Shown piece after piece: positions 1-64,000 of a DNA stretch of 64,000 nucleotides. The position numbers and the translations under genes are program-made. The stretch is from contig OZ260664.1 of the NCBI GenBank assembly GCA_965285935.1, positions 23,932,001 through 23,996,000 on the forward strand, written 5' to 3'. Source of the stretch: Ophelia neglecta. Lineage: Eukaryota. A model generated the notes under the pieces. The model ran no database searches. It was not told where the DNA came from and saw nothing but the letters and a program-made list of their open reading frames with translations. Each line of letters starts with the position of its first letter. The stretch's first letter is position 1.

Positions 1-2442
1 ATTTAGCTCGTTTTTTTGCTACTAAATGGTCCGATTCCTCAGCAAGTTATTCAATAACAACTTAAAGGCACCAATCCTGATGCATTTCGCCCCAAAACCT
101 TGCTATTGCAGCTCTGTTTGTTTAGGTAATTACCGGTAATTATCCAGCGGGTTTGACACGGTTGCGCATTTTAGATACGACGTGATTTGCTATCTACAAT
201 ATTTGAATTAAGTAATAACTTATAGTTAACAACCGTTGTTTAATTTGCTGGTCGATTTACTATATACCCCTGTACCACAAAACTGGCCATTCTTACCGGG
301 TCACCCACCCTCACGAGATGCAGTCGGCCTATTTCTAAACGGTATTTAGATAGGCCTATATATGCTCCGCGATACGAAGGGGTGTGAAATATTAAAGATT
401 GTTGTTATAATTGTCGGTTTGGTCTCACAAACTCACCTTTTAAGACACAGAGAGTACATCCCACAAGAAGCGTTTTAATCCACATTGTTATTCCGATACG
501 AAAACAACGGTTCCAATCTCAGTCCAAGCAAACTACGACGATCTAATACATACGGTAGATTTAAATCACGGATGTTCTGGTTGATTCACCGAGTGACTAA
601 AACTTTACACCTGCTGGTATTCCTACGCTGTTGGAAAGTTGATACTATGTTTTACTATTTGAAACCTAAGTTGTTTCTTGTACGAAGCATCCGAAAACTA
701 ATTGAAAGTGATAATATTGATCAGAATTTGCTATACACTGTATCATTGTCAACAATTATTTTATTAAAAACCAGCTATTTTTAAAACGTAAAATATGACC
801 TATATTTTAAAGCGAACTATTTTATTTGTTAAACCTTCCGCCATCTTGCGACAAAATTTCGGTCCTGCAGGTGTATATTTGCAGTGCTGTGCAAGTGCAT
901 AACCACCTTTAGCGAAACTACTATCGTAAGTATCTAATCTGCCGTACTACTCCAGAAAATTAAACTACTTCCAAGTTCGAAGGATACAAAATGTCATAAT
1001 TTTCCCACTTACGACCATAACGTTTCCATTCGTTAAAGATATGAAAACATTCGTTGGTAAATCATAATATTATGAAACTGTTCGTATTCATCGATATTAT
1101 GGGAATAATTAACCGAGAAGAAGAAACTTTACCAATTTCAGCTATTTTTTTGCTATTTATCCTAGAAACCCTAAAGGAAGCTAAAATGATTTCAGATACT
1201 GCATACCATATTTACTACTTAAATATTTAATCCCTGTTATACTCCCGGCTGACCACTCCCCTTTATATTTGCTTATTTAAGGACCATGCGACTGGTTGGC
1301 TACTTAATGACTATTTTATCCTGAAGGGCGTATTTCATTTTTTTCCATTAAAGATCATAAGCCTCCATGATAACCTTTCATTTTACAAGTCATATCCAAA
1401 ACATTCGTTGGCGGGAGAGGTGGGAGGGGTGGGGGCGGGGCTGGGGCAGAAAAACCCAGGCCAATGGTGCAAAAGAACAACCCATTCTACAAGAAGAAAA
1501 TTTAGGAATCCCCGTATTGGCAAAAGGAAAAAAAGTAGTATGGGTCGAAAAAATCCGGAGGCGGGTGGGGACGGGAGTAGGTAACAACCAAACACTTACC
1601 TTGCCAGTCCATCCTTAGTTATAATCCAAATACCATTATTAATTACACATTTTAAGGGTGCACGTATAAAATTGGAGTTTTACATGCACTTAAAATTCAA
1701 TCCTAAAAATTGGAGGGGGGGGGGGGCTGTCAAAGAATCAGCAGGGTCTTTGACAGGGGGTCACGAAACAGGGGGTTCATAAATTCTCAACGACAGCGGA
1801 GCAAGAATTTACACTCTAATTTTTCAAAGGCTGATAATAGATCTTACTGTAACTTTAAGGAGGTTTCTAGGGAAAAGGTTTTTTTCATAGAATGGTGTCA
1901 TTAACAAAAAATCTGCAAAAACTCTCCAAGGTTGGTCATATATGTAGGTTTAAATAAGGCAGGTCATTTATGTAGATGAGAAATAACGCAGGGCTTAAAC
2001 AGAACCTTGGCCGGCACCTGATGTCCCTGGAATGTCCTCCGAAAATCCACTCAAACAACTGCCTCACCATCCACGCCCCGCAAAAGGTTTGGATCATCGA
2101 AGACTACATCCAGTGGTCAAACCTTACCATAACGCCAACCCAGTCACTGCAGTCGACTACGGCATCTAACGTAAGAGGACCCAATACCGTCATGTTTTTG
2201 GAAAACTGCATGGACAGCAAAACGGAAATACATGCCGGAGACTTAGAGCATATCTCGTAGAGAATTTTAGTGAAAAGCAACGGCCGAAGACTATTTTGTG
2301 TGTTCTGTGTCCTCGCCCAAAGTTAGGTACCCTCAGTTGACGGTATTAAGACTCCCGGTACCTAGGTCCGTCACACAGGGTGTCCTGTTACCGTCAGGGG
2401 GACCTAAGTACGGCAGCCACTATAAGAGTGGGGTGTCCAAAT

Positions 2443-2808
2443 CCCGGGGGGGGGGGTACTCCCATTATCCGGCATACTGGGTATGTGCGGCCGAGAAGGG
2501 TCGTTTTTCCTCAAAACTTCCCTAAACCAAGGGTACCTTTTTGTTGATTTCTTCCCTAATAAAGGGTATGGTTTCTAGAAAAAAATTCATCCTGTCGGGC
2601 ATGATTCTGAATTGCCTAGGGCAGTGAATAACCTGTATTCCATTCCACGAGGTTACATGTATGTCATAACAAAGTGCCAAGTTTGAAGTCAAAATGTCCC
2701 TAAATCAAGGGTAGGTTTGAAGTCATAATGTCCCTAATTCAAGGGTAGGGTTTGCCAGGTACCAGCCGCACACCCCCACCCAAAAATAATGGGAGTACCC
2801 CCCCCGGG
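2443..2808. mobile_element. 366-bp MITE with CCCGGG(G)nTACTCCCATTA terminal inverted repeats and 8-bp TSD GTCCAAAT
   Basis: Left end cccggg(g)n-tactcccatta, right end taatgggagta-(c)n-ggg; identical 8-mer gtccaaat at 2435-2442 and 2809-2816; internal repeats of ccctaaatcaagggta. Confidence 0.9.
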
Positions 2809-3699
2809 GTCCAAATACCGTCTGAATGAATAAAATTGGGATAGGATGACATATCAATCCTTTATTTGTAATGAGCAATAAGAACAGGGTTACTAAACAT
2901 AATAAAGCACATTGTTGGCAAATCAGTTCCAATTAATAAAGTCGAAAAAGTGTCTACGACCGCGTATATGCTGTACACTTAAGAAGTTCTTTGACTATAT
3001 ATGGCAAGAGCCTATCAAATGAACTAAGTTGTTGATAACGTGGCAATATAACTTGGTTTGAAAACACTGCACATTATGCTCCGTTCAACGCCGTCATCTG
3101 CTTCTGCTTCAACATCAACCACCTGAGCGGAGAGAATTGTACATCATATCACAATGACTATACTGTATATACCACAGCCAAGTAATGAGAATTAGTCTAC
3201 ATGACATAACAATTTTTTTAGGGATGCACTATTTGAAAATTGTCACAGTGGTCATTGTAATTATTCATGATTGCGATTTTAGCAATGTAGAAAAAGACTG
3301 GTTAACTTTTTTCCCTCCTTGTCCCCTGTAATGTGAAAAACATAACCATGAATCAAAATCAACCATTGACAACGTGTAATGGAAACGCAATGATAAACTC
3401 GATTATACGAACAATCAATAAACACAACTGGGACTGGAACTAAATCCAAAGTTCCCATTGGGGCAACATATGGATTTTGCCATCCTTAGTGTTTACAAAC
3501 GTTCGGACTGGATCCTTTTGTGATAATTTACACCATTGTAAACGATTTTTGTCTCTATTCATAGGACAGTTTCAAACAATTTTTTCCGAATGAATGGATG
3601 TGAATAACAATATTCATATACCTTTACATGTGCGATGTAATAGTTCGCGGTGGTCCGCCCTCTCCTTCATCCTCATCGCATCCGCTGATGATTGTCCGG

Positions 3700-4132
3700 A
3701 CCCCCCCCCCCCCACTCCGCCATTTTTTGGGGGTACCCATGCTTGTTCACCACTTTTGAAAACTGACCCTTATCTCAGGAGAGGCATTGAATTTTTCACC
3801 CCCTTATCTCAGGCTATCGCGGGGTTTTTCAGGTTTTTAACCCCCCTAACTCAGGCTTGATGAAATATCACACCCCTATTCTCAGGCTCCAGGAAGCAAC
3901 TAACCCCCTTTCAAATTAACTTTCCAACCCTTTTCTCGAACCCCTTTTCTTCTATTTCTCTGAAGGCTGATAAAAAGACCCCTTTTTCAATTTCTCTGGA
4001 GAAAAATACAAAAATGTACCCCTTATTCGGGAATTCTCGGGCCCGAGATAAAAGCCCAAAATTTACCCCTAGTTCCTAAAAATCGTGAACGCGCATGCGG
4101 CCCCCCAAGCCCAGGGAGAGGGGGGGGGCGGG
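3700..4132. mobile_element. MITE-like insertion with poly-C/poly-G ends and internal acccc/ccctt repeats
   Basis: (c)n-actcc at left, ggagag-(g)n at right; repeated ccctt(a)tctcagg motifs; no clean TSD found. Confidence 0.5.
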
Positions 4133-7100
4133 CCCGACCCCCATTTGCACACCGAGTACTGACCTCTTCATTTCCATCGCCACATTCGTCCCTGCCTGTG
4201 CCCCAGTCACCGCCCCTTGACCGCCATCTACACCATCGAAATCAGCCTCTGTTTTCGTCTTCTTCCTGGTTTTCTTATCCAAGTTTACACACTCGATATA
4301 ATTCGTCATTATTCGTCGATATTCGTCATCTTCTCTCTTTCCTCTTCCCCGCATACATCATCCACATCTATCACAACTTCTGTCATCTTCAGAGTTTCTT
4401 CATCCCAATCTACATCACTGACAATAACCACTTCATCTGTGTTTTCCCCTGTGTCTTCATCCTCTTTTACACCATCGTCACCACCCATTTCTTCCGTCCT
4501 TTCAATGTGTCGTCATCTGCATCTATACCAATTACACTAACCCCTTCATCTGTCTTTAGCGTTGCGTCTTCATCCTCATCTAAACCATCAAAATCGACCA
4601 CTTCGGTCCTCAATTTCGCAGTGTCTTCGTCCCTACGTTCACTGCCAGTGTCTTTATCCCTTTCCGCAATTTTGACATCTATCAACGCAACGGCCCCTGT
4701 CTTCGCATCTTTATTCCGAGCTGTGCTATTACCATTCTTCACTCCTTCTTCTTCCTTCGGGGCATCTGACAGGTGGACTATTTCTTTCACTTTCGGACGT
4801 AGAGGAATGTGGTTTGGATCCAAACAAGATTCTCTATATATGTGTATTATAAGTGCTGGTCCACATGATGTTCTACAGATTATTGTATATTTGAACCCTT
4901 GGCTGGACTTTTCTGTCAAGGTTCTTTGACACTGAGCCTGTCCCAGGGTAAAAAAAGCTCAATGGGGCACAAAGGATAGGGAACGGATTTGCCAGATTGC
5001 CATAGGCCTTTATGTTCCACTTTTACCACAGACAGTTTCTTGCTCCAAGAGGAGGTGCACATCTTCAGCCAATAGATTTTTTCCCTGTGACATACATGGA
5101 AGAACACACAGCATACTGAGTAGCAATAGAGCCTTTGTATTTTTTCTGCTCATTTAGACCCAGCTCTAGGAAGTCATAATTACTAAGATATTCATCTGTG
5201 TGTAAAGCAAGCTCTATCACAATACGCATCTTGGTGTTAGGAGATTCTTCGACAAAGGCCAAAACGCGGGCACCGAATATTGCTTTGTCGCTAAACTTAG
5301 TTTAAACATATTTTATTGCCTTATTACCTGCAAGTAGGTTTGGCCACAAGTTATAACAACTTAGTAATCGGCCTTACCTTACAAACGTAATACATGTTTA
5401 TACCATGGCAGTACAATTTATAACATCACATAGTAAATGTATAATATATAAATTATTTTGGTTGGCTGGCTAAGGGGGACGGGGGAGCTAAAGCACCATA
5501 AGCTTATTCCTCGCTAAACTAAGTCATCCCTAGTTAAACATCTTCAAATGCGCCTTTAAAGTCTGCTTCTGACATAGGATAGTCACTTTGGAGGATTCGA
5601 AGAATTAGTTTCGAGGGCCATTATACCATATTTTCTAAATTCACCGATGGAATAGAGGAAGGCATCTCTTACAATGCTAAACTACTCGGACCGGCGCTTA
5701 ATATTATTTCGAACCAGATTTTAAGGTTAATATTTACTAGTAATTTTTAACATTATAGGCCACTCGACACTGCTTTGACTGTAAGAGGCAAGTTCAAAAC
5801 ACTTTTTCATTTAGTCAATACATCACCCCAATTAAAAAAGAAGTTCGCTATAGTAATGTTAGCTTATTTTTCAAGCAACATAAGGATTTCAGTGATTCTT
5901 TTACTCTTAATATGTCTCTAGCGGTAATAGGACTCCCCCGGCGGTATTAGGGGTACTTTCTTATCTCCGTCAAAACAGCATATGTTAGTGCCCGAATACC
6001 GGCAAAAACTTTCCACGCTATTTTGCCGGAGATAAAGGCTTCTCCCGAAAATAAGCATTGGGTCAAGGACAGAAAAATATGTGTAGCTTAGGCTGAAGGA
6101 ACAGTGGCGCGATACGAACGAAATGCACATGTTTTACATAAACTGCAAATTGCGAGGGTACAGGGCACATCATAGTCACAGGTGACATTATCTATGACCA
6201 CGAGTTTGCAAGCTTTTAAAATTAGAATTATTTCAATGAAGGAATTCAATTTTGCCGTAAATAGGAAGACAATATCAAAGAAATTTGTCAGAGATTTGTT
6301 TTATCAATGTGGCGTCTTTGTTAAATGTAATATGGGAGCATTAATTTTTGTGACGGTAATAGGACCCTGACGGTATTCGGTCGTCTTACCCTATGAATCC
6401 AAACAAAACAAAACAAAAAAACAAAACAAACAAACAAAAAAATCCTTGTTTGCTGAATGAAATCGCAGGTTGAAGTTTCCTTAATCATGTTAATCTTCGT
6501 TTTTTTATTGTTTAGTTAATAAGTAACCGCTTAGCTTATAATTCTTGTGTATTTCTTATATATCTCGATATTGCACCTACGCTGCTGCGTGGGATTTGGG
6601 CAGTAGAGATTTAATGAACGATAAAGCATACTCTTATTTTGAAAAGGTTCGTGTGGTATTAAATTCGGAGTTTTACAAATAAATGCTACTCCACAAAATA
6701 TGCGCGAGTTTTAATGCAGTGAGTTTAATAATAGACTTGTGTTCATACCCAGTGTTTACTATAGCAATGAAGTATGGGACAGGGTTTGCTATTGTTAATA
6801 TGGACCTCTATTTCATTTGACTTAATTTTTTACTAAAACTAATTCATATATGTTGATGGTTTATTAGTCCGAGCTGGATAATCATAGTTTTAACTGACCT
6901 TCTTTAGTTTATTAACTGGTGTTATTCTGCCCAAGCTCTTTCCTTCTTTGTGCATCTCTTGCCGTCTTGTGATGTTTATTTCCCCGTGGACCTTTCTAAT
7001 GTGCTGCCACAGCCAATTGTAGTGCAAATCGCATACTGTGCAAATGCCCTCTTTACTTGTCACAGGCCTCACTGGAATTGAGAATAACTTTTATTTTGGC

Positions 7101-7285
7101 AACACCAATTATTCATGAACGACATGTCCTCAGAAAAACAATTTGATGACTATTATATTATATGAGTCCACAGTATGTAAACAAAAATAGACAGTACAAT
7201 AAACAATAAACTATACCCAACTTAAGACACTAAATGACCCACATGGTGTCTATGTGTCGTTAAGCCCCAAAAATCCAAATCCAAA

Positions 7286-7730
7286 TCCTTGTCAAAACAC
7301 CAGATGCTCCTTAAGGTCGAGATGCTGAATACAACAAGATTGCAACAAGACTACCATGAATATACTACTGGGTGGTCTTGGTTTGCCGGCACGACACCAC
7401 AGGCCCCCCTGGCAGACGAGGGTTGCCCAGGGCCGTCCCTGAGGTCTCTCCGTTCTTTTTATATGTACATCTATTGGCAGAAGGGGGGGGGGGGGGGGCG
7501 GGCGGTGAGCCACGGCGGGATCTAGAGAGCTAGAGAGTAGTAGGCTCACTACCCCCACTTTCCTTGTCAAAACACCAGACGACCCTTAAGGTCGAGATGC
7601 TGAATGCAACAAGATTGCAACAAAGACTACCATTGATATACTACTGGGTGGTCTTGGTTTGCCGGCACGACACCACAGCCCCCCTCGCGGCGGGCTCTAG
7701 AGAGCTATAGAGTAGTATGCTCACTACCCC
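7286..7730. repeat. Direct tandem duplication, period 275 bp (second copy internally deleted)
   Basis: tccttgtcaaaacaccaga...gccggcacgacaccacag starts at 7286 and 7561; both copies end in ctagagagcta..agtagta.gctcactacccc. Confidence 0.9.
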
Positions 7731-9329
7731 TGCTGCTCTCCGGTATCTTTACTGTTAAATTAATAAAATGATTACCGTTGGGTCACTACAGGCTCTCTAT
7801 CGACTTCGCAGTGAGGTTGCAGTATGCTCACCGCGTCCCATTTTGCATGTTAATAAACGACCTCGCTGTAATCTCACCACGACCTAGAGGCACAGCTGCG
7901 GCAACTTCTTGCCAGAGGTAAGGGTTAGGTCTAGATGTTAAATGTGTGATAAGCATCCGGCTGGTTCAAGATCATTTCTATTATTTGCAGAGTAATTTAA
8001 GTAAGGGCCAATAATGAGCGCTATAATGCTTGTGCACCGCCTATTTCATTTGAAAATGTCTATGAAAATTCAGAATTATATGAAAATTCAGAATTCTGCG
8101 AGGCACTAAATAATTGCTGTGTAATTTTAAAGCTGTGCTTGGAATCTTTAATAAATAAAGTTATCAACCCTCTTCTCTGAACCCTGACGTAAAGCAATTT
8201 AACTGTTTAACACTTAGTTGCATGTATCCTGATATCAAATATCATAATCCTCTGTCATAATATAATTTTCTGTCAGTAAAATGCCATCTTGTGAAGGGCC
8301 GAGGGTGCTTCGATTACCAAGTTAGGACAGAACGGATCGTGCGAGCTGTGTTAGGTACACCACCTCTGTTATTAAGGGAAGGCCAAATTAACCACGCATG
8401 GAAAGCTGTTTTTATAGAAATTGATAGACGTGCTTTTGGTACAAATATAAATAATAAAGCAGGTTGTATTTGCAAGCCACCAAGCATTGGTGTGTATATC
8501 AAAACGGCAAACACAATAAAGTAATTAAGTGCTCACCGGGGACATCCATTTATTTATTATTTAATAAACAATTCGATTATAAGTTCCAATATTTCAGCCA
8601 TCAAATATTTTATTTTCATTACTAGCAGGCGTGCACCCATCTCCACTTACGTAAAGCAACGATCAGTGTTTAAATCAGGATTTAACTCAAACCACCTCAA
8701 ATAAACTGCTTCACGGCTCATTTATATCCTTTTCATAACATTTGGTAATAAATATTGAAAAAATATCCAGTGACCCATAGATTTTCTTTAAGTTATTGAA
8801 TTCTGACCTCATCTTATTGCCTCGTGTAAATTACGGACATAATTGAACTGGAGAATTTTTTTTATTCATATTTTACTTTTTTTGACAAAAACATGGTTTA
8901 AATGCTAATTTGGGATCACTGAGAAACGCCCATTAGCCTGAAGGATCATTGGAAAAAAATTCCCAATAAAGGTCTTCACGTGTAGTGTCTACCTATATAT
9001 AAGGCCAACTAAATATAGACAGTTCCAAATGTTTGCTTCTATATCTCTCAATGAAGAATATCATCTTCCTTAAGTCTAATAACTCACAAATTATTTGGAT
9101 TCTGCTAAAATGTATTGTGATGAGCAAAACGAAGCCATGGTGAGATTTGTCAGTGATTGACGTCTGGCAGTTGACTCAGTCGTCAGAGAAATCATCCTGC
9201 CTCCCATGCGGACGAATATGATGGCAGAGAGAAACCCTGGTCATTGGCCCTTCAATATTTTCTGAAAACACCCTCCACAATAAGCACCATGAAGCTATAA
9301 GCCTCACAGGCAGGTTTCCCGCTTTGATC

Positions 9330-9571
9330 TCTCATTAAGCCAATAATGCCGGTAGCTCCATTTCTGTATTTGAACAGCAAAACGTAGGCAAATAGAGGCA
9401 CGAGGCGATAGAGACGAGTTGTCTTTCATTGGACAGCCTGATAAAAGGCGGAGTCTGGCAGAGTGTATTAAAGACATCCACTACCGACTAGAGATCACAA
9501 TACTCTTTGAATTCCTGCAGTGCGCAATTGAATTTAGAATTGTGTTCAAAAGAAAGGAAGCTCTTCCACTG
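9330..9571 (+). promoter_or_regulatory. Putative promoter and non-coding first exon of the ASCL gene
   Basis: CCAAT/ATTGG boxes, N-box CACGAG at 9399-9404, TATA-like GATAAAA near 9441, strong donor CTG|GTAAGT at 9571/9572 that can pair with acceptor ctttttttacag ending 10582. Confidence 0.45.
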
Positions 9572-10601
9572 GTAAGTGGCCTTTAAAATTATTGAAAGTT
9601 TTAGTGATTTGGTTGTTGAAATTCATTCATAGTTTGTTTCATAAAAAAACACATTTGATAACAGTTGTCAATTTGTACGTCCGATGAAAAAACTACACTT
9701 TTCATCGTTAACATTTTGAAGAGAGCTATATAAGCCAACACTTCCTTGAGGCAGCACAGTATTAAAATTTTATAGATTCAATTAATCATAACGAAGTACA
9801 GACCCGTAGCCAGTCAGGAAACGTTCGAATTTTCCTTAAAAGTTTACTTGAAGTGAGGTCGCGTGCTATTGGGTTCGGAGATTGCCCTCCCGAAACGTTT
9901 GTAAAGCCATTGACTGAAAAGTACACTTTAAACCACATTAAATTTTATGGGTGATTCATAAAAAGTCCCCTTCAGGCGGTGGTGGTCAATTGAATCCCTA
10001 GAACTTCACCTCCCCTTGTCTAGGGCATTCTCGCACCCGAAAATAATTGTAGAGGTTAAAATAACGAGTTAGATATAACGAATCTTCATCGAAAGTCAGC
10101 ACACATATTTAGGCCATATTTATTCATAAGGTTGGCATAAAGGGCGGGTATATAAGGTACATAAAAATGCTGGTGTTATAATTTGGAAGTTGTAGTGAGA
10201 GTTTCTCTGATATATTCTTTCTTATTGTCGTTATATAAGAGTTCGAGAACGAAATGATAAAGAACCTTGTTTGAAACTTTCTTGAGAAATGAATGAATAT
10301 ATATATGTAATATGGCGAATAAGCAGAAGCCACGTATAAAACGACAACTAGCGGGCATTGAATGAGAAAACGGCTAATATACTTACTTTGTGATTTATTT
10401 GTTTATCTGCTATTGATAAATGCTCCATTTATTGAATGCATGACATCGCATAAAAACGGGTTCTAATACTGTATAATAGTGGGTATATCTATTTTATGTT
10501 ATTCTTTCATATTGATGAAAGGCTTTTCTATTGCGATTAATTCTGCTTCAACATAATTTACACAACTTGACTTTTTTTACAGTCCGTTGATCCCAGAATT
10601 C

Positions 10602-11216
10602 ATGATGCAAAACATCCGGCGCCTTCATACCTTTTCGTCACCGACATGTGAAGACCTTGGTCTGCCAAGAGACGCCGTGGATTACGAACCACTCAGTGAC
10701 GACAGTAATGAAAGTTATTCTAAGATGGGGTTTCTTTCACACGACCCCTCTGATAAGCTGAACATCAACGGATTAAGGTACGAACCGGAAAACCCAAACA
10801 ATCCATTTTCGCCTTATTGCCGGATACCGTTACCTAATCCGTACGGTTGCTACGAATACGGAATGGAACCGGCGTTCATTAGGAAACGAAACGAACGCGA
10901 GCGCGAGCGAGTGAGGTGTGTAAATGACGGGTACGCCAGACTGAGGGAGCATCTTCCGGTCGATCAAAAACCTGAGAAAAGAATCAGCAAGGTGGAAACG
11001 CTTCGCGGAGCCATTCGCTATATAAAACAACTACAACATCTGCTGGAGAAAGCAGACGAAAAAGGCCCTGAACAGACATCGCAACCGCTAAATCTTAAGA
11101 AAAGAACTTTTGAAGAGGTGGATACAAATGTTAATAACGAAAGTATCAAAGAATTGCCTCCAAAGAAAAGAGCGTGCAGTTCCATCGACGCTCGTTCGAG
11201 CTCTAGAAGGAGTTGA
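10602..11216 (+). CDS. ASCL: Achaete-scute family bHLH transcription factor, ASCL3/4/5 (ASC-b) type
   Basis: EPAFIRKRNERERERVRCVNDGYARLREHLP...KRISKVETLRGAIRYIKQLQ is the ASCL3/4/5-type bHLH; first ATG (10602) follows a splice acceptor at 10582; single coding exon; AATAAA downstream near 11604 and 11739. Confidence 0.95.
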   Translation: MMQNIRRLHTFSSPTCEDLGLPRDAVDYEPLSDDSNESYSKMGFLSHDPSDKLNINGLRYEPENPNNPFSPYCRIPLPNPYGCYEYGMEPAFIRKRNERERERVRCVNDGYARLREHLPVDQKPEKRISKVETLRGAIRYIKQLQHLLEKADEKGPEQTSQPLNLKKRTFEEVDTNVNNESIKELPPKKRACSSIDARSSSRRS

Positions 11217-14200
11217 GAACAAAACTTAGTACCAGTATATTAGATCAAAACATATCTGTCCCATACAGATTATTGTATATTGTTACCAATGATGATCTTC
11301 ACCAGGAATTGCAAGACATTATATAGAGGCTCTAAAACAGACTTTGTTTTGACAATTATTGTGTGATCAACATTTCCCATTGAGAAAAAATAGAACTCTT
11401 AAGAATGGAATTGAAGCATAACATAGCTGGGCACAAAAATGATACGATTAATAAGAATTCTCTTTTAATATAGGTAAATTTATTCGGTAGTCGTTATTTT
11501 CCTGCAATCACTACAAATCTAGTCATGGTCTTTGTCGAAGAAGCTATTTGTGTATCGACAGATGTTGTTTCGGCAATGTTATTCTTGTATATCTAAGACG
11601 GAAAATAAAGGATACAGAAATGTGTAAATAAGCACCTGTCATGATTTCTTCATCTATATAATTAGAACACCCATTCGCGATGCGGCAAATCTGCCGCAAC
11701 ACCCCTCGCATGTCAGAAACTGTGAATTCAAAAGAAACAATAAACTGTGGCCATTCACAATTCTAAAACGCGTCCTAAAGTGCTCTAATTAAAAGTCATC
11801 TCTTTGTGATGGCACATACCAAACGATTCAATACCAACTCTATCGAATTTCCTGGATGGCCGAAACAAACGTGCTTTCTGGAGTGCGTGTCCCCTGAAAG
11901 CCAATTCGGGCGAATTGACACAAGCCACAGGTGACACGTTTAGTTTCTGCTCGATTTCGGAGAAATAAGCAAGTAAAATTCAATCTGCAAGCGGATCACA
12001 CCTGAAGCTTCTTTTGCACATCTCTATACATAAATGTAGGCCTAACCAATATGCCAAACTTTTTTTGAATCAATGCGCACGAAAAAATTTTATGATTAAA
12101 TCTATCAAAAATCAGGAGGCATGTCGTATTTTTCTAGTTAATGTTTAGTATAGGTTACTTAATCCCGTTTATAGGCTATAGGCTATATTAAAAGTATGTA
12201 ATTTTTGACATTCTTAGCTTCTAACAGTGAACTCGAAAGATTGGTCCTTCCCTCAGCTATACGTGTACATCCATCTCGACACATGTATAGTGTTTTTTTT
12301 TATTGCGGATTGCTTTTAAGTGCGTTGAATTAATGAGTATTATCTTACGCAGAAAATTATGTTTGTTTTAGTCTGTGTGTTCATGAGTCTGGTTGATTCA
12401 TATTGTTTCTTTGTGTCATCCGCACTCATTTTCATCAAGCTGTATTGAAAAGTGTTACATTTGGTAGTGGAAGAAACACATAACAACATATTTACATATT
12501 TACAGTGTGGCCAGTGAAAAGATAAGTAATGCAATGAAACAATGTGTATACCTACCATGGTAACTCATCTTCGATTGATGATTAACATATTTTTTTCATA
12601 TCAATTTGTGTCTCTTTAAGTGAAACCACAAAATAAGCCTTGTGTTGAGGTATACCCTACAAGAGCTGTAGCTAGATACGGGTCCAGATAGCAGCCGATA
12701 TGTAAATTAAAGTGCTCCTCGGACTTATGATATCTTTATCATAAAACCAGAAAAAAAGAATAGTCTAGTGGTCTAGAAAAGTTTGAAGACAGTATAATCA
12801 TGGCAGCCATATAAGGCTCTTTTTAGGCACTGAATGATTTTAATTTACCCTCTTCTGTCAAAGCTAATATGAACTCCCCAAAACGTAACGCACTTTTAAA
12901 ATGCTGGTGGCACTTCATTTCTGCTAGCCGAAGCCTGTTGACGACCTGTTCTTAACTAAAGCTTGCCATTATCGAAGTATGATTCGACAATTAGTGTATC
13001 GGATGTCGGCTGCGAAAACACACGTGAAAACGAGCACACACCAGTTGCATATCAAATCGCGTTTGAGCAGCGGACGAAAGGTGGATTTAACGGTTCAAAA
13101 AGAGCCACGTGTTTACTCAGCGGCTCTCGGTCGATGATACGGCTTCATCACGGCAGCTGAATCTCGGCAAATGTAAAACTAAGCCGACCCAGCACTGTCT
13201 GATCAGAGCTCAGTGACGAAAAGGGCGCCAAATCCGTTTAGAACGCTATGATCCTACAATTTGCGAAAGATAGATATCAGGATGTTTTCATAGTACTCAA
13301 TAACAGCTTAACGAACGGAGAGCCATGAGCACAATTAAAGACTTAAACAAAGCGCCACCCGCAATACTAAATCCAAACTAAAATGTGTAAGCTATAAAAG
13401 GCTCAAACGTAATTATGAGCTCTTTACATTAATTAAAGCAATCATTAACAATGTGGTCAGAAAGAGACTTTTTGCTAATCACTTCAAGATGTGTGTTACG
13501 CATATTTTTGGGCATAGACACTTCCGTGGTGGGGAGGCGGGTGAACATGAAGACATTTTTAAACTAACATCACCTTCTATTGCAAAATGCATCATATTAT
13601 TAACAGTAATACTTCCAGCTAGAAACACGGACAAAATGGAGACTTTGTACACAACTTGTATGCCTACATAATATATTTGAATTATGTACACGTTTTATTA
13701 GATGTGGAATAAAAAATTGCGCCATTCAATACCTTTTTTTTCAGTCGAGCCGAACTAAGCCAATCAAAAAATTATTTTATAAAAAAATATTCTGTTTAAT
13801 ATAGTTTAACGTGAGTTTTATCTAGTAATATTGTGTTCTACTACCGTATGGATATGCTTAATTTTGATACCAGTTCCGCGTTTACAAGCAACCTAATAAG
13901 TAAACCTATAGGGGTAGCTTAGCTCTTAAAATGAATCAACGGTCAGATTTTTTGTTCCACCCACGGTTGGCACATAAGCATTTCTCAGATTGACAACAAG
14001 AGATACATACAATCAGACTTTTCCGTACGTCTCCGTACGTCTGCTGTAGTCATTCATGTAGTTTATATACACGTTAATACAACTAAATCTACCGTTTTTA
14101 TTTTTCATTGGCTTAAATCGTCATATCTGACTTATCCGTTATTGGAGGCAGGTGCTGATGAAAACAGGAGACACGTGTGTCACAAGACCTCATTATATCA

Positions 14201-16245
14201 CCCTACATCGGTCCATCTTCCCCAACATGGCTTACTGCCTCGGGCTATTAACATTACTTCTAACAGTGTTTGGCACTTAAATCGGACATCGGCTAAGATG
14301 AAAACCCGCCACGTGTGCTGGCCATTTAGCAGGATTGCCCAAAGACGGACACAGGGAACCGCACAAAGGAAAGCCGACTCTCTGGAGGTGAGAAGTTGGC
14401 GAAACCCTAGCCAAATCAAACGCATGGAGGGGATGCACCCGTACAATTGTCCGAGCCCACCGGTCACTGACCATGTCACGCGCACCTCCTAAATGGGAGA
14501 CCCGGTCGTCTGGGTCTTAACTTCTGAAAAATGATATTCCATTACACCACGAACAATATGCTGAAAGATGAACCCAATACCTTTGAAAAGTGAATATAAA
14601 TACTAAAATATTGGCCCTTGAAAGATGTGGTGAACAGTTCGTTTGAATGTGGCATGGGCGTTTGTTCCCGATGACCTATTTTGCATATCGGCATACGTTC
14701 TGAGATGGACTTTCAGAACAGACAAGTAAACAGCTAAAAGAGTCCATTGGGGTCGACTTTCATGGAGAAGTACCACCCAGGAAGACCTTTATTCACCCAT
14801 CTGAAAAAAGGATAAAATTTGGCATGATCAACCATTCAACATGTTATTTCGGTTCTCTGGGACACTCCGGATGAGATCACATTTGACCCAAGTTCAGCTA
14901 GCAAACAAATGAGAGTATTTGACAAGTTTTATTTTTATCTCCCACACAGGCCCATGAAGCCATATTGCATACTTATCATGTGGTAGTTTGGATAGCCATA
15001 TTGATTTAAAATGCGATCCCCTTAATCACACGAAAACAATGGTTTCGCAGTTCAAACATATACTTATATTAGGACTATCATATGGGCTAAGTTCTCCGTT
15101 GTGTTGATTTTCCGTCAATGGTTATCATGCAGCTCGGCTCGCGCTTATGATTGTCCACGTCTATATTAAAGGATTATAAGGTATAGCTTATCCCGAAGCG
15201 TGATGGACAAAAAGTTCCAAATTAAAGAAACTAAATTGTTCGGCGTATAGGGGACTCAATGAATAGCTCTAAATGCAAGTGCGTTTTGATGAAGAAACTC
15301 CTGGTCCCCTTTTAAATCGTCTATAATGACTTGCCTGCAAACTCCCGAAAGAAGAAAATAAACACACCCAAGTTGCCATCTCTTCACATATTTATTATAT
15401 GAAGGTCAGTTCGTTTCCGCGTGTATCAGCCAACAGTTATCAACGAAAGCCGGAGAACCGAAAACAATTGGAAACATATCAGTCAATTATTCTTTAACAG
15501 TAACTTCAGGATCTATTGATCATAAACGGTTCATTTTAATTGACAGAAAATGATCGTTAGGGGATATTAAGATCAAAGGATCAGCTACCTGTCACCCTGC
15601 CAACAATTCATCAAACGCATAGTTCATGTGATAATGAGGTAAAATTGAAATTCGTTTGTTGGCCAACCTGCCAGCAGCCGACATTTGACCAGTGTAAGTG
15701 AAAGACAATAAGAAAGGAAGTCCTCTTGAACACGTGCTGGTTACGTCTGCTCTGCTTCATGTCTACAATACATCTAGTCCAGTGTAATTTCAAGTGTACC
15801 TAAACTGTTAACGCTGTTCGGAAATAAGGTGATATAAGGAGACTGCAATTGTCACAGAGGCATTGTGGCCAATAATCACCTAATTTGATGACGCAGTCCG
15901 TTGAAGTTATTGAATAACTCTAAAGACATTGTCGGACGTGAGTTTCTTGGCATATTATAATCAAGTCATTGTGGAACATTTGCAGCAACCACACGTTGCA
16001 CATGTTGTTTTGACCGCTAGGCTACGCAGGCAGTTTCTCGCACTTTCCTGATGAAATGCTTATGTAAATAGGATCCATAATCTTCTGTCTTTATTAAATA
16101 TAAACCCATTTTTGTGGATTTGCGCTGCGAGGCCTGACGTTGCTACCAGGCGACACAAAAATAGGAGATTTTTTGCCATCTTGTTCTATATATCTAGGCA
16201 GAGGGGACATTCAAACATAGGCCTATATAAGGCCCATGAGTGAGG

Positions 16246-16495
16246 CCTGGGGGGGGGGGGACTGCCATCTATATATGCTCCACTGTAAAGGGGGAATTTT
16301 TATGTCTTACAATCTATAAAACATAGCCCCAACCCCTGCCTTTTTGATTGGGTGCTATATAATAGCCGCCAATATTTTGCTTTTGCAATAAGAAGCCAAG
16401 TTCTAAAATGGACCAATTTTCCGGCACATTTTTAAAATCAAGCCGTTTTTCATTTTGAATGCTATAATAAAGAGCTTCAGTTTTAGTGCCCCCGC
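16246..16495. mobile_element. Degenerate poly-G-ended MITE
   Basis: cctgg(g)n-actgcc start, gtgcccccgcc end; layout resembles the 2443-2808 family; no TSD. Confidence 0.35.
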
Positions 16496-18949
16496 CTATC
16501 AGTATCAATAAAGAGGACGTTTTTCTTTTTCTTAATTGTGTTCTAAAGCATATACACAGCAAAGCAAGGTCAACATAGAATCATACACAAGGAAGTCCTT
16601 TAACGGATAGGACATTTAGCTGTACTACCATAGCAGTCTGCACACTTGTTGTGTTTTGTTCTGAACAAGCACCTACTTGACCTTTTAATTGGACGCCAAA
16701 GGTAAGGATGGAGGCATAGAGACGGAAGGAAACAAATTAAACTTGTGATATAATTCTGGCTTGCTCTTACTCCAATTTAGATATGGTTCAACAGCCAATG
16801 ATTAAGCCAGCCTAATATCGTAACCATTAAATGTAGAATAAGAATGACTAACAGAATCATAACTTATTACGTCACGCCGTTTTATAGTATTATAATAGCT
16901 ACTGTCAATATCTTTCGAGGTCCCCATTTGACACTTGATTAAGAAAACAAATACCAAACTTTGTTAGAGACCTCTGTTAGAGAACAGCCTGGATGTCAAT
17001 GTGATGAGTGTAGGATGCGTGGGTGCTGATTAATAGCCATTATTTACAGTTATAATTGACAGTACACATACAAACACTCGCTAAACGAGTTCTCCTCTGT
17101 TCGGACGGCACGACCGTCATTGACAGAACTACGGTTGGTGTATTCAGCCTCAACTATACTACCATATACATGTTTTTTCAAAAGAACGATAGTACCCGAT
17201 ACGGTTTATTTCTGCTTGACTTTCTGCCAGGTGCAGGTTTAGACACACGCTCGTTTATAAATGGTTGCGATAATTATGACGAATTCGATATAAATTACAA
17301 GAATTCTTTTCTTACTGGAACAATAAGACAGCGTTTGGAAGAAGAAAAAGGTATGAGAAACCCGTGTAATGTTTAAATTATTACACCTTGAAACAAGTGT
17401 GGGTGGTCACAATTTTGCCTGTTTTTTTTTAAAGTTTTTTTTAGTTTCCACAAACAAAAGCACGGAGTTGCATAAACTATCATTCCAACATTTTTGATCT
17501 GCAGAGGAACGGATGTACTATGCATGCAAGGGTTTTAATATTTACATTGTTATCATAGCATTTAGAGATATATTGTAACCTTTAAGTTCTGGACATATCA
17601 GTAATGAAAAATAAAACCGCTCGTACACGACATGATAAACAAAGAATTAAGGAGAGAACACAGTGTAATTGTTGCTTATTGATCCGCCGTCCAAATCATA
17701 TGCAGATGTGTAAGTCGGGAATATTACTGCAAATATACAGGAGCTACATGTTTTTGAAAGGTCGTCCGAGTCATATTAAGTGTAGTGACCCAAAATGGTA
17801 TTTTTAAATGGCTTGTTGATCATGCTGTATGTTTATGATGGAAATGTTATCAATGTTGGAATATCATGAAATGTGTATTTCGTTTAACGAATTGTCCCGT
17901 TGGTGGATACACTTTCTGGCGTTATCCTTTTCTTATACATGTATACTGTGATCTCTTGGATGTAGGGACACCTCTGCGTCCAAGCAAACGTTTCCCACAA
18001 TAGCAAATGTTCCTTCATCAGAGGGACATTAACATGGGACAGATAGGACATGGGCATTGAAAAACGTCCTGTGGTCGGAGGGAGTCCCTTCATCGGAGGG
18101 TCCTTTCATCCTAGGGACCAATGTAGTCTATTTTCATGTGTAAAGCTTAATATGTTGCAAAAGTGCTATTCGCCATTTAATCGATTAAGAATTAATGACT
18201 CCATTCCCGCCTTTGGAATTTCGTGTGTGTATTGAATAAAATCATTTCCTGCTTATTATTAATTAGTGCCTATCCATTTGAGTTTCTACGTTAAAGAGAC
18301 AGGCCCGGAAGGTTTTTACTTTTATGTGTACACCATGTATTTGACATGAACATTGATGCTGTTTAGATTTATTAACTCACAGTTATGATTTAGTCTTTAT
18401 CGGACCATGCCGAAAATCATCCCGGGGTTACCCAGCTTCGGGTGACCTCGCAACCCGCCAGGGGTCGCCGGGTAATCCGACCTATACTACGTCATTGCCC
18501 GGGTTTTCCTTATTTGAAAAATAACTTAAGTTTGGTTTAAACATATTTATTGGGATTGAACTTATAGCGCCAGGCTTATGGAGCTGTCTTTCCTTAATGA
18601 CAATACAGATTAACAATAAATAACGAGGTGGAAATAACGTAATTACGGACGAACAAGAATTATTAATTGAAGGAAGTCACATAGAAAAGAGAGATGAATT
18701 ACATTTTTTTAAAGTTTCTGCCTACGGAAATTGCGATACTTGTGATGTTGGATTTCAGTGTAAACCAATTGTGCCATGAGTTCAAAATTGTTTAATTGTA
18801 TAAATTGAAATATTATTTTCATCTCCAACAAAATTGAAACGTAGGAAGCAATATGTTCTGTGTCAAATATATATTGGCCTGTCAAACGACCCTTTGCAAG
18901 AAAATACCATGCTTTGCTCTATGGCAAACTTTATTCATTTCAACATAGA

Positions 18950-20091
18950 AGATTGCCAAAACAAACGTCCGTTTCCGAATGTAATGATAGGTCTTACTGC
19001 TTGAATAACACAAACAAATACTAGACAAGAAACACTGGTTGCCCACGACTTTCAAACTCTGCAGTGTACGTTAAGTACCAGAAGGGTTCTTCCTCCTTGA
19101 CTGTAAACGTACGGGAAGTGACTCCGACAAGGTCAAACGTTATCCTATCACCATACGTCATTAAGTGTCGGCCCCTTGTTTTGCCCAAGAACACGGTGAC
19201 ATTACCGTTCCCAAAACGTCTGTACATTCAAACATATTTCGTAGATTTTCCTTCACGGGAATTTTCGATTTTTTCCTATTTTCGTTCAGGTTATAAACGT
19301 TTGTCTTATCGCTTGGGTCTTTTCATCATTGCCTCGCTCTTTTTGCTTTGAGTTGAGTCTTGAGCAAGCCTATTTAATACCTAGCCACGGCTACTCGCCC
19401 AACATCAGGTCGATGACATGCGAGGGGATGTAGGCCCGGGCCGAAAGATGGGGGCCGTTTCTATGCAGAAACACACCGTGTTTCATGTCTCGGAGATACG
19501 TGAACTGCGATATCCAATAGGCTATGTTACCAGTGTGAGGACATAACCGGTATCCTAAAATGACAAGAACAATAGGCCTATACTTCTCAAGACAACATCA
19601 ACATGAACAGGAGTCAAGTTCTTATAAGGGAAGAAAAAATGCCGACAACTGACAGCTTCTTGAAAATAGTGTGTTAACTGGGACTAATATACATTCATAC
19701 TAGTCCCAGGTGTTAATTAATATTGCTACATTACAACCGACCAGGATGTATCCGACTGCATGCGCGCTGATTCACCGCTGGTGCGGGTTTCGGACATCGA
19801 TCTCGGTTAAACACACGAATACGCACAACAGATAATCGTCAATGCATTATTTAGTAGGATATAATGTGTCGGTTTAATATGCTGACTGGTGTACTTGAAG
19901 GCAAGTGTACAATAGTACAAAATGTCTACAAGATGTGGTATTCTAACTATCCTACCCTCATCTGTCGTCTGTCTTCTAGTCAGACGCCGTCAGACAAGGT
20001 CCCTTCCTTGATGTTAAACTATACCCACTTGGCTATATCCTCAGCAGTAGAGACACTGCCTCCAGGACTTGAGATGGTGCCATAAAAAGCC
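18950..20091 (-). pseudogene. Decayed paralogue of the beta-lactamase-like gene (equivalents of exon 5 and the last exon)
   Basis: Exon 20091-19956 (136 nt, same size and phases as exon 5): AFYGTISSPGGSVSTAEDIAKWV*FNIKEG. Exon from 19554 (same phase-1 acceptor): GYRLCPHTGNI...NGP...VIDLMLGE*PWL...KYV*MYRRFGNGNVTVF...LMTYGD...FDLVGVT...PFW. Multiple stops and frameshifts. Confidence 0.85.
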
Positions 20092-20344
20092 CTGAAAACG
20101 GCGTTAATATCATATAAAAATGCATGTATGCTAATGTTCGCAAATCTTATAAATTATCTATAAAGGAAAAGAACCCTAAAATAGTTATTATATTTTGTCG
20201 AAAACACTTTTTCTATCAAATATTCGAAAGTATAGATGATATTGGCTTCAAGTTTTGTGTCATGATTCATGTGATAACTATATACAATCTGTGTAATAAG
20301 TTAACTAGTTAACTTTATTAATGACCTGAAAACAAATTAGTTAA

Positions 20345-20680
20345 GGGAGCGTTCATTATTTATGGCCGGGGGGGGGGGGGTAAATTTTTGAAATGAGTAC
20401 GTAAAAAAAAATTGCCCCCCCCCCTGGAAATAGGTGGGAAAAAAATTGCCCCCCCCCCAGACAGAATTTGTCTAAGTATGATCAGTTTCACTACACACTT
20501 TTGTACAATATATATTTCAAAAAAAAATTGCGCACCCTGTGAATAGACTAAAAAAAAACTGTCCCCCCCATGGAAATGGGTTGAAAAAAAACTGTCCCCC
20601 CCCATGGAAATGGGTTGAAAAAAAACTGTCCCCCCCAAATTTACCACCCCCCCCCCCGGCCATAAATAATGAACGCTCCC
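20345..20680. mobile_element. PIF/Harbinger (Tourist-like) MITE, TAA TSD
   Basis: TIR GGGAGCGTTCATTATTTATGGCCGGGGG / CCCCCGGCCATAAATAATGAACGCTCCC; TAA at 20342-44 and 20681-83; internal aaaaaactgtccccccc repeats. Confidence 0.88.
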
Positions 20681-20823
20681 TAAGTTTGTTTTGCATTATT
20701 ATTGAGGTCATATGAAACCAACTTTAAGAATGACCTGCATTATTGAGGACATATAGAACCCACTACAATCTGTGTAATAAGTTAACTAGTACTGTGTAAT
20801 AAGTTAACTAGTTAACTTTATTA

Positions 20824-21536
20824 CAGCAGAAACTCGTCACATAAAGAAAAGCAAAAAAAAAAAAAAATCCCCAAATCGGTTTGGATGCAGAAATCACAAA
20901 TCAATTTGCAGCTGACGTCACTTCCTATGAGATTGGAAGTGGCTTCCCAGTACTCTTGTAGTGCGTACATTGTAACGCTAACTAGTAGGGAAGGTATGTT
21001 CTTTGGTTATGAAATACATGATAGGTTTCGTTTTTCTTTATTTCTCGCGGTGTGCAACTTTAGGTTATTTCATTTCCCGTACTGGCATAACACAATATTA
21101 CCATATTCGAACCTTACCGCGTTTTGTGACGTCAGAGGTCAAGCGCTGGTCAGGAGTGTGCTGCCTGCCTCCGGATTTCCCATCCTGAACATCGCCGGTG
21201 CGTTGGTACTGCCGTATCAGTTTGTAAACATTGAAGAGCGATATGAATAAATTTTCCGCGAAATATTTAGGAGAATTTCCATGAATGTGAAATTGGTATA
21301 TCACTCTCCACTGGAGATCTCAGATTGGATCCCTTGTTTCAATTTAGCGCTGTTGTAATAACACGGGATTTCCCGCATCTATATATAGGTAGGCACCCGT
21401 ATACAGGTCACAGCCTGTACCCGCCAATCTCATAGGAAGTGACGTCAGCTGCAAATTGATTTGTGATTTCTGCATCCAACCCGAGTTTGGGATTTTAATT
21501 TATTTTTGCTATTCTTTATGTGATGAGTTTCTGCTG
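20824..21536. mobile_element. Non-autonomous Tc1/mariner-type element with ~113-bp TIRs, TA TSD
   Basis: CAGCAGAAACTC...CTTCCTATGAGATTGG mirrored at the right end; TA on both sides; empty-site paralogue aactttattaatgacctgaa at 20311-20330. Confidence 0.9.
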
Positions 21537-21647
21537 TAATGACCTGAACAAAAATTAGTTATGGTCGTTGTCTACCATATTCACTACCTTGCCGTATGCC
21601 ATGTCCCCCATTCTACTATTGCACGCATTCGCGGATATATACCCCTT

Positions 21648-21677
21648 GCTGTCGGCCCCCCGACAGCGTTGGCCTAG
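21648..21677 (+). mobile_element. Helitron-type 3' terminus (hairpin + CTAG)
   Basis: GCTGTCGG-cccc-CCGACAGC hairpin (21648-21667), CTAG at 21674-21677, then T. Confidence 0.55.
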
Positions 21678-22064
21678 TTTGAAAAAGACATTCAAGTGCT
21701 AGCAAATCAAAGTAGTGTTCAGCTCTAAGCATATTTCGGAGCGTATGTTTGGTTCGTATTTTGGTTAGATACAGTGTAGGTGTAGCAGTATGGCGGCCTT
21801 AATAATGACGGTGTCCTAAATACGACATATACTACTTTTATTGCGAACGTCGGGCATGGCACCCATAGAGTATTATAAGTCTAGTTCTATTTCATTCAAT
21901 GGTCTATGATTATTCGTTTAGAACGCAGTCCATATATTTGGCGAACTAAAGATTAAGTGCAGTTTGCCAAAATACAGGTAAAATCAGCCAGTAGGAAAAC
22001 CGATACTTTTAGACTTCAGTAGAGTAGAGTAAATATATGCTTCCGACCTTACAAGCTCCTCTTG

Positions 22065-22180
22065 TGTGTATCCGTACGTCCGCGGGAGGTCGTGACGTGC
22101 CATTCCTGTTTAGTGAGCTAGTAGGTCAGTCAGTGTCACTTCCGCTGAACGGTAGGGGTCGCTCAGATAGAAGATGTTGG
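22065..22180 (+). repeat. Dispersed ~115-bp repeat, copy 1 (copy 2 near 28905-29016)
   Basis: gtgtatccgta...agtaggtca.tcagtgtcac.tc.g.tgaacg.ta.gggtcgctcagatagaaga shared by both loci. Confidence 0.8.
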
Positions 22181-23214
22181 GTATTAAATCCCTCACCTTT
22201 GTTGAACATGGGTACATTGTTAAATGACAGTGGAAAGTTGAAATGCAAAAACCCATCAACTCGCATTTTCTTGTCAAAGTTTTATTTTAAAAGCAAAATT
22301 CTAAAGAAATGGAACTGCACGACAACGAATTCATCAGCTTTGATCCCCATTTCAAGCCCTAGGGATCGAGAAAATGTGACAGAACACTCTAACCCCGAAA
22401 TGCGTGTAATAAATGGTGTTGTTTTTGTATTTTCTATTGCTTATACTTAAAAATCGGCATACTACACAATTTCATCAGCCCTCTGCCGACCAGTGGGACG
22501 CCCGCAGGACTTGAGATCAGGCCATAAAAAACTATAAAAATTGTCGTACATTGTCAATAAATGCAGTCTGATTTATGAATATTTCTTATGTTTGAAAAGA
22601 ATATGTTATGGAATAAGCCGTGTTTGGGCCGTTATTTATCTAAGCAATCATTTCAAGGTGTTTTCCGCTTAAAATTGATGCTCCACACGTGAAGGATGAA
22701 AGTGAGCGATGTGAGGATTGGTGGAACTTTTTGACAGTCAAGATTGATTATCAAAAGAATAGGCCTATACAACTTCAACTGAACAACACTAAAGCACTGT
22801 TCAAAGAAAGTAAACGACAACATCCGCATGGATTTCCAGTAACCTTTTTCCTTTACTCGTTCTGTATCATCTCTGATGTAAGTAGTGACGAATTCACCTT
22901 CCTATGTGTCTCTGGTTCGGCCAACAAAAGAAGTGCGTACTTTACTCATGCCAAGTAGACCAGTAGTTTTCGGTGAGCTAGTGTTCGCCTAAGTCTTCCT
23001 GTACTTAGGCAGCTTAATCTTTTCACTTACGGTTACAAAGTGGGTACAAGCACCAAATTCGGCATGGGTGGCATTTGGGTACCTCTGACCCATATAAGGA
23101 AGGGTGCCTACGACAATGATGACCAGGAACATAAATACGGCCAAAATCAAAATGTATGATTATATTTGAATCCCACGGCCCTAAAAACATTGGTGTAGAC
23201 ACTAGACACCGAAA

Positions 23215-24420
23215 CTATATTCCCTGGGCCACCTTCTGCCAATAACTATACCCTGGGTGGGTTCTGCTTGCCTTGTTTCCCAGTCCCGTAGTCTGCAACA
23301 TATGACGTATAGTCAGAAGGAGACTTGAAGCAACTTAGGGCTCTGCCAATAACTATACAATGTTAAGCTATTTATCAATAACTATTAGCTAAGCAGCCTT
23401 AATTCTGCCAATAATTACACCTTGGGTAGCCTTCTGTTAATAACTATATATATACCCTGCAAGGGTGGGCGTCTGCCCAAAACTACCTTGGATAGCTAAT
23501 TGCCAATAACAAATTAGCTTTTAACACGTAATATTTTTTCATTGAGTCTCTATATATGTAATATATTTTGATGGTAAATATTATTCTTTGTGTCATACTT
23601 CTTTTTATATATTTTTAGATGTTGTTTCATAATTGTACAGCGCCTTTGAACAGTTCACTGGAAAGGGCGCTTTTATAAATGTAATAAATAATAAAATAAT
23701 AATAATAATAACTATACCCTGTGTTGCCTTCTGCCTATAACTATACCTTGGGTAGACATTTGCCAATAACTTCACTCTGGGTAGCCACCTTGTTATTTTT
23801 ATATCATGGGTAGCTTAACATAGGCCTACTCTACTATAAGTCGGGCGGGGAGGGGGGGGGGGACCTGTGCGATGACGTCAGAGCATCTTTGCCCACTTAA
23901 CTTTGTAATTTATGATATTTCATTAATCAACCAGTGATCGAGCATTTATTTACGGATTGTTCACTCACAAAATATGATCTTCATACAATTTTTTTCTTTG
24001 CCTTAAACGAGGTGAACGATACTGATGGTATATATTTGAGAAGGAAATTTTAAACTCTACCAATCAAATGTATTCTAACTTTCTGGCATCGCAAAATGTC
24101 CGGGAAAACTTTTATTTTTAGCACCACTGAATCGCTCAGCCAATATCCAATATCCAAAAATACATGCCTTTCCAATTAATTTTATTTTCGCTCCTAAACC
24201 AAATTTTCGCTTTCACCGCCCCGGCTTCGAGAGAAGGGTATGTAAGTTAATTCGCCTGTTCTGTTGGCAGTTCTCGGTCGGCCACCCTGTGACGTTATCG
24301 TATAAGTCCCCCCCCCCCCCCCACACACACACACACATTGGGTAGCCTTTATACAATTAAATGCACCATGGAAAGTCTTATACTGAAAACTATACCCTGG
24401 GTAGACTTCTGCCAATAATA
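23215..24420. repeat. Degenerate ~29-bp minisatellite (gccaataactataccctgggtagccttct), interrupted by other insertions
   Basis: About ten recognisable units in 23215-23815 and one at 24388-24420. Confidence 0.75.
23633..23712 (+). mobile_element. 3' tail of a CR1/L2-type LINE or related SINE
   Basis: gtacagcgcctttgaa...ggaaagggcgcttttataaat stem-loop followed by (AAT)n; a similar tail (ggcgctatataaat) lies near 39565-39615. Confidence 0.5.
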
Positions 24421-24834
24421 CAGCCTATGCCCATGACCTCCAGGGCTAGTGAAAATTTCCAATTATACATTGTTGAATTATAATACTAATGATAACAAAA
24501 TAGGCCTATAATTTACTATAAAATTGTATTTTCCTAAAATAACACGTTAAGCTTATGTTGAAAGACTGTATTGTTCTAAGAAAAGTATGTATTTCCATTT
24601 TATTTTGTTAAGTAGTGTTCCATTTCAGATCATAAATTTGTTTAGTGGCATAACTATGTCCACGATTTGAAAGGTAATTGGATTTTCAATGGTTTCTACT
24701 TAAGTTGTTCCTTTACACTTCAAGATCGGTTTAAGTTCAACTTTAGACTAAAGCTGTACTCTCATTCCTCGAGATTCGCCGATTGGAAGATGATGCATAT
24801 ACAGACTTAGATTCATCGCTGTTTCTCGGAAATG

Positions 24835-26275
24835 GGTATAGGGACAACTGGCCTACGGGTCAACTGGCCTACGGGACAACTGTCCATCAGGGTGAGACAA
24901 CTGGCCATCAGGGTGGGACAACTGGCCATGAGGGTGGGACAACTGGCCATGAGGGTGGGACAACTGGCCATCCACTGCATCAAGAAGTCAAAGCAACCCC
25001 TATCTATACATGTAGAGCTATATAGTCAGTTTATAGTGGGGGATTCCACTGTGCCATGTAATGGCCATCCAACACTCCACTGGATTTACACTGGGGCGTA
25101 TAAATAAAACAGCAATAAATATATCCAAGGGGGAGGGTACTTCCTATCTTGGTCATGGTGGGTATGCTGCAAACTAAGACCCCATTTTTGACATGTCAAA
25201 AATTTCCTAGCCCCCCTTTTTACCGTTACTCCCTCAAGACCCCTTTTTGTAACATTTTCTATGTGAAATGTATACCCCTGTGATGCTTTGAAGACACTGC
25301 ATGCACTGTATTTATCCTAGAACACTTCTACCCCCCACCCTTTTTATTAAAATATTTTAGACCCCCTTGTGGATGTGACATCTAGTAAAATTTTCAATAC
25401 CCCCAAATATTAATTAAATTAAGTTATATTATTTTTTTGCCAATTGATGAAGTAGGCCTACCCAATGTACTTGGACATGAAATATATCAAAGAAGATCGT
25501 AAGATGCAAATTGTTTTGTGAGGAATATGTGTGACCATGGCAGTCATTGTTCAGTATCTGTCAGTTACTAGGTCACTGGTGTGTGGGTGTTAAATGTTTT
25601 ATGAAAAATCAGTGGCAATATATTTATTTGTAATATTATTCATCTGTTCATCCTTGGTGATTCCGGTTCCGGTTGTAGATGTAACTCCGGCGGGGAAGAG
25701 CTCTGAAAGATGGCTGCCGTAAGGGAATGATGCGCCCTCTGTTGGTAGTAAGCATTATCATGATGATTATGTCAGATCTAGCGCTTGCTGTTATTATTAA
25801 TACCGTTCTGCGATGGCCAGTTGTCCTGCCCCGAGGCTTAGCCAATAGGCACTGGAATCACGGGTCCGAACTCTGGGCCTCAATTGCAATTGCCGCCCGG
25901 GAATTGCGGCGTGTTCAGTGGCCAGTGACCCGCCTCCGCGCGCGATGGCCACTTGTACCGCCCCCAGGTGTAGGCCACTAGCCACTGGGAACTGGGTGCG
26001 CCCGATCTCTGGGCCACGATTGCAATTGCGCTAGGGAATTACCGTGTGCGCGATGGCCAGTTGTCCCGCCCCCAGGCGTAGGCCACTATGCACTGGAAGC
26101 ACCCGATACCTGGGCCACGATTGCAATTGCGCTCGGGAATTACGATGTGTGCGATGGCCAGTTGATCCGCCGGCGATGGCCACTTGACCCGCCCCCAGGC
26201 GTAGGCCAGTTGACTCACCCGATGACCAGTTGACCCCAATGGCCAGTTGACCCGTAGGCCAGTTGTCCCTAATTC
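24835..26275. mobile_element. 1441-bp non-autonomous Mutator-like (MULE) element with tandemly repeated TIRs and 9-bp TSD TCGGAAATG
   Basis: Ends GGTATAGGGACAACTGGCCTACGGGTCAACTGGCC / GGCCAGTTGACCCGTAGGCCAGTTGTCCCTAATTC; TSD at 24826-24834 and 26276-26284; CAACTGGCC arrays at both ends; nested poly-G MITE fragment from ~25126. Confidence 0.9.
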
Positions 26276-26363
26276 TCGGAAATGAGGAGCCAGTGTCCTG
26301 CATTCCATCAAACGACGGACCATTATTATTTCTTTGCAGATCCATTGGTGTAATATTCCTTGA

Positions 26364-27458
26364 TCACCCTGCTAAGTGTAGTCTCTTACTGGCATAAACA
26401 TCGTCTGCTTCTGTTGAAGTGATATTACGTAAAATGGAGTCTGTCGTCCTTTCTTCCTTCGACGAGAAGCACGTTGTTTTCTTCAGAATCCAGTTTTGAA
26501 ACACCGGTATCCTAAACGCATATATTATAGGATTTATCGCTGAGCAGAGTATAGCAGGAATATACAAATATCCGCGTATCTTGGAAAAGTCGTAAGAAGA
26601 ATACACCTCGGCTGCCAAGGCACACTGAAGAGGTATCCAGCATATTAGAAATGTCCCCAAAACCAGCAATACAGTTGTTATCATTCTTATTTCTTTTTGA
26701 TAAATGTTCTTACTGTTTATTGAAGAAGACATGCCTTTAAATTTGCTTTTATTTATATGGGTCTTAACAGCTTTTAAGATAGGGATGTAGCTTAACAGAA
26801 TGAAAGCGGCTGCCAAAAAGAAAACTGGCGTGAACACAAATCTGTAAAAGTCCTTGTGAATATCTGTCATCAAATCACAATCCAGGTATATTTTACATTC
26901 ATTGCCTGCGTGTGCCCCATTCCGATGAAAATAAGACCACAATGTTGGAAGTAAAAAGCCAAACGCAAAAGAAGGCAACCAGACAAGGAGAAGACACAAG
27001 GTGCGAGCCCGTGATATTGTCATTACAACACGATATTTCAAAGGATGGAGGGTGGCTAAAAATCGGTCCATTGTCATCATCATAAGTCCGAGTACGGACG
27101 CGCTCTCTGGGAAGATGAAAACTGAGTAATTTAAAATACAAATAATGTCAATATGATTGGATAATTGGAGTTTTCTAATTACATGAATTATAACCCCGGT
27201 AATAGGCAAGGTAAGGCCTACCCACAAATCCGCGATCGCCAGTTGGAGAATGAACATATTAGTCACAGTTCGGGCGCCCCTTTTTCTCCTATAGCAATCT
27301 ACTACATATCCATTTCCTACACAAATTAAAACCGAGATGATGATATACAGACAGGGCAAGATAATGTCATTCAGCAATGAGGAGCGACTGGCTCTGTCTG
27401 GTTTGTCGCATGTTTCGTTGCCAGGCGTCTTGGTGAAAGTGGTAGGGAAACTCTCCAT
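26364..27458 (-). CDS. Intronless rhodopsin-class (class A) GPCR, adenosine-receptor/GPR119-like orphan, 364 aa
   Basis: Seven hydrophobic segments with GN (TM1), TNMFILQLAIADL (TM2), DRF (TM3), W (TM4), FLICWIP (TM6), NPIIY (TM7); N-terminal NET sequon; first ATG at 27458 (the track starts at TTG). Confidence 0.93.
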   Translation of the reverse strand: MESFPTTFTKTPGNETCDKPDRASRSSLLNDIILPCLYIIISVLICVGNGYVVDCYRRKRGARTVTNMFILQLAIADLWVGLTLPITGVIIHVIRKLQLSNHIDIICILNYSVFIFPESASVLGLMMMTMDRFLATLHPLKYRVVMTISRARTLCLLLVWLPSFAFGFLLPTLWSYFHRNGAHAGNECKIYLDCDLMTDIHKDFYRFVFTPVFFLAAAFILLSYIPILKAVKTHINKSKFKGMSSSINSKNIYQKEIRMITTVLLVLGTFLICWIPLQCALAAEVYSSYDFSKIRGYLYIPAILCSAINPIIYAFRIPVFQNWILKKTTCFSSKEERTTDSILRNITSTEADDVYASKRLHLAG

Positions 27459-27835
27459 TTCAGATAGGCATACATCAAGGACTTCACATAGAAACACAAT
27501 ATCCTTCAACTAAAAACGTGGTGTGACCGAAAGTCTCGACTTTTTCAGCCGCGTCCATTTCACTGAATGTAGGTCAGTCTCGATTCCAGGATATTTAGAT
27601 CTATAAAGACCGTGTGTCTAAACATTTCCCAAGTGCTGGCTTGTTCACCGGAATGCGTTTAATGAATACAACAATAAATACACATGGTTACTAAATACAA
27701 GCAAGGCAATCCTCTGGTAAAGTCAGTTAATTGGCCCATGCCTGGTATGGTTTGTTTGTTTAGCACGCCTTTGTCTGCCGATAATGTTGACATTATGCTA
27801 TCTCCTGACGACACGCACAGTTTGCTGTTGACCAT

Positions 27836-28045
27836 ATTCGATGCCAAATGACCCTTAGAACCTGTTTCAATGCAATAACGCAACTTAAGGCGATTTGGTT
27901 ACTTTAATTTCACTTTGAAGTTAAAATTTGACTAAGGAACTGGCCAGTCTAACAATGCCAACGTTGGTTAATGACACTATTCGATGCCAAATGCCCTTTG
28001 GAACATATTTCAATGCAATTAGCGCAAACTTAGGGCGATTGGGTT
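27836..28045. repeat. Direct repeat of ~65 bp, period ~143 bp, upstream of the GPCR
   Basis: attcgatgccaaatg.ccct..gaac...tttcaatgcaat..cgcaa.tta.ggcgatt.ggtt occurs twice. Confidence 0.75.
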
Positions 28046-28088
28046 GTTTATGTATATATCGTTAATCCCATTTAATCTAGCCATGCCC

Positions 28089-28315
28089 CCCGGGGGGGGG
28101 GGGGGAACTTACTGTATGTAGGTATACGGGTATGTGCCGCCCAAATGACCCTTTTTTTCCCTACATTATCTCACTCAATGACCCCTTTTTATCAACGTTT
28201 TCTCACTGGATGGCCGCTTGAAAGTTGTTTTTTTTCTCTCAAAATGATGACCCTAATTCCACGGCCCTATTTTTTTATCCCCGATACTGGGCCTTGGTAA
28301 AGTAAGTACCTCCCC
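28089..28315. mobile_element. Poly-G MITE of the CCCGGG(G)n family
   Basis: cccggg(g)n-aacttact...gggtatgtgccgc at left; agtaagtacctcccc at right; same layout as 2443-2808. Confidence 0.6.
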
Positions 28316-29768
28316 AAATTTATCTCAAATTTCTCTCTCGATGACCCTTTTAAGTTAAATTTTACTCTCTTGTTGCCATACATGAAATACAAATTAGCCA
28401 AATAGGCTTGCAAACCTTGTTTTTCGCTGTCTAATTATAAATTCCGTCTGGCATCATAGCAGCATAGGTAGACGAATGAACAAAATGTTATAATAGTTAA
28501 ACCGGTCAATAATGATTGGATTTATCTGCTATGATATGATGTGCATGCATAAGCAATCAACAGTTAGAGAAAAACTAACTAATATACCCCTTTCTATGAT
28601 AAAAATCTAAGATAAAAAAACGCCGTTATTGTAGTCGTCTTTGAAAAGTATAAGGCTTTCTTCTTTTCCATATTTCCGACAAAGATGGAGGCGAATTTAT
28701 TTTCCCATCGTTCTCTGGTACGGGCCACAAAAGAAGTGCCGGTCATACCAAGCGGGCGGAGTAATGCGTATGAAATAATACAGATACACCTCAAATAGAA
28801 CTAACCTCAGTAAAGCAGATAAAAATGATGAAACAAATGTGGCATGTTCATGGCTACCCTCATGCAGTGTGACATACTGCCTTACTTCACTAGTTCCTCT
28901 ATCGTGTATCCGTATGACCTTAGTAGGTCATGACCTGGCCAGTTCTGTGAGTAAGTAGGTCAATCAGTGTCACCTCGGTTGAACGATAAGGGTCGCTCAG
29001 ATAGAAGAGATCGGGCTACACAACTTTTACTTTGGTCGTCCAGTACAACCCATCGAGTCGCAAAATATATCAGGTTTAATCATGGCTCGATTCAAATAAG
29101 ATTCGTGATATATATACTTTAAACATGACTGTTTCCATCGTACCCTCCTTGTTCCTCGAAAGTTAGTGCCATCAATATCGATGTAAAGGCCTTGGTTATA
29201 GAGGTCATTACAAACATGGTATCTTAGTAACCCTTCGCCTAGCAACAAGATCTTTGATGCCATTTTCTTTTGTGAGAAATCTATTTGCCTCTTTAAACAC
29301 TGCGACTGTAGCCCGTGCAGATCTGCGCATTGAAATATTCCATTCACAAAGAATCAATTTTGGATTTTATAGCTTGGCTTGTAAGTGTGTCTTGTCAATC
29401 GGCAGCCAAGGCAAGAAAGACCAAATATCCACACAACAATGGCCGCACTGCTGAAGGCGATGACTCTCCGTAAACAAGTTAAGTAGGTTGAAGAACTTTC
29501 TGAAAATATTAATAATCTTACGCATTCAATCTCCTAGGTCTTACCTTGCAAACGTATTAGGTCTATTGGTGCTTATACTATAAAACAATTAGCCAAATCA
29601 GTATTAAATTTACATCTTTAGCGATATCAATTTGATGAACAGTTTAACTCTGCTAAAGAGCTGTTTGAGTTTGTCAAAGTGTGTTGAATAACATTCTCGG
29701 CTAGTAAACTTAGACAGAAATCAATAGCCGGTAACAATTTGTGATGCCAAATTCTGACTAACAGTTCC

Positions 29769-30157
29769 CCAATATTACATCTGTCAAATTATAAATCCCG
29801 GCCAGATACACAGAAGTTACTAGGCTCTAAAAACTTTATTATGTCTCTGAGAGATTTGCTTCTTGTTTTAAGAAATGAAGCATAATAATAGCTTTAAAAT
29901 GGCACATGTATTTTTGCTGTGGAATAGATATTTTGTTGAAAACTAAGATTATCAAATTCGAACACGTACACCAATATTACATCTGTCAGAAAATGAATCC
30001 CGGCCAGATCCACAAAAGTTACAAGGCTCTAAAAACTTTAATATGTCTCAGGAGACTTGCTTCAAGTTTTAAGGGCTGAAGCATAATGATAGCTTTAAAA
30101 TGGCACTTGTGTTTTTGTTGTGGGGTAGAGAGTTTTTGTAAACTAAGAATATTCAAT
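29769..30157. repeat. Tandem duplication, period 202 bp
   Basis: ccaatattacatctgtca...atcccggccagat...ggctctaaaaacttta...agctttaaaatggcac at 29769 and 29971. Confidence 0.9.
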
Positions 30158-31838
30158 ATAATACCCAGCAAGGAGTGTAACCCAATCAATCCATGGCGGG
30201 ATCAAGCAGTCTGGCCGTATCAATTTACTTGACCAGATACAGCCTTAACCAGACAATACTTTATAGAAACAAATAATTCATAGGTACTGAAGCTTATATT
30301 ACATTGAAATCGACAATTTCTGTTAATAATTTAGGTAATTAGGTGATACACTCAAAAGAATTCTCATGATCATGGCGCTTCTCACGACGCTCACGCGAAA
30401 TCGCGCAAAGTCTCGACGAGTGCGAGATCTTGTTTCTTGTGTCCCAGGTTATATTAATTTGAAGATGAACATGAAGGTGAAATCAGATCACTTTATAAGA
30501 TGTGAAAAATGTCCTTTCCTTTAGGGTTTTCAATGCTCTTCTGGGCTCTAACTGCTATAAAAAAGAGGCTGCATTCATCATTTTTGTAATTTGAACTTTA
30601 AAATGTACACGAAAATTAATAGGAGTACGTGTACTTTCAATAGGTGTCCAATGTACTTCTAGGTTCTAACTGATACAATAAATGCTGAAATCATGATTTT
30701 TATAAATTTGACCTTTAAAAGTAGGCCAAGGTCAAATCTAATATTGCCACCAGAATTGCACTGTTTTGATTCCTATCAGCTCCCACTACATGTAAAAGCT
30801 TTACTGCTCAAATCCAGGTAGATGCCATTATTCCTACCTATGCATTAATATAAACTAAAACATTGAACAAGTCATGTTATCATTGAAATTAAATAGATCG
30901 ACATAGACTATGCACAATTCCATATGATATTCGTCCAGTCTGTCAGAATGTATGATAGGCCGATGTCTAATATGTGAAGGTGGGAATATTAAATAGAACT
31001 TAATTTGCATACTTGTTTGCATATCAAACCAGAGGTGGGCAATGCAGTAACTCGTGAAAGACAAAAGGAATATCATGTGACTGCTTTCTTTCTTTAAAAG
31101 CATTGCTTAATTATCTGCTTTATTTACAGGTGGCCTTTTTAAAGTGTAACTGTAAAGCTGTGTATTAACTTTAACTGCATCTTACTACGGGAAACGCAGG
31201 TAAATAAATACCATGTGGATGTTTTTTTAAAGTTGACAATGTGCAAATAATCCAATTGAGGAAGAGGTGATTATAATTTGTTTGTGCTCATCTTAGATGG
31301 CCTTGCCCGTGTCAAAAGTCTGGTCCCTTAAACTACCAGAAATGTAATAACAATCAAGTTAAGCTGGACATGGGAATTCAATATAGGAGGGGCATTTGTG
31401 GCATTGAAATAATGAGTCGGCCAAGCCAAATCTTATTTTTAGGAATTGACTTACATCGTTTCTCTAACTTGTACATCTGGTCTAACATGAAGGCTGATGC
31501 ATGTGGCAGAAAGGACAACCTCAAAAATAGATCCGCCTCACAGATGGCATCTAAGTTCCATTCACACTTTGTGCTTTCCTTGCCAAATAATATTTTTTAA
31601 TGCCTTGTTTTTATCAGTAAATTTTTATTCAGTAAAATTACTGCAACAGGTACATTAGGATCTGTCTTTGCAATAGATTGATCGAAATTGAAGTCATAGC
31701 ATGTAGTATAAAATGCATTTCCATCTTGCCTTCCGTACAATGTATACATTATTAGGTTTACTTTGATTTTTAATTCCTGGGAGCTGCCTGATTATCCATA
31801 TGTTTCTTTTGAAATGTGCTTGATAGTCATGAGGCATC

Positions 31839-34800
31839 TCAGATTCGCGCTAAATTTGACAACGTGCTGCCGAGACACGAGGTTATTACTACAATAAAAG
31901 TCTGTGTTATCACAGGTCCGGAACTAGCGGTTGGGCATAACTCGCGCGGACCAGGGGCATTCATTTGCTTCAGACCCCTTTCAAATTCAATGGGAGGCGT
32001 CTCGGGCTCAAATGGCACCTTTACCTTAATGGCAAAGCCATCGCCGTCGTCCTCAAAGCTAACTGGATTATACGTAGAAGTCCAAAGCGGTCCCACGCCC
32101 ATAGCCCTGTAATCATTTCCTGTGACATGGACTAACTCATAGATTGCACTGTCTCCGTACCTCATGTACAGCATACTATCAGGATTGTCATGATACACCG
32201 TCAGATTTCCATAGGCAAAATTCCCAAACTCTCCCCCGAATTTACTGTTGTCGCTCTGCACGCCCGTGTTAAACTTTGGCGACAACCGTGCTTTTTGTAT
32301 GTTGTTTCCGTTGCCTTTGAATGACGATGGACACGCCCTTGTTAGGTCGACCCACGGCGATTCGCCAAGAAGAAGGTCTATGATAAACATATGGATGAAA
32401 TCTCTGCCAAAAGGAGGCACAGGTCCATTGACAGCCACGTACACACCAATATCGCTACCGTTTGTAGGCATCAGGGTGATGAGGGAGGTGTAACCACTAA
32501 TACTACCACTGTGTGTGGAGAGGGGCCAACCTATAAACATTTTAATGTTGTAGTTTTCATGTTAGTGTTCCAAGAAAACGAAAAGAGAACTAATTAAAAA
32601 ATATAACAGCTGAGATACAATACCTTTATAATGACCTTCGAACCAGCCAAGGCCCACTCGCCCGGATGACTTGGTAAAGGGAGTGCTTGGTCTTTCAACA
32701 GCCGGAGATGAAGGAATGACATTAACAGGAACGTGCAAATCCTTCAAAGAAATTAATATGAAGGTATCCTAATTATCTTCTAATGCAATCAACTTTTCAA
32801 CTGATAAACTAAGTTGTCGTTAAGTTGATAATATATTGCATATTGTTACACCATGTGTGCATATTTACCCTAAGTCGATGACAAAAGAAGTTAGTATAGC
32901 GAACCTTGAAAAATGATTTTCGTTTTACTTAAGTTTTGAAACAGATAGGCCTATATCGTATTCACCAATAAACTGCATTTTTGAAGAACGGGAAGATGAA
33001 CAGCAACATTCTTGTTGAACAAGGGCTTTAATATGAGTGTAGAGTGAAACAAGCCGGCAAAAATGTTGGTGTGCGAAATACTGAGTCGCAAAGGTGTATA
33101 CTGTTGGGGTGGGGAAGCGGGGATGGGATCCGCATATGGGCCACACTCTCCACTGCTGGAAAGAGCCGTCAAGGCAACAGGTTTGGTAAATTACACCACT
33201 TGTCACATTTATAATATCACATTTTGTGACATATGACGATATGCATATTGTGCCAAATTTCAATAGAAAACAGATCTATTTGGAAATCTTTATTATACAT
33301 AACTTTCCCTGAAATGAAATTTGTATCCAGTCACTTCAACCTGTAGTAAGACAATGCAATTAAATAAATTCCAAATAATATATGCCCATGCACAGCTAAA
33401 ATTAGCCCTACAAGCACCTGCTAACCACTGTTTCTTTACTTCCAATCAGGCTTTAGTGTGCGAAATGAAACTATTGGTTAACAGTACGAAACATCTCTAG
33501 CTGGCAAAAATTATTGGCAGAAAACAAGACAAATTTACATGGAAAGGTCATATAAGAAAGGTCATATAAGGTAGCCAGTAGTAAAACTATACTACTTGCC
33601 AATGGCGCTATGCATAAAAATGTACCGAGTGCAAAAAGCAAGTGTAGTCAAGACTAAGATGGCAGCCACAAAGAACAGTCAAAGTCCGAAATGTGTTTGC
33701 GGGTATGCATGCCTCTCCTCGCCTTACTCGCTAAACTTTGCTAAAAGGTTAGTAGAAAGTATAGATCTGATATTTTAGGCGTTGTATATAAACAATTTAT
33801 TATGGCATTAATGTAGCCCAGCCTTCGGTGAACAGTGAGCACGACACTGGCTTTCAAAAATAGAAATACCGGAAAGCACAATATAGGCTTAAGCAGACGA
33901 ATGAAAAGTCTCTTAAGTTGACAAACTACAGATCGACACATCTGATTAATGGGAAAGACATATCTATACTGCGTAAAGGGGCCAGAATATACAAACCTGG
34001 AAGAGATGGTTTTAGCAAAAAATTGTTTCAATTTTAGTCCGAGCGCTTACGTACCTTCATTAAAGATTCAGAGATCACACGTGTTCCTTCGGCCGACAGT
34101 CCCCTTTTTGAATGAAATATCATCCACTTTGCCATGTCTTTGGCATTAGTGGAAACGCCACCAGGGGCACTTATAGTGCCATAATACAAACTACAATGAA
34201 TACACACTCGTTTTCATTAAAGCACATTTTCCATATTTGGAGAGAGCACTATATTTACGGTACATGGAAGCAAAAGACAAAATACCCAAAGACAAAATAA
34301 ATTTATAAGCAGTATGAAATAATTTTCAATGTGATTACTCCTATACTATATCAAACATATAGTATTGACAAGTTTGAACTGATACTGGTAATTTCAAAAT
34401 AAGGACTGGAAGGTAATGCCAGAATAAATAAATACCATGCTATATGGCTAGGCAGGGAAAATACGAATCTCCCTTTAGTTACTAGAGAACACGATATAAT
34501 CAGGTGCACGGTACTACAAATTCGCATAACCTGGTTGTCCTTTTTATATTAGGACACGTCTAGCTTGATTCAACTATCGCAGGCGATGGGTTGGACCAAT
34601 TTTTCCGATGGCAAGCAGTGGCGTATGATAAACATGTTTTTTACTAATCTTGTGAATAAGCTGACGAAACACTGGCCAGGAACATAAGAATCATCGTGGA
34701 GCTGCAAATATCACAATGTAAAAACATAGTCCAGCAACAATAAAAACAATGGGCCTTAGATTTATACGAAAACAATTATATGTCTCCTTTCTGTCTGTTT

Positions 34801-36901
34801 CATATTCAATAGGCCTTTATATTTGGATCGCCCATTTGCATATTTGGTACTTCAACAATATAAGGCAGTAGTACGTACGCGGCGTTTTCTAAAGGTATTT
34901 CACTCAATGTGTTGCCATCTCTGCCGTACGCAGTAGCAAAATTATTCCACATGTCTCTGGCTTCATTTACAAAGGTTGTGTCATTCATATGAAGAGGAGC
35001 AAACAGCTTGCTTCTAGCCACGTCTTCCCATGGCAGGTTGTATCTCTTCTGTATGATGTAGGAGGCCAATCCGTACATCAAATTATTGTACTTGTAACCA
35101 TCTCGGAACTCTTGAGTAAACTCTAAAAAGCGTAGTCGCCTATAAAGTAATGATATAATGTTTTATATAGTGCAATTCATTATTTACTTGAAACACTTTG
35201 GTTTCTTCATTAATATTATTTGAATTAAGCAGCTCTAATGATTTTTATATTCTGTGTATCATCGACTCCAATAAAAATCAGCTTGTTTCGAAGGGTAATT
35301 GTTTTGCAATGCCCCTTTCCAATGTTAAGAATAAGAATGAACTAGAGTATTAACATGGTTTTCAAAGTTTGATTATCAGATGAAGTATGCTTAAGATCAG
35401 AATCAATTGTTTACTCCATAAGTTCGTCAATAGAGAAGCCATGGATTCTCGTAACATCGTTTCTGGGTAGACCTGTTCTGTGGGCTAACAAATCTCGTAT
35501 GGTAACCTTCTGGGTTCTTATTGGATCGCTAAAGTGAAAGTTTCCAATTTCGTCTTCGACCCTGCTCATCCAACTCATTCTAGAATACAGAAAGACGTAC
35601 AAAACCATGCATTTCTTTTATAAAACAACAACATTTCTATCTTTATAAATCGTCGATAAATGAGACAGGAATGTAACTTCCTCTCAGCGCATTTGACTGC
35701 GTGCGTGTTGTCTGTTGTTTACGTAGCCGACCGAACCCATGTGACCTTTCCCGGTTGCCAAGATATCGATCTCTATGATGATATACTAGTCGAATGTATG
35801 TTACCCTTCATGTTCCTCGATGGTTTTTGCCATGGTGGTAGCCACAAAGGCTTTGGTTAAAGATGCAATGACAAACATCGTGTTTTCGTCGACAGGCTCC
35901 AACGTCTGCAAGTTCTTTACCCCATAACCTTTTGTCAGATATGGCTAAAATAAAACAAATTAAGACATGAAATTTAATTTACACGTTTTCAAATTTACAT
36001 AATTACCTTTCTTCCCATTGATAATTGATGTCATTTATACTAATAGGCATCATGCCTGCAGTATCCTGGCGTTGTGCTTCATTGTCTAATTTCATCGAGT
36101 ATACATTTTCCTAATATATTAGTCAGATCACTTTTTATGAAGTTTAAGTGGATGCAGTTGAGTTATCGTAAATTATCATTTTTTAACACAAATAAGTAAG
36201 ACGCTCAGGATAACGATTTCAATATTATAAATTATAGATGACCCTCAAAAACGCACATGTTGAACCCAATCCGTCAAGCATGGGGATAGGGCCGGTAGGC
36301 AGTTCGGGCAGGGAACACTGCCCAACCAGGTGCACTGCTTAGTTTTCAGAATATGTGCGATAAAATAAATAACAAACCATATGTATAAACTCCGTTATCA
36401 ACTACCATTCATCGATGACAATCATATTATATTTGACTTCAGTACTTCATAAAAAAACCGGGGCGGATGCCCGACAGACAAGGGCAAATCAATATTAAAG
36501 AATATTCCAATAAATCTGCCCGAAATCATCAGGAAACATCAGCCATAGCACCGCGCGTATTAATATATCAAGTTCCGGCTCCCACACAGTTAATAAACAT
36601 GTAACTCGATGAAAACATTCCGAAAGAAAAACATGATAGCACTTGAGAAGTAGTCCCCTGTAGTGCAAACATCGATACTTTGGAAAAACTTATGTGTTCA
36701 TGCTAACTTTCTGTGATGTATCATGTAAGGCGTACCTACCTGGCCATTTTGTACAACCGTTAAGGACACCCCTGTCATATCTGAGCAATTCAACAAGCCG
36801 TTGACAAAATCATCGACTTGTTGAATAAAATATGTCTTCTCCATGCATAAGGTACAACGAATAGAGACATACACGAGGTAATCGACAATATTGCGCCACA
36901 T
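31839..36901 (-). CDS. Secreted serine beta-lactamase/penicillin-binding-protein-like hydrolase (AmpC/PBP fold plus DUF3471-like C-terminal domain), ~557 aa, 7 exons
   Basis: Exons 36901-36740, 35944-35805, 35579-35415, 35139-34879, 34190-34055, 32741-32624, 32530-31839; all GT-AG and phase-consistent (1674 nt). Motifs SLTK (SxxK), LLAHRTG, YNN (YxN), HSG; hydrophobic N- and C-termini. Confidence 0.92.
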
Positions 36902-38439
36902 TTTTCGAGGGTAGGATTAACCAACAAACTGTTGAAGCAGGAATCAGAAACTAATCAAGAAAATACTAGTTCCTAAAACACAACCAAAATAGTCTTCATA
37001 ACGCGATATCTTCCAGATAAGATTAAGTAATACAGCGCAATGAAAATGGGCCTTTCAGTATTTATCATACGTAGTAGTTCAAGCCTTTCCTAACCATCTA
37101 ATTAATCATGCCATCCTTTTCAGATAATCCCCGACGTTTATATTTTGTTCCGTACAAAGAGCAGTTTTTTTGTACAAAGTGTAGTATGTGGCTTATTATA
37201 GACACGTAGCAGTTGGTTTTTCACTCTGCAGTTATAAACTATGCAGACTAAAACAGGAATTTCCTTATTAACAGATAAAGATTCCTCCGATTTATTCAAG
37301 TACACCACCCGTCTTTGGGACTTGTGGAATTTCATAAAGATTCCGGAATCCTATAAAAGTTTCTATCATGTTTAAGGAAAGTCCATATACGATAGGTCAA
37401 GCTGTTTTATACAGTTCTATTGCCATTGTTTTAGCGCCATCGCAGAAAAAGGCTAAATGGTGATCTATTCCGCTCAGCCTAGGTCTAGGTGTCATGTGTA
37501 TCTGGTTCATACTGATTTTCAACATCCGGGGTTGAAAATGTTCATGCTAAGCACTAAAAGCGTGGCTGGTTCACTTTATAGGGTCAACAGCTTAATGCTC
37601 TATCAAGGAGGTTTCATACCTACATTTCCCTCTTTAGTACGCAAGAACAGTTTAGGTCCCTCTCTTGACTGGTGATCATTGAGAGAGTTGTATATGAGTC
37701 TTATAGACTCTCCTAGGGCATATTTAATCTTTATCCTACCTCCACCACTGGAGCTCTGAGTCACATAAAGAACATCTCTGTTTACTACTTTTATTTCAAA
37801 AGTATGAATGGTATACTTTCATTTTTTTCAGTTGGACATTACATGTTTTTTTACTGCTTGGGAGCTTGGATTGATGTATGTGGACCTGTGGCATGATTTC
37901 AGTCTGGTTTAATCGACTATTCTTTATTTAAGATTTTGCTTTCTCTGCCTGGTATCAACGCACGTTTTTCATATATAATTCGCAATTGGTAACACTTTGT
38001 TGTACTAAGCAATTCACACGTGTCACGACATGAGTTCGTAAAACATGTTTATTTAAAGAAATAGTTTTCTGTTAACAAACTGGTATGTTTCAAACATATT
38101 GGTCAGTCATACATCTGATGGAACAGGGATTTGAGTGTTTTTACTGATCAATAAAATCCTCTAAACTTAATGGAAAACACTTACTCCTATCATAAACGTG
38201 TGAACCTGATATTTATTCACAATAGTCGCATTTACACACATGCACACACAAGCACGTTTTACAGTAGTTACTCCTGTATGTATAGGCATATTTTTAGGAC
38301 GCACGTACAATAAATAATATATACAACACAATACACAATATATTACCAAATAAAAAACATGAAGCACAGACGAACATTCAACAGTCACAAGTACATGCAA
38401 CACAGGCACAAACACTCGCACCCCTAAATTTAATTCAAG

Positions 38440-38685
38440 GCTAGCGCTCTCGCTGCCCCGGATGATAGATATTCATCTCTCACCCGAAACAGCGAGAAAA
38501 CCACACCTGCTAAAATATGTACAATTTAAGGTATCTCGATAACACGAGCTAAGTAGACTATTAGTAAATTCAATTTAAGAATAGCACTCTGGCACTCCCG
38601 GGCGAGAGATATTCATCTCTCACCCGAAAAAGCGACAAAACCACACCTGCTACAACATGCACAATGTTGAGGTATTTTGATGATA
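38440..38685. repeat. Tandem duplication, period ~140 bp
   Basis: gatattcatctctcacccgaaa.agcga.aaaaccacacctgcta repeated near 38467 and 38607. Confidence 0.8.
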
Positions 38686-38806
38686 TAATGTTAGTGCATT
38701 TCTCGTCTTCCGAGAAGTTTATAAAGGCGATGGGAGGTTTAATAATTTCGAATGTATAATGACCAAGTTTCATGAATAGCCCGACAAGTTAGCAGAAAGC
38801 CCTTAA

Positions 38807-39200
38807 GGCTCCTATACACTGCGCGGAGGTCATTGGGCAACCATTGAGCGATTAACTGTTGGTCCGATCTTCCTACCATCTCCTAAAGCTTAAAAACACT
38901 TTTCAGTGTAAACTGTCGGTGGATCATTGTGCGCTCATTGAGCGATCAAAAATTCCATTTGAAGAAACTTCCATGGCGATCTATAAAGAACTTTGAGCGA
39001 TCTTGGTGTCATTGAGCGTTCATTGAAAGATCATTGAGAGATCAATGGAGATCAAATCTAATGCCGCGACTATTGAGAGTTTGCTGAGAGCTTGATGAAC
39101 GACCAAGAGAGACCATTGGGACACCAGGAGAGATCGCTGAGGGATCATTGAGAGTTCCTCGGGAGACCAGGGAGGTCGCTGAGCGTGTCTTGGGCTACAG
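38807..39200. mobile_element. Probable end of a PIF/Harbinger-type element with subterminal cattgagcgatc repeats
   Basis: taa|ggctcctatacact start followed by about ten degenerate (c)attgag(c/a)g(a/t)tc motifs; other end not found. Confidence 0.45.
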
Positions 39201-40414
39201 GGAAGCCTCTGGGTATTCAGATATATGTGAGAGGTTTCTGGTGTTCTGCCATCAGTCTCTGAGAAGCTGTTGAAGAAGACATTTCCAGAAGTTTAAGAGT
39301 CCAGCTTCAGTGTACCAGAGAGGCATCCTTATCCACTGAATATACTCCTTTGTATTCTGACCAAATATCCGTTTTTGTCCATCCATTTGATCCTTTACTA
39401 TCAACAGCATTACATTTAAAGTTGTCTTAAGCGAGACTCTCGCACGCCTCTGCATCGAGAATAGTGTGTTGTTTAACATTAATTTCATGTAATAGAAATT
39501 TCTTACTGGAGTCCTTGTATGAAGACTTTATTTATCTTAAAAATTAAATTGATTGAAATTTTATGTTCAGCCCCTAGAGCCTTGGATAGGCGCTATATAA
39601 ATCAATCTATTATATATTACCCAATTGTTTACGATTTTTCTCGGCCGCTGGCGGACGGTACGCCCCCAACTTTTGGCGACGCCTTTCTGTCCGCTCCAAT
39701 CGTGGAATTTTTTATTTCGGACCAGTTCGGTGCGATGTAAACCTTCGAACCGTGCGCGTTACTCTTTTCGCTCGCCTCTGTCGTCTGCCGATCGCCGCCA
39801 TTTTATCCGGTTGGGTTGGACACTACCCTTCGCAGCAGGTGCCAATGCTTATCGCATCTAGCTTCTCCGCATCACCGCTACAGGCGAAGAGAACAGAGCT
39901 GTGTGCACTGCTACGAAGGGAAGGTGGACACCCGACCATGCAGTCTCGATACGAACGACTCGCAGCTTTGAATATTCGTACGCCACAGTCAGCTGTGTAT
40001 TTCTTGGGAAAGGAGGCCGATTTGATGAGTAATATATTGTCGGATACTTGCTGCATGAGTCGATTCGATTTGTTTGTTTATTAGAATGTTTTCGACATCA
40101 CCAAAACCCTCTGACAAAATAGACAGTTTGTACTACTTTTTACCAGTCTACGGCTCACTGACTTCGTATCAATGCGCTGGATTCCTTTATAGCTTGACCC
40201 GACCTATTTTCATTCCCACGCGTGTTATTGTTTGTATATATATAAGGACAGCGATGGCTATATGTACATATGCCCAGTGGACACCTTGCACTGGCAGAAT
40301 ATATGCAAAAATTGAGGTATTATTGGCAGAGTAATGTGTTGGTAACAAACTATTGCAAACGCCTGATGTTTTGGGATATCATTGACAGCAACAAGTACGG
40401 GAAACGTCATGAAT

Positions 40415-40532
40415 TAGCTGTGACATACTAAACTATTATGACAGGTTTCTTTACAAATGTTGACTAAAGGAAAAGTGACAAATTAGCTGTGATATAATAA
40501 ACTATTATGACAGGTTCCTTTACAAGTGTTGA
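40415..40532. repeat. Tandem duplication of ~55 bp
   Basis: aattagctgtga.ata.taaactattatgacaggtt.ctttacaa.tgttgac twice. Confidence 0.8.
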
Positions 40533-40859
40533 CACCTGTCAAATCAAATTTATATGCTACATTATTACTTTCATTTTAACACGGCAAGTAATAAACAACA
40601 TGGGAGGTTGGTGCCAGTTAATCATTCAGTCGTCTTAGCTATGACCCAATTCGAAATGTGATATTCAACACCTCAGAACAAAGCCTACTGGTGATCAAAG
40701 GGCTGTCATTTTTGATTAATGAATGAGTTCTCCTCTTGGGAAAAGTGCTCAATACTAAGCCATTTGTAGATACCCTTGCAAGGTTAAATATATATGGCCA
40801 GGGGGTCAAAGGGCTGTCAATATTTTTTTAATGAGTCCTTCTTGAGGGAAAACGACAAT

Positions 40860-41282
40860 AAAACGGGGGCACTTAAAAAATGGGGGGGGGGGCATCAAAT
40901 GTTTTGGCCCACCCACTTTTTAATGATGACCCTCTTACTTTTTCCCCTCTCAAAATGGTCACAGTGTAATGCAGCAGTGGTTAGGAGCGTCTGTCCTCAG
41001 TTGGCTAGACCATCATCAAACAGTTACCTGTAGGCAGGTTATTTACAAACCAATACACACCCGATAATTGAATTTATTCAATGTTTTTTTGGCACGTAAA
41101 GATCAATGTACAGTGGCATGCCCCCCCCCCACTTTTTTAAGTCAGGGGGGCATGCCCCCGCCCCCCCTTCCCCGACTTAAAAAAGTGGGGGGCCATCATA
41201 TGTTTTGCCCCCCCCCCCCCACTTTTTATGCTGCTGATGTAAAGTTGGCCCCCTCACTTTGATTTTCCTTCCTACGCCTCTG
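40860..41282. mobile_element. hAT-like MITE fragments with poly-C/G internal repeats
   Basis: Repeated acttaaaaaagtgggggg..catca.atgttttg.ccc motif; terminal cctacgcctctg resembles hAT-MITE ends; left end and TSD not found. Confidence 0.4.
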
Positions 41283-41544
41283 GACTCACTACTGAACCTT
41301 AGACAAAGCTGCCATCCGGGGATTTATTTGGAGAGATAGAAAAATGCAGAGAAATTGTTATTGATATTAAAATGTAGGAAAACTGTTTGCAGTGATTCAA
41401 ATTAAAGTGTACGGAAATTTAATTGTACCGGTTGGGATATGATTAGAAATTTAATGTAGGAATTCAAAACTAAATGTGTGAATAAAATTATCTCAATTGT
41501 GAGGGAATAAGGACATTACCGTTACTATTTATATATAATTATTG

Positions 41545-42585
41545 TAGGGCTACGTTTGGGCACTGCTCAATTCACATTCCTAATGAGTGCCTGTGCGACG
41601 GGGACCTGGTACAAGCAGTATACCCAACATTAGAGGGTGATGTTTCCAAACAAATAATACTAACCCCCAAAAATGACACCATCTTGGCCATCAACAGAGA
41701 AATCCTCAAACAACTTCCAGGGAGCAAAAAAAAACCTGAGCATTGACTGTATTGTGTCCCACAACCCTGACGAGAACAATTTCCCAGTTGAATTCCTCAA
41801 CAGTCTCACTCCGTCAGGAATGCCAGAGCACAAAGTGATCCTGAAGAAGGGTGCATTGATAATGCTCCTTCGTAGCCTTGACATTAAAAATGGCTTTTGT
41901 AATGGGACCCGCCAGATTGTTCGTCACCTTCATGCCGACACAATTGGCACAGTGGTTGTGGCGAACACACAGGCAGGGAAGAGGATTCTCATTCCCCGCA
42001 TTAAACTCGCCCCATCAGATGTGAATTTGACTATCGTCCTAGAACGCATCCAATTCCCTGCTCGGATAGCCTATTTAATGACGATCAACAAGGCGCAAGG
42101 GTAAACATTCAAAGAAATAGGCATTTACTTTCCTGACCCTGTTTTCACACATGGACAACTATACATAGCCTTCTCACAGACAAAATCATTTCAACGCATT
42201 AAAGTAAAAATCGTGAACACCACAAAGCAGGGTTATGCATCAGACACCATGACAACAGTCACCAAAACTGTTGTGTATCCTGAAATTCTTCAATGAACTG
42301 CTCGAGAGGTGTTCGCTGGATGACTGGAATAAAACTTAAGACTACCTTTGCTATGTATGTTTCATTCAAATCTGTTTGCACTTTTATTGTTTTGTCTCTC
42401 CCAACATTGGCAATATATAGGCACTATCATTTATGATGGATTTTTTTTATACCAACTTACTTTTCTATTTTTTTGTCTCAACCCAGCATTATAATAGTAA
42501 CAAATAAAAACTGCCCTCTTCGAATAGACCACCATTCAATCCACTGCTGCCCTTTTCACCGTGGTTGCCCACGGGTCACTGCTAG
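41545..42585 (+). mobile_element. Helitron 3' fragment: decayed PIF1-family helicase C-terminus plus canonical 3' end
   Basis: ILTPKN...[frameshift]...FLNSLTPSGMPEHKVILKKG...MLLRSL...CNGTR...IPRI...RIQFP...MTINKAQG*TF...VFTHGQLYIAFS...VVYPEILQ* (stop 42294-96); hairpin CCGTGG-ttgc-CCACGG 42559-42574; CTAG 42582-85, then T. Confidence 0.93.
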
Positions 42586-42612
42586 TAAATTATTATTATT
42601 ATTATTATTATT

Positions 42613-43801
42613 TAACACTGCAGTTCACTTGAATCTGAGAAACTGCTTACATTGCTACTTATATCTTCTTCATTCACAGAATCACTGACTTTGTTTACTA
42701 TTTCTCTCTTGTACTTCTTTCAGTCTTTTATCATACATATTTTCTTTCTTTCTCTCTCTGACAGGCATATACATTTATAATTCCCAAGTCTGCCACATCG
42801 GAAATATTTTGATCAGTCTGCTTAGCAATCTTCAACTTTATCATGTTCCTTGCCACATTTTGAACACTCATATTTAGTCTTTCGCGAATTTTACCCATAC
42901 ATACCAGCCTTCTTCCCGACCATCTTCACTTTTGTAAAACTTACTGATTCGGTTTGATCATTTGGTGCTAATTTACTCATTTGTTGACGTGGCATCTCCC
43001 TGTTTTTTTTAAATTCGTTGACGGCTTGTGCCAATGTCAGCTCATTTTTACCGACCTTCCTGGCTCTGGCTCCACTGTCTACAATATACCAAAAACTAAC
43101 CAATCCCTGTTCAGCTCATCTGCTAGGTCTGTATACTCACATGACGATGTCAGCTTTCTATACCGCCCAACGTACTCATCTAGTTTCATTCTGTTCTTGG
43201 GCACTCGTGTTGAAAATATATCACTCATATATAATTTATATTCGTCTGGAAAAACTTTTCTAAAAAGTGTCAGGATTTTCCCTACATCTTGGCGTTCTTC
43301 TGCTTTCAACGGCAAGTGTTCCTAGATTTTGTATCAATTCCTTCCCAATACGGACAAAGTGTTGCTACACACACTTTGTCGGCCATCTTGTCGAGCTCGG
43401 CAGCGATTTCATAATTCATCCATTGACACTTAGAAATTGCCTATTAGACGCGACATCTCCCGCACAGCTCAACGACGCGCACATTGAAAAATCTGCCATA
43501 TACCCCTAGGTCCTTAATCACAACTCAAATGGCTGAAAAGCCCACTATTTTGCTGGGGTAACGAAGGGCATCATTCGATAGCCATATGAATAAACTGCCC
43601 GAAATATCAACTATCAATATCCAGAAAACAAATATTTGAGAGAAAATACATGATTTTATACCATAGTTTTACTACTACTACTGGACGTCCCATTCACTTA
43701 TAATGGGGCTTCCGGTTAATCGAGGAACCAGCACTTTTCTATGTGACGCGGGTACTGGGAACCCTCCTAAAGCCATTGTTATCACCAGGCTTCTGACACC
43801 A
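42613..43801 (-). mobile_element. Ty3/Gypsy (Mag-like) LTR retrotransposon 5' remnant: PBS and decayed gag
   Basis: Minus strand: LTR end ...ATAACA, then PBS TGGTGTCAGAAG (43801-43790). gag from ATG 43776: MALGGFPVPA...GDVASN...QWMNYEIAAELDK...VATL...DEYVGRYRKLTSSCEYTDLADELNRDWLVFGI...LTLAQAV, then zinc knuckles CSKCGKEH..C / RCGRLGNY..C, with stops and frameshifts. Confidence 0.9.
43480..43745. mobile_element. 266-bp non-autonomous Transib/RAG-like element, CACA...TGTG ends, 5-bp TSD ACGCG
   Basis: Left CACATTGAAAA, right (reverse complement) CACATAGAAAA; ACGCG at 43475-79 and 43746-50; removing it plus one TSD restores the gag reading frame. Confidence 0.8.
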
Positions 43802-44034
43802 TGTTATGAATATCAATTTTATTCTACTAATCTGGACGACAATTGTCTGAACACGTAGCTAACTTTATTACCGATAGCTCAAAAAGCGTGTACACTTCTA
43901 CTGCTGCGTTTGCTATCACATAGCACGTTCTAATAACCGAACCAGTCCGCGTCCGCTGGACAAGTCAGTTCACGCTGGCCAAACCCTAGTATCCGTTAAA
44001 AGAAGAGGGTATACGAACATTTCACAAACGTACA
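43802..44034 (-). mobile_element. Putative 5' LTR of the Gypsy remnant (outer boundary uncertain)
   Basis: Abuts the PBS with TG at 43802 (CA on the minus strand); minus-strand AATAAA near 43818 and 43864. Confidence 0.5.
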
Positions 44035-44749
44035 TGACCCTTGGCTGACAGCACTGATTTGGCTAAGGCCGAAATTCTGGGTTTCTCCTGCGATCAAATT
44101 AATTGTACAAGGACTGGTATATATAGATCTATATGATGGTAAATTCACATTTAGTAATAGCTAGCACGCCCTCCCCTTGAAGGTGTATGCCTTGGTCTTT
44201 TCGAACTCTGTTACAATGTTCAGAATAAATAATTCAGTGCAAATTTCATTTTTAAACGTCTCAAATACGATTTGTAACTATGCGGTTCCATTTGAACGTT
44301 TATATTTTCGATAAAAGCACACACTGAATAATTTAGGGCCATTTTTACTTCTCGACTCGTGTAGCTAAAATGACAAATAGGCTAAGACCGATTTTTTTTT
44401 GATGGTTGACCATCCTATAAACTGGATAAAATGAAGAACTGAGCAAAACGACAGCTGTTTCTAAATAAGCGGTTGTTAATTTTAACAGCATTTTATGAAG
44501 AACAGCATTTTATGAAGAACAGCATAACAAACAGAACGCTTGGAATATAAAAACGCAAATTGGAATCAGAATATAATATTTGTAGAGCTACATTTGATCA
44601 AGTCTCTGAAATGTCACGGCGGCACTGTCGATGTAAAACTTCCAAGTATGAAAACTCTTGTATCAGTTATGAACAACTTTCAACATGTATCCACGTAGGC
44701 CAATAGCAGCGAATAGCGACAAAAACTATAATACATAGGCTATGGATGG

Positions 44750-47700
44750 TTAGACAAGGGTGTTACATCCGGCGGCATCATTTGGAATATTTGGGTAAGA
44801 AAACACATTTCCGACATTTTGAACACTTCCGTTGATATTCCAACCGCCGTCCATAGGGCAGACCACCTGCTGACCGCCGCCATCACTGCGTCCTCGTCGT
44901 CTGCTTTTCTCAGGGGCATTATCGTCGATGTAGGGGTATGTTGGTAAGGGTCCCGGCGTGGTTGATCTGCTTGTATCAGATGGAAAAAGAGGCTCAGGGT
45001 TCGGAGAGAAGCTGGAAAAGCCATTGTTTTCTTGGAAAGAGCGGGCGGAAGTAGGGCTCGGCAATTCGAATTGTTCCTGGCTCATGTTCATCCCACTGCG
45101 ATTGAGTTTTCCTATCTCCGGTTTGCGGAAAACCATATAAGCCTCTCCCCGGTTGGCCTGAGCGAAGGTTTGGGACATATCCATGTTGACGGGCGCTGAT
45201 GACGGCATTTCGTAATGTGGCTGGCGTAAAAGAAAGTGTACTGCTTATTTCTTATTCCGTGCTTATAATAATTAAAAAATAGATGGCCAATGATGTTATT
45301 ACAAATGTTAAGGCTTTCAAAACTTTATATATATTTAGTACAAAGCTATACCTGATTTGCTCGATCTATGGTGTCCCACATGTCGGCAGAAACCTGCGGA
45401 GGCTGCGGACCTTGAATTTGAAAATAAAGTCATTCTTAAAGTAAAATGCCTCATTTCAGTCAGAAGAACTATTGTTAAAAACGGCATGTGTTTCCCACGA
45501 ACCGATACAGTAGTAAATTCATATAAGCAGGTAGGGAAATAAAATACTTATTTAGCATTATGCAGTGTTTTTAATTAGTGCATACTCTACGAGTTGTCAA
45601 AATTAAAATGAACCACAAAGAACTTAAATAAAAAAGATGAGATTGTAAAGTCCACCTACCATCAGCTTGGGTCTTTGCCTGTTGCTTGGCTCTGTATTTG
45701 GGCAGGCAAATCAAAAAGATAATTAGCAAGATTATGATCACCAAAATGATTATCACGCCGAACGCAATCCCAATTATCGCTCCAACACTGAGGGAAGACC
45801 CTGAAAGATAGATAGTGACATCAACATCATGATTTTTAAAAAGACAAGCAAAATTATTCGATTAAACGAGGAAGAAAATGTACTTGAATCATTCATTCAA
45901 ATGTATTCGACACCCGGTAAGCTTGTTGCCGATGCACTTGACGTAGTCCTGTGATATAAGGTTTGGCGGCAAACCAAAACACGTGGTCATGGAGTCGTCT
46001 GTCATTGGTCATTTATTACATAACCCATACTAATGCGTTTCTCTCTCAATTTTAAACCTGCATTAATATATGTATGATACAAATAATCAGAAGAAAATGT
46101 ATGTGGGCCTCTTGTCGCAATTCACTTACCCCCAGACGCAATATAAAACGACGGAGATGTCCAGGTGTTCGAGTACGCAATCACATTGGTGGCATAGGTC
46201 GGCTGATTTATGGACCCAGGCGAGGGCTGGTCGAAGTGGGTTTTCATTGAGACAGGCTTCGAATTGATGAGAGTCGATGCCGTCAATAACAGCTGGCTGC
46301 TGACGTAATCAGCTGTCGTCTGGTTATTAATGGTGTAGGTGACGCCACTAGGAAGAGCCCATGACATGATTGGCGCCCAGCTGCCAGTGTATCCAACATG
46401 ACAGTTAATCGTTATGGTTTCCTGAGGCGCGTATATCACACTTCCTCCGACAATATCACATGTCGGGGTTGAACCTATAAAAAGGCAGTATAATACTCAA
46501 TTATTAGTATAAGTAATACATATTTTAATGATGAAATATTAAAAGCAAAGATTCGTCTATTTTTTGTCACAGTAGTTAGTAAATTGACATAATGTAGTGC
46601 CATGCTTTGCATAGGTGTAATCACGATTTTACTTTTCAAACTGACTTCTTTGCATTTCTACTTTTGTGAATATAAACTACGGCTGTCCTTTATGTTGGTG
46701 AACATTTCAGTAACTTCAAAGCCGTGACAAAAGAAAGTGTTCTAACAAAAAATTATTATTAATCATCATATCAAATTCATACAATGTATAACGTATTATC
46801 GAAGGCTAACTGTGTGCTACATAACTTGCTCCGAGTAAGGTTATACTGTTGGTATAGTTGACTTCTCAAGGGCTAAAAATTATGCCACAAACTCTGTAAC
46901 AGACATGTCATTTATTTACTCAATTATACAGTAAAGTCGCCTGGTATAGAGTTCCCATCAAGCGCCTAGTGTCCTTTCTGAAACCCACTTATGATACTAC
47001 CAAGTATGTCTAGTAATCAAGAACTGATGTTAACAGCTTGCACTGATGGTCTTCTGAAGTCCGTACAGGCGGCCATCTTGGATTTGGACTCGCCGACCCG
47101 AAAAATTTGATTCAATCAATTTCTATATAACTTTTGACATATAATAGATATTTTCATGATTAAAGTGTCTATTTATACGTAAATTTCTTGTCTTGATTGG
47201 TAATAATGGAATGTCCATCAAAATATCATATTTTGGCAGTCTCATCAGGTAAAGATGATAAATAAATGCAACCAAAATTCACTTGCTCCCTGACCAAAAA
47301 TGCCGGAAATCAAATAAAGTAAACAAGAGGATACCCGCCACATCAATTAGAATCGAGAATCCAAAATTGTCGATTGAATTGGACCAATCACAAGGAAATA
47401 CTAACCAGCATGCAACTTTGGTTCGCTAATCAAATAGTTACGCATATACAGTGAAACCTGTGAATTAAGACCACCAAAGGAAACGGAAAATACTGGTCTG
47501 ATTTCAGAGGTGGTCTGTTTAGACAGGTTATTAAACATTGAAAGTATACATCACGGTCCTCATGTAAGTGGTCTGAATTTACAGGTGGTCTGATTATAGA
47601 GATGGTCTTTAAAGCAGGTTTCACTGTATTCACTTATTTTAATGCTAACATGCATTTTGATGCTGATAAGCATTTGGCGTGAAATGGGTCGCCGTGCTTA

Positions 47701-49077
47701 TTTTTTCATTATTTTAATAGAGAAGCAATCGGCGTCATGTCGGTCCTCTATATATAGACAGCATAATAATAGATAGATGTTGGTTTTTATAATATAATAC
47801 CAATAGAAAACACGGGGAACGTTTTCAAAACACTGTCTTATTTTGATATTGCACAAAGTTGCCTAGCTATAAATAAAATACAGAAATAAGATGAATTGAA
47901 GGCAAAAAAATATAAAGAGAGTTTGCACTTAGACGTTCGTAACTTAAAAGTACGAGATTAGCAGAAATGAGGTTCATTCGAAATAAAACAAACAGGTACT
48001 CCAAAATGGCGACAGACTTTACCCTATGAAGGCACTTAGCGGATCCAAGCTAATTCAAGTAGGTTTAGATTGGTCGAAATACATTTAATGTATAGATCGA
48101 AATCGGTCCACAATATTAAAAGCCAGTAAAACTTATACTGTTCTGCACAGGCGTTTATATATAATTATGTATATGTATATATATGTATATATTTTATGTA
48201 TATATGGTGCACACATACAGTGATACAATGCAGGATATGGGGTCAGGGGGACACACGGGTGTAATTTGTAGCGTTAATTTTTCACATACTGAGGCAGTTC
48301 TTAAAATAACACCCTGCATAAAGTTTGTATAATGAATTTCTTTTCATAGCGAAAAGCTAAAGATATATTACTGGTAACAATATATTACTACTAACGGGCA
48401 ATTTATATTCTTATCTATAAACATTTATATATTGGAACAATCAATCTTATCTTTATTCTAAACCTGTGACTTTATTCAAACCAGGAAATCTGCAAGGCCA
48501 TCTAAGAAATTAATTTATCACTGTACTTTCTTTGGCCCCTAAATTTGTAGTGTATCATATTATATTTTTCACTTACTTAGAACTACCACTTGGGAGTAGG
48601 CCACGTTTTGATTGTCAGAGCACTGATATGATCCCACCAACTGGCTGCAATTAGACGCTTTACATTTGAGATCATAATCTCCCGATTGGCCCGTTTCTAT
48701 TGTAAAAAAGTCGGTGTAGTTGGGATAAACATATGCCCCATTCGAGATCTCATTCCCGTCCGACGTTTTCCACAGCACCGTGATATCTGACCCACAGTCT
48801 ATTAAAAATGTATTGACTCCAGCCACATTTTTGGGTAACGTAGTCAATCCAGTTGACACTGAATTAAAGTAAACAAATTATTATTAAAATTCATTCATTA
48901 AACATAAATATAGTTCTGCGCATTGTATTCCTGCATGATTGCGACTTTATCTTTAAAGGAATGTGCTTATCTTCATTTCTTCTAAACAATTCACGATTAA
49001 TTAGGTTCTGGTTTAAATGAAAACAATAGAAATAACCTACCGGGAATGAGAAACAGCACCAGAATATACTTCTCCAT
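44750..49077 (-). CDS. Type I transmembrane protein with signal peptide, two Ig-like domains, TM helix and long cytoplasmic tail, ~444 aa, 6 exons
   Basis: Exons 49077-49041, 48858-48577, 46474-46130, 45800-45660, 45410-45352, 45220-44750 (1335 nt; phase-1 introns bound the Ig domains). Signal MEKYILVLFLIPVSTG; Ig1 C..W..YDL..GSYQC; Ig2 CHVGYTGSWAPIMSW; TM GAIIGIAFGVIIILVIIILLIIFLICL; ends NTLV*. Confidence 0.88.
47449..47626. mobile_element. 178-bp Tc1/mariner (pogo/Tigger-like) MITE, TA TSD, intronic
   Basis: TA|CAGTGAAACCTG...CAGGTTTCACTG|TA; internal ggtggtct repeats. Confidence 0.9.
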
Positions 49078-50091
49078 CTTTCAAGTATCACATATTTGTA
49101 ATAGAGATGTGATATTTCTTAATTGTAAGTATATTACCGGGGAAAATACGTGGCACAAATAAAATGGCCTTTAAGATATGAGAGCATTGATATCCGGTGA
49201 GGTAATATTGTGTAGGATCGAAGTCCTTCCTTTGCGTCTTCACGAAGTACTTAAAACCACATGAATAGGCATGTGAGGTGATTGCAAACGTCTTGTCTTG
49301 ATTGGTTCGAGCAGAGTACACTTTGAGTAGTCCACTCCTTTGTACACACTGCTTAATGATGATAGGAAACAATATGACAGCATACCACTTCACCCACGAT
49401 ACGAAGTGCAAGCAAACTTAAAAATAATCCCAAGCATTTTGATTGAGCATGCATAAGCATTTAACAAATAATATTATGTGTAAATTCCTGATATGAATAA
49501 GGACCAGGGACCATAGATGGAGGACAGACAATATAATGATATATTCTATGGGGGGGGGGGGGGGGGGGGTATACTGTATTAGGTTTGGGGATAAATTATA
49601 GACAGTCAGTGAAACAATAGGCCTAAATTCTTTTGGCAAAGAGCGCCATACCTGTAATAACTAGGCTTTTTGTAGTCCTATTTATTGTTATGTGTTTTGA
49701 CAGGCACATGGTAGATATATGTCCTGGGATACAGAAACATACTATTTTTTGTTAACAACATAACACATACATTATTATTCTAAACAAAATGCGTAGCCCC
49801 CGCCGCAAGTACCCCCCCCCCACCCCCACCCCCATCCCCAACCAACCTTCACTCGCACACACCCCCCCCCCCCCACACACACCCTCAAGCACGCATTCAC
49901 TTAACTACAATCATTGGCATTGTCTGACTTTAATATTATATCCATATTTGCAAAAGAGCAGGTCACATTAAAGGTCACATTTAAGTTCGTAATCAAATTC
50001 ATCCATTCCATAAAAAAGAAACAATTCAAAAAGATGCATCTGGTGTTATTTAAGTCCAAGTAATACATTTGGTACCAGCTGACCGTAGTAA

Positions 50092-50329
50092 GGGGCCGAC
50101 CATTTGATAATGTAGGGGAGGGGGGGGGGGGGGGATGAGATTTTTTTTTTCAAATCATTATTTTGTTTGCCTCCTCCAAAACAATCTTTTTTTCCTCATA
50201 ATTCCCCTGCAAACATTTTATTTCTCAAGTAGTGTGACAAACTTTTTTTTTGGCCAGAGCTGGCCAACAAACTTTTTTTTCTACTTTTTTCTCACCCCCC
50301 CCCCCTACATTATCAAATGGTTGGCCCCC
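50092..50329. mobile_element. PIF/Harbinger-type MITE, TAA TSD
   Basis: GGGGCCGACCATTTGATAATGTAGGGG / CCCCTACATTATCAAATGGTTGGCCCC flanked by TAA at 50089-91 and 50330-32. Confidence 0.85.
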
Positions 50330-52030
50330 TAACTGCTGTGTTTTACCACTTTTGGTAATTTGAATTGCTTCTATATTTATCAATAGTGGTAGCTATGATA
50401 TTAAATATGAGTGAATCAATGTGGTTTCTGGCCGTCAGGATTTTAAGAATTACCATATCATTAACCTTGAAATTAATTTGTCACCGTATATTTAACAATC
50501 TTCAAAAATTCTCATCAATATAACTTCTACGGAGGTAAACAATAAGTTGCCCATGAGATTTTCGGGAGCAAGGATTTAAAAAAGGCAATGACCTAGTCCG
50601 TGAGATAATTATAAGATCAGATGCGCAGTTGATTGTTATTTATGATAACATACCATGCAGCCTTGATGCTTCATATTCTTTGGTTCACGAGGTTTTCTAT
50701 TATGATGATTCCATTAATGCAATAAAAATACCTATGTTTGCCTAATCTAATCAAAATATAGGCAGGGATGTTGATTTCACATTTTAAAGGTCAAATTGGA
50801 GAAAAAGAAAATGTATGGGGTCTCAGTATTCAGCGCAGTAGCGCTGCGAAGCATGATTGGGCGCTGCTGCTAACGCTCTGGCTCCGCACTGGCAGCGGGT
50901 TGTCACGTGGGTCAGGGTAGGGTTATTTTATTGTCTGTCGCAGCGCAGCGCCAAACATCGCAGCGCAGACTGCAGGGTCACTAAAACTACCAGAATAATA
51001 GATTTAAGCTTGTACATGGGGTTTTCGCGTGCGAGGATGGCAAAAATGAATGGGAAAGTTTGATTTTAGAAATCATTTTATTGTCAATTTAGCAAATCAC
51101 CTTAACAACCTTGCCAACAATTTTCATACCCTTTCTAAACCATTAAATATTTGCCTGTAAAAAATTAAGTCCAACTAATTGGTTTTTGCCATTCTTTTCT
51201 GTTAACTTAACAAAAATTGTATGTAATCGTTAAAATTGTTGTAACATTCAAAACTTTTTTCAATTTATTCGTAAAGCTGTAATTCTAAATTTAATGCTTT
51301 TTAGTTATGCTAAGATATAGGCTGATCAAAATACCGAATAAAAACAAATTCAAATTGATTTAAGTGTAGAACTTAAACATTTTCTTCAGCCGGAACCTAA
51401 AAAAATCTTAAAATCAGAGTGAGTGTATTTGATATTATCCGAAATGCTAAATGACACAGTGGTTAAATTGTATATAGTTTAAATATGAGGGTGGAACGGT
51501 ATATAATGTGATATACGAAATGGAATGTGGAAAACTTATACTCATCTATTAGCCTTATAAAATATGGTAATGGAATTTGAGAATACGTAAACTTGGCCTT
51601 AACTCATTTCGACAACTTTATGAATATTTCAAAATGTCAAACTGGGGTTAAAACGGTTATCTCCACCTGAGGTTGTTGCATAAAGCTCTTACATATTTAG
51701 ACTTTTATATATTTAACTATTATAAGTCTCAAACGTTTACCGGCATCCTGGTTTAAGTTTACAAAATGTCAGATGCAACCCGCACTTCTTGTCCTGAATA
51801 TGTACTTTTAGCATATTCCCCAGATTGCATATCACATCCTTTTCCAAGTAATTTTGGCTCTAATCAATAACCTTACATCGATATTCCTAGTCATTAATGA
51901 TATTATTGTAAAGCAGCATATGTTGATTATTGTGTCTCTTCCGCACCTGTCACATCCGTTAATATTTATACAATGATTTTATTCAGAATTTGAAAACTTC
52001 AGGTCAATTTGTCCAGGTAACAAGTTTGTA

Positions 52031-52208
52031 CAGTGAAACCAGTGAATTAAAACCACCAAAGGGACTTGAAAATACTGGTCTGATTTCAGAGGTGGTCTGT
52101 TTAGACAGGTTATTTAACATTAAAAGTATACAGAACATGCCTCATATTAGTGGTCCGAATTGACAGGTGGTCTGATTATGGAGGTGTTTTTTAAGGCAGG
52201 TTTTACTG
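52031..52208. mobile_element. Second 178-bp copy of the pogo/Tigger-like MITE, TA TSD
   Basis: Colinear with 47449-47626; TA|CAGTGAAACC...GGTTTTTACTG|TA. Confidence 0.9.
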
Positions 52209-53230
52209 TAATTGCTGTATGATCTTGTGGAAGAGATTACGAAGTCAAATGTTTCTCTTGCGTTTGTTTTTACGCCTTATCAGCTTCAATCTGGAGTCAA
52301 AGGGCAAGTTGAGTTGAACTAGTTGACGCAACGCAATAATAAAGCATACAAGTACACACTGAAAGGTGACAAATCCTATATACAAAATCTATTGATAGAA
52401 TTGTGGGACATTCAGAAACGGCCGTTGAGGAAAGGCGTGGGTTGGTAAGGCGGAAAGTTATTTATCATTGATTCATCGAATAACTTTACAGTCAGTCATC
52501 CGTAAGTCGTCCGTGACATGTGTCAGCGGGTTGGCAGCGGATGGGCTCATCCGCAGGTTTTAGCCGTAACATCCGTAAGTCATACGTAACATACGCAACT
52601 AAGCCGTATCGTCCGCAGATATAGGTAACTTTTGCTCAAATTTCCGTTACTTGAGGTTAAAGTTACGCATTTTCATTATCCAAATATACGCAGGTATCCG
52701 AAGGTCCGTAACATGGCCGTGTGACTGTAGCACTACATTATTAACATTGCGACATGCAGCTTTACGGAAGACGGAAGAAAAGACCCAAGCACCGGCATTG
52801 CACTTGTGTTTGGAATTGTCAGGGTCAAGCAAGTACATGTAGAAATTATCTAGAAGATTCCAACTCCGCAAACCAATTTGCCATTTTCTTTCTGATTGAG
52901 ACATGGCCTGATGTTACACAAAATTAGATCCCACATTTCAACATAATCTGTTAGATACTGATATTATCCGTACTAAAACTAGAGAAAAGTAGAGAGTAGA
53001 GTTTTAATTGTGGATTTAGGAAGAACCGTTTATTTAAAATCCGAATATCTTTTTAAGCATTAGTCTTTATTTGCTGTAAAACTAAGCTTTAAATATTTAT
53101 ACTATCCAAGAATTTGTAAGTGTAAGCTATTATAAAAGATGTATAATTATTTTCTTAGTGAAAGATATGATATGATTATCAGATCAGTTGAAAGGTAAAA
53201 GTAAAGGTGTGAGAGCTTCCATTGTCTAAA

Positions 53231-56200
53231 TCACGTTGGTTGCAGTGTTGCTGGAAGCTTTCTATGATCATCGTCGTTCATCACTACGAAGGAAAACAAT
53301 ATCATGAAGAGGATATGCAAGTATATATTAATGTAGGTATCACAGCGTTTGTTGTCTATACCTACATGGCATATGGATCATGTACAACAATTATTCTTAA
53401 AACAAAACTAATGTGCTTTTCTAACTGCGACTATTATTTTCTAGTTGTTGGGGGCCTTTTTTCGCTCCAAATATGTCCAAAAACATTAATTTCAAGATAT
53501 TTTGGCACGCAACCCCTCCAGTTTCCTAATGATACGTCGTAGTTATTCTATAGATCTATATATAATAATATCAAAGCATCGTATTAATATTAATATTTAA
53601 CCAAACCCATGCGCCTGTTTCTGAAGAATAAAGTACACTGGTTTCGTCGACAAACATCGTAGCAGTAATAACAAGGTGTTGACATCGTGATGCTAAATTT
53701 GCACTTAGAAATACAATCCCAATGGTTGGTGTCTATGGTTAAGATCAAATTTTAACACTGCTCGAGTTCTAATAACTTTTAACACGGACGCTTCCCAGTG
53801 CCGAGCGGATTTTTTCCCCAATTTGTGGGTATACACTTTATTGTAGACAGTAAACCGGTGATGGCCTCATGTTCCATCTATTAACCCTATGTCCAGGAGA
53901 TAAGAAAGTGACACCGCAAGCATCACCAAACTTGAAAGCTTCTAATAAAATTGGTTCTTTGAACAATACCTTAACTTTATACTTATATAAAGTGTTCACC
54001 TCTGTTTAATTGCTTTTTTCCCGACCTCTGTACGAGAATATCCGTAATCCACAGTACAAAAAACACCACTGTCAGAGCCAGACCTGCATAACCCAGCGTG
54101 GCAACATCGACTTCAATTATTTGAAGAAATCTGTCTTTTGCTACAATGTTACTAGCCCACTGAAAAAATGAAGTAAAATATAAAATATCACTCATGTGTT
54201 ATTATCCCACTTTTCCCCCTACGAAAAACCATTCTTACTACAAATCGGAGATGAAAGTGATGAAAATGAATTATATGTCTTTAAAATAGTTGCAGTTATA
54301 AAATGCCAACCGACTGATCCATTCTGAGCTCGTCCATATCTACAAAAGCTTGAAACCTCATCTTTTCCACAGTTCTAGACATACAATCTTTCACTTCAGA
54401 GTTCAGGTCCCGCAGCACAATGCCATAAATGGTTGGAAATTGCTTGTCGGTCGTGATTTTAATATTTGAAGAAGCAAGTTGCTTTATGACACTAAACTTT
54501 TGTAGATGATCCAACAGCATAAATGACCCCTTTCCAGACGAGGAGGCCGTGTAATTAACTACCATGCTCCGAAGATTGTTATAAACTGAGAAGGTAGTAT
54601 AGACTAATGATTTCAATCATCTGATCAACTTAGACAATATACATAATCATGTGAGCAGCATTTGTCATAAATAACGAACAATACAAATGTATCAGAGCTT
54701 TTCATCTTGTATACAGAGAGGCAAGTGTCATATATTTGAGAAATGCACTATATAGAGCCTAATGCCATCGCCGGTTTATCATATATCACACTTGTCACAC
54801 TTTGAGAGTATTGGGACTCATTTTTGCAAAACAAATCCCAATCTACGAAATATTTAACAAATGCAAATCGCGCTAGCTACCGTCATTGTCCAAATACATT
54901 CATTCGCATGATATCTACTCACTGCAATCAAATAAACCCTGTCCGTCTTATACGCCGTACTCAGGAAAATAAAAAATTCCGATAGGGTCGCTCTGTGAAG
55001 ACTTTATGGGCATTGATCTAATTCTTTTGTATATAACTTGTAATGTGCAAGCATAAATGTTTAGTAAGGGTTTTACGCACTAAGTTTTGTGAAATTTCGA
55101 TTATTCTGTGGACATTTATGACAATAAACTTGATACTATCATGACTATTTGACTCGAGAATAAACAGACTATGGGTTACATAGTGTGATATCCAACTGCC
55201 ACAATGCAATTCAATTGACCCAACTGGTTTATTTTCTACAATGTCAACATTTGTTCCAGACTCGAGAATTTTTGCTTGGCCCAACACAAACTTTTAGTTA
55301 CAAAAAATGGGGGGAGTGCTCACCGTGAATGTTCGCGCCCATTGCAATGGCATATATCATTTCTTCTGTTCCGTTCAATACATCTACCTGAAGTTATGTA
55401 ACGGTATTACTACATACATGTTGATCAACATGTAATACACCATCGCATACCAAGGTGTCTGTAACGTTTCTACTGTTTACTCCGGGAGCGACGATGGAGG
55501 GATAACGTTTACTTTTGTCAGCTTACATCTGAGCCAAACGGTATTTCTCGGTCCTTTGCACTGAGGTTAAGGCTGGTCGTGAGACAAGCGGTGAACAAAG
55601 CCATCAGACCAGCCCCTATCAGCATCCACACCACACCAAAAACTCGGGCTACTACGAACTTAGGCTTTCTATCACCATATCTGAAATGGAGAATACTCCT
55701 TTGGGGCTTCCTAAAACATCGCTCTGTGCATCAACAATGAGGCACACGCACACACTACTCATCGGGAATAGTCAGTTTATCCTGTATTCATTATTAATAT
55801 GCCTATATTATAAAACATCAGACTTAGCGTAAAACATAGTTAATTTGGGTACCTAAGCTTGGTCTTTGATGTTTGTCTCCTTACGTTTTTCATTTCGGTT
55901 TTCAAATAGCCAGTTCTTAACTATAATTGACTGAACTATAATATAAATCAAACTAGGCAATGATAAACGGATCGTACGTTAACCTAAGCTTGATACCAAA
56001 AAGTGATGCACTCATGAATGTTTCTCCCACTATAAGTCCTAACAAAAAACGACCCAGGACTTACCCTACAGTGGTAGCAGTGACAAATGCCCACCATAGA
56101 CCTTCTCCAAAACCATTTAGAAAAGGACGTGGAAATTCTACGGGATTCTTGCGACAGTCCTAAACAATATTATTGTCAGCCTTAGATTATTTTTGTAAAC

Positions 56201-58241
56201 AGGTTCGTAAAAGAACATTCGAATTATGTTAAACTAGAAATATCTAAATCTTATCTTTGAAGCCAATACAATTAAACTTAAACATTTTAATGGTTGAGAG
56301 TTAGCATTATGTTTAGACGTAAACATTTTTATGCGCAAAAGAAGAAGTCAGGAGATGTCCATAACGTTTGATCTGATAGTAATCATAAGGGCTTAGATGA
56401 AGTAATCAATTGTAGTGGGGGAATGTTACGTACCAGGGCCCACATGACAATACCTGCCATGCCACAGGCGAGAAGAAGGATGCATAGGATTGGCCACATC
56501 ACCACAATCAGCCCAAGCAGGCCTTGGGAATTGTCGGCACCGTTGGCCGCTACCTGGCCGGCGGTGGATAAGAATGTAAAACCTGGAAATACACAGTCCT
56601 AATCAAGTTGGGTGCCGGACAGATAGGAACAAGATTTAGCTGGAAATAAAAAAATCACTGAAAAACCATTGGTTTTGATGGTTACATATATGGAACAACT
56701 AGAAATTACGAACCCTTTGGAGTAAATTCTAACTTTGTCCAGCTTTGCTGGCATTCTGGCCATAAGCTGTAAATGTTTTTATCGTGTAAACTGCATTTTA
56801 TATTATGTTTGGTCGATTTAAAAAAAAACTGATATCAAACTTCATGAAGTCCATATGTAAATAAACATAGTAGTTGATGAGCCAATGGAAAAAAATTGGG
56901 AATCAAGTATAACGTGACCCGACAGTAGGCTAGAACGGTTGTGGAAAACCATGAAATCAAGAACCATATTATAATAAACGCTTGTTAACTGGTGATTTAC
57001 AGTGGCATGGGATTCAAGTAGTACTGAACTCAACACCAACTTGCTCTGTCTTCCGGGTATCCAGTCCAGTTTTAAAAGTGCTTAATACAGATATTGACCG
57101 AACACGATATTCGAGTCGGCTGCATGGCTCGTGACCATTACAAACCCTCTCTGAATAACTAGCCCGCACGATAATTCCCCCCTAGTTAGTTTCACCGCGG
57201 ATAAGTATTGCACTAAATTCGCCTTATGGTCACAACAAAGGCTACCGTGCATGTTGAAATTAGTTAACCGGTAATCTTAACCAAGATTTAACCGACAATT
57301 AATGCCGCAGGATACTTTGGTCAGTTAAGTTATTTACTCTGTAGTACAGCCAGCTACCTCCCAATAGTATCCTCTTTTCCCTGGACAACAAAGGTGCAAC
57401 GGTAGATATGAGAGGTTTACAACGAACGTGTGGTATTATTATAAAACAAACTTTAAACTTTAATGTTGTTATAGACAAGCAGTACAGACTTTTTATAATC
57501 TGATCATCGTATAAAGATGGAACAGCGTAGCTGTTAGCATTTGACATTTGTACAGCTACTATTTATTTCGTTTTAATATGTTCACGAATACTTCTTGAAC
57601 TTTTGTGGGTAGTCTTGGATTCGCACGTCAACTAGGTATTTCATTAATAAACTTTATGCATCGTGTTGCTGAAGACTAGCTCTATAGCTGAGGTACTTAG
57701 CTAAGCTTTCATTGCATTTATTGCCCACATACTATATCAACCGTAATCATTTTCTTTTCTTCGATCCTCGAATAAAAAGTAAACGTATTTATAGATTCTA
57801 TGTTACTTGGCTTCCAAGAGAGAGAAGTCCCATTCAACCATGTGGTTGACAAACAACGTGAGCCCTACATTTTTGCCGCTCATTTTTGCATGCAAGATAC
57901 GGGACTACCGAAAACTCACCAGGACTCTCCATAACTGGCAAAAACACCTCGGCTCCTTGGACATAGGTCTGGAGCCTCAACAATGACTTTCGTATGGGGA
58001 AGACGAAGCTGACATTTCCGGGAGTGATTTCCAAATCTCGAGGGTTAGTGGCTGGGTAGCCTGTCCCAAGTTCGGCACCAGCCTCGCAGCAGACGTCGAT
58101 GAGACGACGAAGAGTATTCGTAATGACTCCGGGGTTGCACGGAAGGCTGCGGGGAGCATTCAATGTGTCATTCACAATGCACACCAAAGGAGGGAGATTC
58201 ATATAAGCATAGCTGAGCTTCGAAATGTTAGAGCAGGCCAT
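53231..58241 (-). CDS. Ligand-gated ion channel-like protein with iGluR topology (S1-M1-P-M3-S2-M4) and K+ selectivity filter TTVGYGD (GluR0/AvGluR1-like), ~423 aa, 8 exons
   Basis: Exons 58241-57920, 56582-56434, 56159-56065, 55680-55527, 55387-55324, 54585-54311, 54159-54000, 53283-53231 (1272 nt, phase-consistent). M1 WPILCILLLACGMAGIVMWAL; pore EGLWWAFVTATTVG|YGDRKP; M3 ARVFGVVWMLIGAGLMALFTACLTTSL; S2 VDVLNGTEE...YGIVL; M4 LGYAGLALTVVFFVLWI. Start and last exon are less certain. Confidence 0.87.
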
Positions 58242-59028
58242 TGCCTCTTAAAAAGTTAGCACATCAAATCCCGTTATTCCTTGGTATACTTATAACGCTT
58301 CAATCATTTCGCAACTTTAGGTCGGAAGTCCATTTGTATACATTTGCTTCCGGTGGGTGTCAATGTAGAAGGGTTTGATTTAAATACCTATGCCTACTTA
58401 AAGGGCGTTCAGACAGTCCACCAAAACAATGACACATAATACGTGTCGCTATGAAGAAAACTGGGGATAAACAATGCGGACGAACACTGAATAGCGGCAA
58501 TGGTGAATTTAAACCGATACTTACAGGTCAAAAATGGATTTTTTTGACAGGGTAATTCCTATTGATTTGAGATAAAATATTATATAGTGATAAAGGCATA
58601 AAGACCGATCGATATCAGATGACCGGAGAGTATCAAAACATGTGATGTGACACTCTGGACACGCTGTTGATAATATCATTATTCTCTTTTCAATTTTTCT
58701 AATGTTATGGTCATAGGCTGATTGGTACTCGGATCAAAGTAAATAATGAAAACTGATGAAATCCGATATCATGTTATAAGTAAATTAAACATTTTTACTT
58801 CTCCCTAATGATATGTAATAAGTCCCAATAACAGTAAATAATAGTAAGTGTCCACTCCGTTATCTATCCAGTCAAGTGTATAAAGGCACAGTCAAATTGG
58901 ATGGTTTGAATAAAATTCAGTATAGGGATTTATCAATGCTTAAAGTATCCCTGAAATGAAGTTTTTAATAGAACCATTGTGTTATTTCGCCCTTTTAAAG
59001 CGATTTTGTCCACTCCTTATCAACAAAA

Positions 59029-59232
59029 CCCGTAAATTCCACAAACCCTCAATTTCTTCCACTGAATATGGGTCAAATGCAGTCTCGCGGTAAATTTCAG
59101 CTGAGCCCATCATTGGCTGAAAGTTTGGTAATAAAATTTTAAAATTATTTCCCAACATTTCAGGAAATGAGGGGCTCAGCTCATGTTTAACGCGGCCTGT
59201 ATTTCCGGCCTGGAGGTTTTGTAATTTACGGG
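59029..59232. repeat. Imperfect ~200-bp palindrome (fold-back MITE-like)
   Basis: cccgtaaatt / aatttacggg at the ends; agctgagccc.tcatt..ctgaaa mirrored by tttcaggaaatgaggggctcagct around an AT-rich centre. Confidence 0.75.
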
Positions 59233-59595
59233 ATTACTTGGACCAGCGTTAATAAAAATATTTGGTTAAAAGAAAGTATCTATGGGGAAGGGATTATTCT
59301 GACAGTTATATTTTCGAAGGATTCGAAGGAAAGAAAACGGTTCCTGTCATGACTGACGCTCTTTTATATACATATATGCACCAAAAATACAGTATTTTAA
59401 CCATGCTGTGCCCCCCCCCCTACCCCCACCCCGTCTAGGATAGATTCAAATGCGCGTGATCCATAAACGTCCCTGAGGCTTGCGGTTACTTTTACATAAA
59501 TAAATGACTCGAGACCTGTCGCGATTTAAAAAAAAAATTCAATTAAGTATAATAGGTACAAACTTGCTGCTCTGAAGCCTAGCGATCAGGTGACT

Positions 59596-59817
59596 CCCGG
59601 AGGAGGCGGGGGGGGGGGGGGGGGGGGGAGAGGGTCACCACTCTCTATACCTGTTAGTACACATGTGCCGCGGCAGACCCCCTCTTTCGCCATATGTTTA
59701 CCCCATTATTTTGGGGAATAATACATGATGTAGAATTTTGACCCCCTTTTTGTGAAAAATCTATTTCTATGTTGATGGGGCACATATGTACCCACTTCAA
59801 TTGCCCCCTCCCCCGGG
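59596..59817. mobile_element. Poly-G MITE of the CCCGG(G)n family
   Basis: cccgg-(g)n start, catgtgccgc...gacccc internal motif, ccccctccccccggg-like end; no matching TSD. Confidence 0.55.
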
Positions 59818-61465
59818 ACCATATTACAGCATTACCTAAGGGTGACCATCCATACTAAACACAAATAAGAGATATATGTTTGCGCTAAAAAAACAAAATT
59901 GACTTATTATTTACACTTACCCGCAATATAGGCCTACCTATTTTTAACGCTCTCCCGCAACATCGCACAATGGCCCGCATTTCGGCGATTTCTGATTATA
60001 TTTCGTTTTTGGTGCATTTTAACCCAATTTAACTTTACTTTTGTGGACTCCAGCTTCTAAGCCTTGTACTCTCAACGCAAAACTTCTACTTTGAACACCC
60101 GATACATTAAAAAAAACAAATCCCCAGCAATGCCGCTGCCAGAACTTGGCAGCACTGCTTTGAACAGGGACAAATCTCGTATCGATAGGCTTAATGCGGT
60201 ACTCACCCAAAGAAGGTTGGTCGATGCATCTGGACCCCCCCCCCCTTCCCCTTCCCCCTCCCCCACCCATTCCCGGGATGTGGACTTTCTCGGCATTCGT
60301 GCGAAATAATACCCTGAAAATATGATCATCCTGTTTCCTCCAGACAGGTTTTGAAATAATTGAGACTAGAGCCTACATATATACGGAAGACACCATGTTT
60401 TCGTTTGGTGATTCAGTGCTGAGCTCTGCACTAAATTGTGTTAGCCTCATGCAAATATGATTGCAAACTCTTGCTCGTTAGACAGTCTTGCACGTCTTGA
60501 CTTGTGACGTCGTCTCTTCAGGATGCAACCTTTTGTGAACTTAAATGGTGAGGTGACCTCCATGAGTTCCATATCGGAGTAAAGGTTAATCTTAGTTTAA
60601 TTATCTAAAGGACTGGTGTTACTTTCTCACGCAAATAAAATAAAAATCCTATCGGTTTACCTCAGCCAGTGACTTAAGTAAAGGTACAAACGAACAAACA
60701 AACCCAATGACTGTAGCAAATTTATTTCTAATTTCAGTTAGTTTTGTATTACACACATTCCCAATAAATTGGTTATGTTGAAATTTTTCTAAAACTTTTA
60801 TTTGTGTTGTTGCGTCCTTGGCATATTTCAATAGGAATATTGTAGCACAATTCTGAACAACACGAACCACATTTAGTATTACTGTGTTCTTGTTAGATTT
60901 CTAAGACTTTTTTTATCAAAATTCTCAACAACACAGACCACACTCTGCTACATAATTTCGTAAGCAATTGATAATGTAACTAGAATACAGGTTAAGATTA
61001 TTATCTTTTTCAAATACCAAAGCGCGTTTACCCATATGCAAGCAGGGTCATTTTTCGGATTGTAGCAACTCTTTCCATACTACACAGTAGGAATATTTAA
61101 TTGTGAACTGTCGTTATTGACTTTGGCTATGAGATGAGTAATGTTTATTTCATGCAGAAATGCCTGGCAGGAGGAAACATACATTGATTTATTTGCAATT
61201 TTCATTTTTTTAAGAAGTCTTTTATTCTTGCATTCAACTTATATATTTCTGTTTGTTTCCATGCTATTTATTAAGGAAATGTTAGGTATGGTACAAGCAT
61301 TATTTTTCCAGGATAACTATAAGCTTTTGATACCACAGCTAGGCTTTCGGTCGGTCTTCATCAAGCCATGCTAGTACATCAAATGTTCAGTCTGGCTATC
61401 CAGATGAAAAATATGCCGCAAATTAATCACAGAAGTAGGCCTAGCCCTTCTTCAAGTTATGGTTA

Positions 61466-63634
61466 TCACTTGGTTTCACAGGGTGTCAACACGTGTACAT
61501 GGACCATCATTTTCCAGTTTTGATCCGAGTCTTCCTGGCTGTCCACGCCGCCTTTTGTTTCTTCACCCTCCCCTTGAACCGGGTCCTTCCAATCCGCATC
61601 AGAGTAGTCAGGACTATTGTGGTCCAGACCATATTTGCACAACTCTGCCTGACAGTTCATCTCTGTCTTTGTTTCCTTTTCCTCGCCATCTTTACAAGGA
61701 CAATCCTTTTCTAAAGCTAACGGTTGTTCACATAAGCCGTGTCCGTGTATCTCCTTATAGTCACTTTCATCTACAAACTCCTCGTGGATCAACCTCTTCA
61801 TATTGAATCTTGTTCCCACTTGAAAACATTTGGCGATCACCTCCTCTGGCGTGCCTCCTGAATATAATTTACATAGTGACTGTCCCATTCTGGCTTAGCT
61901 TATTAGCGTTATATTTTATATAGACTTTCCTATATAAACTACTCACCTTCCTTTGAATCGCCGTCAAACGTTTCCAAGTAATATCGACAATCAGGTTTCA
62001 ACATGCCTTCACTTAACATCACTTGGGCAAATCTGAATCAAATGCTATGTATGAAACTGGTATTTAGTAGAATGTGTTTGTACCATTAGTGGGTCTTTTT
62101 GTCTGATCTAATGATTAGTCATCCTTTATCATCTACTATGAAAATAGAATATATTACAGTGATCAATATTGAGACCTACAGAGTGTTCTTACTTTTCTTG
62201 ATCTTCTGGACAAGCGGCGCCAAACCCTCCTCTGTCCCACACTGCATCGAATCCACTTTCTATGTCACTGAAACAAGATTCGTCCCCACACACTACAGAA
62301 GCCTATGTATATTTTAGATTTAATGCTTAATGAATATAATAAATGTTCATCCTAATTATCCTATGTATGCTGTGTTTACCTGTTAAAATCCAAGAAGTCA
62401 CACACGTACACCCGGATTTGTTTGTCTTCGGACTGGTAAATATAGATACTTCTTAAATAACAGACCATCATTATTGCAAAATAATAAATTTGAAACTCTA
62501 AACCACAACAACTTAGAGTTTAGCCTTTTAGCATATGATATGTTTGACATTCTAGTTTCTTGTTATTCAATCTATAAAAAGCCACATACATACTATGTAC
62601 ACTTTTCCCTTAATTGGTGACAGTTCCTTTGCTTCATGATGCTTATAATGCTGGGCAAAGAATTGTTTCGCTCCAATTTCCACTGCCTCAACCCCTACGA
62701 CTTCGTGTCCTCTGTCTGCGAACCTGAAAATTATACAAGTTATTATGTAAATATCACTAATAAAAAGATCAATGCTATTTCTGTTAGGTCATGCACGCTA
62801 AATAGTTTGGACTGATATTTATGTACTTGCTAACCATTTCATGTGCACATCCTTTCCACAAAAAGGAAATAGTATCTTCACTTTCTTCTGTCCAGCCAAA
62901 AGATCCTCATATGTGTCCGTCACATACCTGGAAATTGGACGATGCGTTTATTCACAGTCTCTTGTGCTAACAAGCGAAAAGTTCAAACCTATAGACATAC
63001 AGTAGTCAAACATTTATTTTGTCCGCAAAGGAACTCTTGCATAGTTGGCGTATAATAGTATTAGCTTGAACAGTTTTAGCATGGCTCTCCGAACACAAAT
63101 CTTTACCCTTAACTTTCATTTATGTCAGTATGGTCGATTCCGGATAAAAAATTACATGCTACTTATTATAGGCCTACATTTGGCGCTTTTGTCTAACTAT
63201 TTGTCGCCACATTTTCGAGTATGACCCTATGTTACAGTTGAGATAAAGATATAGATAGACTAGTCGTTAAAAAAGGGCACTGTGTGGCCTCAATCTCTCG
63301 TTTTCCATTTTTTGTTGAAACTCGGCTATTTCTGTGAATGTAGAGTGTGGTCACAAATTTACAGGCATTGGAAAATAATAGTTTGTTGGTTTTTCTTGAT
63401 GAACTATACATAGGCTTGAGTGCAGAGTATACATCTGTTCAACTGTGTTTATGCTAGGCCTACCTGTGTGGTTTGGAGAAATTCCATATATTGTCCTGTC
63501 CTTTCTCCCACATTTCTCGCCAGCCAGAGATATCAAAGGGTGGTTCTTCGACCATTGTTTCTTCAATATTCTTTTCTACCCTTTCAGAACAGTCGGCAGA
63601 AAGATTTTGCTTCTGTCGATGGAAGAAATACCAT
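61466..63634 (-). CDS. TPMT: Thiopurine S-methyltransferase family SAM-dependent methyltransferase (5' end uncertain; first in-frame ATG at 63555 gives 306 aa)
   Basis: Exons 63634-63464, 62927-62835, 62723-62594, 62432-62380, 62267-62193, 62032-61947, 61857-61466. Motifs WREMWEKG, ILFPFCGKDVHMKW|FADRGHEVVGVE, VYVCDF, FDAVWDRGG. Confidence 0.92.
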
Positions 63635-64000
63635 CTACATAACTTAAGTATTCATCGATTTATTGTTCAAAGGGGGCACATGGGGGGGGGGGGCAATGAT
63701 TTGGGATAAAACTTCGGGTATTCATATTGGAGAAAGAAAGTGGCTCAGGTTCAGGCATCCGCTCCTGAGCCCCCCCCCCCAAAAAAAAAGGATTCACGAT
63801 CTAAGACATAGGCTATGAGGTCGTGCGAACCCCCCCCCCCCCTCCTCTCTCCAAATTCCTAATGGTGCATCCCTTAATCTATACTGCTCATCTGCTCACA
63901 GTGCTTTAATTACTTTCCTTAATAAGCACTTGTACTTTGGGAATACTTTCTATAATTCTTAGCGGCCTTAATAAAATGTCATTCAGATAATTTGGTCCAC

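Follow-up and report, generated by a model that had tools for sequence, protein, structure and literature searches.

A 266-bp segment interrupts a decayed retroelement in the window, by which we mean the whole 64,000-nucleotide stretch of DNA analysed here, and raises the question of what kind of element it is and which transposase put it there. The original prediction described an insert with CAC ends and a perfect 5-bp target-site duplication (TSD), ACGCG. We confirm that 43480..43745 is a non-autonomous DNA transposon with these features, a RAGL-type mini-transposon (MITE) delimited by its family members, ends and TSDs; ACGCG is read from the sequence, with no strand, at 43475..43479 on its left and at 43746..43750 on its right. 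The terminal letters of this copy are CACATTGAAAA and, on the reverse strand, CACATAGAAAA, alike at 10 of 11 positions. Past base 13 the two ends are scarcely alike, in keeping with the subterminal asymmetry that had been noted. The left end (43480..43511, plus strand) opens with the heptamer-like CACATTG and A-rich, TR2-like bases 8-11, and its subterminal part resembles the 3' TIR of family X, one of the RAG1L-RAG2L families described below. The right end (43714..43745, minus strand) has CACATAG, A-rich bases 8-11 and, at bases 20-28, TCCTCGATT, which it has in common with the 5' TIR of family X. This likeness makes the right end the 5' (RAG1L-side) end, and the MITE is therefore placed on the minus strand. 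No other CAC..GTG pair in the whole window, at lengths of 100-3000 bp, combines an exact 5-bp duplication with one mismatch or none in the 11 terminal bases, so the ends of the insert are not due to chance.

The insert lies in an LTR-retroelement remnant on the minus strand. The start and leader of this remnant, upstream of the insert, occupy 43746..43950 and are 75-78% identical to two related copies, L133 and L134; the gag-pol-like portion downstream of the insert occupies 42626..43479 and is 80% identical to them. Both related copies lack the insert and represent the empty site, with the five target bases, ACGCG, present once. It had been claimed that removal of the insert restores a gag gene in frame. 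The residues named are indeed found on each side when the flanks are translated separately, but downstream of the insert several additional stops and frame changes interrupt the coding sequence, and the remnant that received the MITE is presumably dead by now. In L133, the matching site is in the opening part of a 673-aa frame; this frame has a reverse transcriptase match (RVT_1, E 9e-21), consistent with a gag-pol gene. Of the Ty3/Gypsy gene order gag-protease-RT-RNaseH-integrase, the RT alone was matched, in one related copy.

The window copy, which diverges 3.4% from the family majority, has many relatives. The genome holds 436 candidates, and the best 40 of the 436 that were scored, the window copy aside, are 92-95% identical. 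Searches with the exact ends returned 106 left 25-mers and 73 right 32-mers, and none with reversed-pattern controls; the gene-less copies number at least a hundred. In the sampled loci the termini start with CAC and are heptamer-like. Pairwise identity between copies, at the 66 of 81 loci that were long enough, has a mean of 93% and a maximum of 97.7%. When TSD lengths were tabulated over other copies, the 2-4 bp pattern named as a refutation found no support: an exact 5-bp TSD is present in 16 of 30 loci (two share one site) and a TSD with one mismatch in 7 more, with exact duplications of 2 bp in one locus, of 3 bp in two, and of 4 bp or 6-9 bp in none. Shuffled pairing of the flanks of these loci gave a mean of 0.1 and a maximum of 2 exact 5-bp matches. 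In a second sample of 40 loci, taken from the exact-end lists, the TSD is exact in 18, has one mismatch in 4 and 2-5 mismatches in 5, and both ends were not recoverable in 13. The GC content of family TSDs is 0.51 against 0.41 in the flanks (15 sites), so the description "GC-rich" suits ACGCG itself and is just mildly true of the family. For PflRAGL-A, the available part of PMC10629977 reports a TSD GC content of 82.5%.

The longer elements with convergent RAG1L and RAG2L genes that had been suggested as relatives are present in the genome. A genome search with the RAG1 family model gave 13 matching places, about 10 loci, and three families could be bounded, each with the layout TSD-TIR-RAG1L><RAG2L-TIR-TSD and exact 5-bp TSDs. 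Family X is represented at C8:1031701-1041544 (9,844 bp), Y at C8:1111026-1118584 (7,559 bp) and C2:83631146-83638601 (7,456 bp), and Z at C1:15617964-15627567 (9,604 bp) and C12:73088666-73100941 (12,276 bp). A fourth family, W, is a decayed relative of Y whose ends were not found. The best solved match of RAG1L is amphioxus RAG1L (6b40_A, E 3e-102), with vertebrate RAG1 at 6e-49 and moth Transib at 1e-6. The gene convergent to it is a kelch and PHD gene with Pfam kelch, RAG2 and PHD matches, and amphioxus RAG2L is its best solved match (6b40_M, E 4e-18). The RAG1L model of the C8 copy of Y is open over 953 aa with two GT-AG introns. It has no GRPR/K; its acidic catalytic motifs, zinc ligands, RING, Met at the R848 position and CCGHC tail are motifs found in Z as well (R848/M and CCGHC follow PMC10629977, in its available part). 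According to the same source, the Met, the CCGHC tail and the lack of GRPR/K are RAGL-B traits. Judged by sequence, X, Y and Z are RAGL-B (ProtoRAG) type transposons. In a quick IQ-TREE tree built from 41 rows, after removal of 3 short ones and with SH-aLRT as the sole support measure (only 85-92 at the deeper forks), X joins Z (99) and Y joins W (100). The two pairs branch apart from each other among RAG1L of molluscs, echinoderms and amphioxus, and both lie outside a group (99) of RAG1 and one Ptychodera protein.

Within-family identity is 92.5-95% for X, 93.5-94% for Z and 99.7% for Y. All X and Z copies examined carry stops or frame changes. The C8 copy of X has a stop, an insert that interrupts the RAG2L PHD and a D-to-Y change at the first catalytic Asp, a residue retained in the C12 copy. 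Over 7,455 bases, 17 substitutions separate the two Y copies, which lie between different TSDs. In the C8 copy, a stop just before the PHD removes it from RAG2L; in the C2 copy, RAG1L has a 103-bp deletion and the main exon of RAG2L is open. Both Y copies have GA instead of GT as the donor of RAG2L exon 2. Among the matching sequencing runs listed there is none of RNA. Deleted and undeleted forms of Y RAG1L are both present in contigs of three DNA runs, which come from one sample, possibly that behind the assembly itself, and are not independent. No joint across the whole Y element appeared among the matches listed for the DNA-run contigs, a result that says nothing on polymorphism.

Several further features accompany these families. 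X and Z have an ORF of 170-180 aa upstream of RAG1L on the same strand (L044:6388-6897 and L050:6013-6552; 30% identical, E 7e-8), which may be an N-terminal exon or a third gene, and Y has a 152-aa ORF in RAG2L intron 1 (L055:3718-4173, minus strand) that is open in both copies. None of these ORFs has a Pfam match, and that of Y also has no Atlas hit. Non-autonomous X derivatives of at least 3.6 kb with 5-bp TSDs are found at C5:15064400-15068013, C5:15187820-15191432 and C1:131.46-131.83 Mb, multiplied by local duplication. In the X copy at C12:73597436 and 73645446, the 3' part is inverted about 40 kb away, with a flank one mismatch from the TSD. RAG2L in the C8 copy of X holds a younger 244-bp MITE (element bases 7279-7522) whose TIR is long and whose TSD is apparently 9 bp; many copies of it, most 95-99% identical, lie at C1:17.71-17.75 Mb. 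RAG2L remnants whose fetched flanks gave no RAG1L match occur at C1:23915549, C1:21297409, C12:1500677, C12:72331476 and C5:73724353, among others. Finally, a 180-bp repeat at 47444-47628 and 52029-52210 of the window is also present within family Z (element bases 548-732).

The ends of X carry GCCATTTTG at spacers of 27 and 38 after the heptamer, and those of Z carry GCCATCTTG and GCCATTTTG at spacers of 29 and 38. A shared 9-mer at the ends arises in 38 of 2000 shuffles, and the 9-mers of X and Z match the published TR5, the distal, YY1-bound element of 9 bases that follows the heptamer at distances of 27 and 31 bases in lancelet ProtoRAG (PMC8289069, PMC7481187, in their available parts). 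We read the ends of X and Z as ProtoRAG-type bipartite TIRs with an asymmetric TR5 distance, which would make the lancelet TR5/YY1 element conserved in a protostome, with 27/38 spacing. At the ends of Y and of the MITE, no TR5 element is found.

We compared the ends of these families with those of the MITE. Around RAGL loci, 798,848 positions were scanned with the two MITE ends (family majority, 32 bases). The best match of the left end is the X 3' end and that of the right end the X 5' end, at 24/32 each. The likeness is specific to each end: over bases 14-32, the left end matches X 3' at 12/19 and the right end X 5' at 13/19, as opposed to 4 and 3 in the crossed pairings. Z, the sister of X, reaches 10/19 in the 5' pairing and otherwise 4-6, and Y reaches 1-7 of 19. 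In the eight pairings with X and Y ends, the two correct X pairings alone have gapped local scores (35 and 41) that beat 200/200 shuffles. The likeness to X stops near base 30, and beyond the ends the MITE interior matches none of X, Y, Z and the further RAG1L/RAG2L regions that were fetched. This result and the absence of TR5 show that the MITE did not arise by simple deletion from the X copies seen.

A direct parent was found neither among the fetched RAGL regions nor among longer MITE-ended elements. The latter (1.0-3.4 kb), for which the left and right end lists were crossed by eye (100 of the 106 left ends), look like MITEs with inserted DNA and were rejected as parents; two of them (3.4 and 1.2 kb) contain no RAG sequence. 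Pairs of left ends, facing or in tandem at distances of 7-13 kb, were likewise rejected, as duplicated MITEs with identical flanks. The end-specific likeness, together with the similar age of the MITE and X, points to X or a lost sister family as the partner, and we assign a probability of about 75% to the reading that an X-like RAG1L/RAG2L transposase spread the MITE.

Three other origins were weighed against this reading. CAC termini by themselves are not diagnostic of a superfamily, and the 11-base end motif of the MITE occurs three more times in the window, in each case with neither partner nor TSD, as might be said in favor of chance ends or of another CAC-ended superfamily such as CACTA/Chapaev. 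CACTA/Chapaev elements, however, have TSDs of 2-4 bp, lengths of which none occurs in more than 2 of 30 loci, whereas the TSD of the MITE is 5 bp, and the MITE has hundreds of copies; CACTA/Chapaev is already refuted by the TSD length table, and we consider this whole class of explanation scarcely credible. Conversely, the 5-bp TSDs across the family and the presence of convergent RAG1L/RAG2L elements with similar ends bear out the Transib/RAG-like identity first proposed, and the MITE almost certainly belongs to the Transib superfamily including RAGL. Within that superfamily, the partner could have been a single-gene Transib transposase without RAG2L, since lost or missed. CAC ends and 5-bp TSDs are also typical of Transib (PMC7204232, PMC4411706, in their available parts), the MITE has no parent among the elements found, and our searches, in which the best candidates were scored, are insensitive to distant Transib proteins. 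Nevertheless, genome searches with PF12940, X-RAG1L and P0273 returned RAGL-type loci only (P0273 is a distant RAG1/Transib-like protein whose best solved match is still RAG1L, and the three distant proteins tried as Transib queries all match RAG1L best), and a Transib partner, which we judge quite improbable, would leave the end-specific match to X unexplained. Because every RAG1/Transib-like match found lies at RAGL-type loci and the MITE ends pair end-specifically with X, a RAG1L-RAG2L partner is favored over Transib, as the asymmetric ends had suggested from the start.

That the partner was some RAGL transposase is therefore very probable, and family Y, or an older relative such as W, could also have supplied it. 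The MITE has core sequence in common with Y, which lacks TR5 as well and whose RAG1L model is open. Within the first 17 bases, the left MITE end matches Y 5' at 16/17 (X 3' at 14/17) and the right end matches Y 3' at 12/17, with the first 11 identical; for ProtoRAG cleavage only the first 16-17 bases are essential (PMC7204232, in its available part). On the other hand, there is no likeness to Y beyond base 17, and the Y copies are near-identical whereas no pair of the 66 MITE copies exceeds 97.7%, which rules out present-day Y as a recent mover of the sampled copies. We therefore regard Y or its older relatives as unlikely partners and retain X, or a lost sister family, as the probable source.

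The MITE is of a RAGL-type kind already known, and the mechanism itself is known. In ProtoRAG, RAG1L/RAG2L binding covers the heptamer and the A-rich TR2, cleavage takes place at CAC and insertion is staggered by 5 bases (PMC7204232, PMC8289069, PMC7481187, in their available parts). By analogy, the RAG1L-RAG2L transposase of X, or of the lost sister family, would bind the terminal 13-17 bases of the MITE, which comprise the heptamer and the A-rich TR2, with the CCGHC tail making the contact to TR2; it would then cut and insert in the same way. The MITE would have moved in trans and been cut and pasted to hundreds of sites. Divergence suggests that this burst occurred while X and Z were active and has since ended. 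In lancelet, YY1 suppresses ProtoRAG transposition (PMC8289069, PMC7481187, available parts), and the absence of the TR5/YY1 site may, speculatively, have helped the MITE multiply; Y also lacks TR5, yet only two copies of it were found. In a wider and more doubtful reading, this would be an annelid with a community of RAGL elements in which Y is still mobile, bipartite ends are ancient or recurrent, and a TR5-less MITE was released to hundreds of copies. Y would then depend on the open RAG1L of one copy and the open RAG2L main exon of the other, or on a kelch-only RAG2L beside the open RAG1L. The X spacers, 27 and 38, would differ by one helical turn, just as 12 and 23 do in the 12/23 rule, and bipartite, turn-asymmetric ends would then be older than the protostome-deuterostome split or have arisen more than once. 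The MITE would be a natural experiment in which loss of a YY1 site releases RAG-type transposition.

Among known systems, amphioxus ProtoRAG/RAGL-B (BbeRAG1L/2L, 6b40), as described in the available parts of PMC8289069 and PMC7481187, resembles X, Y and Z in its convergent RAG1L and kelch-PHD RAG2L, CAC-TIRs and 5-bp TSD. D/E/D/E motifs, the Met at the RAG1 R848 position and the CCGHC tail are shared as well. As in X and Z, TR5, GCCAT(C/T)TTG, is present at both ends, and the 27-base 5' spacer is the same in X; the 3' spacer is 31 in ProtoRAG and 38 here. The ProtoRAG heptamer is CACTATG, in contrast to CACATTG, CACGTTG, CACATAG or CACGAAC in this genome. Further differences are the missing TR5 of Y and the MITE and the extra ORF of X and Z. 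Protostome RAGL-B/D elements of oysters, pearl oyster and a nemertean (PMC7204232, available part) likewise have a 13-15 bp core TIR, A-rich bases 8-10 and a 5-bp TSD, with several families per genome, solo RAG2L remnants and non-autonomous copies, though the host here is a likely annelid. Their non-autonomous elements, in the accessible part of supplement 2, amount to 20 copies of 0.7-2.6 kb in 4 species, compared with 266 bp and more than 100 copies here. Ptychodera RAGL-A and the 12/23 RSS of vertebrate RAG1-RAG2 (PMC10629977, available part) also have a heptamer-like end and a 5-bp TSD, and the spacer asymmetry of 11 bases in X and 9 in Z compares with 10 in PflRAGL-A and 11 in the RSS. 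Unlike that system, however, the families here lack an AT-rich nonamer, and the RAG1L model of Y is devoid of GRPR/K. PHD comes shortly after kelch, with no acidic hinge in between (read from translations), and, in the quick tree, RAG1L is outside the group of RAG1 and the neighboring Ptychodera protein. Transib (HzTransib, PDB 6pqn) has the CAC ends, 5-bp TSD and catalytic core in common with these families, but it is a single gene and its match to RAG1L is far weaker (E 1e-6).

The host itself was placed by its genes. A ten-gene Hox cluster, lab to Post2, lies at C1:60.5-61.1 Mb, and its genes, which we take from their signatures to include Lox5-, Lox4-, Lox2- and Post2-types, indicate a lophotrochozoan. 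Erythrocruorin-linker matches are found at C9:13.86-13.88 Mb, and such linkers are not strictly confined to annelids. The best named match of Zfh1 is a polychaete at 211 bits, with the best mollusc at 172 and a nemertean at 165. A one-gene tree groups the host with the polychaete of the Zfh1 match at 96; the other named annelid is unplaced in it and arthropods fall oddly. Taken together, the linkers, the Zfh1 match and the tree make an annelid host likely, though not certain.

It is accepted that the V(D)J recombinase descends from RAGL transposons, and outside deuterostomes the number of complete elements known is small. RAGL transposons, together with a small number of non-autonomous copies, are on record from deuterostomes, bivalves, a nemertean, cnidarians and an alga (PMC7204232 among the sources, in its available part), and this genome would add a phylum, likely the annelids, to their hosts. 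The accessible text of a 2020 RAGL survey, with 25 annelid species in the data available to it, does not mention annelids; the readable part of the Tao 2022 supplement names none, and its figure S1 (173 species) may include some. Our literature search, with subscription journals outside its scope, found no report of annelid RAGL elements or of a high-copy RAGL MITE. The genome offers two deep RAG1L lineages side by side and several RAGL families, one of them young, and the more than 100 natural MITE insertion sites are material for studying the target choice of a RAG-type enzyme in the germ line. The low copy number of autonomous RAGL elements has been stressed (PMC4411706, available part), and the copy number of the MITE runs counter to this low-copy view.

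The window also contains features beyond the MITE and its host retroelement. A Pif1-type helicase fragment, probably of a Helitron, lies at 41664-42104, and other inverted-repeat elements are found at 20344-20681, 24839-26271, 40882-41218 and 50089-50331. Ig-like exons of a host gene lie at 46122-46496 and 48569-48877; a homolog search with an Ig-like exon of the window returned none.

What the first reader, a model, noticed from the sequence alone, without database searches (positions are those of the whole stretch)
53231..58241. Intron-rich animal gene for a GluR0/AvGluR1-like channel: glutamate-receptor architecture with an intact K+ filter
Seen: splicing 8 exons gives a solute-binding-like lobe (YMNLPPLV...FVFPI...FLPVMESPG), M1, a pore loop WWAFVTATTVGYGD, an inner helix ALFTACLTTSL at the SYTANLAAF position, a second lobe (VLNGTEE...YGIVL) and a further TM helix. 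There is no voltage sensor, T1 domain or N-terminal LIVBP domain. The filter is split by an intron (TTVG|YGD), so the ORF track misses it. Known: animal AMPA/kainate/NMDA/IR receptors lack TVGYG; the characterised receptors with both features are cyanobacterial GluR0 (no M4) and rotifer AvGluR1 (with M4). Inference: a member of a poorly characterised family of possibly K+-selective, hyperpolarising ligand-gated channels. The divergent, Cys-rich binding lobes suggest a ligand other than glutamate, and seven introns argue for long residence rather than contamination.
Basis: partly seen in the sequence, partly recalled or inferred. Interest (0 to 1): 0.9.

Follow-up and report, generated by a model that had tools for sequence, protein, structure and literature searches.

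The report
Annelid potassium-filter glutamate-receptor-like channel gene
This is an intact seven-exon worm gene for a channel subunit that has a textbook potassium-selective pore set into the domain layout of a glutamate receptor, and it belongs to a small, essentially undescribed annelid gene family that would extend a rare "missing link" type known from one cyanobacterium and one rotifer.

Summary
The minus-strand gene has 7 coding exons, not 8, at 58241..53983. All junctions are GT-AG. It has 411 sense codons and no internal stop. A phase-2 intron splits the filter (TTVG|YGD).

The order is lobe 1, M1, pore helix with TATTVGYGD, M3 (LFTACLTTSL), lobe 2, M4, then a short basic tail. There is no ATD, voltage sensor or T1 domain.

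Eight loci in this genome carry the family's E3 and E4 exons with the same filter intron. Relatives exist in two other samples and in Capitella teleta, whose annotation breaks the gene at that intron.

Paralogues and the Capitella gene start with clear signal peptides. That puts lobe 1 outside the cell and the pore in the inverted, GluR0/iGluR orientation.

Lobe 2 matches the corresponding part of bacterial amino-acid-binding proteins weakly but collinearly in two separate exons (P 0.0045 and 0.0019; 0 of 200 shuffles each).

Lobe 1 matches nothing. This gene's own subfamily has no signal peptide. No RNA data exist. The whole-protein fold test could not be run because joining exons was barred. 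Claims about the ligand are untested.

Verdict: probably a GluR0-plus-M4-type, K+-selective, ligand-gated channel subunit, and a new variant of a known kind.

The parts
57920..58241 (-). Exon 1: start ATG at 58241. Encodes lobe 1, the S1-position domain, residues 1-107 plus 1 base. Donor CCTG|gtgagt, phase 1. No signal peptide.
   Evidence: Homologous exons in L011, L013, L014 and P0016. The Met is at a conserved position with a purine at -3. No Pfam or PDB match.
56434..56582 (-). Exon 2: pre-M1 linker and M1. The M1 helix LLGLIVVMWPILCILLLACGMAGIVMWAL is about 56434-56520. Its N-side flank is acidic.
   Evidence: Family homologues.
56065..56159 (-). Exon 3: basic M1-P linker, pore helix, and the first half of the filter (FPRPFLNGFGEGLWWAFVTATTVG). 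It ends GG|gtaagt, phase 2.
   Evidence: Pfam Ion_trans_2 E 0.023. Family alignment A4. 8 loci in the genome at E <= 2e-15.
55527..55680 (-). Exon 4: completes the Gly codon, then YGD, then M3 (FVVARVFGVVWMLIGAGLMALFTACLTTSL, about 55569-55658), then the linker to lobe 2.
   Evidence: Ion_trans_2 5.5e-5 (23.4 bits, cut-off 22.5) and Lig_chan 0.0061. Across the family, Ion_trans_2 hits 8/8 and Lig_chan 7/8. Against PDB, KcsA 2e-5 and GluN1 M3 6e-4.
55324..55387 (-). Exon 5: start of lobe 2 (VDVLNGTEEMIYAIAMGANIH). It corresponds to the 'VGV..GT' strand-turn of amino-acid-binding proteins.
   Evidence: hhalign of A10 vs E. coli GlnH/ArtJ/ArtI/HisJ/ArgT: score 17.9, P 0.0045, template columns 132-144. 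200 shuffles reached at most 17.0.
54311..54585 (-). Exon 6: main part of lobe 2 (..FMLLDHLQKF..YGIVLRDLNSEVKDCMSRTVEKM..). The donor TCG|gttggc is weak, but sits at the same position as the orthologues' donors.
   Evidence: Best or only PDB hit is the binding protein AncQR (4zv1), E 0.034 and 0.26, residues 158-218 of 233. hhalign vs E. coli SBPs: score 25.7, P 0.0019, columns 167-235 of 252. 200 shuffles reached at most 19.4. Donor positions.
53983..54159 (-). Exon 7: W of the lobe-2 end, M4 (ATLGYAGLALTVVFFVLWITDILV, about 54031-54102), basic tail QRSGKKQLNRGEHFI, and stop TAA at 53983-53985.
   Evidence: M4-plus-basic-tail homologues in L011, L012, L014, L015, L016 and L034.
56786..57714 (.). 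929-bp segment inside intron 1 that is missing from an alternative allele in the same sample. It is single copy and not part of the coding sequence.
   Evidence: Joint 56785>57715 in all three DNA runs. Single copy in the genome. No terminal repeats.

Best explanation
The locus is an intact, selectively constrained gene for a 411-residue subunit of a tetrameric P-loop channel built like the cyanobacterial glutamate receptor GluR0 with an added fourth membrane helix.

The proposed layout is:
- an extracellular lobe 1;
- M1;
- a re-entrant pore loop carrying a complete K+ selectivity filter (TATTVGYGD) that enters from the cytoplasmic side;
- M3;
- an extracellular lobe 2 homologous to the second half of a type-II (SBP_bac_3-like) amino-acid-binding protein;
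- M4;
- a short basic cytoplasmic tail.

Proposed mechanism (inferred, not shown): the two lobes form a clamshell. A small ligand, most likely amino-acid-like, closes it and pulls on the M3 helices to open a K+-selective pore. Activation would then hyperpolarise or shunt the cell.

Shown here: the exon structure, the filter, the three hydrophobic helices, the family of 8 loci, and the conservation in other annelid DNA including Capitella. Also shown are signal peptides on paralogues and the weak but collinear similarity of lobe 2 to binding proteins.

Inferred only: the clamshell fold of lobe 1, the topology of this particular signal-peptide-less copy, K+ selectivity, ligand gating, and expression.
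For: Gene model and reading frame:
-.

Conservation:
- Exon-by-exon homologues with identical boundaries on L011, L012 and L035, and in own-genome paralogues.
- pN 0.35 vs pS 0.78 against L011; dN/dS about 0.27 against L012.
- No indels or stops in the exons across the alleles of three DNA runs.

Pore and M3:
- Ion_trans_2 over its cut-off on exon 4 alone. Lig_chan hits in 7 of 8 family E4 exons, best 1.4e-6.
- PDB matches to KcsA and then to GluN1 M3.
- T-[AM]-T-T-[VI]-G|YGD in all 8 loci.

Topology:
- Cleavable signal peptides directly before lobe 1 in the C12 and C8 paralogues, in P0003, P0004, P0007, P0008 and P0014, and in Capitella P0015.
- The N-flank of M1 is acidic and its C-flank basic. 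The tail after M4 is K/R-rich in every member.
- GluR0 has been shown experimentally to have this inverted orientation (PMC13099474).

Lobe 2:
- Two separate exons align to adjacent, collinear parts of E. coli GlnH/ArtJ/ArtI/HisJ/ArgT. E5 aligns to columns 132-144 (P 0.0045) and E6 to columns 167-235 (P 0.0019). 0 of 200 column shuffles reached either score.
- The only PDB hit for the E6 profile is the amino-acid-binding protein AncQR, in the same register.
- Language-model neighbours of E6 include a rotifer 'glutamate receptor' cluster, and the nearest Pfam-bearing cluster is SBP_bac_3. This is a lead only.
Against: - Lobe 1 has no significant match to any Pfam family, PDB chain or SBP profile, even with a 15-sequence pan-family alignment.
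- Lobe 2 shows no similarity to animal iGluR ligand-binding domains of the same genome. It reaches no Pfam threshold. The hhalign probabilities are low (12-15%).
- Single-exon AlphaFold models were uninformative (pLDDT 55 and 45). The E1+E6 co-fold gave no verdict.
- This gene and its closest relatives (L011 A and B, L013, L014, P0016) have no signal peptide. No upstream signal exon was found in 5.7 kb.
- There is no RNA evidence.
- Within-sample polymorphism is 7 nonsynonymous to 5 synonymous, which points to only mild constraint.
- The M3 motif is LFTACLTTSL rather than SYTANLAAF.
Confidence: 0.62

Rival explanations
1. The gene encodes a K+ channel subunit with the same topology, but its extracellular lobes are degenerate and no longer bind a small ligand. 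The channel would then be a leak channel, or one gated by something else (protein partner, pH, ions), or this subunit would act as a silent or modulatory partner of the signal-peptide-bearing paralogues.
For: - Lobe 1 is unrecognisable and shorter between its conserved motifs than in binding proteins.
- The Arg of 'PRD' is invariant only within this subfamily and is lost in the C12 paralogues.
- The lobes diverge very fast (E6 10-17% identity between subfamilies) while the pore is conserved.
- Polymorphism is 7 nonsynonymous to 5 synonymous.
Against: - Lobe 2 keeps the VGV..GT motif and the Asp that aligns with the ligand-binding Asp of GlnH/HisJ in 7 of 9 members.
- Lobes are under purifying selection between species.
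- Fast-evolving ligand-binding lobes are also typical of chemosensory receptors.
Confidence: 0.2
2. Because this subfamily has no signal peptide, the protein inserts with its N-terminus inside, like a canonical 2-TM K+ channel. The two 'lobes' would then form a cytoplasmic domain, and the last helix would be a C-terminal anchor.
For: No signal peptide in E1 of the window gene, L011 A and B, L013, L014 or P0016. The start Met is at a conserved position, and no upstream signal exon was found.
Against: - Homologous lobes of the paralogues and of the Capitella gene follow cleavable signal peptides.
- M1 has an acidic N-flank and a basic C-flank, as expected of a reverse signal anchor.
- The K/R-rich tail after M4 would end up outside.
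- Conserved Cys residues (the CC pair in E1 and Cys in E6) suggest disulfides.
- It follows from established knowledge that many GPCRs translocate N-tails without a signal peptide.
Confidence: 0.08
3. The locus is a recently silenced or unexpressed gene copy, an intact-looking pseudogene of the family.
For: - No RNA data.
- A weak E6 donor, GTTGGC.
- Exonic SNP density is similar to intronic density, and 7 of the 12 exonic SNPs are nonsynonymous.
- No signal peptide.
Against: - 411 codons are open across 7 exons with all splice sites intact.
- No frameshift or stop in any allele.
- Orthologous copies in two other samples are conserved exon by exon, with dN well below dS.
- The nonsynonymous SNPs do not hit family-invariant positions.
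Confidence: 0.07

Closest known systems
GluR0 (Synechocystis slr1257), the prokaryotic K+-selective glutamate receptor
   Same: - No amino-terminal domain.
- One binding-protein-like domain split by an M1-P-M2 pore with a TxVGYG K+ filter.
- Membrane orientation opposite to canonical K+ channels (PMC13099474, PMC11479355, PMC12332018).
- Similar size, about 400 residues.
- Lobe 2 of the window gene resembles bacterial SBP_bac_3 proteins rather than animal iGluR domains.
   Different: - The window gene has an additional C-terminal helix (M4) with a cytoplasmic tail, which GluR0 lacks.
- It is an intron-rich animal gene in a multigene family.
- Its lobe 1 is not recognisable as a binding-protein half.
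- No direct sequence match to the GluR0 ligand-binding domain appeared in the PDB searches.
AvGluR1 of the rotifer Adineta vaga
   Same: - A eukaryotic (spiralian) channel with a K+-channel signature filter in a glutamate-receptor architecture that includes M4.
- Described as resembling bacterial receptors and as K+-selective (PMC12226733, PMC12332018, PMC11479355).
- Language-model neighbours of E6 include a rotifer 'glutamate receptor' cluster. This is a lead only.
   Different: - The reviews cited describe AvGluR1 as having the full modular architecture of eukaryotic iGluRs. The window family has a signal peptide (or just a Met) directly followed by lobe 1, so it has no ATD.
- The AvGluR1 ligand-binding domain has solved structures (Lomash 2013, as cited in PMC11479355). 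From my own memory, not checked here, these are PDB entries 4IO2-4IO7. No such chain was named among the hits of the lobe profiles at E <= 10.
- A direct comparison of the pores was not possible, because no AvGluR1 sequence was on hand by reference.
Canonical animal iGluRs and IRs (AMPA/kainate/delta/phi, NMDA, epsilon, lambda)
   Same: - The order S1-M1-P-M3-S2-M4.
- The M3 helix aligns with GluN1 M3, and Pfam Lig_chan hits lie below threshold.
- An FLPV..SPG pre-M1 motif recalls FLDPL.
- YGIV...W sits before M4.
   Different: - A K+ filter instead of the Q/R/N-type pore loop.
- No ATD.
- No SYTANLAAF motif.
- No profile similarity of the lobes to S1S2-type sequences of the same genome.
- The SBP_bac_3 model finds 36 other exons in this genome, but not this locus.
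2-TM K+ channels (KcsA/Kir-type, Pfam Ion_trans_2)
   Same: The pore helix, the TTVGYGD filter and the inner helix. KcsA is the best PDB match to exon 4. Ion_trans_2 scores over its cut-off.
   Different: - Large flanking lobes that carry signal peptides in paralogues.
- A third helix after lobe 2.
- The inferred orientation is inverted.

Membership tests
iGluR superfamily, GluR0-like (K+-filter) branch | S2 half of a type-II periplasmic-binding-protein (SBP_bac_3-like) domain between the inner helix and the next element | tested here: met
   E5 and E6 profiles align collinearly to E. coli GlnH/ArtJ/ArtI/HisJ/ArgT at columns 132-144 and 167-235 (P 0.0045 and 0.0019). 0 of 200 shuffles reached either score. 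The sole PDB hit is AncQR, in the same register. The significance is modest, and no Pfam threshold is reached.
iGluR superfamily, GluR0-like (K+-filter) branch | S1 half of the same binding domain N-terminal to M1 | tested here: inconclusive
   No significant match for E1, the C8-type S1 or the pan-family S1 alignment. The best non-significant hhalign match does lie at the expected beta1/'PPF' position. The single-exon AF2 model had pLDDT 45.
iGluR superfamily, GluR0-like (K+-filter) branch | Inverted pore topology: N-terminal lobe outside and pore loop entering from the cytoplasm | tested here: inconclusive
   For the family this is met by inference. Signal peptides precede lobe 1 in the C8 and C12 paralogues, in several database relatives and in Capitella, and the charges fit the positive-inside rule. 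For the window gene itself no signal peptide was found. No experimental topology is available.
iGluR superfamily, GluR0-like (K+-filter) branch | TxVGYG K+ selectivity signature in the pore loop | tested here: met
   TATTVGYGD across the E3/E4 junction. It is conserved in all 8 loci.
Eukaryotic iGluRs (including AvGluR1) | M4 helix after S2 with a cytoplasmic C-tail | tested here: met
   E7 has a 24-residue hydrophobic helix followed by QRSGKKQLNR. Homologous M4 plus basic tail occurs in L011, L012, L014, L015, L016 and Capitella L034.
Eukaryotic iGluRs (including AvGluR1) | Amino-terminal (LIVBP/ANF_receptor) domain | tested here: not met
   Lobe 1 follows directly after the start Met (window type) or after the signal peptide (C8 and C12 types, Capitella). 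No conserved upstream exon was found.
Eukaryotic iGluRs (including AvGluR1) | SYTANLAAF gate motif / Pfam Lig_chan (PF00060) over threshold | tested here: not met
   The motif is LFTACLTTSL. Lig_chan scores 16.8 bits against a cut-off of 30.8 for the window exon. There are sub-threshold hits in 7 of 8 family exons. Only single exons could be scored.
K+ channels, Pfam Ion_trans_2 (PF07885) | Pore helix, TVGYG filter and inner helix matching the model over its cut-off | tested here: met
   E4 alone scores 23.4 bits (cut-off 22.5). E3 gives E 0.023. 8 of 8 family E4 exons hit, best 7.3e-8. KcsA is the best PDB match.

The most novel reading that the evidence does not exclude
Annelids keep an old, intron-bearing, multigene family of ATD-less, M4-bearing glutamate-receptor-type channels with a working K+ filter. 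That would make ligand-gated inhibitory K+ channels of the GluR0 lineage a regular part of spiralian physiology, or of chemosensation with fast-evolving lobes, and not a rotifer oddity. One subfamily, including this gene, would be inserted without a signal peptide. This gives a natural intermediate (GluR0 plus M4, minus ATD) for the step-wise assembly of animal iGluRs.
Probability: 0.4. Interest if true: 0.8.

Novelty: new variant of a known kind. Interest (0 to 1): 0.62.

Why it matters
The origin of glutamate receptors from a K+ channel pore and a bacterial binding protein rests on very few living intermediates. One is GluR0 in cyanobacteria. The other is AvGluR1 in a bdelloid rotifer, a lineage known for foreign genes.

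A conserved, intron-rich family in annelids that has the K+ filter, an M4 helix and no ATD would be a third architecture, different from both. It would show that such channels have long been resident in bilaterian animals.

It would also make two questions directly testable: whether animals use ligand-gated K+ channels of this lineage for inhibition or chemosensation, and what M4 contributes before an ATD was added.

There is a practical lesson too. The family is hidden from annotation because an intron splits the filter. In the searches run, which covered limited protein-length ranges, the only named database entry found was a Capitella model truncated exactly there.

Tried and rejected
- **Joined CDS.** All searches were exon by exon, by reference. 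The only cross-exon step was coordinate bookkeeping of codons, used to check the frame and classify SNPs. Nothing joined was printed or searched.
- **Pfam on single exons.** No SBP family for E1, E5 or E6. A sub-threshold Glyco_transf_92 hit on E6 occurred in 1 of 4 relatives and was dismissed as chance.
- **Exhaustive HMMER search with E6.** Only two exon-sized fragments were found in 1.84 billion representatives.
- **ESM Atlas.** Nothing for E1. For E6, leads only.
- **AlphaFold2 on E6 and E1 alignments.** pLDDT 55 and 45, too low for fold search, so no fold search was run.
- **Complex prediction on E1 with E6.** 'No answer' (score 0.00). This is neither support nor evidence against.
- **hhalign of the lobes against animal S1S2-type ORFs of the same genome.** No signal.
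- **hhalign and PDB searches for lobe 1.** Three alignments were tried and none gave a signal.
- **Upstream signal-peptide exon.** A search of 5.7 kb, plus a search for conserved extra exons by tblastx, found none.
- **RNA runs.** None hold the locus. The reads laid were DNA contigs.
Rejected, because the frame closes at 53983 and nothing downstream is conserved.
- **A full-length annotated relative.** Length limits, and the split Capitella models, prevented me from getting one by reference.
- **Lomash 2013 (PMC4096996).** The paper is not held.

Full report
**Scope and constraint.** The decisive whole-protein fold test therefore could not be run, and that limits the verdict.

**1. The observation.** The gene is on the minus strand. 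I find seven coding exons.
- E1: 58241-57920. ATG at 58241; donor CCTG|gtgagt, phase 1.
- E2: 56582-56434.
- E3: 56159-56065. It ends GG|gtaagt, phase 2.
- E4: 55680-55527. It begins A TAT GGT GAT.
- E5: 55387-55324.
- E6: 54585-54311. Donor TCG|gttggc.
- E7: 54159-53983. Stop TAA at 53983-53985.

All junctions are GT-AG and the phases agree. The frame has 411 sense codons and no internal stop.

The frame closes at 53983, and nothing downstream or upstream is conserved with relatives.

**2. The exons are real coding exons.**
- A homologous gene on an independent 56-kb contig (L011, gene B, 8625-10793) has all seven exons with the same boundaries. A second tandem copy lies next to it.
- Two short contigs from another run carry E1 (66% identity), E6 (63-65%) and E7 (44%).
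- Introns are not conserved.
- Against L011 B, pN is 0.35 and pS 0.78 (saturated). Against L012, dN/dS is about 0.27.
- The weak E6 donor sits at exactly the position of the stronger donors in the orthologues.

No RNA run holds the locus. The three runs that do hold it are DNA contigs of one sample and cover the introns. They show no indel or stop in any exon. They show 12 exonic SNPs, 5 synonymous and 7 nonsynonymous, none at family-invariant positions. They also show a 929-bp deletion allele inside intron 1.

**3. Anatomy.**
- E1 (107 residues) plus the first 20 residues of E2 form lobe 1.
- M1 is LLGLIVVMWPILCILLLACGMAGIVMWAL. Its N-side flank is acidic (ANGADNSQG) and its C-side flank is basic (DCRKNPVEFPRP).
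- E3 and E4 carry a K+-channel pore helix and filter (GLWWAFVTATTVGYGD), then the inner helix FVVARVFGVVWMLIGAGLMALFTACLTTSL.
- E5 and E6 (about 115 residues) form lobe 2.
- E7 carries a 24-residue helix followed by QRSGKKQLNRGEHFI.
- There is no voltage sensor, T1 domain or ATD.

Database matches for the pore and inner helix:
- Pfam on single exons gives Ion_trans_2 for E4 (23.4 bits, cut-off 22.5) and E3, plus a sub-threshold Lig_chan hit on E4.
- In the family, Ion_trans_2 hits 8 of 8 E4 exons and Lig_chan 7 of 8, best 1.4e-6.
- Against PDB, the E4 profile matches KcsA best (2e-5), then the M3 helix of GluN1 (6e-4).

**4. A discrete gene family.**
- Profiles of E3 and E4 find exactly eight loci in this 762-Mb genome at E <= 2e-15. 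A clean gap separates them from ordinary K+ channels.
- The loci are the window gene; two tandem genes at C7:46.07 Mb; one at C8:37.42 Mb; two tandem at C12:43.75 Mb; and one each on C2 and C39, which are possibly allelic.
- In the seven loci where both exons were read, all but C39, the filter is cut at the same place. The lobes diverge strongly (E6 10-17% identity between subfamilies) but still align over conserved motifs.
- E1 and E6 of the window gene are single copy.

**5. Topology.**
- The C12 paralogues begin MGINLLIVSMYVLIGAGLSGSS and MKMIQFLLPMCVFILARSSGSS, directly before lobe 1.
- The C8 paralogue has signal peptide, lobe 1 and M1 in one exon.
- Database relatives P0003, P0004, P0007, P0008 and P0014, and Capitella teleta CAPTEDRAFT_188994 (P0015), also have signal peptides.

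Lobe 1 is therefore extracellular in the family. This forces the pore loop to enter from the cytoplasm, lobe 2 to be outside and the basic tail to be inside. That is the GluR0/iGluR orientation, shown experimentally for GluR0 in PMC13099474. The charge distribution around M1 and M4 agrees.

The unexpected point is that the window gene and its nearest relatives have no signal peptide. These are L011 A and B, L013, L014 and P0016. They start at a Met a few residues before the mature domain. The Met has a purine at -3 and sits at a position conserved between the window gene and P0016. I found no signal exon in the 5.7 kb upstream that the window holds. Either M1 acts as a reverse signal anchor, as in many GPCRs (established knowledge; the flanking charges fit), or an exon is missing. 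RNA data would decide.

**6. Are the lobes a binding-protein clamshell?**

Lobe 2: yes, at modest significance.
- The E6 profile has one best or only PDB hit, the amino-acid-binding protein AncQR (4zv1). E is 0.034 with four sequences and 0.26 with nine, at residues 158-218 of 233.
- Against an alignment of E. coli GlnH, ArtJ, ArtI, HisJ and ArgT, hhalign aligns E6 to columns 167-235 of 252. The score is 25.7 and P is 0.0019. 200 column shuffles gave mean 10.4, sd 1.9, max 19.4.
- The separate 21-residue exon E5 aligns to columns 132-144, the VGV..GT motif. The score is 17.9 and P is 0.0045; the shuffle maximum was 17.0.
- The two matches are collinear and contiguous. They begin where GluR0 and iGluRs resume their S2 segment after the pore.
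- In that register, the Asp of FMLLDH aligns with the Asp of the 'D(T/E)' motif of GlnH/HisJ. From my own knowledge, not tested here, that Asp binds the ligand's alpha-amino group. It is kept in 7 of 9 family members.
- The secondary-structure order in the low-confidence AF2 model of E6 fits the template.

Lobe 1: unresolved.
- No Pfam, PDB or profile match was found for three different alignments.
- The best non-significant alignment does fall on the beta1/'PPF' motif, where S1 should start.

Other results:
- Neither lobe resembles animal iGluR ligand-binding domains of the same genome.
- The single-exon AF2 models (pLDDT 55 and 45) and the E1+E6 co-fold (no verdict) add nothing.

**7. Distribution and annotation status.**
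- The exhaustive search with E6 found only two exon-sized ORFs.
- Searches with E1 and with the C8-type first exon found only unnamed exon-sized ORFs from ENA, Logan, JGI and NCBI, plus one named entry.
- The named entry is Capitella teleta CAPTEDRAFT_188994, which UniRef calls 'Potassium channel domain-containing protein'. It is 212 residues long and stops exactly at ...TMTTVG.
- In the Capitella contig, the YGD exon, lobe 2 and M4 lie 4.7 kb further on. They sit inside a second gene model of 397 residues with a faint Lig_chan hit. The annotation is thus broken at the filter intron.
- A search that allowed proteins up to 607 residues and used the nearly invariant M1 of the C8 type found no full-length model.
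- Earlier notes of this scan call the genome an annelid. The Capitella homologue (73% identity over M1) fits this, but I did not identify the species.

**8. Literature.**
- GluR0 is K+-selective, lacks M4 and an ATD, and is inverted relative to K+ channels (PMC11479355, PMC12332018, PMC13099474).
- AvGluR1 of Adineta vaga has eukaryotic iGluR architecture with a K+ signature. It is described as highly atypical and bacterial-like (PMC12226733, PMC12332018).
- PMC6307864 does not mention potassium or GluR0 at all. The passages of PMC12226733 that my term search returned mention no K+-filter class in annelids.
- Four full-text searches found no description of such a family.

**9. Mechanism and verdict.** The most likely reading is a subunit of a tetrameric, K+-selective channel of the GluR0 lineage with an added M4, gated through a bipartite extracellular domain. 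I put this at about 0.6.

Shown: the gene structure, filter, helices, family, conservation, signal peptides in relatives, and the homology signal of lobe 2.

Inferred: the clamshell, ligand gating, K+ selectivity, expression, and the topology of this signal-peptide-less copy.

The retained GT and Asp positions hint at an amino-acid-like ligand.

Rivals:
- a channel with degenerate, non-binding lobes (0.2);
- a canonical-orientation channel with cytoplasmic lobes (0.08);
- a silent copy (0.07).

Novelty: a new variant of a known kind. It is GluR0-like with no ATD, eukaryote-like with M4, found in a bilaterian, and essentially unannotated.

Noticed in passing
G000 C12 and other contigs: L021:1336-2079(-), L022:1240-2037(-), L023:1405-2067(-), L024:1357-2037(-), L026:1363-2253(-), L028:1441-2097(+), L029:1501-2124(+): Many single-exon ORFs encode the end of S1 joined directly to S2 of an animal-type iGluR ligand-binding domain. 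They have no membrane helices in between, and they end in a short hydrophobic tail. These are 'channel-less S1S2' proteins, possibly lipid-anchored. They were found through the SBP_bac_3 scan.
   Followed up: partly
window 56786-57714 (intron 1 of the gene): All three DNA runs of the sample contain contigs that skip these 929 bases, with TTAT in their place. This is a heterozygous or population deletion allele. The segment is single copy in the genome and has no terminal repeats.
   Followed up: yes
L034 (Capitella teleta KB300141.1) 10001-12122 and 16764-18538: The Capitella orthologue of the C8-type family member is annotated as two separate gene models, split exactly at the TTVG|YGD intron (4.7 kb there). 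The second, of 397 residues, carries M3, lobe 2 and M4.
   Followed up: partly
L034:17661-18110(+): A 149-residue ORF just after the M4 exon of the Capitella gene has a heptad-rich, coiled-coil-like stretch (..LENLIHWQKKELQELQEEMAEFRANWESKLRELRQRH..). It probably belongs to the 397-residue model. If so, the C8-type subfamily has a long cytoplasmic tail that the window gene lacks.
   Followed up: no
L017:1184-1753(-) (G000 C8) and P0003-P0015: In the C8-type subfamily the signal peptide, lobe 1 and M1 are in one exon, whereas the window type has an intron there. The M1 segment SDLLTVILQGWPMLxxILLGAGYSGIIIWLL is almost invariant across at least ten database clusters, far more conserved than in the window type.
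   Followed up: partly
window 10587-11216(+), 26364-27509(-), 41673-42104(+): The neighbourhood holds a bHLH-domain ORF (HLH, 7e-18), a single-exon rhodopsin-family GPCR ORF of 381 residues (7tm_1, 4e-36), and a Pif1 helicase 2B-domain fragment that may be a Helitron remnant.
   Followed up: no
L011:3783-6034(+) and 8625-10793(+); G000 C7:46.06-46.09 Mb; C12:43.74-43.77 Mb: Family members often lie in tandem pairs in the same orientation. This holds both in the foreign contig and in this genome, and points to repeated local duplication.
   Followed up: partly
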